Source of the DNA: Thermoplasmata archaeon
GTDB lineage: Archaea > Thermoplasmatota > Thermoplasmata > Lutacidiplasmatales > UBA184
Direction: 5' to 3'
DNA: 37,761 bases
Assembly (NCBI GenBank): GCA_030039715.1
Contig: JASHVA010000048.1
Span: forward strand, 1 to 37,761
Shown: piece by piece, positions 1 to 37,761 of the stretch
How the letters are laid out: each line of letters opens with the position of its first letter
How positions within the stretch are numbered: the first letter of the stretch is position 1
Made by a program: the position numbers and the translations under genes
The notes under the pieces: generated by a model
What the model saw: the letters and a program-made list of their open reading frames with translations, nothing else
The model's database searches: none
What the model was told of the DNA's origin: nothing

Positions 1-203
1 AGCGGTGCCGACTGGACGACGTAGGCGGGGAGTCCGGTGTTCGGGTCGTTCCCGGCCCGGAGGATGTTCATGATCTCGAGCCGGATCTCGACCACCGAGC
101 CGTCCTTCAGCTTCAGGCGGACCTTCCCGTCGCCTCCGACGACCTCGTAGTCGACGATCTCGGCGTTGGCGAGGTCCGGCGGCGGCCCGCCGGGTCCGAT
201 CAT
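1..203 (-). CDS. Small hypothetical protein, 3'-partial, not in the ORF track
   Basis: ATG at 203-201 overlaps the rpl11 TGA (ATGA). The frame is open to the window edge: MIGPGGPPPDLANAEIVDYEVVGGDGKVRLKLKDGSVVEIRLEIMNILRAGNDPNTGLPAYVVQSAP..., with GC3-rich codons like its neighbours. Confidence 0.8.
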   Translation of the reverse strand, partial: MIGPGGPPPDLANAEIVDYEVVGGDGKVRLKLKDGSVVEIRLEIMNILRAGNDPNTGLPAYVVQSAP

Positions 204-667
204 CGGGCGCCCCGGGCGGCGACGCGGCTCTTCACGAGCGCGCGGGGGTCCTCCCCGTCGACGGTGAGGCCGAGGGAGACGCACGTGCCGATCACCTGGT
301 TCATCCGCTCCTCGATCGAGCGGCCGAACATGTCGTCGCCCTTCGCCTCGGCGATCCGCTTCACGGCGTCGAGCGAGACGTCCCCGACCGTCTCGGACTT
401 CGACTTGCCCGACCCCTTCTCCTTCCCCGCCTCCTTGAGGAGGAGGGCGGCGACGGGCGGGCGTCCGACGACGAGCGTGAACGCACGGGTCGTCGGATTG
501 ACCTTGACGACGACCGGGACGCGCATCCCCGCGAACTGCTTCGTCTGCTCGTTGATCTGCGCGACAACCTGGCCGACGTTGACGCCGAGCGGGCCGAGCG
601 CGGGTCCGAGCGGGGGGCCGGCGGAGGCTTTCCCGCCCTCGACGAGGACGCTCACCTCATCCGCCAC
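200..667 (-). CDS. rpl11: 50S ribosomal protein uL11
   Basis: LVEGGKASAGPPLGPALGPLGVN and GTCVSLG motifs; directly downstream of spt5; GTG start. Confidence 0.97.
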   Translation of the reverse strand: MADEVSVLVEGGKASAGPPLGPALGPLGVNVGQVVAQINEQTKQFAGMRVPVVVKVNPTTRAFTLVVGRPPVAALLLKEAGKEKGSGKSKSETVGDVSLDAVKRIAEAKGDDMFGRSIEERMNQVIGTCVSLGLTVDGEDPRALVKSRVAARGAR

Positions 668-1652
668 TCTTGCCGCCTCCCTTCTCCAGCATCCGGACGT
701 GGTCGCCGCGGACGGTGACCGGGATCGGGACGACCGCCTCGATCAGCTCCACGGTGATCTCCTCCTTTGCCTGGTCGATCTTCTTGACGCGAGCCTTCTC
801 GCCCTTGAACGGTCCCGAGATAAGCTCGACGATGGCGCCCTCGACGAACCCTTCGACCGTGATCTTCGGGACGAGGAGCGGCTCGACCTCCTTCAAGGTC
901 GTCTCGCCGTCCACGAGCCCGCGGGCCTTGCGGATGCCCTTCAGCATCTCGTGGACCCCCTCGAAGCTCATCCCCTCCGCGAAGACGTAGCCGCGGAGCG
1001 ACGACGGAACCAGGAGGGCGAAGACGACGTCCGGCTTCTCCTCGGCGCGCGCGAGCAGGGTGTCGGCGACCTCCCGCTCGTAGCCGCGCGAGGTCTTGAT
1101 CGCGAGCACGGCCTGGCGGGCGACGCAGGCGAGCGTGAGGCGGAGGGCGGGGCCGCCGCCGTCCGGGTCCGTGACGGAGAGGCGGACCTCGACCCGGTCC
1201 CCGTAGCGGACACCGACCGGAGCCGTGATCTCGAAGGAGAGCGGCACGCCCGAGCCCGGCGGGACGGTCACGAGCGCCTGGATCTTGCGGGCGAAGAGCT
1301 CGGTCGAGGTCCGCTTGCCGGGCGGGGTCCAGTGGACGGGCCACTCGGCGCCCTCTCCCGGGTACGTCGAGGTGTACGCCACCTCGATCCCGATCGGGAG
1401 GGACGTCGGCTCGCCGGCCTTGCTCGTGAGGACCGCCGAGAGGGTCGTCACCGTGCCGGCCGTGACCTCCCGGGGTCCTTCCTCGACCGCCTTGAGCGTG
1501 AGGAACGTCGAGACCTGCGGCTTGGGTGGGGCCGGGGCCGCAGGAGCCGCCACCGGCACGGCCGCGGGCGCGCCGGGGGCGGGCTTCTTCGCCTCGGCGA
1601 CCGGCGGCGTTCCGGAGAGCAGGCCGATGCCTTCGTTCTCGTCGGGGGTCAT
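657..1652 (-). CDS. spt5: Transcription elongation factor Spt5/NusG with a large N-terminal extension
   Basis: NGN domain (AIKTSRGYEREVA...LRGYVFAE) and KOW (GAIVELISGPFKGEKARV); conserved secE-spt5-rpl11 order. Confidence 0.95.
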   Translation of the reverse strand: MTPDENEGIGLLSGTPPVAEAKKPAPGAPAAVPVAAPAAPAPPKPQVSTFLTLKAVEEGPREVTAGTVTTLSAVLTSKAGEPTSLPIGIEVAYTSTYPGEGAEWPVHWTPPGKRTSTELFARKIQALVTVPPGSGVPLSFEITAPVGVRYGDRVEVRLSVTDPDGGGPALRLTLACVARQAVLAIKTSRGYEREVADTLLARAEEKPDVVFALLVPSSLRGYVFAEGMSFEGVHEMLKGIRKARGLVDGETTLKEVEPLLVPKITVEGFVEGAIVELISGPFKGEKARVKKIDQAKEEITVELIEAVVPIPVTVRGDHVRMLEKGGGKSGG

Positions 1653-1683
1653 GGATCGTTCCTCGGGGTCGGGCGGGGCGAAC

Positions 1684-1929
1684 CTAGAGCCCCGAGAAGA
1701 AGTTTGCCCAGAGCCACGGACCCGCCTGGGTGAAGAAAATGTAGATCGCGAACCCCGTGAGGCCGATCAGCACCGCGCCGAGAGCCGTCACCTCGAGGAC
1801 CTTGACGTACTCCTCCTGGGTCGGCCGACGCGCCATGCGCAGGATCCGGCCGTACTTGCCGTGCCCGACGGTGCGCAGCCGCCCGTCGAAATTGTCCTGT
1901 ACCCGGCGCGCGCGGTCGAGGAACGCCAT
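1684..1929 (-). CDS. secE: Protein translocase SecE/Sec61-gamma
   Basis: KYGRILRMARRPTQEEY followed by one TM helix (GAVLIGLTGFAIY); located between ftsZ and spt5. Confidence 0.95.
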   Translation of the reverse strand: MAFLDRARRVQDNFDGRLRTVGHGKYGRILRMARRPTQEEYVKVLEVTALGAVLIGLTGFAIYIFFTQAGPWLWANFFSGL

Positions 1930-1937
1930 CGGTCTAC

Positions 1938-3062
1938 CTAGTGCACGACGTCGAGGTCCGGCCCGGACTTGCGGCCCGGACCCGCACCCGTCGTCGAGGT
2001 ACCGAAAATCTGGGGGGATTTAACTCCGGTCACCACGAGCATCACGCGGATCGTGCTCTGCATCGTCGGGTCCACCGCGGCCCCCCAGATGATGCGTGCG
2101 GTCGGGCTGATCGACTTCTGGACGACCTCCGCCGCCTTCTGGGCCTCGCTGACCGTCATGTCCGGCCCGCCGGTCACGTTGATGAGCGCGCCGGTCGCGC
2201 CCGCGATGTCGACGCGGAGGAGCGGGGAGTTGATCGCTTCGAGGACGGCGTCCTCGGCGCGGTTCTCGCTCTCCGACTCGCCGATCCCGATGAGCGCGAC
2301 GCCGCCGCCCTTCATGATCGTCCGCAGGTCGTTGAAGTCGAGGTTGACGAGGCCGGGCCGCGTGATGATCTCGGTGATCCCGCGGATCGCGCGGGCGAGG
2401 ACCGAGTCGGCGACCTTGAAGGCGGTCTGGATCGGCAGCCGGGGGACGAGCTCGAGGAGGCGGTCGTTCGGGATCGTGATCACCGTGTCGATGGAGGCGC
2501 GGAGCCGCTCGAGGCCCCACATCGCGTTCTCGGCGCGGACGAGCCCTTCCGAGGCGAACGGGAGCGTGCAGACCGCGATCGTGAGGGGGTTCCCGCCGTT
2601 CGCGTCCTTCGCGCACTGGGCGACGACGGGAGCCGAGCCGGTCCCCGTCCCGCCGCCGAGCCCGAGCGTGATGAACACCATGTCGGAGTTCGAGAGCGCC
2701 TTCTTGATCTCGTCCTCCGCCTCCTTCGCAGCCTGCTCCCCGACCTGCGGGAGCGCCCCCGCGCCGAGGCCCCGGGTCAGCCGCCGCCCGAGCAGGATCT
2801 TCTTCGGGGCGTGGATCGCGAGGAGGTGCTGCGCGTCCGTGTTGCAGGCGACCATGTCGGCCCCGCTCAACCCCTCCTCTGCGAGCCGGTTGATCGTGTT
2901 GCAGCCGCCGCCCCCGCAGCCGACGACCTTGATATTCGTCTTGAGCGACGCGAGGACCGCTTCGAGCTCGGCGTCGTCGTTCTGGGGCGGGGGCGGAGCC
3001 TCCGGCGCGCGCTTCGAGTCGCCCGGCAGGTGGGACAAGATCTCCTGAGCCAACGGTCGCAT
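1938..3062 (-). CDS. ftsZ: Cell division protein FtsZ (FtsZ1-type by context)
   Basis: [15 protein letters not shown], the tubulin signature GLGGGTGTG and T7 loop NLDFND. Start is ATG 3062 or GTG 3065. Confidence 0.98.
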
Positions 3063-3100
3063 CACGGCGGTAACCCTATCGGCGGAAGAGAGGCGGCCAG

Positions 3101-3109
3101 ATTATAAAG
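3101..3109. promoter_or_regulatory. Candidate shared TATA box for divergent ftsZ and mptE
   Basis: ATTATAAAG is the main AT-rich word in the gap; it lies ~28 nt before the mptE ATG and ~40 nt before the ftsZ start. Confidence 0.65.
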
Positions 3110-3133
3110 CGTGGGTCGGACTTTCCGCCGAGA

Positions 3134-3856
3134 ATGCAGTACTCGGCCTGGGCGCCGCGGTACGAGGCGATCGCGCGGGAGTTCGGCTTCCCGTTCGACC
3201 GGGAGATCCGCTCGGCCGACCGGCTCGAGTCCCTCCTGCCCGCGCCGGCCCGCGAGCGGCCGCTCGAGCGCGTGACCGAACGCCTTGCGGGCCGGGACGT
3301 CGTCGTCGTCGGTCTCGCCCCGGGCGCCGGCCCGCCCCCCGTCTGGCGGCTCCCGTCGATCGGCCCGCCGGCCGCGGTCGTGGCGGCCGACGGGGCGACG
3401 GTGGCGTGCCTCGACGCCGGCCTCGTCCCGGCGGTCATCGCGACCGATCTCGACGGACCGCTACCGGCCGAGGTCGCGGCGAACCGGCGCGGCAGCCTCG
3501 TGGTCGTCCACGCCCACGGGGACAACGAGAGCGCCGTCCAGGAGTGGGTGCCGGAGTTCCCGGGGGAGCTCGCCGGTTCCTGGGCCGGTCCCCCTCGCCC
3601 CGCGCTGCTCGATGTCGGGGGCTTCACCGACGGCGACCGGGCCGTCTATCTCGCCGAGGCCGCCGGGGCGCGCCGGGTCCTCCTTTGGGGCTTCGACTTC
3701 GACTCCGTCGAGGAGCCCGACGCGACGGGCGAGGACCGAAAGCGCGCGAAGCTCCGTTGGGCCCGGCGGCTTGTCGAGGAGCTCGCGACCGAGAGCCGTA
3801 CGCCGATCCTCGCCTGGCGGCGCGACGGCTCGTTCGCTCCTTACGGTGCGAGGTAG
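3134..3856 (+). CDS. mptE: 6-hydroxymethyl-7,8-dihydropterin pyrophosphokinase (archaeal MptE)
   Basis: AADGA, TDLDG, HAHGDN, GGFTDGDRA and GFDF motifs. Confidence 0.88.
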   Translation: MQYSAWAPRYEAIAREFGFPFDREIRSADRLESLLPAPARERPLERVTERLAGRDVVVVGLAPGAGPPPVWRLPSIGPPAAVVAADGATVACLDAGLVPAVIATDLDGPLPAEVAANRRGSLVVVHAHGDNESAVQEWVPEFPGELAGSWAGPPRPALLDVGGFTDGDRAVYLAEAAGARRVLLWGFDFDSVEEPDATGEDRKRAKLRWARRLVEELATESRTPILAWRRDGSFAPYGAR

Positions 3857-5676
3857 CTCGCGTCGACGAGATAGACGACGTTCGGTCCGTTCTCGTAGAG
3901 CAGCACGAACGGCAGCGAGCCGAACCAGGCGATCGCCGCGGCGCTCAGCGGCGTTGCGGCGCCGGACGGATTGAGCGCGACGCCGCCGTACATCACCGAG
4001 TCGACCGCGACGAGGTCGATCGCGTGCCCCACGGTCGGAGCGTTCGAGCGCTCGAGCTCCGCGGCCGCCGCCGACCAGTTGCTGCCCGTGAAGAGCGCCG
4101 GGGTCGAACCCCACGTCGCCGGATTCCCGTCGAACCCGAAGATCATCGAGCTCAGGCGGTGGTCGCTCGCGACGGCCACCGTGCGCGGCTCGGCGATCCC
4201 GATCCAGAGCCAGATGCCCGCGTCGCCGTGCGTCAGCCCCTCCTCGAATCCCCCGAGGTCCGCCTGCGGGGGGTAGACGATCGCCGCGTTGGCCCCGAGC
4301 AGCACCACGAGCCCCAGGCTCGCGGCGAGGAACGCCTTCCGGCCGCTCCGGTCGCCGAGCCGAGTGACGATCCGCGCGAAGCCGACCGCGACCATCAGCG
4401 CGAGCGGAATGAACAGGTACTCGGCGAACCGCGCGGGCGGGATGGCGGCGGCGTAGCCGCCGAACGCCGTGTTCGGGAGCCCGCCGGCGGCGAGCGCCAC
4501 GATCGCCATCAGCGCGAGCGCGCCCAGCCAGGCCACGGCGAACGGGCCGAGCCGCGCGGGCGTGAGCGCCCGGCGGCTGCCGCTCGCGAAGAACGCGAGC
4601 ACGATGACCGGCGCGAACCACAGGATCGCGTCGGCGGTCGTCGTCTGGGAGGTGCCCGGCAGCGCGACGATCAGGAGGAGCGCGATCCCGCCGAGGATCC
4701 CGATGAAAAGGAGGACGAAGTCCCGCACGACGCTGCGGTCGGTCGGGAGTCGGACCCAGGCCCGCGTCGGCCGGAACCCGGAGCGGCGCCAGGAGATGAG
4801 CAGGCCCGCCACCAGGACCACGGCGAGGCCGAGGGCCTCGACGAGCGCGAACGCGAGGTCCCGGCTCGCGCCGATCGACTTCGGCAGCGCCGGGAGGATC
4901 ACGGTGTCGACGAACGAGGTGGTGCCGAAGAACCAGAAGACGAACGTGGCCGTCAGGAATCCGCCGAGGAAGACGAGTTCCCGGGTCGGGAAGCGCCGGC
5001 TCCAGAGCCCCGGACGCCAGAGTTCGAGGAAGAACAGCCCTCCGATCGCGCCCACCGCGAAGAAGTAGGTCGAAAGGTGGTGGGTCACGATGAGCGCGCC
5101 ACCGGTCAGGACGAGCGGGAGGTACCACCGACGGTCGCGACGGCTCTCGACGAACATCCAGAGGGCCGCGCAGCCCAGGAGGTCGCCGAGCGCGAGCGGC
5201 GCCGGGTGGGCGATCGAGAACAGACGCGGCATCGCGACGCCGGCGATCGCCGCGGCGAGGAGCGCGACCGTGTCGTGCGGATAGAGCCGGCGGAAGAGGA
5301 GGAACAGCGGGAAGACCGAGAGCACCGCGACGACCGGGATGATCACGGTGAGCGCCGTGAACGTCGGGAGGCCGAGCGCCGCGGCGCCCGCGCCCGCGAG
5401 CAGGAAGATGCCGGGGAAGTCCGGGTACGCCGTCCCCCAGCCTCCGTAGGCCGCGCCGTGCGGCAACTGACCCGTCGCGAGGAGGTCGGAGGTCAGGCGG
5501 AAGTACTCTCCCGTGTCCGAGCCGAAGACCGCGTAGGAGAGATACGGCTCGAGTGCGAGGAAGACGAGCACGAGCGCGAGCCCGATCAGGAAGAGGAGCG
5601 TCTCGAAGCGGACCGGGGGACCCGACGGCGCGCGCTCGCTCGGCGCCTCCCGTTCGGCCGACGGGCCCGAGCTCAT
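3841..5676 (-). CDS. Polytopic membrane protein, probable GT-C-fold glycosyltransferase
   Basis: Many hydrophobic helices; GSDTGEYF loop after TM1; YPDFPG and THHLS motifs; soluble C-terminal domain ending LLYENG. Confidence 0.6.
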   Translation of the reverse strand: MSSGPSAEREAPSERAPSGPPVRFETLLFLIGLALVLVFLALEPYLSYAVFGSDTGEYFRLTSDLLATGQLPHGAAYGGWGTAYPDFPGIFLLAGAGAAALGLPTFTALTVIIPVVAVLSVFPLFLLFRRLYPHDTVALLAAAIAGVAMPRLFSIAHPAPLALGDLLGCAALWMFVESRRDRRWYLPLVLTGGALIVTHHLSTYFFAVGAIGGLFFLELWRPGLWSRRFPTRELVFLGGFLTATFVFWFFGTTSFVDTVILPALPKSIGASRDLAFALVEALGLAVVLVAGLLISWRRSGFRPTRAWVRLPTDRSVVRDFVLLFIGILGGIALLLIVALPGTSQTTTADAILWFAPVIVLAFFASGSRRALTPARLGPFAVAWLGALALMAIVALAAGGLPNTAFGGYAAAIPPARFAEYLFIPLALMVAVGFARIVTRLGDRSGRKAFLAASLGLVVLLGANAAIVYPPQADLGGFEEGLTHGDAGIWLWIGIAEPRTVAVASDHRLSSMIFGFDGNPATWGSTPALFTGSNWSAAAAELERSNAPTVGHAIDLVAVDSVMYGGVALNPSGAATPLSAAAIAWFGSLPFVLLYENGPNVVYLVDASYLAP

Positions 5677-5806
5677 CGGGACCGTCCGAGCCCGGTCTCG
5701 GCCTATAGTTATTCGGCCGGAACGGCCGCCGGCGCGTCGGCCGCGTTTTCATCGACCGAACCCATAAATAGGGGGGTCTGGTGCGGCCGACTCGAGGCCG
5801 TCTCGA

Positions 5807-6169
5807 ATGCCCTCCGCGCGCCGTCAGAAGGCGAAGGCGAAACCGGCCGCGCGCCGGCCTCCGCCCGCCCGCAAGCCCCCGCCCAAGAAGTCGACGGCGC
5901 CGGCCAAGAAGGCCCCGGCCCCCAAGCCCCCCGCCAAACCGACGGCGAAGGCACCCGCGAAGGGCGCGCCGAGTGCGCCGGCGCCGGTGCCGGTCGTTCG
6001 CCGCGCGGACGGCCGGGTCCACGTCCTCTCGCTCTCGTTCGTGCGCGACGGGGACGAGTTCCTCGCCCGCATGGAGACGGACGCGGGTCAGATCACGGAG
6101 CTCAAGAACCGGGCGCTCGACCAGCTCCTCACGCTGGTCGCCGGCGAGCTCGAGGACCTCCTCGAGTAG
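5807..6169 (+). CDS. Small protein with a Lys/Pro/Ala-rich basic N-terminal tail and an acidic C-terminal domain
   Basis: ATG start, GC3-rich codons, upstream ATAAATA at 5764-5770; PAKKAPAPKPPAKP-type tail followed by a ~55-aa globular-looking segment. Confidence 0.75.
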   Translation: MPSARRQKAKAKPAARRPPPARKPPPKKSTAPAKKAPAPKPPAKPTAKAPAKGAPSAPAPVPVVRRADGRVHVLSLSFVRDGDEFLARMETDAGQITELKNRALDQLLTLVAGELEDLLE

Positions 6170-6176
6170 CGACGCC

Positions 6177-6740
6177 TCACTTCCGCGCGTTCACCGGCGT
6201 CGGAAGGATCCCTTCCTCGAGCTGATAGGTCCGGCGATGGCCGTCCGCGTCGGTGACCTCGACGGTCTCCACCGGCCGGCTCGAAAGGAACGACGCCGCC
6301 ACTCGGCGCAGCAGGTACGTGCGGATCTCGGAAAGGGGCGGGAACGTCCGGCGGTGACCGAACGCCTCCACCACGACCACGGACTCGCTTCGGATCTCGA
6401 TGCGCCGGGGAACCGCGCCGAGCGCGAGCCAGATCCCTCCGACCGCGAGCACCACGGCGATCGCCGAGAAGTAGAGCATCCCGGTAGTGGCCGTCGAGCT
6501 CGTGCCGCCGGGCGAGTTCCGGTCGAGCAGCAGGAACCCCACGTAGAGCACGACGAGGGCTCCGAGGTACAGCACGAGCAGTCGCCGGGCCCGCTCGTTC
6601 GCGGCCTGGTTCTGGCGGAGCTCGAAGTCGCGTCGCGTCGGACCACCGGCCGCGGGCGGGGGAACGGCCGCGGCGGTCGCGTTCGGAGCGGTCGTCGCCG
6701 CGGGAGAACGCGGGATGCGGATCGCACGGGGCGTCGACAC
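6177..6740 (-). CDS. Two-TM membrane protein with a C-terminal PH-like beta domain, function unknown
   Basis: Two hydrophobic helices then a beta-rich tail; GGAGGAG upstream of the GTG start; TATA-like ATTTAAG at 6780-6786. Confidence 0.7.
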   Translation of the reverse strand: MSTPRAIRIPRSPAATTAPNATAAAVPPPAAGGPTRRDFELRQNQAANERARRLLVLYLGALVVLYVGFLLLDRNSPGGTSSTATTGMLYFSAIAVVLAVGGIWLALGAVPRRIEIRSESVVVVEAFGHRRTFPPLSEIRTYLLRRVAASFLSSRPVETVEVTDADGHRRTYQLEEGILPTPVNARK

Positions 6741-6804
6741 CGGGACTCCTCCTCCGGTGAGAACGGCGACCGCTCGTCCTTAAATCTGCCCTTGCGCGGG
6801 CCGT

Positions 6805-7911
6805 TCACGCCTCGAGCTGCGCGTCCCCGCCGTTCGCCGAAGCGCGCGGCGCGGGCAGCGGGGTCTCGAGGTCGACCAGCGGGACCTTGCGGGCGATCTC
6901 GGCGGCCATCGCCGAGCAGCTGGACGGCGGTACCGGGGTGAGCGTGTAGCCCGGGAGCGCGAGGTCGTAGGTCACGACCCTCTTCTCGGCAATCGTCTCC
7001 CAGACCGCGCGGAAGATCCGGTCGGCCGCCTCCGTTTCCCCGACGTGGCGGAGGAGGAGCTCGACGCACAGGATCTCCGCGACCGGGTCGGCCTTGTCGG
7101 ACCCGGCGTACTTCGGCGCGGAGCCGTGCACCGGTTCGAAGACGGCGAGGCTCTCGCCGTAGAGCGCGCCGGGCGCGATGCCGAGGCCTCCCGCCAGGCC
7201 CGCGGTGAGGTCGGAGAGGATGTCGCCGAAGAGGTTCGTCGTCACGATCATGTCGTAGTCCGACGGCTTCTTCGCGAGCTGCATGCACATGTTGTCGATA
7301 AGACGCTCGTCCGCGAGGATGTCCGGGTACTTCGGCGCCATCTCGCGGAACGCGGTCTGGAAGAGCGCCCCGGTCGTCTTCATGATGTTCGCCTTGTGGA
7401 CCGCGGTGAGATGCTTGCGGCGCGCGCGCCGCGCGAGCTCGAAGGCGAACTTGATGATCCGGTCCGACGCCTTCCGCGTGATCACGTTCACCGTCTCGGC
7501 CGCCGTGTGGTCCCGGTCGACCCAGTGCTCGACGCCCGAGTAGAGCCCCTCGGTCGCCTCCCGGACCACGATGAGGTCGGTCCCGGGGTATCGCGTGCCC
7601 TCCCCGGCGATCGCCCGCGCCGGACGGACCGACGCGTAGAGGTCGAGCTGCTGGCGGAGGGCGACGTTGACCGAGCGGAAGCCGCCGCCGATCGGCGTGG
7701 TGATCGGACCCTTCAGCGCGAGCCGGTTCCGCCGGATCGAGTCGAAGACCGCTTCCGGCAGCGGGCTCCCGGTCTGCTTGATCGCCTTCTCGCCGGCCTC
7801 GACGACCTCCCAGTCGAACTCTACGTCCGTCGCCTCGGCGACGCGCCGGGCCGCGGCGGTGACTTCCGGGCCGATCCCGTCGCCCGGGATCAGCGTCACG
7901 CGATAGGCCAT
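6805..7911 (-). CDS. Isocitrate/isopropylmalate dehydrogenase family protein
   Basis: [35 protein letters not shown] and FEPVHGSAP motifs. Substrate cannot be resolved by eye. Confidence 0.93.
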
Positions 7912-7970
7912 GGAGAGGTCCCGGGCCGGCCCGAGCCCCGGGCGGATTTAAAGTCGCGGCCGCCGACGGT

Positions 7971-8888
7971 TCAGCTCTTCGAAGCCGTGGCGCCCGCCCC
8001 CGGCAGCCGGGCGAGCACGGAGCGCATCACCCGGTCGCGCACGAGCGCGTCGTCGAGGACGGGCGTCCAGACCACGACGACGCCGTCCCAGGTCTGGGCG
8101 GAGATGTCGGTGACCTCGAGCCGGGGGGCCCGAGACCCGGGGTCGGGGAACGCCCTCCCGATCTCGGCGACGACCGACTCAACGACGGGGACCGGAACCG
8201 TCTGGGGGAACGTCATGTGGACCCGGTGCGCCTTCGGCACGCCCGGCGCCGGCTGCAGGACGAGCGCGCCGAGGACCACGGAGTTCGGCACCTTCGCGAT
8301 CCCTCCTGCGTCGAGCCGGAGGATCGTGTAGAGGAGCTCGACGTCCTCGACGACGCCGGCGTAGCTCGGGTACATCATCTCGTGCGGGTAGCTCGGCGCG
8401 AACGCGCCGTAGCTCGAGGAGATGAAGCTGACCCGGTCGCCCGGCCGGAACGGGTTCGCCAGCACGAGAAGGAGCCCGGCGAAGACGTTCGAAAGGACCG
8501 TCTGCGCCGCGAGACCCAGGATGATCCCCACGAAGGCGCTCCCGAGGAAGATCGACTCGGCCGAGACCCCGGCGAGGTCGAACAGGGCGAGGATCGCGAC
8601 GACGCCGATGATCAGGTTGAGGAAGATCCGGATCGTCGCGCCGTGCTGGAACTGGCCCCGGCGGCGAAGCACCTCGTTCGCGGCGCTCGTGAACGCGCTC
8701 GCGGTCGCGTACGCGACGAGGACGACCGCGCCGGCTTCGAGGAGCAGCACCTCCTCGTGGTTGAACGGACTGAGGAACCGCTCGTTGAACACCGTGAACA
8801 GTACGTAGAGCGCGGCGGCGAGGACCACCACGAGGATGAGGTTCCGGACGAGGGCTCGAATCGGCCGGGCCTCGGCGGGACGGGCCAT
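7971..8888 (-). CDS. mscS: Small-conductance mechanosensitive channel family protein
   Basis: TM3 GIILGLAAQTVLSNVFAG, PFRPGDRV and VPNS motifs. Confidence 0.92.
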   Translation of the reverse strand: MARPAEARPIRALVRNLILVVVLAAALYVLFTVFNERFLSPFNHEEVLLLEAGAVVLVAYATASAFTSAANEVLRRRGQFQHGATIRIFLNLIIGVVAILALFDLAGVSAESIFLGSAFVGIILGLAAQTVLSNVFAGLLLVLANPFRPGDRVSFISSSYGAFAPSYPHEMMYPSYAGVVEDVELLYTILRLDAGGIAKVPNSVVLGALVLQPAPGVPKAHRVHMTFPQTVPVPVVESVVAEIGRAFPDPGSRAPRLEVTDISAQTWDGVVVVWTPVLDDALVRDRVMRSVLARLPGAGATASKS

Positions 8889-8940
8889 CGGTGGACCGAG
8901 CGGACGGGAGCCATAGCCCTTTCCCGAAGTGAACGATGCG

Positions 8941-8980
8941 AATATTAGAATTCTTATAACAGAGTGTTGTACAACATTTC
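8941..8980 (+). promoter_or_regulatory. AT-rich promoter of the cdc6-like gene with TATA box (8954-8959) and perfect palindrome TGTTGTACAACA (8965-8976)
   Basis: 10 of 40 bases are G+C in an otherwise very GC-rich window. TTATAA lies ~25 nt before ATG 8981, which is leaderless spacing. Confidence 0.75.
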
Positions 8981-10195
8981 ATGCTCCCCACCCCGCACCC
9001 GGAAGTGTTGGCGGACGACTGGCTGCCTCCGGTCGTCCTCGGTCGAGAGGTCGAAGTACGGGAGGTCGTGCGTCGGCTCGACCCTCCCCGTCCCCACGCC
9101 CCGCCCCCCTGGATGGTCGGCGTGGTCGGCTCGCGCGGAGCGGGCAGTTCCTCGGTCGCGCGGCGCGCCGCCCGCGAGGTGGCCGACCGGATCCGGGCGG
9201 CGATCCCCGGATCGGCCCCTCGGCAGCTCGCGGTGAGGACCGCCGGATGCCGGGGGACGCACGGCGTCGCGAGCGAGCTCCTGCGCCGGTTGGACGACGG
9301 CTTCGACGGTCGGGGCTTTCCGATCGCCGAGATCGTCGCCGGCGTACTGCGACGCCTCCGACGCGACGGCCGCCCGGTGGTGCTGGTCCTCGACGACGTG
9401 CGCGCCGGGGGCCCGGACCTCGGACCGCTCCTCCGGGCGATCGGGGCGCCGGACCGGTTCCTGCCGGAAGGCGAGAGCGGACTTCCGCCGTTCTGGACGG
9501 TCCTCGCCGGGACCGCCGATGCGATGCGACGGGCGGAGGCCGAGCTCCACGGGCGCGGGCGGATCGGGCCGTTGATCCGGCTCGCGCCGTACAGCGCCGA
9601 TTCGCTGCGCCGCCTTCTGGAGGATCGCGCGGACCGGGTCCTCGGACGCGCGGCGCCGGCGGATCTCCTCACGAGGGTGCTCGAGCGCACTGTAGCGGAC
9701 GGCGGCGGAGCCGCGCGAGCGGTCGAGCTCCTGCGCCGGACGCTCCTCCCGGGCGCGGCGCGACGAGCCGGTCCGTTCGCACCGCTCCGGCGGCCGGGAG
9801 TTCCGCTCACCATCGAGTCGCGGGTGGTCCGCGCGATCGAGGAGGTCTCCCAGGGGCGCGCGGCGCCGCTCGGCGAGATCCGCCGGTCGGAGGCCCGGCT
9901 CGCCCGCGCCGAGGGGGCCGCCCCGCTGCCCGCGACCACGCTCTGGCGGCGGATCGTTCGCCTCGAGCAAGCCGGTTACGTGCGGCGCGACGTGCGACCC
10001 GGCGGGGTCGGCGGCACCCGGTCGGTGCTGCGCGTGCTCGCCCCGACCGACGAGTGGCTCATCGCCCGGCTTCCTCCGGAAACTCATCCAGGGTCCGACG
10101 CGTGGGCCCCCGCGCCGTGGTCGCCCGGCGGGCTGGCGGAGGAGGGACAGCGGCCGGCGTCGGCTCCGTCGCCCCCGGACGACGCAACTGGCTAG
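8981..10195 (+). CDS. Divergent Orc1/Cdc6 family protein with a degenerate ATPase site
   Basis: N-terminal LADDWLPPVVLGREVE, Walker A-like GSRGAGSS, Walker B-like VLVLDDV, LAPYSADSLRRLLEDRA, and a C-terminal winged helix (TLWRRIVRLEQAGYV...GGVGGT). Confidence 0.82.
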   Translation: MLPTPHPEVLADDWLPPVVLGREVEVREVVRRLDPPRPHAPPPWMVGVVGSRGAGSSSVARRAAREVADRIRAAIPGSAPRQLAVRTAGCRGTHGVASELLRRLDDGFDGRGFPIAEIVAGVLRRLRRDGRPVVLVLDDVRAGGPDLGPLLRAIGAPDRFLPEGESGLPPFWTVLAGTADAMRRAEAELHGRGRIGPLIRLAPYSADSLRRLLEDRADRVLGRAAPADLLTRVLERTVADGGGAARAVELLRRTLLPGAARRAGPFAPLRRPGVPLTIESRVVRAIEEVSQGRAAPLGEIRRSEARLARAEGAAPLPATTLWRRIVRLEQAGYVRRDVRPGGVGGTRSVLRVLAPTDEWLIARLPPETHPGSDAWAPAPWSPGGLAEEGQRPASAPSPPDDATG

Positions 10196-12350
10196 CGACC
10201 TGCTCGGCGAGCTTTCGGGAGCGGAGCGCCCGCTCGATCCGGTCGAGCGGGGCCTGACGCAGTGACTCCCGGTCGGGATATCCCGCCTGGTAGAGCAGCC
10301 GGGCGCGCACTCTTCCGATCCCGCGGAGACGGACCAGGTCGAGGAGCTCCTCCCGGGCGCCGTAACGGACGCGCGTCGCGAGGTCGTCGATCGAGCGGCC
10401 GAGCCGCCGCTGGAACCGGGCGGCGAGCCGGCCGGCGCCGAAGAGGATCCACTCCGCGTCCTCGACCTTGGTCCGGAGGTCGCCGGCCCCGATCCCGTAC
10501 CGCTCCGAGATCTCGAGGATCGGTACCTCGTCGACCCAGGCCTCCAGCACCGAGGCGGTCTTGAGCGTCGAGAGGAACGTCTCGAGCTCCAGCTCGAGCG
10601 GGGGCTCCTCCGGCTTCACGAGCAGCTCCTCCACCTCGTCCGTGTACCGCGCGAGGAGGTCGGCTTCGTCGCCCCGTCGGAGGAAGAGCGGCGGGAGGTC
10701 GGGAGTCGCCGCGATCGCGGCGAGCAGCGGGAAGACGCCGACCCCGAGGGGCGCCCGCTCGAGGACACCGCGGAGGACGACCGCGCTCAGCGGGTCGAGG
10801 TACAGCTCGCTCGTGAGCGCACCGAACGGCGTCGCCGCGAGCGCGGGAGCCGGGCGGAGGAAGTCGTTCGCCTCGAGGAACCGTCGCACGGTCGTCACGG
10901 TGTCGCGGAGCTCGGCGAGCGGGAGCGTGTGCCCGTAGAACGTGGCGGCGAAGAACGACTCGAGCTCCTCCTCGCTGCGGACCGCCCGACTCGCGACGAG
11001 CGCGAGTACGTGCATCCGGAGCGCCGGCTCGGCCGCGAGCCGGCTCACCACGTTCTCGGGCTCGGCGGAGAGGTACGTGTCGAGGAGTCGGTCCTCGTCA
11101 TCCGCGGTGCGCGCGACCAAGAGCGCCTCCCCCTCGGAGTCGAAGCGAGGACGTCCGGCGCGCCCCAGCATCTGGAGGACCTCGGTCGCGGGGATCGGGG
11201 CCTGCATCCCGAGCCGATCGTCGTACCGCGTCGTGTCGCGTACGATCACGCGCCGTGCCGGCAGGTTGATCCCCGCGGCGAGGGTCGGCGTCGCCACGAG
11301 CGCTTTCAGGATCCGGTCGCGGAACGCGTGCTCGACGATCCGCCGCTCGGGGTTCGTGAGCGAGGCGTTGTGGAACGCGACGCCGTTCGGTAGCAGCTCG
11401 CCGAGTCGACGGAGCCCCTGGGTCTCCTCGTCGGAGACGCCCCCGAGCTCGTCGACCGACTCCTTCGCCCGCCGCCGCTCCTCCGGCGTCAGTACGGCGC
11501 GGACGGTCGGGACCAGCGCCTCCGCGACCTGCTCGCTCGCCTTGCGGGTGTTGACGAAGACGAGCGCCTGGCCCCCGTCCTGGAGCACGGAGCGCACGAG
11601 TCGGGGGATCGCCTCGGTGTTTCCGGGGATTTCACGGGTCGACAGGTCGGTGAAGGTGATCCGGCCGTCGAAGTAGACGCCCCGCTTGAGCGGCACGGGC
11701 CGGAAGTCGGAGGCGACGTGCCGTGCACCGAGCCACTCGGCCAGCTCCTCGGAGTTGCCGACCGTGGCGGAGAGCGCCACGATCTGGAGATCGGGGTACG
11801 CGCGTCGGAGGCGGGTCAGGCTCACCTCGAGCGTCGGGCCGCGGTCGGGGTCCCGGAGCAGGTGCACCTCGTCCGCGACGACGACGCCCAGCCGGTCGAG
11901 CCAGGGGCTCCCCCGGCGGAGGAGGCCGTCCGCCTTCTCGCTGGTCGCCACGAGGACGTCGAGCCGCTCGAGCTTCTCGGCGGGAAGGTCGAAGTCGCCG
12001 ATCGATACGCCCACCTTGAGGCCCAGCGGTTCGAACCGCGCGAGCTCCTCGGCCTTCTCCTGCGCGAGCGCGCGAAGCGGGACGAGATAGAGGCCCGTCC
12101 GATGGACCCGGGCGGCCCGCAGGAGCGCGAGGTACGCGACCAGCGACTTGCCGCTCGCGGTCGGTGCGGCGAGCACGAGGGACTCCCCCGCCATGACCGG
12201 CGGGATCGCCTCGGCCTGGGGGGGAAAGAGCCGCGTGATGCCGTCCGCCCGCAGCACCTCTTGGAGCGCCGCATCGAGAGCGGTCGCCCCGAGCTCGACC
12301 AGCCCGTCCGGTGGGCGTGGGGGGGCGGCGGGTGAGGTCGGAGTCGGCAC
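10059..12350 (-). CDS. hel308: Ski2-like DNA helicase Hel308/Hjm
   Basis: APTASGKS, DEVH, LSAT, TPTLAAGINLPA, QMLGRAGRP and domain-5 GIGRVRAR motifs. Confidence 0.95.
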   Translation of the reverse strand: MPTPTSPAAPPRPPDGLVELGATALDAALQEVLRADGITRLFPPQAEAIPPVMAGESLVLAAPTASGKSLVAYLALLRAARVHRTGLYLVPLRALAQEKAEELARFEPLGLKVGVSIGDFDLPAEKLERLDVLVATSEKADGLLRRGSPWLDRLGVVVADEVHLLRDPDRGPTLEVSLTRLRRAYPDLQIVALSATVGNSEELAEWLGARHVASDFRPVPLKRGVYFDGRITFTDLSTREIPGNTEAIPRLVRSVLQDGGQALVFVNTRKASEQVAEALVPTVRAVLTPEERRRAKESVDELGGVSDEETQGLRRLGELLPNGVAFHNASLTNPERRIVEHAFRDRILKALVATPTLAAGINLPARRVIVRDTTRYDDRLGMQAPIPATEVLQMLGRAGRPRFDSEGEALLVARTADDEDRLLDTYLSAEPENVVSRLAAEPALRMHVLALVASRAVRSEEELESFFAATFYGHTLPLAELRDTVTTVRRFLEANDFLRPAPALAATPFGALTSELYLDPLSAVVLRGVLERAPLGVGVFPLLAAIAATPDLPPLFLRRGDEADLLARYTDEVEELLVKPEEPPLELELETFLSTLKTASVLEAWVDEVPILEISERYGIGAGDLRTKVEDAEWILFGAGRLAARFQRRLGRSIDDLATRVRYGAREELLDLVRLRGIGRVRARLLYQAGYPDRESLRQAPLDRIERALRSRKLAEQVASQLRRPGATEPTPAAVPPPPARRATTARGPTRRTLDEFPEEAGR

Positions 12351-12371
12351 GAGGGTCTCGAGCGCGGCGTC

Positions 12372-13508
12372 CTAGTAATCGTTTGGTGAGCGTTCGCCGG
12401 CGCTGAGGTCCCGCGCGAGGATCAGCTCCTGGATCTCCGTCGTCCCCTCGACGATCGGGAAGACCCGGGCGTCTCGCCAGAGGCGCTCCGCCGGGTGGCC
12501 CGGACGCGCGCCGTCCGGCGCCGCGACCTCGACGCCCGAGGACGCGATGGCGACGGCCGCGCGGGAGGCGACGAGCTTGGCGACGGACGCCGCACGGACG
12601 AACGGCTGGCCGGCGTCCTTCGCCGCCGCGGCCTCCCGAACGAGAGCCCGCGCGCTCGCGAGCTCCGAGTAGGCGATCGCGAGGCGCGTTCGCTTCCAAT
12701 CGGCGTCGTCGTCGCGGATCGAAGAACGCATGGTCTCGAACGCCGCCTCGGCGACGCCCAGGGCGCACGCCGCGATCCCAACGCGACCTCCCGACAGGGC
12801 GGAGAGGGCGATCTTGAGGCCCGAGCCCTCCGGACCGAGCAGCGAATCCGCAGGCAGGTGGACCCCATCGAGCACGAGCTCGGTCGTCTCGCTGCCGCGG
12901 AGGCCGAGCTTATCGAGGCGCTGGGCGACCGAGAAGCCGGGGGTCCCGGGAGGTACGACGAACGCGGAGATTCCGGCGCTGCCGAGTCCCGCGTCCCGGG
13001 TCGCGAAGACGAGGATCGTCCCGGCGGAGACCGCGTTCGAGGTGAACATCTTGGTCCCCCGCAGCACGAACTCCCCGCCGACGCGCTCGTAGCGCGTGCG
13101 AATCGCCGCCGCATCCGAGCCGGCCCCCGGTTCGGTGAGCGCGAACGCGCCGATCCGCTCGCCCCGCGCGAGCGGGCGCAGCAGTCGCTCCTTCTGATCC
13201 GGCGTACCCCAGGCGAGGATCGGCTGGGCGCAGACCGACAGGTGGACGGCGAGCGTGACCGCGACCGCGGCGCTGGCGCGAGAGAGCTCGTCGAGCACGG
13301 CGACCGTCGCGGCGGTGTCGCCGCCCGCGCCCTCCCACTCGGGCGGCAGCCCGAGCCCGAAGAACCGCTCCGAGCCGAGCGCGGCGAGGACGGTGTCGGG
13401 CACGCGGTCCCCGCGGTCGATCTCGACCGCGAGCGGGCGGACATGTCGCTCCGCGAACTCGCGGGCCCGGCGCCTCCACTCCGACGCCGAAACGGGGGTG
13501 GCGGCCAT
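12372..13508 (-). CDS. Acyl-CoA dehydrogenase family protein
   Basis: FALTEPGAGSD, GTKMFTSN, KLGLRGS and catalytic IVEGTTEIQ motifs. Confidence 0.92.
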   Translation of the reverse strand: MAATPVSASEWRRRAREFAERHVRPLAVEIDRGDRVPDTVLAALGSERFFGLGLPPEWEGAGGDTAATVAVLDELSRASAAVAVTLAVHLSVCAQPILAWGTPDQKERLLRPLARGERIGAFALTEPGAGSDAAAIRTRYERVGGEFVLRGTKMFTSNAVSAGTILVFATRDAGLGSAGISAFVVPPGTPGFSVAQRLDKLGLRGSETTELVLDGVHLPADSLLGPEGSGLKIALSALSGGRVGIAACALGVAEAAFETMRSSIRDDDADWKRTRLAIAYSELASARALVREAAAAKDAGQPFVRAASVAKLVASRAAVAIASSGVEVAAPDGARPGHPAERLWRDARVFPIVEGTTEIQELILARDLSAGERSPNDY

Positions 13509-13530
13509 CCGCCCAGGGGACCCCGACGAA

Positions 13531-13540
13531 CCCTTAAGGA
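13531..13540. promoter_or_regulatory. Candidate shared TATA box (CCTTAAGG) for divergent acyl-CoA dehydrogenase and rqcH genes
   Basis: Palindromic CTTAAG lies ~26 nt from the ACAD ATG; on the other side GGAGG (13564-13568) precedes GTG 13577. Confidence 0.55.
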
Positions 13541-13576
13541 ATGACGTCGGGTCGCCGGGCCGCGGAGGAGAGTCGA

Positions 13577-15472
13577 GTGCCGCCGACCGCGAAGGACCGG
13601 TTCACCTCGCTCGATACGCTCGCGCTGGTGCGGGAGCTTCGGGGATTCGGCCGGGCCTGGGTCGACAAGGCGTTTGACGTCACGACGGGCGGCTGGTCGC
13701 TCGCTCTTCGCTCGCCCGGTGAGGGCCGACGGGAGCTCCTCCTCGTGCCCGGGCGGTACGCTGCGCTGCTCCCCTCCGGGCTCGTCGAGCACGCCGGCGA
13801 ACTCTCCCCTCTCGCGAAGGAACTGCGGCGGGTCCTGGTCGGTGCCGGGCTCGAGAGCGCTTCCGAGCCCGGAGGAGAGCGGTACCTCGAGATCCGCTTC
13901 GGGCGACGGGACAACCCCGAAGCGATCGTGCTCGCGCTCGAGATGTTCGGGGAAGGCAACCTCCTGCTCGCCGAGGGCGGTCGGCTCGTGGCGGTGGCGC
14001 GCGCCCGCCGCTGGGCCCACCGCGTCGTGCGGGCCGGCGGAGAGTACGCGCGCCCCCCCGTCCGGACGGACCCGTGGTCGGTCGACCGGGCGACGCTCGG
14101 CGCCGAGCTCGCCCGCTCCCGCAGCGACCTCGCGAGCACGTTGGCGGCGCGGCTGTCGTTCGGTGGTCCGGTCGCCGAGGAGTTGGTGGTGCGCGCCGGC
14201 CTCGATGGGAGCGGGCCGTCCGCCGCCCAGCCGGCCGACGCCGTCGACCGGCTGTCCGCGGCCGTCGCGGAGCTTCTCGCCGAGGTCGGCGAAGCGCCGC
14301 GAGGATTTCTCTACGTCAAAGACGGAACGGCGATCGATGCCACTCCGTACCCGTCGCGACGCTGGGCCAGCGAGCACGCGACCGAAGAAGCTCGGCCGAC
14401 GTTCTCGGAGGCGGCGTTCGAGTACTTCCGGGCGCTCGTTCCCGCTCCCGCCAACGCCGCGGAGGCCGCCGCGACGCGGCAGCGGCAGAGTCTCGAACGG
14501 CTCCGGGAGCAACAGCGCGCCGCGGTGGGTACCCTGTCCGAATCGATCGACCGGGAGCGAGCGGCGGCCGAGGCGATTTACGCGAACTATCCCGCCGCCG
14601 AAGCGGCCCTCGAAGCCGCGCGCGCCGAAGCAGCGCACGTCGCCGACATCACGGTCACGCTCGGGGACGTTGAGGTCTCCCTGCAGATCGATCGGTCGCC
14701 GCGCGAGTCCGCCCAGGCGATCTACGACGAGGTGAAGCGGTTGCAGTCGAAGCTCGCGGGGGCCCGAACGGCGCTCGCGGAGACCGAGGCCAAGGTCGCC
14801 CGGCCTTCGACCGAGCCGGAGCCGGGCGCCCCCGCGGGGCTCGTCGCGCCGACCCGGCGGCGCGCGCCGCACTGGTTCGAGCGGTTCCGCTGGTTCGTCA
14901 GTTCGGAGGGCGTGGTCGTCATCGCGGGCCGCGACGCGGCATCGAACGACCTCGTTGTCCGGCGCAACCTCAAGGACGGGGACGTCTACGTGCATGCCGA
15001 CCTCCACGGCGCGGCGAGCGTCGTCGTGAAGCATCCTCCGCCGGGACGACCCCCGATCGGCGAGGCGACGCTCCGCGAAGCCGGCCAGTGGGCAGTCGTT
15101 TACTCGAAGGCGTGGCGCGCCGGTCTCGCCTCGGCGTCGGCGTTCTGGGTGACCCCCGAGCAGGTGTCGAAGTCGGGGGCGAGCGGAGAGTTCGTAGCGA
15201 AAGGGGCGTGGGCGATCCACGGCACGAAGCACGTGCTCCGGGACCTGCCGACCGAGATCGCACTCGGCACGATCGACTACGACGGAGAGACCCTGTGGAC
15301 CGCGGCGCCGCCGGCCGCGTTTCGGACCCGGGGGACCGTCCGGGCCGTGCTCCTGCCGGGCCCGGAGCGGGAGCGGGACGCCCTCGAGCGGGCGCTCGTC
15401 GGCGAGCTCGGCCTGAACCGAACGCGTCTCCAGTCGCTGCTCCCCGCGGGCGGACTCGCCCGCCGAGCGTAG
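13577..15472 (+). CDS. rqcH: Ribosome quality-control factor RqcH/Rqc2 (NFACT family)
   Basis: FTSLD...VREL, EMFGEGNLLL, HWFERFRWF, IAGRDAASND, VHADLHGA, VSKS...SGEF..KG motifs. Start placed at GTG 13577 because of the SD; ATG 13541 abuts the TATA box. Confidence 0.9.
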   Translation: MPPTAKDRFTSLDTLALVRELRGFGRAWVDKAFDVTTGGWSLALRSPGEGRRELLLVPGRYAALLPSGLVEHAGELSPLAKELRRVLVGAGLESASEPGGERYLEIRFGRRDNPEAIVLALEMFGEGNLLLAEGGRLVAVARARRWAHRVVRAGGEYARPPVRTDPWSVDRATLGAELARSRSDLASTLAARLSFGGPVAEELVVRAGLDGSGPSAAQPADAVDRLSAAVAELLAEVGEAPRGFLYVKDGTAIDATPYPSRRWASEHATEEARPTFSEAAFEYFRALVPAPANAAEAAATRQRQSLERLREQQRAAVGTLSESIDRERAAAEAIYANYPAAEAALEAARAEAAHVADITVTLGDVEVSLQIDRSPRESAQAIYDEVKRLQSKLAGARTALAETEAKVARPSTEPEPGAPAGLVAPTRRRAPHWFERFRWFVSSEGVVVIAGRDAASNDLVVRRNLKDGDVYVHADLHGAASVVVKHPPPGRPPIGEATLREAGQWAVVYSKAWRAGLASASAFWVTPEQVSKSGASGEFVAKGAWAIHGTKHVLRDLPTEIALGTIDYDGETLWTAAPPAAFRTRGTVRAVLLPGPERERDALERALVGELGLNRTRLQSLLPAGGLARRA

Positions 15473-16080
15473 ACCCGCTGCACCTCGTCGGCCGGGAACC
15501 GGTCGCCGGGTCGCTTCCACGTCCGGCCCCGGGCCCGAACCCCGACGACTTCCACCGAGCCGCCGTCCAGCGAAAGGACGTCGCCGACCCCGACCTCGCT
15601 GTCCGGCGGCGCCGACCACGGCGCCGACCGGGTCCGAGCGGCCTCGACGATCGAGACCGGGACGAGACGCGGGCCGTGCGGGGTCGCCCAGATCACGGAA
15701 AGCTCGTCCGAGACGGCCGCCCGCACGGTGGCGCCGGCCCGGTCGTCCAGGCGGCGGATCCGAAGCTCCCCCGACGCACCAGGAATGCCGGAGCCGACCT
15801 GGACGCGACGGTAGCGAGGAAGCCGGATCCGCTGGTGCGTCGAGCGTCCGCCCTCGGAGACGATCAAGGACACCTCCACCTCGCTCGGTGTCGCCTCGCG
15901 GAAAGGATGCGTCCCGCGGCACTCCTGGCACCGGGCGACGCCCGACCAGCCGCCGCCCGGAACCTGCCCCGAGCGGTCCCATCGAAGGATCCGATGGCTC
16001 GTGACCCGTCCGCAAGTTTCGCACGGAAGGCTCGCGACGCCGAGACGCGCTCGCGAGGAGTCCGGCGGCCGCTCCGGCAT
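15277..16080 (-). CDS. Archaeal zinc-finger protein (HVO_0476-like)
   Basis: CETC...HRIL...CQECRGTH followed by two repeated beta modules (IVSEG/VSIVE...VGD...RVYA). Confidence 0.75.
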   Translation of the reverse strand: MPERPPDSSRARLGVASLPCETCGRVTSHRILRWDRSGQVPGGGWSGVARCQECRGTHPFREATPSEVEVSLIVSEGGRSTHQRIRLPRYRRVQVGSGIPGASGELRIRRLDDRAGATVRAAVSDELSVIWATPHGPRLVPVSIVEAARTRSAPWSAPPDSEVGVGDVLSLDGGSVEVVGVRARGRTWKRPGDRFPADEVQRVYARRASPPAGSSDWRRVRFRPSSPTSARSRASRSRSGPGRSTARTVPRVRNAAGGAAVHRVSPS

Positions 16081-16175
16081 CGTCCCACGCAGGTCCGCTC
16101 GCGGGGATGACAGTTCCGGCCCAACCTCCGGGTCCGGCAAGATTTGTATGCGTCGGCGACGCTGGGCCGGGGACG

Positions 16176-17636
16176 ATGGCTCCGCACGCCCACCCGTCCG
16201 ATCTCGGAACCGAGCACTCGGCAGGCCACGGCGGCCGGGGCGGGCGTGGGCGGACTGCCGGCCCCGTCGTGGGCATCGTGGGCGTAGGCTACATGGGGAT
16301 CGCGACGGGGCTCGCGTTCGCGCACCGGGGCCGCTCGGTCGTCGCCTATGATATCGATCGGGGCGTGCGGGCCGCGCTCCGAAAGGGCCGAAGTCCCTAC
16401 CGCGAGCCCGGCCTCGCCGAGCTCCTCGGCCGGGAAAGTCGTCGCGACCGCTTCCATATCGTCGACTCGCTGTCGGAGCTCGCCCGCCGAGCCGAGTGCA
16501 TCTTCCTGTGCGTGTCCACGCCCCCCGGGCCGGGCGGGCGCGTCGACTTGAGGCCGATCCGATCCGCGAGCCGGGCCCTCGGGGCGGCGCTGCGGGAGGT
16601 CCGCGGCTTTCGCACCGTCGTGGTGAAGAGCACGGTCGTACCCGGGACGACCGACGAGGTGATCGCGCCGATATTGCGCCGGACGAGCGGGCGGAGCGCG
16701 AGGACGCTCGGCGTCGCCGTGAACCCGGAGTTCCTCTCCGAGGGCCGAATGGTCCGGGATGCGACCCACCCGGCCCGGATCGTCCTCGGGGCTTCGGGGG
16801 CCCGTGCCGCCCGAGCGGTGCGTCGGGCGTACGCAGGGTTTTCGGCTCCGATCGTCGCGCTCTCCCCGACGGAAGCGGAGCTCGTGAAACACGGTTCGAA
16901 CGCCTTCTTGGCGCTCAAGGTATCGTACGCGAACGAGCTCTCCCGATGGACCGAGCGTCTCGGCGGGGACGTCGACCGCGTGGCGGAGGCCGTCGGCGCC
17001 GACCCACGCATCGGACCGGAGTTCCTGCGCGCGGGCCCGGGTTTCGGCGGCAGCTGCTTCGACAAGGACCTCCGCGCCTTCCGGCGCCGGGCGCAAGAGC
17101 TCGGCCTCGGGTCCCGCATCGCGGACGCCGCCCTCGGGATCAATGACGATCAGACTCGCCACGCGGTGGAGCTGGTGCAGCGCGCCGGAGGCCCGTTGCG
17201 GGGGCGCGAGGTCGCGGTGCTTGGGCTCGCGTTCAAGGCGGGCACGGACGATGTCCGGGAGTCCCGCGCATTCCCGATCGTCGAGGCGCTCCTCGCCGCC
17301 GGGGCGCGCGTCCGAGTTCACGACCCGAGCGCCCTCGCGAACTTCCGGCGGGAGTGGGCTCGCCGGTCTCCGAGACAGTCGGCTCGGCTCCGGTTCGTCC
17401 GTACGGCCGAGGCGGCCGTGACGGGAGCGGACCTGGCCGTGCTGCAGACCGACTGGCCGGAATACCTGCGCTGGCCTTCGGCCTGGTCCCGCCGGATGCG
17501 CCGGCCGCGTCTGGTCGACCTGCGGCGCCGCGTTCCCGCACCGGTCGCGCGGCGCGCCGGGCTCGAAGTCTTCGCCTTGGGTCGGGGGGCTTCCGGCCCG
17601 ACCCCCGCACCCCGCGGTCGCCGGAGGCGAGCGTGA
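16176..17636 (+). CDS. ugd: UDP-glucose 6-dehydrogenase family protein
   Basis: GVGYMG, KSTVVPGT, NPEFLSEG, catalytic GFGGSCFDKD and LAFKAGTDDVRES motifs. Start codon uncertain. Confidence 0.93.
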   Translation: MAPHAHPSDLGTEHSAGHGGRGGRGRTAGPVVGIVGVGYMGIATGLAFAHRGRSVVAYDIDRGVRAALRKGRSPYREPGLAELLGRESRRDRFHIVDSLSELARRAECIFLCVSTPPGPGGRVDLRPIRSASRALGAALREVRGFRTVVVKSTVVPGTTDEVIAPILRRTSGRSARTLGVAVNPEFLSEGRMVRDATHPARIVLGASGARAARAVRRAYAGFSAPIVALSPTEAELVKHGSNAFLALKVSYANELSRWTERLGGDVDRVAEAVGADPRIGPEFLRAGPGFGGSCFDKDLRAFRRRAQELGLGSRIADAALGINDDQTRHAVELVQRAGGPLRGREVAVLGLAFKAGTDDVRESRAFPIVEALLAAGARVRVHDPSALANFRREWARRSPRQSARLRFVRTAEAAVTGADLAVLQTDWPEYLRWPSAWSRRMRRPRLVDLRRRVPAPVARRAGLEVFALGRGASGPTPAPRGRRRRA

Positions 17637-18553
17637 AGGTCGTCATCCCGGCGGCCGGGCTCGGCACGCGCTTCCTCCCGGCGACCAAGAGCCAGCCGAA
17701 GGAGATGCTGCCGATCCTCGACCGGCCGGTGATCCAGTACGTCGTCGAGGAGGCGGTCGCCGCGGGCGCCGACGACATCCTGATCGTGACCGGGAGGGGG
17801 AAGCGCGCGCTCGAAGATCACTTCGATTTCTCTCCCGAGCTCGAAGCGAACGCGCGCTACCCCGAGCTCGATCGACTCGCGGAGCTCGTGCGGAGGGCGC
17901 GCATCCACTTCGTCCGGCAACGCGAACCTCGTGGCCTCGGGGACGCGATCGGTCTCGCCCGGCACCACACCGGCTCCGAGCCGTTCGGCGTTCTGCTCGG
18001 GGACACCATCAACGTCGCGGATCCGCCGCTCCTGCGCCAGCTATGGGACCGCTACTCTTCGCTCCACCACACCGTGCTCGCGGTCGAGCCCGTCCCGGAG
18101 GCGAAGGTGCGCGACTACGGGATCGTCGAAGGGGAGGAGGTCTCGCCGGGGCTCTACCGGTGCCGGCGGCTGCTCGAAAAGCCGGACCCCGGCGCGACGA
18201 AGAGCCGCCTCGCGTTGACCGGAGCGTACGTCTTCACTCCCTCGATCTACGACGCGATCGACCGGACCCCGCCCGGGCTCCGGGGAGAGATTCAGATCAC
18301 CGACTCCCTCGCGCTGCTCGCGGAGTCGGAGCCGGTCTACGCGACGACCTTCCGAGGCGAGCGGTTCGACATCGGTAACCGGGAGCTCTGGCTGAACGCC
18401 AACCTCGAGTTCGCGTTCCGGGATCCGGCCTATCGCGACGCACTGCGACTCGCCATGGAGCGGCTGCTCTCCCGGCCGGCGGCGCTTCCGCGCAAGTCGA
18501 GTCCCCGGCGGGGGGTTCGTCGTCGACCTCGGACGGAGCATCATGAACACTGA
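17633..18553 (+). CDS. galU: UTP-glucose-1-phosphate uridylyltransferase
   Basis: GTG start overlapping the ugd stop (GTGA); PAAGLGTRFLPATKSQPKEMLP, RQREPRGLGDA, EKP and GEIQITD motifs. Confidence 0.95.
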   Translation: MKVVIPAAGLGTRFLPATKSQPKEMLPILDRPVIQYVVEEAVAAGADDILIVTGRGKRALEDHFDFSPELEANARYPELDRLAELVRRARIHFVRQREPRGLGDAIGLARHHTGSEPFGVLLGDTINVADPPLLRQLWDRYSSLHHTVLAVEPVPEAKVRDYGIVEGEEVSPGLYRCRRLLEKPDPGATKSRLALTGAYVFTPSIYDAIDRTPPGLRGEIQITDSLALLAESEPVYATTFRGERFDIGNRELWLNANLEFAFRDPAYRDALRLAMERLLSRPAALPRKSSPRRGVRRRPRTEHHEH

Positions 18554-19316
18554 GTCCCCCTCCCGGCGCCGTGCCTTGGTCACGGGCGGGAGCGGGGACC
18601 TCGGTCGCGAGATCGCCCGTCAGCTGATCGCGAGCGGCACCGACGTGGCCACGAGCTCGCGGCATTCGGAGGCCCCGGGCGTCGGCGAGCGCTGGCACCT
18701 GAACTGCGACCTCGCCGAGGCGAGCGGGGCCGGTCGGCTGGTCGACGAAGTGCGGGGGAAATGGGGAGGGCTCGAGGTGCTCGTCAACAACGCGGGCGTG
18801 GCCCCCGGGGCGATCACCCCCATGGTCCACGAGACCGACGACGCGATCGAGCGGGTCGTCGCGACGAACGTGCTCGGACCGCTCTACCTGCTCCGCGGCC
18901 TGTTGCCCCTTCTGCGCCAGGCACCCGGGGGCGGGGTCGTCGTCAACATCGCCTCCCGGGCCGGCCTCGCCCCGATCCCCGGGCTCGTCGCGTACTCCGC
19001 GAGCAAGTCGGCGCTCGTGTCCCTGACTTTGGCCATCGCCAAGGAGGAGTCGGACGGGAAGGTCTACCTCGCCGCGCTCTGCCCGGGCGGCATCGCCACC
19101 GAACTGCGGGCGAGCCTCTTCGGGCGGGACGACGCCGCGCAGCAGCTGCCGGTCGGTCGGGTCGCGTCGCTCGTCGGGGAGATCGCGCTCCACCGGACGG
19201 CCGACGGTCGACCCGTTCGGAGCGGCGGCGCGGTCCTCGTGACCCGGGCGACCGGCGTGCAGGTGCTCGACTGGAGGACCGACGAACGCGGGGTCGAGAC
19301 CTTGAGCTGGCGCTGA
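18543..19316 (+). CDS. Classical short-chain dehydrogenase/reductase
   Basis: TGGSGDLG, NNAG and YSASK motifs. Confidence 0.9.
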   Translation: MNTESPSRRRALVTGGSGDLGREIARQLIASGTDVATSSRHSEAPGVGERWHLNCDLAEASGAGRLVDEVRGKWGGLEVLVNNAGVAPGAITPMVHETDDAIERVVATNVLGPLYLLRGLLPLLRQAPGGGVVVNIASRAGLAPIPGLVAYSASKSALVSLTLAIAKEESDGKVYLAALCPGGIATELRASLFGRDDAAQQLPVGRVASLVGEIALHRTADGRPVRSGGAVLVTRATGVQVLDWRTDERGVETLSWR

Positions 19317-19358
19317 CGCGCCAAGCGCTAAGACCGAGCGAGCGTCCGGGCCCTCCCG

Positions 19359-20624
19359 ATGTCGGCGAGCGAACGGCGGACGCCGTGCCGGGGGTGCGGG
19401 TCGTCGGACGGCGTCCGGGCGTTCCTGGACCTCGGTGTCCAGCCGCTCGGCAATGCCTTCCTTCCCCCGACCGAGGTGGCCGGCGAACCGTCGTTTCCGC
19501 TGGAGATCGGCGTCTGCGGGCGCTGCCACCTCGTCCAGATCGTCGAGCCCGCTCCGGCGGAGGCGACGAACCGGGTCTATCGGAACTACTCGTACGTCCC
19601 GACCGGTGAGACGCTCGCGCGCCACTACCGCTCGCTCGCCTCCGACATCGTAGAGGTCGTCCGTCCCCGCGCGGGCGCCCACTTCCTCGACATCGGCAGC
19701 AACGACGGACTGTTGCTGCGGTCGATCCGCGAGCGCCGGCCCGAGGCCGAGCTCCTCGGCGTCGAGCCTTCGACGCGGATCGCCGCGATCGCGCGGGAGA
19801 AGGGGATTCCGACGATCGGGGGATTCTTCGACGCCCCGACCGCCGAGGAGGTCCGACGACGTCTCGGGACGGTCGACGTCGCCAGCGCGACCCAGGTGCT
19901 CCAACACATCCGCGAGCCCGTGGCGCTCTTGCGATCGGTCCACGACATCCTGGCCCCGGACGGGGTCCTCGTGCTCGAGGGCCGGGCCTACTTTCCCGAC
20001 GTGGCGGCGAAGGTGGCGTTCGACACCTTCTACCACGAACTCCTCTATGCGTTCACGCTCCACTCGCTCGAGCCGCTCCTCGCCCAGGCCGGATTCGTCG
20101 TCTTCCACGCCGAGCATCAGGACGTGTACGGCGGCTCCCTCCGGGTCTTCGCCCAGCGCCGGGAGTCCGGTACGCGGGAGGTCTCGCCATCGGTCGACAC
20201 GATCCGCTCGGGCGAGCGAGCGGCCGGCGTGACCGGATTCGAAGCGTACGCCGAGTTCGCCCGCCGCGTTGCCGAGGTCCGTCGAAAGCTCCTCGCGACG
20301 GTGCGCGAACTCGCCGCGGCGGGCGGCACGTTCGCGGGCTACGGCGCCCCGTCCACCGGGACCACGCTCCTGAGCTACTGCGGCCTCGGCACCGAGACCC
20401 TCGCCTACATCGTCGACGACAACCCCCTCAAGCAGGGTCTCGTCACTCCCGGCACGCACGTTCCGATCGTGCCGTCGTCGGCGCTCACCGAACGACCGAC
20501 GGATTACGTGCTCGTCCTCGCCTGGCGACTGCGCGAAGAGATCGTCGGGCGGCTCGCGCCGCGACGGGGGAAGACGATTAAGGGGATCGTCGTCCCGTTG
20601 CCCACACCCGAGCTCGTGCGGTAA
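19359..20624 (+). CDS. NDP-sugar C-methyltransferase-like SAM-dependent methyltransferase with N-terminal Zn site
   Basis: CRGC...LGVQPLGNAF...CGRCHLVQ, DIGSNDG, YGGSLR, GYGAP, DDNPLKQG...PGTHVPI and LAW motifs. Confidence 0.88.
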   Translation: MSASERRTPCRGCGSSDGVRAFLDLGVQPLGNAFLPPTEVAGEPSFPLEIGVCGRCHLVQIVEPAPAEATNRVYRNYSYVPTGETLARHYRSLASDIVEVVRPRAGAHFLDIGSNDGLLLRSIRERRPEAELLGVEPSTRIAAIAREKGIPTIGGFFDAPTAEEVRRRLGTVDVASATQVLQHIREPVALLRSVHDILAPDGVLVLEGRAYFPDVAAKVAFDTFYHELLYAFTLHSLEPLLAQAGFVVFHAEHQDVYGGSLRVFAQRRESGTREVSPSVDTIRSGERAAGVTGFEAYAEFARRVAEVRRKLLATVRELAAAGGTFAGYGAPSTGTTLLSYCGLGTETLAYIVDDNPLKQGLVTPGTHVPIVPSSALTERPTDYVLVLAWRLREEIVGRLAPRRGKTIKGIVVPLPTPELVR

Positions 20625-20640
20625 GGGCGGGAGTACTGGA

Positions 20641-21654
20641 ATGAGGGTGGCGGTCACCGGAGCGGGCGGCTTCATCGGCAGTCATCTCGTCGACGCCCTC
20701 CTCGGCCGAGGCGACACCGTACTGGCGCTCGACATCGGGCGACGGCTGCCCTCGAACCTCGCCGAGGCGGCCACGCGCCCGGGGTTCACGTACGCGCGCT
20801 GCGATGTGACGCGGGAGAGCTCCGTGCGCCGTGCCTTTACCGGCCCCCCCGATGCGGTCGTCCATGCCGCCGCGACGGTCGGGGTCGAGGCGTACCTCCG
20901 GACCCCCATGGAGACGATCGAGTCGAGCGTGATCGGCACGCGGACGGTGCTCCGGGCCACGATGGCCCCGGGCGTACGTTTCCTCTACCTCTCTTCCAGT
21001 GAGGTGTTCGGCCGGAATCCGGCGGTCCCCTGGTCCGAGACGTCCGACCGGGTCCTCGGGGATCCCTCGCTGCATCGGTGGAGCTACAGCACGAGCAAGG
21101 GCCTCTGCGAGCACCTCGTGAACGCGGCGCACGCCGAGCACGGCGTGCCGACCGTGATCGCCCGTCCGTTCAACGTCTACGGGGGTCGGCAACGGCCGGC
21201 GTTCGTCGTGCCGATCACGATCCAGCGCGTGCTGAACGGGCTTCCGCCGGTCATCTACGGAGACGGTCGGCAGACGCGCTGCTTCACCTTCGTCGGCGAT
21301 CTCGTCGACGGGTTGCTGCGCTGCCTGGATCGCGATGCCGCGGTCGGCGAGTCGTTCAACCTCGGGAACCCGAAGGAGCGGACGATCGTCGAGGCGATCC
21401 AGCGGATCCTCGAAGCGTGCGGGAGCTCGCTCGCCCCGACGCACGAGGACCCGCACGCGACGTTCGGGGCGGGGTTCGACGAAATCCCGCGCCGCGTGCC
21501 GGAGGTCGCCAAGGCCGCGCGGCTCCTCGGATGGACGCCGACGACCGAGCTGCCCGAGGGCCTCGCTTCGACCGTCGCCTGGGCGCGCGCGCACCCCGAG
21601 TGGGTCCGGATCCGCCGCCGACGCTCGAAACCCGCGTCGGCGACTCCGCCCTAA
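20641..21654 (+). CDS. Extended SDR, UDP-glucuronate decarboxylase/ArnA-like
   Basis: TGAGGFIG, SSSEVFG, RWSYSTSK, RPFNVYG, GRQTRCFT and FNLGNP motifs. Confidence 0.82.
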   Translation: MRVAVTGAGGFIGSHLVDALLGRGDTVLALDIGRRLPSNLAEAATRPGFTYARCDVTRESSVRRAFTGPPDAVVHAAATVGVEAYLRTPMETIESSVIGTRTVLRATMAPGVRFLYLSSSEVFGRNPAVPWSETSDRVLGDPSLHRWSYSTSKGLCEHLVNAAHAEHGVPTVIARPFNVYGGRQRPAFVVPITIQRVLNGLPPVIYGDGRQTRCFTFVGDLVDGLLRCLDRDAAVGESFNLGNPKERTIVEAIQRILEACGSSLAPTHEDPHATFGAGFDEIPRRVPEVAKAARLLGWTPTTELPEGLASTVAWARAHPEWVRIRRRRSKPASATPP

Positions 21655-22622
21655 CGCTGCGCCGCCTCGGCCGCGGCGGCCAGGATCTCCGGGAGGACCG
21701 ACGCGATTCGGTACCGGCACGTCACGCCGAGCCGGCGCTCGGTCTCGACGCGGGAGACCGCGAACTCGGGCTCGATGACCTCCACGCCGCCCCTCGGGTT
21801 CGGCACCACGTCGATCCGGATCGGCGGGGCGGACGGATGCAGGGCCGCATAGCCGTGCGCCACGCGGTCGGCGATCTCGAGGATGTTGAGGGCCTCTCCG
21901 CTGGCCACGTTGAACGTCCGCGCCTCCCGCGGGGTCCCGGAGGCGAGCAGGTACCGTGCGGCCGCTTCCCAGTGCGCCACGACGTCGAGGATGTGGACGA
22001 AGTCCCGTCGCTGCGTCCCGGGCGCGTTGACCGTGAGTCGGCCGGAGAGGGCCTGGACGGCGAACAGCTGCAGCACGTTGCCTTTCGTCACGGTGCGGCC
22101 GCCCGCGCGGTAGCCCCCGTAGACGTTGCTCTGCCGCAGCACGGCGGTCGCCACGGCGCCCCCGCGGGAGGCCTCCTTCAGGATCTCCTCTCCCGCCGCC
22201 TTCTGGCGCCCGTACTCGTGCGTCGGCGCCGCCGGCGTCGACTCGGTGACGGGCAGCTCCTTCGGCACGCCGACGGCCGTGAAGCTGCTCGCGAACGCGA
22301 TGGGGACGTGGTGCTCCCGACACGTCCGGGCCAGCTCGGCCGTTCCGGCGACGTTGCTCCGGGCGCTTCCCTCGGGGTCCTGGGCGCACGCCATGACTCC
22401 CGAGATCGCGCCCAGGTGCAGCACCACGTCGCAGCGGGCGAGTTCCGCGAGCGCCTCGCGGCTCTCGAACTTCCGGTGGTCGACCGGCCACTGGGGGTAT
22501 CGCACCTCGGTCGGTCCCGAGCCGTCATCGACGAGATACAGTTCGTAACCGCGTTCGGCCAGGTAGGGGACGAGCGCTCCCCCGATGAACCCCGTCGCCC
22601 CGGTGACCCCGATCTTCGGCAT
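21651..22622 (-). CDS. NAD-dependent epimerase/dehydratase (GalE-like extended SDR)
   Basis: MPKIGVTGATGFIG, YGRQK, SNVYG and QRRDFVHI motifs. Confidence 0.88.
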   Translation of the reverse strand: MPKIGVTGATGFIGGALVPYLAERGYELYLVDDGSGPTEVRYPQWPVDHRKFESREALAELARCDVVLHLGAISGVMACAQDPEGSARSNVAGTAELARTCREHHVPIAFASSFTAVGVPKELPVTESTPAAPTHEYGRQKAAGEEILKEASRGGAVATAVLRQSNVYGGYRAGGRTVTKGNVLQLFAVQALSGRLTVNAPGTQRRDFVHILDVVAHWEAAARYLLASGTPREARTFNVASGEALNILEIADRVAHGYAALHPSAPPIRIDVVPNPRGGVEVIEPEFAVSRVETERRLGVTCRYRIASVLPEILAAAAEAAQR

Positions 22623-22738
22623 GCGGCCGAGCACGACCCCCGGGGGTCCATTAGTATTCGCCCGAGTCCCGCGCATGGCCTTTTGAGCCGCGGCCCGTCT
22701 CCCGGCCCGATGGATCGCTACCGGTCTCGGGCGGCCTG

Positions 22739-23905
22739 ATGCCGACGCGCGTCGCGGTCGTCCGGGGGGTCGAGCAGGTCAACGCCGGGGAGCTCGGTGT
22801 CTACTCGGAGCTCGGGAAAGCCGGCTACTCGGTCGAGCTGCTGTGCTCGACGAAGAGCCGGGTGACGGAGGCGGAGGCGCGCATGCCGGTCCGGCGGCGG
22901 CCTCCTCCGGCGCTCGCGGGCCGACTCGCGCGGACCCTCGCCGGCGGCTTCGCGATCGGCCTCGTCTCTCCGTACCGGTACTACCACCAGTATCTCACGG
23001 GCTTCTCCGCGGCCGCCCGCCCGTACGACGTGCTGTGCCCGGTCGACCTCGGTCACCCGACGACCTTCCAGTCCCTCGAGGAGCAGCGCCGGGGGAAGCG
23101 CGTCGTCGTCCAATGCTGGGAGGACATCCCGTTCAACTGGCCGCGCGACCGGCCGCTCGGCCAGCACTTCGAGGCGGTGCTGGACCGGGCCGACCATTTC
23201 CTCCCCTTCACCCGGGACGCGGAGACCGCGCTGCGCGCCATGGGCGTCGGGTCCGACCGGCTCTCCCAAGTGAACATCGGTCTCGACCTCGGCTACTGGC
23301 GGCCGGATCCGTCGGCCCGGGCGTCGGACGGGCCGCTCCGGGCGCTGTTCGTCGGGCGGCTCCAGTGGGCGAAGGGCGTGCAAACGATCATCGAGGCCCT
23401 GGACCAGGTCCGCGCACCCGTCGACGTCACCGTCGTCGGGGCGGGTCCGGAAGAGGCACGGCTCCGCTGGCTCGTGGAGCAACGCCGCCGCCGGAGCTCG
23501 GGGCGGGCCGCGCCGCCGGTCCGGTTCGTCGGTCCGAAGTACGGCCCCGAGCTCCTTCGGCTCCGGCAATCGATGGACGTCCAGCTCGTGCCCTCGATCC
23601 CCACGCCGCAGTGGCGCGAGCAGCTCAATCAATCGATGCTGGAAGCGATGGCCTGCGGGCTCCCGCCGATCGCGTCGCACAGCGGGGCGATCCCCGAGGC
23701 CGTCACGGACGGGGAGAACGGCTGGCTGTTCCCCCCGGATCGCCCGAGCGACCTCGCGGCCATCCTCGAGCGCGTCGCGGCCGACCCGGCCGAGCGTCGG
23801 CGACGCGGGGTCGCCGCCCGGGCGAGGATGGAGCGCGACTACGAGCTCGTTCGGCAGGGCGCCCGGCTCGCGGAGATCTTCCGGACCCGCGTGCGCCCAC
23901 CGTAG
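22739..23905 (+). CDS. Glycosyltransferase family 4
   Basis: FVGRLQWAKG and EQLNQSMLEAMACG motifs. Confidence 0.9.
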   Translation: MPTRVAVVRGVEQVNAGELGVYSELGKAGYSVELLCSTKSRVTEAEARMPVRRRPPPALAGRLARTLAGGFAIGLVSPYRYYHQYLTGFSAAARPYDVLCPVDLGHPTTFQSLEEQRRGKRVVVQCWEDIPFNWPRDRPLGQHFEAVLDRADHFLPFTRDAETALRAMGVGSDRLSQVNIGLDLGYWRPDPSARASDGPLRALFVGRLQWAKGVQTIIEALDQVRAPVDVTVVGAGPEEARLRWLVEQRRRRSSGRAAPPVRFVGPKYGPELLRLRQSMDVQLVPSIPTPQWREQLNQSMLEAMACGLPPIASHSGAIPEAVTDGENGWLFPPDRPSDLAAILERVAADPAERRRRGVAARARMERDYELVRQGARLAEIFRTRVRPP

Positions 23906-23917
23906 CCGCGCGGGAGT

Positions 23918-25066
23918 TCACTGGGCCGCCGCATACATTCCGAGCAGGCGGTCGAGGTGCCGTTCGGGCGAGAACTCGGTCTGGACCCACGTCCGTCCGT
24001 CGAGCGCCCGGGCCTTCGCGACGTCGTACCCGTCCGCGATCGCGAGGATCGCGCGCGAGAGCGCCGGCGCGTCGCCCGGCGGGATCACGGTCCCGTACGG
24101 TCCGACGGTCTCGGGCAACCCGCCCGAGTCCGTCACGATCACCGGCACTCCGTGTCCGAGCGCCTCGATCGAGGAGTTGCCGAGGTTCTCCCACGGGAGG
24201 GACGGGACGGCCAACACATGGATCTTCGAGAACCAGGCGTGGCTGTCGACCCATCCGTCCACCGTCACGCCGGGCGCCTCGGGGATCGGGATCGGACCCC
24301 CGCCCGCGAACCGGAGCTGGAACGCGGGGCGCTCCGCCCGGACCGATCCGAACGCCCGAAGGAGGACATCGATTCCCTTCTGACGCTCGAATCGTCCGAG
24401 GAACCCGATCGTGAACGGACCGGGCGGGGCTTCGACCGGAGCCGCCGGGGTGGGGATCATCGGACGGAGGACGTCCGTCGGGCGGTAGCCGAGATCGTCG
24501 AAGATCCGGCGGGTCGCGTGGCTGCCGCAGATGTAGGTGCGGACCCGGTCCTTCACGTGCGTGTCGAACGATCGGCGCTTCGCGAGATTGAGCGGAAGGC
24601 CCAGGCCGACCTCACAGCCGGTGAACTGGCATCTCGGAAGGATCCCGCCCGGGCACGGGGTGCCGTCGGGGAGCGTGAGCGTCGCGACCGGGCAGACGAG
24701 CTCGGTGTCGTGGGCCGTGAAGAAGATCGGCTCGCGGCGGCTCCCCAGCCACGGGCCGAGGGCCGAGAATCCGGCGTGGAACCGGTGAAGATGGATCACA
24801 TCCGGTCGGACCTCCCGCGCCACGTCGTCGAGCCAGCGAGCGAGCGGTCCCCCTTCGGCGAGGCTCGCGACGGCCTGGCGGGTCGGCGAGCGGGGCACGA
24901 GGTAGGCGCGTACCGGCCCGAGCCGCTCCGGCACGGGGTCGGTGACGATCGCGGCGGTGACGTTCGGGTGGCCCCGGGCCTCGAGCGCCTGCGAGACGCG
25001 CCGCACGTACACCTGCGCGCCGCCGGGCGCCGGTCCGTCCCACCCGTCGAGACGCAGGATGTTCAA
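23918..25066 (-). CDS. Glycosyltransferase family 4 with a four-Cys insert
   Basis: GGAQVY, FLGRFERQKG and ENLGNSSIEAL motifs. Confidence 0.9.
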   Translation of the reverse strand: MNILRLDGWDGPAPGGAQVYVRRVSQALEARGHPNVTAAIVTDPVPERLGPVRAYLVPRSPTRQAVASLAEGGPLARWLDDVAREVRPDVIHLHRFHAGFSALGPWLGSRREPIFFTAHDTELVCPVATLTLPDGTPCPGGILPRCQFTGCEVGLGLPLNLAKRRSFDTHVKDRVRTYICGSHATRRIFDDLGYRPTDVLRPMIPTPAAPVEAPPGPFTIGFLGRFERQKGIDVLLRAFGSVRAERPAFQLRFAGGGPIPIPEAPGVTVDGWVDSHAWFSKIHVLAVPSLPWENLGNSSIEALGHGVPVIVTDSGGLPETVGPYGTVIPPGDAPALSRAILAIADGYDVAKARALDGRTWVQTEFSPERHLDRLLGMYAAAQ

Positions 25067-25196
25067 CGAACGGCCCCGGCGCGAGGAAGCGGCGGCGGCA
25101 TTAAGGGCTCGTCGGCCACCGGCGGCCGACGAGGTTCAGAACCGGACTACGCGAAAGCCTATAGGCCGGGGACCCGCCTCGCACGGTGGGGCGCGC

Positions 25197-26309
25197 GTGA
25201 AGATCGTGCATTCGGTGTTCCGGTATCTGCCCGTCTCGGGCGGGGCGACCCGGCTCGTCCAGCTCCTGGCCGAGGGGGCGGCCGCCCGCGGGCACGACGT
25301 GACGGTCGTAACGCAGGAGGAGCCGGGCGCGCCGAGCGAGGAGACGATCGCGGGAGTGAGGGTCCTCCGGGTCCCGATCCGCCGGGTCGGGAAGTTCCGC
25401 CTGCCGCGGGGATACCGCGCGCTGCTGCACCGGCTCGACGCCGACGTCTTCCAGCTGAACGGCAACCGGATTTGGAACGCAGACTTCTACCTGCCGTACG
25501 CGCGCTCGTTCGACTGGCCTCAGGCAATCATGCCGATGGGGTTCTACCACTACTGGATGCGCCGCGGCCTCCTCCGCTGGTTCTACTACGACCGGTACTT
25601 CGCCGGCCGGATCCGGGCGTTCGGCCGGTACCTCGCGCTCACCGGCGCGGAGCGAGAGCAGGTCGTCGGCTGGGGGTACCCGCCCGAGCGCGCCCGCGTC
25701 CTCCCGGTCGGCGTCGACCTCGAGGAGTTCGCCCGTTCCCCGGCCGACCCGGCCGCGCTGCGCTCGGCCTGGCGCCTCCCGGTCCGGCAGGTCGCGGTCT
25801 ATGCCGGCGGCCTCTACGACAACAAGCGCGTGGACCGACTGGTCCGAGCGGTCGCCGGGACCCGAGGGGAGTGGGGTCTGGTCGTCCTCGGACCGGACGT
25901 CCCGGGCCATCCGTACGACCGGGCCCATTGCGAGGCGCTCGCGCGAGAGCTGGGCGCGCCGGTGCGGTTCCTCGGGGCCGTCCCCCGGACGGAGCTCGTG
26001 ACGTCGTTCTTCGCGGCCGACGCCTACGTCCAGGCGAGCGCGTTCGAAGGGTTCGGCATCACGCTCGTCGAGGCGATGGCCACCGGCCGCCCGTTCGTCG
26101 CGTTCGACGCCGGGGTCGCCCGCGACGTCGCAGCCCGCGGAGCCGGGGTCGTCGTCTCGAGCGAGGAGGAGATGTCCCGCGCCCTCGTGGACCTACCGCG
26201 ACGCGCGCGGGAACGCGGGAGCGCCGCGCGGCTCGTCGCGCAGGACTACTCGGTCGCCCAGATGGTCGACCGGGCGCTCGAGCAGTACCGGGCGATCGCC
26301 CGGAACTAG
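25197..26309 (+). CDS. Glycosyltransferase family 4
   Basis: GTG start giving MKIVHSVFRYLPVSGGA; EGFGITLVEAMATG motif. Confidence 0.9.
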   Translation: MKIVHSVFRYLPVSGGATRLVQLLAEGAAARGHDVTVVTQEEPGAPSEETIAGVRVLRVPIRRVGKFRLPRGYRALLHRLDADVFQLNGNRIWNADFYLPYARSFDWPQAIMPMGFYHYWMRRGLLRWFYYDRYFAGRIRAFGRYLALTGAEREQVVGWGYPPERARVLPVGVDLEEFARSPADPAALRSAWRLPVRQVAVYAGGLYDNKRVDRLVRAVAGTRGEWGLVVLGPDVPGHPYDRAHCEALARELGAPVRFLGAVPRTELVTSFFAADAYVQASAFEGFGITLVEAMATGRPFVAFDAGVARDVAARGAGVVVSSEEEMSRALVDLPRRARERGSAARLVAQDYSVAQMVDRALEQYRAIARN

Positions 26310-26328
26310 CGCGGCCCGGGCGGCGGAA

Positions 26329-26436
26329 TGGGGCTGCCCGAATTTGAATCGGGGTCCCGAGCTCCCAAAGCTCGAAGGATGGACCAGTAGAGCGGACGGA
26401 GGAGCGTCCTCCGGTCCGTAGCTACCCCACAGCCCC
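26329..26436 (-). tRNA. tRNA-Pro(UGG) with a ~33-34 nt insertion (candidate intron) in the D-loop; CCA not encoded
   Basis: Acceptor stem GGGGCTG/CAGCCCC plus discriminator A; anticodon arm CGAGC-TT-TGG-GA-GCTCG; T arm CCCGA-TTCAAAT-TCGGG; D-loop TAGC...TGGTCCAT is interrupted; 108 nt in total. Confidence 0.92.
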
Positions 26437-26446
26437 ACATCCGCGG

Positions 26447-26875
26447 CTAGACCGCTTCCACCCGTTTGAGGGTTCGGCCGATGCGGCACTCCGCGGGCTC
26501 GGCCTCGACGCGCTCGATGCGGAAGCGCTGTTTCGCTGGCACGTTCGGGCTCGCGCAGACCCACCAGTTCGGGCAATCCAGACGGCGGCACGGGTACCGG
26601 GCGACCTCGACCGAGCTCCCGACGACCGCGCTCCGCGAGTCGACGACGAGCGCGCGCGCGACCGGCTTCACCTCCACGACGTGGGCCTCGGACTCCTGGA
26701 GGGCACACGGGTGCGTGATCGGCCGGACCTTGGTGACGGCGTAGTTCCGCCCGACGTCGAGCGTGAGGCAGGCGTGCCGGTACGGGCACGTGCGGCAGAC
26801 CGGCGCCCCGCCCTGGTAGATGAACTCGTACCCCTCGCGAGCCTCGGAACTCGCGATCAGCGTGATCTCGGGCAT
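26447..26875 (-). CDS. UPF0179 family protein
   Basis: ITLI...EFIY...CRTCPYRHAC..LDVGRNY...HPCAL pattern; 1 nt downstream of egsA. Confidence 0.85.
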   Translation of the reverse strand: MPEITLIASSEAREGYEFIYQGGAPVCRTCPYRHACLTLDVGRNYAVTKVRPITHPCALQESEAHVVEVKPVARALVVDSRSAVVGSSVEVARYPCRRLDCPNWWVCASPNVPAKQRFRIERVEAEPAECRIGRTLKRVEAV

Positions 26876-26876
26876 G

Positions 26877-27986
26877 CTAGCCGATCACTCCCGTGTGCTG
26901 GGCGAGCCGCTCCGCGGCCTCCCGCGTCAGTCCGTTGTCGCCGAGGATGGTGTACCGCTCGGGTCGCAATGTGTGAGCGAGCACGAGCGCGTTGACGACC
27001 TCCTCGGGCGTGACGCCGAGCTCCGCGGCGGTCGTGGGCGCGCCGATCGAACGGAGCGTCGCTTGGAGCCGTTGCCAGTCGCCCCCGTGCAAGTACATCA
27101 TCATCACGGCGCCGACCCCGCACTGTTCTCCGTGCAGGCTCGGGCGGGCGGCGACCCGGTCGAGGGCGTGACTGAACAGATGCTCGCTGCCCGAGCACGG
27201 ACGGGAGGAGCCGGCCACGCTCATCGCGATCCCGGCCACGATCATCGGACGGATCGCGATCCAGACCGACTCCTCGAGCCCGGGCTTGATCGAACCGGCG
27301 TGGTCGATGATCTCGCGCGCCGCGTACTCGCTCAGCGTCGCGGCCGTGCTCGAGAACTCCTCGTTCTTCAGCCGAACCGCGAGGTGCCAATCCAGCACGG
27401 CGGTCACGTTCGAGATGACGTCGGCGCAGCCCGAGGCCAGCAGGCGGAACGGCGCGCGCACGATGACCTCCGTGTCGGCGATGATGCCGATCGGCACCGC
27501 GGCCTCGATGCTGTTCGTCCGCTCGCTGCCGTGCAGCGAGGCGCGCGGGGAGGAGATCCCGTCATGGGCGGCGGAGGTCGGCAGGCTGACGAACGGGATG
27601 CGGAGACGATGGGCCACGACCTTCGTGATGTCGATCTTGCTCCCCCCGCCGGCGGCGACGAGGAAGCGGGCCCCCACGGCCCGGACGGCGGTCTCGACCC
27701 GCGCGACCTCGGCGTCGGTCGCCTCGTTCGCGATGATCACGGGGGCGGTGAACCCCTCCTTCGTCAGGAGGTCCGCGGCCCGGTTCCCCGCGAGCTCCGC
27801 CGTGCGCGGGCCGGTGATCACCGCCCCGGTGTCGAGGAAGTCGAACTGTCGACAGGCGGCCGCGAGCTCCTGGATGACCCCGTGGCCCGCGAGCACGACC
27901 CGGGGGAAGACCATCCCTCGGGCCTTTCCGAACGGCGAGTCGGCGGCGAGGATCGGACCGCGGGAGGTCGGGTCGTGGCTCGCCAT
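26877..27986 (-). CDS. egsA: sn-glycerol-1-phosphate dehydrogenase
   Basis: GGGSKIDITK, PTSAAHDGISS, SSRPCSGSEHLFSHALD, LHGEQCG and RPERYTIL motifs. Confidence 0.97.
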   Translation of the reverse strand: MASHDPTSRGPILAADSPFGKARGMVFPRVVLAGHGVIQELAAACRQFDFLDTGAVITGPRTAELAGNRAADLLTKEGFTAPVIIANEATDAEVARVETAVRAVGARFLVAAGGGSKIDITKVVAHRLRIPFVSLPTSAAHDGISSPRASLHGSERTNSIEAAVPIGIIADTEVIVRAPFRLLASGCADVISNVTAVLDWHLAVRLKNEEFSSTAATLSEYAAREIIDHAGSIKPGLEESVWIAIRPMIVAGIAMSVAGSSRPCSGSEHLFSHALDRVAARPSLHGEQCGVGAVMMMYLHGGDWQRLQATLRSIGAPTTAAELGVTPEEVVNALVLAHTLRPERYTILGDNGLTREAAERLAQHTGVIG

Positions 27987-28060
27987 CGCTCGGAAGGCCG
28001 AACGAGGGAGCGACCCTCTTTAGGGTATCGCGGAGCGGCGCCCGCCGGACCGGGCCCGAG

Positions 28061-28702
28061 CTACCGTCCGGGGACGTCGCCCCAGAGCACCTTGTGCTCT
28101 TGGAGCATCAGCCGGACGTCGAGCCGGTCCTTCAGGACCCAGTCGGCGAGTCGCCCCGCGTCCGTCCCCCAGACCGGCTGGAACAGGAGCGTCGCGGGGC
28201 CCCGGTACCTTCGGACGACGCGCCGCGCGTAGAGGTAATCCTTCCGGTCCCCGATGACGAACTTCACGACATCCCGCTCGCGGAGCTTGGGGAGGTTCGA
28301 CCACCGGTTCTTCGCTTCCATCCTCGAGGACGGACACTTCACGTCCACGCTGAGCACGACCCGGGGCACCGCCAGGTACGGAGTCACGTCGAGCGACCCA
28401 CCCGTCTCGATCACGGTCGTGACGCCGCGCTCGGCGAGACGCTCGACGAGCGCCACCGACTCGCGCTGGAGGAGCGGCTCCCCGCCGGTCAGACACACGT
28501 TCCGAGTCCCGTTCCGTGCCACCTCCCGGAGCAAGGAGTCGATCGACCGCTCCTTGCCCGGACCGAACGAATACGTCGTGTCGCACCAGCTGCATCGCAG
28601 GTTGCAGCGGGCCGCGCGGATGAACGTCGTTCGGACCCCTGTGAGCGGCCCTTCACCCTGGATCGAATGGAACACCTCGATGATCCGCATCCGGGGAGCC
28701 AT
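28061..28702 (-). CDS. queE: 7-carboxy-7-deazaguanine synthase (radical SAM)
   Basis: EVFHSIQGEG, CNLRCSWCDT, TGGEPLLQ, DVKCPSS and QEHK motifs. Start at 28702 or 28690. Confidence 0.9.
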   Translation of the reverse strand: MAPRMRIIEVFHSIQGEGPLTGVRTTFIRAARCNLRCSWCDTTYSFGPGKERSIDSLLREVARNGTRNVCLTGGEPLLQRESVALVERLAERGVTTVIETGGSLDVTPYLAVPRVVLSVDVKCPSSRMEAKNRWSNLPKLRERDVVKFVIGDRKDYLYARRVVRRYRGPATLLFQPVWGTDAGRLADWVLKDRLDVRLMLQEHKVLWGDVPGR

Positions 28703-28799
28703 CCCCCGGGACGGGTAAAGCGGCTTTCGGTCGGCGCACCGGCCGGGCCGGACGCAGGAGCCGCAACTCTTCAATAACCGACCCCGCTCGAAGCGCCGG

Positions 28800-31694
28800 A
28801 TGGACCCCGAACGCGCGAAGCGCTGGCAGACGGCCTGGGCGCAGGCCGGCCTCTCCGTCGGTCGACGCGCGCCGGGGCGCGCGAAGTTCTACGCGCTCAT
28901 CGCCTACCCGGGTGCGAGCGGGTTCCTGCACGTCGGGCACCTGCGCTCGTACGCCTACGCGGACGCCCTCCACCGGTACCACCGCGCGCTCGGGGAGTCC
29001 GTGCTCTTTCCGTTCGGCCTGCACGCGTCGGGACTTCCGGCCGTGACGTGGGCTCGAAAGATCCGTGCGCGCGACCCGATCGTGGTGCGCACGCTCGAAG
29101 ACGCCGGCGTCCCGCCCGCGGTCTGGCCGGCGCTCGAGGAGCCCGAAGAGGCCGCACGATTCCTCGGCGACGAGTACCGCCGGCTCCTGCCGCAGCTCGG
29201 CGCGCTCGTCGACGATACGACCTACGTCACCACGATCGACGACGACTACCGCCGGTTCATCGGTTGGCAGATGCGCACGCTCGCCGCGGCGGGGGAGGTC
29301 GTGCAGGGGTCGTACTTCGCGTCGGTCTGCCCCGTCTGCGGCCCGGTCGCCGTGGACACGTCGGAGACCGACCTCGACAGCGGAGGCGATGCGGAGGTGG
29401 TGCGCTTCGTCCTCGTCCCGTTCGCGCTCGAGGACGGTCGGACCCTGCTCGCGGCCACCCTCCGGCCCGAGACCGTCTTCGGAGTCACCAACCTCTGGCT
29501 CGCCCCGGACGAGGAGCTCGCCGTCTGGCATCTCGGCAGCGCCGAATTTCTCGTGGCGAAGTCCGGCGCCGACCATCTCGTAGAGCAGCACGGAGGCCGC
29601 CTCGGGCACGCCGTCGCCGCATCGGAGCTCCTGGGTCGGTCGGTCCGGGTTCCCCTCGCCGACCGGTCGGTTCCGATCCTGTCGAGCGCGCTCGTCGACC
29701 CCGAGATCGGAACCGGCGTCGTGATGAGCGTGCCCGCCCACAGTCCGGCGGACGCCGCGGGACTGCGGGAGCTGCCCGCCGAGCAGCGCGCGGCCCTGGG
29801 CGCGCCGCCGGTACTGATCGAGATCTCGCGAGAGTCGGCGCTCACCGCGTCCGAGGAGGCCCTGGTGGACGGGGAAGGCACTCCCGCGGAGCGTGCCCTC
29901 GTGGCCACCGGTGTACGGTCCCTGGGCGACGTGAGGGCCCTGGAGGAGGCGACCGAGCGCCTCTACCGACTCGAGTTCGTCCGCGGCCGTCTCGTCGTCG
30001 GGCCGCTCGCCGGCCGGAGCGTGCGGGAGGCCCGCGAAGAGGTGGGGAAACGGCTTGCGGGTTCGGGCGGACCCGGGGAGCTGCAGGAGTTCTCGAAGCC
30101 GGTGATCTGTCGGAACGGGCACCGGGTCATCATCCGAAGAGTGCACGACCAGTGGTTCCTGCGGTACAGCGACCCGGAGTGGAAGGCCCGGACCCTGGCC
30201 GGCGTGGCGCGCCTCGCGACGTGGCCGCGGGAGTATGGTCGCGAGCTTCCCGGGATCGTCGAGTGGTTCGCGGACCGGCCCTGCGCGCGCAAGGGCCCGT
30301 GGCTCGGGACCCCGCTCCCCATGGACCCCGAGTGGGTCATCGAGCCGATCGCGGACTCCACGTTCTACATGGCCTACTACATCGTCCGCCGGTTCGTCCG
30401 CTCGGGCGCGCTCGCCCCGGTCCAGCTCACCGACGCGTTCTTCGATTACGTGTTCCGGGGCACCGGGCCGGGCGAACCGTCCGTGCCGCGCGCGCTCCTC
30501 GAGGAGGTCCGGCAGGAGTTCCTCTACTGGTACCCCCTCGACATCAACATGGGCGGACACGAGCACAAGAGCGTCCACTTCCCGGTCTTCCTCTACGCCC
30601 ATGCGCGGCTCCTCCCTCCCGAACTCGCTCCCCGCTCGATCTACGTGAACGGCTGGATCACCGGCCCGTCGGGTGGGAAGCTGTCCAAAAAGGAGGTCAC
30701 GCTCAAGGGGCTCATCCCGCCGATCCAGGGCGCGCTCGAGCGATGGGGTCCGGACGCGCTCCGCCTGTACTACGTCAGCGCCGCCTCCCCCTCGTCGGAC
30801 ATCGAGTGGAACTCGGGCCTCGTCGACGCCGCGCGGGAGCGGCTCGCCGAGATCGAACGATTGGTGCGGGAGAGCCGCGGCACCGGGAACGGGCCGCCGG
30901 AACTCGACGACTGGCTGCTGTCCCGGATGCACGGGATCGTCGCACGCGTGCGCGCCGGATTCGACGAGACCGACCTTCGCCCGGTGACCGAGGAAGTGTA
31001 CTTCGGCATCCCCGCGCTCTTGCGTCGGTACTACGCGCGCGGCGGCGCGGCCGGCGACGCCACCGACCGGGTCGGGCGGGCGTGGACGATCCTCCTTTCG
31101 CCGATCACCCCGCACGTCGCCGAGGAGGTCGGCGAGGGGAGGTTCCCGACCCTCGTGGCCCAACTCCCGTTCCCCTCCGCCGACGAGTTCCGGCCCGCCC
31201 CCGACGCCGAGGCCCGGGAGGCGTACCTCGACCGCGTCGAGGAGGACCTGCGGGCCGTGCTCCGGCCGGCTCAGGAGCGGCACGAACCGACCCCGACCGA
31301 GGCGATCTTCTACCTCGCCGAGCCGTGGAAGGCGCTCGTCGAAGCGTGGATGCGGGAATCGATCTCGGCCGGCGAGACTCCGACCGTTCGCGCGGTGATG
31401 CAGCGCGCCGAGGGCCATCCGGAGCTCGCCGCCTTCCGTCGCGAGATCCCGCGGTACGTGGAACGGGTGGCGCCGCTCCTCCGCTCGGAGCGACCGGACC
31501 CCGGCCCTCCCGTCGATGAGGCGGCGACCCTGCGATCGGCCGAGGGGTACCTCTCGCGTCGCCTCGGCTTCGGCTCCCTTCGCGTCCTACGCGAGAGCGA
31601 GGCGGCCCACGACGACCCCCGAAACCGGCGGGAGCGGTCCCGTCCGGGCCGGCCGGCCTTCTACCTCATCCGCCCGTCGGACGCGGCGGCCTAG
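28800..31694 (+). CDS. leuS: Leucine--tRNA ligase (archaeal type, divergent)
   Basis: HVGH, CP1 editing motifs TLRPET and GTGVVMSVPAHSPAD, EPIADSTFYMAYY, EFLYWYPLD, KLSKK and C-terminal PGRPAF. Confidence 0.93.
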   Translation: MDPERAKRWQTAWAQAGLSVGRRAPGRAKFYALIAYPGASGFLHVGHLRSYAYADALHRYHRALGESVLFPFGLHASGLPAVTWARKIRARDPIVVRTLEDAGVPPAVWPALEEPEEAARFLGDEYRRLLPQLGALVDDTTYVTTIDDDYRRFIGWQMRTLAAAGEVVQGSYFASVCPVCGPVAVDTSETDLDSGGDAEVVRFVLVPFALEDGRTLLAATLRPETVFGVTNLWLAPDEELAVWHLGSAEFLVAKSGADHLVEQHGGRLGHAVAASELLGRSVRVPLADRSVPILSSALVDPEIGTGVVMSVPAHSPADAAGLRELPAEQRAALGAPPVLIEISRESALTASEEALVDGEGTPAERALVATGVRSLGDVRALEEATERLYRLEFVRGRLVVGPLAGRSVREAREEVGKRLAGSGGPGELQEFSKPVICRNGHRVIIRRVHDQWFLRYSDPEWKARTLAGVARLATWPREYGRELPGIVEWFADRPCARKGPWLGTPLPMDPEWVIEPIADSTFYMAYYIVRRFVRSGALAPVQLTDAFFDYVFRGTGPGEPSVPRALLEEVRQEFLYWYPLDINMGGHEHKSVHFPVFLYAHARLLPPELAPRSIYVNGWITGPSGGKLSKKEVTLKGLIPPIQGALERWGPDALRLYYVSAASPSSDIEWNSGLVDAARERLAEIERLVRESRGTGNGPPELDDWLLSRMHGIVARVRAGFDETDLRPVTEEVYFGIPALLRRYYARGGAAGDATDRVGRAWTILLSPITPHVAEEVGEGRFPTLVAQLPFPSADEFRPAPDAEAREAYLDRVEEDLRAVLRPAQERHEPTPTEAIFYLAEPWKALVEAWMRESISAGETPTVRAVMQRAEGHPELAAFRREIPRYVERVAPLLRSERPDPGPPVDEAATLRSAEGYLSRRLGFGSLRVLRESEAAHDDPRNRRERSRPGRPAFYLIRPSDAAA

Positions 31695-32257
31695 CGCGAA
31701 CTCCGTCGTGCGGCGCGTCGCTTCGGGAAATTGAGGTACATCCGGGACGGCGTCGGATGCGCCGACACGCGCCGGTACTTGGCGCTCGATTTGGCCGAGT
31801 AACTGCGCGCGACCGCTCCCGAGATCTCGAAGTAGATCAGCTGACCGACCGGCATCCCGGCGTAGATGCGGACCGGGAGCTTCACGCTCATCTCGAGCGT
31901 CCAGTAGTTGCAGAACCCCTCGTCCCCCTTGCCCGCCGTCGAGTGGATGTCGATCCCGAGGCGGCCGACGCTCGACTTCCCCTCGAGGAACGGAACGTAG
32001 CCGTGGGTCTCCGTGTACTCCTCGGTCACTCCGAGATACAGCTGACCGGGCACGAGCACGTACCCGTCCTTGGGGATCCGGAACTCCCGCACGGGGTTCG
32101 CCGCGCGCGCATCGAGCGCGCCGTCGCGGTAGATCGCGAGGTACGGGCCGAGATGGACGTCGTAGGAGTTGGTGCCGAGACAGTCCGGGCGGAACGGACG
32201 GATCACGATCCGGCCGCGTCGCATCTCGTCGCGGATCTTCGTGTCCGAGAGGATCAT
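31691..32257 (-). CDS. dcd: dCTP deaminase
   Basis: MILSD, NSYDVHL, EGKSSVGRLG, TAGKGD.GF and TLEM motifs. Confidence 0.94.
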   Translation of the reverse strand: MILSDTKIRDEMRRGRIVIRPFRPDCLGTNSYDVHLGPYLAIYRDGALDARAANPVREFRIPKDGYVLVPGQLYLGVTEEYTETHGYVPFLEGKSSVGRLGIDIHSTAGKGDEGFCNYWTLEMSVKLPVRIYAGMPVGQLIYFEISGAVARSYSAKSSAKYRRVSAHPTPSRMYLNFPKRRAARRSSR

Positions 32258-32286
32258 GCCCGGCCGGCGGCGCCGAGCCGGCCCCC

Positions 32287-33153
32287 TTATTTAACGGGCG
32301 GCGCGGGCGAGGACGGTGCGTCGATCGCGATCGCCGCGTATCCGACGACGTCGCGCATCGGCTCGGCCTCACCCGAGTGACCCCAGCGGAGCAGTCGCGC
32401 GGTCAGTCGCTCCTCCTCGAGAGCGCAGAGGAGCGCCGTCGTGGGCGCGACCCCGCACATCGAGATCTCGTTCTCGACGACGGTGTCGTAGAGGCGGCGG
32501 GCGTCGCCCGCCAGGATCGCTTCGATCGCCATTCGGTCGAGTCGCTCGGCGGTCGCCGACGGTACGTAGTGCGAGAAATCGGTGGAGGCGAGGAGCAGCA
32601 CGTCGCGGTCCTTCGTCGCCTCGTGCACGACCCGTCCGACGTCGCGCAGGAACTCGAAGCGGCCGAAGCGCACTTGGAGCGCGACGAACCGTGGCCGCGG
32701 CAGCACGTACTGCAGGAACGGCAGCTGCACCTCGATGGAGTGCTCGGCGGACTGGGCCTTCTCGTCGATCTCGAGGGGCGAGCGCGCGAGCGCGCGGACG
32801 AGTTCGTGGTCGACCTCCACCGGCCCGAGGGGCGTGAGCCAGGCCCGGTCCGAGAGCGCGGCCCCCCCGAGCCCGTGATGGTCCACGCCGAGCACGAGGA
32901 CCGTCTCGGGGGCGCGCTCCGCCGCGACCCGTGCGTAGACGTGGGCCGCGATCGGACCGGAGTACGGATAGCCGGCGTGCGGGACCACGGCCGCCCGGAG
33001 CGACCGCTGCGACAGACGGTGGCGCGGAGGGAGCTCCCCCGGCCCGCGGCGATCCCGGAAGCACGACTCGACCTGGCGGGCGAGCTCGGCACCGGTGCCG
33101 GCGTAGAACTGTCCCGCCACCGCGGGCGGCCGGGGAGCGCTCGCCAACGGCAC
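32287..33153 (-). CDS. MEMO1 family protein (AmmeMemoRadiSam protein B)
   Basis: RPPAVAGQFY, PHAGYPYSG, EHSIEVQLPFLQ, STDFSHY, SMCG and VVGYA motifs. Confidence 0.93.
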   Translation of the reverse strand: MPLASAPRPPAVAGQFYAGTGAELARQVESCFRDRRGPGELPPRHRLSQRSLRAAVVPHAGYPYSGPIAAHVYARVAAERAPETVLVLGVDHHGLGGAALSDRAWLTPLGPVEVDHELVRALARSPLEIDEKAQSAEHSIEVQLPFLQYVLPRPRFVALQVRFGRFEFLRDVGRVVHEATKDRDVLLLASTDFSHYVPSATAERLDRMAIEAILAGDARRLYDTVVENEISMCGVAPTTALLCALEEERLTARLLRWGHSGEAEPMRDVVGYAAIAIDAPSSPAPPVK

Positions 33154-33154
33154 C

Positions 33155-33577
33155 TCACCGGGCGGAGAGCTCCGCGACGACGTTCCCCGCCTCGTCGTCG
33201 CCGAGCCGCTTGCGGCCGGTCGAGCGGAACGGGTTCGACTCCCCGTACCGGGGGATGAGGTGGAAGTGGAGGTGGAAGACGATCTGCCCGGCGGTCGCGC
33301 CCGCGTTGAGACCCACGTTGTAGTCGGGCGCGAGCCGCTCGGCGCGGCGGCACATCGTCTCGAGCGTGCGGAGGACGGCGGCGAGCTCCTCGGGAGCGTA
33401 ATCCGTGAGCCGCGCCCCGTGCCGCTTGGGGATGACGAGGGTGTGCCCGCGCGTGAGCGGGAAAAGGTCGAGAAACGCGACGGTCTGCTCGTCCTCGTAG
33501 ACCTTGTAGGCCGGCGCCCGACCGGCCACGATGTCGCAGAAGATGCACTTCTCGGCGGGGGCGGGGCCCGGGGTCAT
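33155..33577 (-). CDS. HIT family nucleotide hydrolase
   Basis: CIFCDI, GHTLVIPK and AGQIVFHLHFHLIPR motifs; TTTATT ~25 nt upstream of ATG 33577. Confidence 0.93.
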   Translation of the reverse strand: MTPGPAPAEKCIFCDIVAGRAPAYKVYEDEQTVAFLDLFPLTRGHTLVIPKRHGARLTDYAPEELAAVLRTLETMCRRAERLAPDYNVGLNAGATAGQIVFHLHFHLIPRYGESNPFRSTGRKRLGDDEAGNVVAELSAR

Positions 33578-33668
33578 TTTTTCCCCGACCGCCCCACCGA
33601 ATAAAGGGGTGCGGTAGTGGCGCAGGGGTGAGTCGCCCTCATTAGGAGTGCGTGGTCTTCCCGGGGTA

Positions 33669-35987
33669 ATGCGCTCCACTGTCGCGGCGCTCGCGATGGT
33701 GGCCGCGGCGCTCGTCGTAGGGTCTTCCCTCGTTGCGGGCGGGGCCGCGGCCGCCCCCGCGGCCCGGGGACTGCCCCCGGTCGGGCTGGTGACCGACGCG
33801 GTACCGCTCCCGGTCGGTGCGGTCGCGGATCCGGTCCCTTCGGCGACCGAGCTCGAGATCTCGCTCACGCTCGCGTATCCCGACCCCGGCGGGCTGGAGT
33901 GGTACCTTTCCCAGGTCGAGAACCCGTCCTCGGTCCTCTATCGCGCGTACCTCACCCATTCCGAGTTCGAATCGACGTTCGCCCCGTCCTCCGACGCCGT
34001 GGGCACGGTCGTGCGGACCCTCGAAGGCGCGGGCGCGAGCGGAGTCACGGTCGCGCCGGACCGGCTCTCGGTCGTCGCGCGCCTATCCGCCGCGGGGGTC
34101 GATTCCCTCTTCGGGGTCCGCCTCGTCTACTACGCCACCGAGGACGGCGCCCGTCTGTACACGGCGCTCGGTCGGGTGACGATCCCGTCGCCGCTCGACG
34201 GGCTCGTCGCCGGGGTCTCGGGGCTCTCGAATTCCGCGGACCTGCGGCTCTCCCTCGACCTCGACGTCGGGGCCCTCACGAAGGTCGTGCCGCGTTCCGC
34301 GGGCGACGAGTTCTCCTACAACAATTCGACGGCGACCCAGTGGTTCGTCGGCTCGGACTTCACGCAGGCATTCCACGCGGACCAGCTGTTCCCCGGTAAC
34401 GGCAGCATGATCAATCCGATCAACGCGACGTACCCCACCGACGTCGCGATCGCCACGCTGCTCGCGAGCGGCTACAACCAGACCACGGGCAACAACACCC
34501 CGCCCTGGGACCCGGTCGTCGTGCGGACGTACCTCAACGACACGCTGCTCAACTCGAGTTCGCTCGACCGCTGGCCGATCTCGAACCTCACGGGCGTCCC
34601 GGTGAACATCTCGGGGGTGACGCCCCCGCTGCCGGGCTCCTTCGGCGACGTGAACGATAGCTCGCTCGACGAGTTCGAGAACTCGCTCGACCTCGAAATG
34701 GCCGGGAGCCTTGCCCCCGGGGCGCCGCTCTACAACTTCTACTTCGCCGGCAGTCTCCTCACGAGCGCCGTCAGCGACGCGGACGTCGCGTCGTTCTTCG
34801 ACCAGGACCTCGCGGCGGCGCTCTCCTACAACTACTCGCCCGCGCACCTCGGGGTCGTCTCGGCCTCCTTCGGGATCACCGACCTCAACGACTCGACGTG
34901 GAACGAGGAGCTCGAGGAGGCCGCCGTCACCGGCGTCACGGTCGTCGCGGCGAGCGGAGATCAGGGGAACGCCCCGAACAGTCTCACGGGCCGCGACAAC
35001 GGCCAGTGGCTCGTCTGGCCGGCGTCGGTCGCGTTCAACACCTCCGGCGTGCTGTCGGTCGGCGGCACCTCCTTCGAACTGTCCGGCACGCCGGTCGGCT
35101 GGGTGAACGCGACCTCGGTCTCCGTCGGCTACGACCCTTCGATCGGCAACCTCACGGACGTGAGCGCCTGGTGGAACACGCTCGGTGGGAAGGGCGATTA
35201 CACGGGGACCGAGGGAGGGGTGAGCGTCGTCTATCCCGAACCGAGCTGGCAGTTCGGCTCCGCCGCCCAGCCGAACATCGTCAACGCCACGATCAAGCAA
35301 GGAGCCGGAGCGCTCGGGCGCGCCGGGCCGGACGTCGCCTTCCCCGGCAACTCCACGATCGCCTTCGTGGAGGCGGACCAGTTCGGGAACATCTACGCGA
35401 GCCTCCTCCAGGGGACGAGCATCGCCTCCCCCGCGTTCGCCGGCCTCCTCGCGGACGTGATCGCCGCGGCGAACCATCGGTTCGGCTTCGTAGCCCCCGA
35501 GCTCTACCGCATCGCGAGCTACTTCGCGGCCCACCCGGGCGGGACGAACCCGTTCTACGACGTGACGAACGGCTCGAACTACGTCTTCTCGGCCGTCCCG
35601 GGCTGGGACGCCACCACCGGTTGGGGGATGCCGATCGGGCCGCTCCTCTACGCGGCGGACGCGACGCCGGCGATCCGCAACTACGTCTACACCGGTCCCA
35701 CACCGGGCCTCCCGACGAGCGCCCCGCCGCCCGCGGTGCCCTGGACCGAGATCTACATCATCTTCGGAGTGGGCGCGGTTGTGGCGATCGCGCTCGTCGT
35801 GATCATGGCCCGTCCCCAGCGCGGCGGAGGGCCGCCCCCTCCGCCGCCCCCGTACGCGGCCATGCCGCCTCCGCCGCCGGGCGCCTTCCCGACCGCGACG
35901 TACAACGGCCCGACGTTCCTCTGTCCGTACTGCGGGGCGATCCGACCGGCCGAGCCGGTGCGCTGTCCGCGCTGCGGCGCGCTCTGA
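33669..35987 (+). CDS. Membrane-anchored S53 (sedolisin/kumamolisin) peptidase with prodomain, C-terminal TM helix and zinc ribbon
   Basis: Signal peptide, activation prodomain, ENSLD (Glu/Asp), ASGDQG, GTSIASP (Ser) and GWDATTGWG; then a TM helix, poly-Pro and CPYC...CPRC. Confidence 0.9.
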   Translation: MRSTVAALAMVAAALVVGSSLVAGGAAAAPAARGLPPVGLVTDAVPLPVGAVADPVPSATELEISLTLAYPDPGGLEWYLSQVENPSSVLYRAYLTHSEFESTFAPSSDAVGTVVRTLEGAGASGVTVAPDRLSVVARLSAAGVDSLFGVRLVYYATEDGARLYTALGRVTIPSPLDGLVAGVSGLSNSADLRLSLDLDVGALTKVVPRSAGDEFSYNNSTATQWFVGSDFTQAFHADQLFPGNGSMINPINATYPTDVAIATLLASGYNQTTGNNTPPWDPVVVRTYLNDTLLNSSSLDRWPISNLTGVPVNISGVTPPLPGSFGDVNDSSLDEFENSLDLEMAGSLAPGAPLYNFYFAGSLLTSAVSDADVASFFDQDLAAALSYNYSPAHLGVVSASFGITDLNDSTWNEELEEAAVTGVTVVAASGDQGNAPNSLTGRDNGQWLVWPASVAFNTSGVLSVGGTSFELSGTPVGWVNATSVSVGYDPSIGNLTDVSAWWNTLGGKGDYTGTEGGVSVVYPEPSWQFGSAAQPNIVNATIKQGAGALGRAGPDVAFPGNSTIAFVEADQFGNIYASLLQGTSIASPAFAGLLADVIAAANHRFGFVAPELYRIASYFAAHPGGTNPFYDVTNGSNYVFSAVPGWDATTGWGMPIGPLLYAADATPAIRNYVYTGPTPGLPTSAPPPAVPWTEIYIIFGVGAVVAIALVVIMARPQRGGGPPPPPPPYAAMPPPPPGAFPTATYNGPTFLCPYCGAIRPAEPVRCPRCGAL

Positions 35988-35990
35988 CGC

Positions 35991-36620
35991 TCAGCCGGCC
36001 GCGGGCGGCTCGACCGCGGGGGTCGGGGCGGCTTCGGCCGGCGCCGGCCCGGGAGGCTCGGGCGCGTCGACCGCGGCGGCGGCGGGCGTGGCTCCCGAGG
36101 GGGGCGGGACGCCGAGCTTCTGCTCGAGGTACCGTCGGATCTCCTCGGGCTTCGTCGACCCGATGCCGAAGTACTCCGCGAACCGCCGGGTCGTCGTGAG
36201 CTCGAGCGTGGCCCCCTTCGGCTCGGTGCGGACGAGCCCGACCGTGCGCAGGTGCTGGACCTCCTCGTAGGCGACGTCGCCGATCATGCGGACGAGATGG
36301 CTTTGGAGGAGCGGCTGATGGTACGCGACGAGCGTGAGCGCTTTCACCGTGCGCGGGGCGAGCTCCACCGGCGTCACCGAGTGGACCGTCGGCACGTAGC
36401 GCTCTTCGAGCTGGAGCGCGTACCGGTCGCCGACCCGTCGGACCTCGAGCGCCGATTGGCGGTTGCCGTACGTCTTCTCGAGCGTGCGCACCGCGCTCTG
36501 GACCGGCCGGTAGTCGGTCTGGCCGAGCGCGTCGGAGATCTCCTTCACGCTGAGCGGCTTACCGGCGGCGAACAGGACGGCCTCGACCTGGAAGACCAGG
36601 TCATCGAGTTTCGACGGCAT
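35991..36620 (-). CDS. scpB: SMC-Scp complex subunit ScpB
   Basis: VEAVLFAAGKPLS, LTLVAYHQP and TTRRFAEYFG motifs. Confidence 0.93.
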   Translation of the reverse strand: MPSKLDDLVFQVEAVLFAAGKPLSVKEISDALGQTDYRPVQSAVRTLEKTYGNRQSALEVRRVGDRYALQLEERYVPTVHSVTPVELAPRTVKALTLVAYHQPLLQSHLVRMIGDVAYEEVQHLRTVGLVRTEPKGATLELTTTRRFAEYFGIGSTKPEEIRRYLEQKLGVPPPSGATPAAAAVDAPEPPGPAPAEAAPTPAVEPPAAG

Positions 36621-36622
36621 GC

Positions 36623-37582
36623 TTACGGTTCCTCCGCGACGACCTGCCGCTCGTCCGCGAGCCGGACGATCAGGACCGGGCTCGTCCCGAGCGACTCCTG
36701 ACGGAGGTCGATCGAGCGCTCGCGGGCGAGGAACAGGGCGGCGAGGAAGAGGGCGACCAACCGGTCGCGGCCGCTGAGCGGGTTCCAGAGGTCGAGGAGG
36801 GGGAACGGCTCGCCGATCGCGTGGCGGCGGGCCGCCTGCCACGTGTCCGCGAGGTCGTGCTCGGGAAGGTCTCCGTGGACGAGGACCTCGGGCGGAGCCC
36901 GCTGCTCCTCGCGCAGGCGTTCGCGCAGCTCCTGGATCCGGACGGCGCGGCGGGCGTCCGCCTCCGCCTCCCCGAACGCCTTGACGAGCTCGAGGAGCGA
37001 GACCGGCCGCGTCTCGGGGTGCCGGACCATCTCGAGGAGCGGGGGCCCTTCGACCGAGTCGAGCACGGCGGAGGTGACGTCGACCGCTTCGGGCGTTTCC
37101 AGGAGCGGAAGGTAGCCGTCGTCGAGCGGCGGGGCCTCGAGTTCGCCTCCCGCCGGCGCGGCCGCCGCCGGTTCCTGCCGGGCCTTGAGGAGCTCCTCGG
37201 ACTGGAGGTAGAGGATGCTCCAGGCCATGTAGACGAGCCGGCCGGCGATCGCGAAGTTGACGGCGCCGTCCGACTGGACCCGTTCGAGGTACGACTGCGT
37301 GAACTTGACGAGGTCGATCTCCCACGGGTCGAACTCCTCCTCCATCACGAGCTCGAAGAGGAGCGCCATCGCCTTCTGGAACGGGTCGGGGATGACGAGG
37401 TGGACCCCTTCCTTGAGCTCCTCCACGAGGGTGAGGTACCGCTCGAGCAGGGCCGAGGTGTCCTCCGTCTCCCCGAGCAGCGAGCGATGGAAGACGAGAT
37501 ACTGGAGCACCTTCTCGGCCGCTTCACGCGGCACCGCGTTCGCGGCGGAGATCGCGACGACCTCGCTCTCGGGCGTCGTCAT
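36623..37582 (-). CDS. scpA: Kleisin ScpA
   Basis: DPWEIDLVKFTQSYL, RPVSLLELVKAF and FLAALFL motifs; located between smc and scpB. Confidence 0.9.
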   Translation of the reverse strand: MTTPESEVVAISAANAVPREAAEKVLQYLVFHRSLLGETEDTSALLERYLTLVEELKEGVHLVIPDPFQKAMALLFELVMEEEFDPWEIDLVKFTQSYLERVQSDGAVNFAIAGRLVYMAWSILYLQSEELLKARQEPAAAAPAGGELEAPPLDDGYLPLLETPEAVDVTSAVLDSVEGPPLLEMVRHPETRPVSLLELVKAFGEAEADARRAVRIQELRERLREEQRAPPEVLVHGDLPEHDLADTWQAARRHAIGEPFPLLDLWNPLSGRDRLVALFLAALFLARERSIDLRQESLGTSPVLIVRLADERQVVAEEP

Positions 37583-37761
37583 CGCGCCTCCAGCGCCGGG
37601 GGAGCCGGCTCGGGCGCCCGGGCGCCTTCCCGGGACTCGACGTCGTGGATGTCGTCGAGGTGGATCCCGATGACACGGGAGCAGCCGTCCCCGTGCATCG
37701 TGACGCCGTAGAGGTGACTCGCGAACTTGAGGGTGACTTTGCGCAGTGAGATCACGATGAA
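37579..37761 (-). CDS. smc: Chromosome segregation protein SMC, C-terminal end (5'-partial)
   Basis: Manual translation FIVISLRKVTLKFASHLYGVTMHGDGCSRVIG matches the SMC head C-terminus; its stop overlaps the scpA ATG. Confidence 0.9.
   Translation of the reverse strand, partial: FIVISLRKVTLKFASHLYGVTMHGDGCSRVIGIHLDDIHDVESREGARAPEPAPPALEAR

Follow-up and report, generated by a model that had tools for sequence, protein, structure and literature searches.

A predicted D-loop intron with a relaxed splice motif in the tRNA-Pro(UGG) gene of a Thermoplasmata archaeon

The tRNA-Pro(UGG) gene on the minus strand of a 37,761-nt stretch of DNA (the window) spans 108 nt (26436..26329) and has a hairpin inserted in its D-loop, which raises the question of whether the insert is an intron and, if so, how this host could remove it. 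The canonical archaeal tRNA intron has an hBHBh′ motif and lies at position 37/38. In the accessible parts of three papers (PMC4090602, PMC5829648, PMC6379350), Euryarchaeota with an α4 or α′2 EndA are described as having few introns, all at 37/38 with a strict BHB motif, and relaxed non-canonical introns as being removed only by the loop-bearing (αβ)2 and ε2 enzymes. As an intron the insert would be of a known, uncommon archaeal kind, and the host's EndA is of a type said to cut irregular introns poorly. We give a probability of about 0.8 to the joint reading that the locus is a functional tRNA-Pro(UGG) gene, the only one of its genome, and that its D-loop holds an EndA-type intron. Our literature search found no tRNA introns reported for this order, and the word 'intron' does not occur in the main text of the paper describing the order, whose supplements may list tRNAscan-SE output. 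The host is an uncultured peat Thermoplasmata archaeon of the UBA184/Lutacidiplasmatales group; its genome (G000) is a MAG in 214 contigs, 71% complete.

The minus-strand sequence 26436..26329 agrees exactly with that given in the original prediction. Whole, the pre-tRNA gene (26329..26436) begins with G1 at 26436 and ends with discriminator A73 at 26329; CCA is not encoded. The 5′ exon (26420..26436, minus strand, tRNA positions 1-17) supplies the 5′ strand of the acceptor stem, U8, G9, the 5′ strand of the D-stem and A14 G15 C16 U17, and the 58-nt 3′ exon (26329..26386, minus strand) runs from U17a G18 G19 through A73, with the anticodon UGG at 26365-26367. Its upstream neighbour on the same strand encodes a 142-aa UPF0179-family protein (26447..26875; Pfam PF03684, E = 6.8e-35), and 10 nt separate its stop codon from the tRNA gene. 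The tRNA promoter is probably located in the last UPF0179 codons, in an A/T-richer stretch ~27-33 nt upstream. Flanks upstream of the tRNA gene are conserved in genera g1, g19 and g20 (g numbers denote genera, f numbers families, with g15 included in f1, and L numbers individual orthologue loci). The 108 nt fold with a minimum free energy (MFE) of -58.4 kcal/mol (z = -4.16; 0/200 shuffles as stable), and the predicted fold contains the insert hairpin, the anticodon-stem helix, the T arm and the acceptor-stem helix.

Gene finders pass over the locus. Default ARAGORN calls no tRNA in the window and Rfam at gathering threshold gives no match there; at E<=10 no tRNA match was found over 26200-26600, and none of the 40 RF00005 matches across the whole genome falls at this gene. 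ARAGORN had been proposed as a check and gave a divided answer: its intron mode (-i) miscalls the locus as tRNA-Thr(GGU), and once the insert is removed it calls tRNA-Pro(tgg) in 30/30 homologues, unspliced forms being called in 0/30. The host's own spliced product is called tRNA-Pro(tgg) with a score of 116.7; its unspliced sequence goes uncalled.

Rejection by tRNA finders and the fragmented state of the MAG are both what would be expected if the interrupted copy were a dead pseudogene, or if the insert had been misassembled. We find this reading barely credible, on the evidence of relatives. Among the 24 same-genus genomes, 21 have a full-length insert-bearing homologue and one more has it split at contig ends; no match was found in the remaining two, which are 62-67% complete. 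In an order-wide search the full query was covered in 149 of the 150 matches listed (genera g1, g19 and g20). The assemblies behind them are independent, and several are near-closed (1-7 contigs). The insert-bearing gene occurs in g17 and g18 as well. Contigs from four peat runs overlap the insert (26200-26600) with no joint listed; since none of their pieces spans the intron with at least 31 nt on each side, we discounted them as a test of the assembly and relied on the other assemblies instead. The exons are invariant while the hairpin shifts by compensatory pairs. Alignment columns 1-15, in the 5′ exon, are the same in 34/34 sequences; at the start of the 3′ exon, first-sequence positions 51-55 and 57-61 (UGGUC, AUCCU) are invariant, with conservation of at least 90% at position 56 between them, and the same UGGUC...AUCCU block is found in most uninterrupted orthologues. 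The cloverleaf helices show 100% pairing among homologues. An uninterrupted second tRNA-Pro(UGG), with this copy unexpressed, would have spoken for a pseudogene, as the original prediction had pointed out; the same-genus genome search turned up no further UGG gene, and what else it matched in each genome were the paralogues for GGG and CGG (74-83% identity).

Uninterrupted Pro(UGG) orthologues do exist elsewhere in the order (L024, L025, L125-127, L131), and they set the boundaries of the insert, which is a precise indel against them. The best-supported extent, from sequence comparison, is a 33-nt intron (26387..26419, minus strand; pre-tRNA positions 18-50) between U17 and U17a, that is, at site 17/17a. 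Once it is removed, the D-arm matches that of the uninterrupted Pro(UGG) gene of family f3 (L024) exactly and differs from the D-arms of Pro(GGG) and Pro(CGG) in the host genome at position 20 only. The same intron was recovered independently by a genome-wide splicer whose sole knowledge was BHB geometry. In g17 and g18, cutting after the second nucleotide of each of the triplets that flank a perfect GUAG/CUAC helix gives the exact D-arm of the uninterrupted g15 gene.

These boundaries differ from those of the original prediction, which removed 34 nt (26388-26421, position 15/16) on the basis of a GGGU/GCUC helix flanked by a 5′ loop of 6 nt and the 3′ bulge UA|C. That register lacks comparative support, has no counterpart in the introns of tRNA-Arg(GCG), and yields a 10-nt D-loop; the 33-nt excision would give 11 nt, as in the orthologues and paralogues. 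The supported helix instead joins G12-G15 to the 4 nt directly after the hairpin. In this register a clean bulge of 3 nt (CU^A) lies at the 5′ splice site, and the irregularity is at the 3′ site, not at the 5′ site where the loop had been placed. A GUAG/CUAC pairing had also been dismissed; it is the real helix in g17, g18 and the Arg(GCG) intron, where it directly follows the hairpin; in the window the GUAG/CUAC pairing is shifted by 2 nt and forms a competing fold (M2).

An intron with boundaries other than 26387-26419, whether by the 34-nt excision, by cuts at the shifted helix or by a symmetric UA^C...UA^C register, is unlikely in our judgement. ARAGORN accepts all of the products in 30/30, scoring them 117.7 (34-nt), 113.2 (shifted) and 103.2 (13-nt loop), and the first of these is not separable from the 117.4 of the 33-nt excision. 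The shifted register, GUAG with CUAY, pairs better in 25 homologues (91% versus 79% of cells); in the host's own sequence it is the MFE structure, with a predicted advantage of 7.2 kcal/mol over the enforced BHB register, and it would bury the 3′ splice site in a helix. It cannot form in 5/30, has a 3x2 internal loop instead of a bulge, and its product would be short of one G of G18 G19. The symmetric UAGC/GCUC register, which would leave a 13-nt D-loop, has its pair 16-47 broken in 3/30 (A16), with pair 19-47 invariant. Against all three stands the D-loop of orthologues and paralogues, which only the 33-nt excision reproduces.

The anatomy of the preferred 33-nt intron, described on the minus strand, begins within the 5′ exon. 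The 5′ strand of the central helix H is GUAG (G12 U13 A14 G15; 26422..26425), whose partner would lie in the intron's 3′ part. It is followed by the 5′ bulge B1 (C16 U17 ^ A; 26419..26421), 3 nt between H and the inner helix in all 30 homologues; from canonical BHB geometry the 5′ cut would come after U17. The inner helix h′ (26393..26418) is a 26-nt GC-rich hairpin in which CGGAC/GUCCG is stacked on GGAGGA/UCCUCC, five contiguous pairs and six others, interrupted by a single bulged nucleotide and capped by a 3-nt loop. The 3′ strand of H, CUCU (26389..26392), makes G-C, A-U, a U.C mismatch and G.U against GUAG. Last comes the 3′ splice-site triplet B2 (A C ^ U17a; 26386..26388), its first A invariant in 30/30, and the 3′ cut would come before U17a, two nucleotides after H.

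Conservation differs among these parts. The hairpin is under structural selection: 9/11 pairs of h′ have changes on both sides, the covariation score was reached by 0/500 shuffles, the closing pair 19-47 is kept in 30/30 homologues, and RNAalifold on the 30 homologues retains the hairpin. In H, pairs 15-48 and 14-49 form in 30/30, as does 12-51 (26 GU, 4 GC), and 13-50 forms in 5/30, giving three of four pairs in the window and in 25/30 homologues and four of four in 5/30. The 3′ strand of H reads CUAC or CUAU, with all four pairs, in g17, g18 and one g19 genome. An outer helix at the 3′ site is absent (0 contiguous h pairs), as it is in Arg(GCG) and iMet. The Pro(UGG) intron thus lies outside a strict hBHBh′ definition in which both bulges are closed and h is at least 2 bp. 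It has one canonical bulge between H and h′ and its other splice site in a loop beside H, as in the relaxed HBh′ or bulge-helix-loop (BHL) motif, whose definition we took from the accessible parts of PMC5829648 and PMC6379350. We class the motif as relaxed because the 3′ cut would fall in an unstructured stretch and not in a closed 3-nt bulge; the original prediction of a non-canonical intron with a motif of this type is upheld on this point, with splicing still a prediction. A closing helix of 3-4 bp (U8-A21, G9-C20b, G10-C20a, G11.U20) is possible, would leave a 5-nt bulge, and involves near-invariant columns only. RNAalifold's third pairing (8-11 with 57-60, 13-15 with 53-55) was given no weight beyond hinting at this helix, almost all of its columns being invariant.

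Structural selection on h′ could also be read as a sign that the hairpin is kept, the mature tRNA-Pro(UGG) having an extra helical arm that leaves the D-loop beside G18. Positions 17/17a are variable-length D-loop positions, and the splice motif is weak in the genus. Selection on h′ is, however, equally expected of an intron, and the insert's 3′ tail is under constraint to pair with G12-G15, nucleotides of the D-stem and D-loop; such pairing excludes a folded D-arm and is the hallmark of a BHB. We know of no tRNA with an arm in the D-loop.

The rest of the genome bears on the same choice. A survey for similar inserts in other tRNAs, suggested in the original prediction, found 16 other tRNA genes with inserts that have complete BHB motifs, which tells against a retained arm. 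About 13 introns lie outside the anticodon loop, six are canonical at 37/38, and 59/60 in the T-loop is the commonest site. The outer helix h has 5-6 contiguous pairs in the 10 T-loop and 37/38 introns measured, and in the Ser(GGA) and Glu(CUC) introns the h strands are complementary. One candidate, tRNA-Gln(CUG), was set aside and counted as uninterrupted after brute-force excision around C186 produced no convincing BHB.

The closest counterpart of the Pro(UGG) intron in the host genome is the D-loop intron of tRNA-Arg(GCG) (contig C94, 8476-8506), identified by the splicer and by its anatomy. Both are inserted after GGGUAG plus 2 nt and before UGG, and both have a 3-nt 5′ bulge, a GC hairpin closed by C-G, a 4-nt strand pairing with GUAG, two further nucleotides and no outer helix. 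H is complete (4/4) in 29/29 Arg(GCG) sequences, those of the host, g15 and f3 included, versus 3/4 in 25/30 for Pro; its 3′ strand is CUAC or CUGC in 29/29, in the same register as in Pro(UGG). Across the order the Arg intron is present (in f1, g15 included, and in f3); that of Pro was observed in g1 and g17-g20 only, the gene being uninterrupted in g15 and f3. The Pro(UGG) intron may have been gained, or it may have been lost in g15. Our hypothesis is that it may derive from the Arg(GCG) intron, the two genes sharing D-arm sequence. A BLAST search with the Pro query matched the Arg gene at positions 6-46 with 81-85% identity in three genomes, much of the match being shared exon or structurally forced sequence.

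Which enzyme would cut these introns was judged from relatives. A Thermoplasma-type homodimeric EndA, as named in the original prediction, fits this lineage: 30/30 other genomes of the genus have EndA as one gene with two tandem PF02778+PF01974 units in the same frame. In G001 the ORF is 354 aa long (PF02778 x2 and PF01974 x2), and 80/80 EndA loci kept match 333-354 residues of the query. By this architecture the EndA of the genus is of the α′2 type, with a catalytic C-terminal unit and a predicted dimer; for the host the class is taken from these relatives. No EndA (PF01974) was found in the host's own 71% complete MAG, and we ascribe the gap to this incompleteness since all 30 other genomes of the genus have the gene; RtcB is present in the host. 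The catalytic unit (187-354) aligns with M. jannaschii 1A79 (4-171) over 168/168 residues with gaps of only 1-2 residues, and against A. pernix α it has gaps where the loop sits. None of the specific loops (CSL/L1, ASL/L2, L3; an insertion with a conserved Lys) was found in the catalytic unit by sequence alignment.

Published accounts, as far as their accessible text goes, describe such enzymes as restrictive. The substrate of α4 and α′2 EndA is given as the strict hBHBh′ motif (PMC3239211), the loop-less α′2 EndA of A. fulgidus cuts the D-loop intron of M. kandleri poorly (PMC5829648), and that of T. acidophilum is listed as 'narrow' (PMC6379350). A narrow enzyme (PMC5829648, PMC6379350) is a point for a retained arm, which we nevertheless consider very unlikely; the evidence from sequence favours splicing.

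The predicted Pro(UGG) intron has partial parallels in several known systems, described here from the accessible parts of the reports. The pre-tRNA-Glu(UUC) of M. kandleri has an HBh′ intron in the D-loop, with splicing established by RNA-seq and in vitro (Kaneta et al. 2018, PMC5829648). It is like Pro(UGG) in being a euryarchaeal D-loop intron with a relaxed HBh′ motif and one good bulge, in a host whose EndA is without the specific loop tied to broad specificity. It differs in that the M. kandleri enzyme is an (αβ)2 heterotetramer and not a single two-unit α′2 gene, that tRNA-Glu has a canonical intron too whereas Pro(UGG) has only the D-loop intron at 17/17a, and that the latter is known from sequence alone. 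The Thermoproteales and other TACK archaea have introns in the D-arm and T-arm, with BHB or HBh′/hBH motifs and in many tRNA genes per genome (reviews PMC4090602 and PMC8450103, citing Sugahara 2008 and Fujishima 2010); the host genome resembles them in its D- and T-arm sites, in the many genes hit and in having similar introns in different tRNAs, but their EndA is (αβ)2 with a Crenarchaea-specific loop. ARMAN-2 (Micrarchaeum), with introns at 53/54 and 59/60 and an ε2 EndA (Fujishima 2011, PMC3239211), shares the non-canonical positions, with 59/60 common to both, and belongs to a lineage near Euryarchaeota; its enzyme is a three-unit ε2 with a specific loop of its own, and no D-loop intron is described for it in the accessible text. 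The canonical intron has its geometry of 4-bp helix and 3-nt bulge in common with the Pro(UGG) intron, and presumably EndA and RtcB too; the Pro(UGG) intron differs in position and in lacking the outer helix h at the 3′ site.

In the splicing pathway that we propose, G12-G15 of the precursor would pair with the four intron nucleotides 3′ of the GC-rich hairpin to form H, and H would stack on h′, leaving C16-U17-A unpaired as the canonical 3-nt bulge of the 5′ splice site. Cleavage at the 3′ site would follow two nucleotides after H, in an unstructured stretch; the α′2 EndA, acting alone, would cut both sites and RtcB would join the exons. Only after splicing would the D-stem form, along with the 11-nt D-loop that contains G18 G19, and the intron would have no function of its own. 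Counted against the intron reading are the 3/4 pairing of H, the more stable shifted helix, the open 3′ site and the loop-less enzyme.

A broader interpretation, to which we give slightly less than even odds, is that this order of soil and peat Thermoplasmata underwent a burst of tRNA introns of its own, including D-loop introns that lack an outer helix and copying from Arg(GCG) to Pro(UGG), while it kept a loop-less two-unit EndA; the α′2 enzyme would then process BHL sites in vivo. If true, α′2 enzymes cut such sites by way of an unrecognised feature of EndA or a helper, and the accepted link between EndA architecture, or the specific loop, and intron diversity is not general. As the sole decoder of its kind, tRNA-Pro(UGG) is essential; it would depend on excision of an HBh′ intron in a lineage with a loop-less α′2 enzyme, and it is kept in more than 140 searched species carrying the gene. 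The intron and its enzyme form a natural substrate-enzyme pair for probing the reach of α′2 specificity.

The introns also affect annotation. Inserts in the D- or T-loop interrupt about 30% of the tRNA genes in this MAG, and ARAGORN and Rfam miss tRNA-Pro(UGG) plus a dozen others of the genome. For such MAGs the tRNA complement, and any quality call that counts tRNAs with these two tools, will therefore be understated.

The minus-strand locus at 26436..26329 is a real, conserved and essential tRNA-Pro(UGG) gene of 108 nt, with a 33-nt D-loop intron of the HBh′ type (a relaxed motif in which H is the exon-intron helix and h′ the inner intron hairpin). Its sequence, re-read from the window, is exactly that of the original prediction. 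A 7-bp acceptor stem, U8 G9, GGGU and AG lead into the insert, 3′ of which lie UGGUCCA UCCU, the anticodon arm (loop CUUUGGGAG, anticodon UGG), a variable region of 4 nt, the T arm (loop UUCAAAU) and the discriminator A. The 108-nt fold reaches −58.4 kcal/mol (z = −4.16), a value equalled by none of 200 shuffles. Default ARAGORN found no tRNA gene in the window, Rfam gave no match there at the gathering threshold and no tRNA match at E ≤ 10, and the locus was not among the 40 places marked by the Rfam tRNA model in the whole genome. Two other calls at the locus were rejected. A tRNA-Thr(GGU), forced by ARAGORN when anticodon-loop introns are allowed, is wrong, and a cyano_tmRNA match (Rfam, 12.8 bits, E = 0.22; 26298-26362, minus strand) is not a tmRNA, being the T arm, acceptor end and trailer of this tRNA. 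The source is a MAG of 1.55 Mb in 214 contigs (71% complete, 2.7% contaminated), the window being contig C151 with ~72% G+C; the DNA runs containing the locus are labelled peat metagenome. A UPF0179-family gene (26447-26875, minus strand) stops 10 nt before the tRNA, an order kept in the own genus and in genera g19 and g20, and since it ends so close the tRNA promoter probably overlaps its last codons.

With the 108-nt gene as query, full-length matches (1-108; 85-96% identity) were found in 21 of 24 same-genus genomes; in the remaining three the gene was split at contig ends (one) or only paralogues were found (two, 62% and 67% complete). Order-wide, 166 of 186 genomes had a match at E ≤ 1e-12, and among the 150 matches listed, from the own genus, g19 and g20, 149 cover 1-108, the other being cut by a contig end. 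These order-wide counts include genomes G179 and G180, and the boundary alignment includes a row (L004) from the unpublished genome G019; no statement here rests on any of the three. The insert also occurs at the same place in tRNA-Pro(UGG) of genera g17 and g18. An uninterrupted second tRNA-Pro(UGG), which the original prediction had raised as a counter-indication, was looked for with the same query, and no second UGG gene was found in any genome carrying the interrupted one; the other matches were GGG and CGG isoacceptors (74-83% identity). Hence, with its wide conservation, the interrupted gene serves as the sole decoder of this type and has long been kept. Uninterrupted tRNA-Pro(UGG) genes are found in genus g15 (four genomes: L125, L126, L127, L131) and in the sister family f3 (2/2: L024, L025). 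The g15 D-arm is exactly that predicted for the spliced g17 and g18 genes; this would fit a precise loss of the intron by g15 as well as its gain by the other genera.

Intron boundaries were set by an alignment of 30 interrupted and four uninterrupted genes. No variation occurs in columns 1-15 (through G15), and the block UGGUCCAUCCU 3′ of the insert varies at a single position, itself at least 90% conserved. Between G15 and that block the uninterrupted genes carry just two pyrimidines, for an 11-nt D-loop AG-YU-UGGUCCA, whereas in the interrupted genes G15 is followed by three variable nucleotides, a hairpin with an invariant C-G closing pair, six nucleotides, and UGG. The six are CUCUAY in 25 genes and CUACAA, CUACAU or CUAUAC in five. 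Excising 26419..26387 (33 nt; 18-50 of the pre-tRNA) yields C16 U17 | U17a G18 G19, and the resulting D-arm equals that of the f3 gene and, except at position 20, those of the Pro(GGG) and Pro(CGG) genes in the same genome. The 34-nt excision originally proposed (26388-26421) leaves a D-loop one base shorter than this and is set aside. Mean ARAGORN scores over the 30 sequences (117.4 for 33 nt versus 117.7 for 34 nt) cannot separate the two, so the choice of 33 nt rests on homology and motif geometry.

A splicer was written with bulge-helix-bulge (BHB) geometry only (four positions in H, at least three of them paired, a 3-nt triplet flanking it on each side, and 4 bp or more in the inner helix); every genome-wide candidate was excised and the product passed to ARAGORN. 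It recovered exactly 26387-26419, giving tRNA-Pro(tgg) with a score of 116.7. In the window H joins G12 U13 A14 G15 to CUCU (G-C, A-U, a U·C mismatch and G·U), the 5′ bulge is CU^A (the caret marks the cut), the inner hairpin has 26 nt, the 3′ triplet is AC^U, and there is no outer helix. Across the alignment both sides have changed in nine of the 11 hairpin pairs; the closing pair 19-47 is C-G in 30/30, pairs 15-48 and 14-49 form in all 30, as does 12-51 (26 G·U, four G-C), and 13-50 forms in only five. In these same five sequences, from g17, g18 and one g19 genome, a perfect H (GUAG/CUAC or GUAG/CUAU) directly follows the hairpin, and canonical cutting, two bases into each triplet, produces exactly the uninterrupted g15 D-arm.

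The BHB register is the minimum-energy fold in one of these five. The 25 CUCUAY sequences, including that of the window, have a competing helix, formed by GUAG with the CUAY located 2 nt farther downstream and by G11·U, with 91% of its cells paired versus 79% for H. In the window's gene it is the minimum-energy fold, with an advantage of 7.2 kcal/mol over an enforced BHB register. This fold places the 5′ triplet opposite two unpaired bases, buries the 3′ splice site, and would set cuts that give a D-loop without G18 G19. It would be a competing precursor fold that the enzyme has to displace.

Evidence on the register of H comes from a sister intron found by the same splicer, 31 nt at 8476-8506 in the D-loop of tRNA-Arg(GCG) (contig C94 of the same genome, 8418-8523, minus strand). 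Its insertion place and preceding exon letters are identical to those of Pro(UGG), and its H is 4/4. The gene was obtained from 27 of 28 relatives searched (L150-L177), and all 29 sequences, our genome included under that count, show a C-G-closed hairpin, CUAC or CUGC, two bases, and UGG; with GUAG, the CUAC or CUGC makes a 4/4 helix in the register proposed for Pro(UGG). By this comparison, the Arg(GCG) intron fixes the predicted register of the Pro(UGG) helix. Its presence in genus g15 and in family f3 (with an A+U-rich hairpin in f3), both of which are without the Pro intron, makes it the older and more widespread of the two. The Pro(UGG) intron may have been copied from it, a hypothesis to which BLAST cross-matches of the Pro query to the Arg gene (positions 6-46) lend weak support.

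None of the genome's three D-loop introns (Pro UGG, Arg GCG and initiator Met) has an outer helix; in those T-loop and anticodon-loop introns that were measured, the T stem or anticodon stem supplies one of 5-6 bp. The best closing-helix candidate at the 3′ site of Pro(UGG) by RNAalifold (U8-A21, G9-C20b, G10-C20a, G11·U20) draws on near-invariant columns only and would leave a 5-nt bulge.

The intron is, judging from sequence, almost certainly removed by the EndA/RtcB pathway. RtcB is present in the genome, and a PF01974 search of the 71% complete assembly gave no EndA match. The enzyme type, a point raised in the original prediction, could be assigned in relatives: PF01974 finds one locus each in 30/30 other genomes of the genus, mostly as two domain matches ~550 nt apart in one frame. 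The ORF of genome G001 (354 aa) has two N-terminal and two catalytic-domain matches, and all of the 80 loci listed align to 333-354 residues of it. Among solved structures it is closest to the fused M. kandleri enzyme (5X89) and the α′2 enzyme of A. fulgidus. The alignment of its catalytic unit (187-354) with residues 4-171 of the M. jannaschii subunit is broken by one- and two-residue gaps only; aligned to the A. pernix α subunit, it has gaps at the position of that subunit's extra loop. With two units, and gaps where that loop sits, the EndA of the genus is by alignment a two-unit α′2-type enzyme without the specific loop that has been tied to broad specificity (PMC5829648, PMC6379350).

The Pro(UGG) intron matters because it does not fit the accepted rule that ties intron kinds to enzyme type. 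Euryarchaeota with α4 or α2 enzymes are described as having introns in <10% of tRNA genes, all canonical (PMC4090602), and non-canonical introns at many positions as typical of Thermoproteales, Thaumarchaeota, Nanoarchaeota and ARMAN (PMC3239211, PMC4090602, PMC8450103). Relaxed HBh′ D-loop introns are already known from M. kandleri pre-tRNA-Glu; in vitro, the A. fulgidus α′2 and loop-less M. kandleri enzymes are reported to cut it mainly at the good bulge and to remove the intron inefficiently, yet mature tRNA is present in the cell (PMC5829648). The main text of the paper describing Lutacidiplasmatales, which used tRNAscan-SE 2, does not contain the word 'intron' (PMC9287336), and our literature search turned up no publication about tRNA introns for this order or phylum, though supplements may hold tRNA tables. 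The new elements are the lineage, the tRNA affected and its insertion site (Pro UGG, 17/17a), and the combination with an α′2 enzyme.

A survey for similar inserts, suggested with the original prediction, revealed 19 interrupted genes among ~43 in the MAG. The counts are approximate, combining accepted ARAGORN calls with spliced genes and leaving out five ARAGORN calls (scores 100.3-103.6) that are probable false positives of a G+C-rich genome. Besides the three D-loop introns there are six at 37/38 (Met twice, Leu UAA, Glu UUC or Arg UCG, Tyr, Trp) and ten in the T loop (Ser GCU, Ser CGA twice, Ala GGC, Arg UCU, Gly UCC, Asn GUU, Ser GGA, Glu CUC, His GUG). The T-loop introns lie at C101:2725-2755, C55:268-300, C156:11878-11910, C188:6079-6107, C188:12753-12785, C68:4620-4649 and C49:482-513, and inside C36:5930-6075, C38:11040-11200 and C136:7180-7400. 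They are 29-33 nt long, and their genes were missed or scored low by ARAGORN and Rfam. Nine follow A59 and form a complete BHB with the T stem as outer helix and an H of 3-4 pairs, the mismatch usually being a recurring A57·G; that of His GUG is at a neighbouring T-loop site, with an H of 4/4 (H alone was checked).

The initiator-type tRNA-Met (A1-U72; C135:1338-1440, minus strand) has a 28-nt intron (1391-1418) late in the D-loop, at ~20a/21, with an H of 4/4 and the 3′ site in a 3x3 internal loop, not a bulge. tRNA-Ser(CGA) is uninterrupted at C55:1341-1428 and T-loop-interrupted in the copies with introns at C55:268-300 and C156:11878-11910; these two have identical exons and different intron hairpins, and may be strain variants within the MAG or true paralogues. 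The canonical intron of tRNA-Trp(CCA) (C16:5438-5603, minus strand) is 91 nt long and forms a perfect BHB; it may contain a C/D box sRNA, as in other Euryarchaeota.
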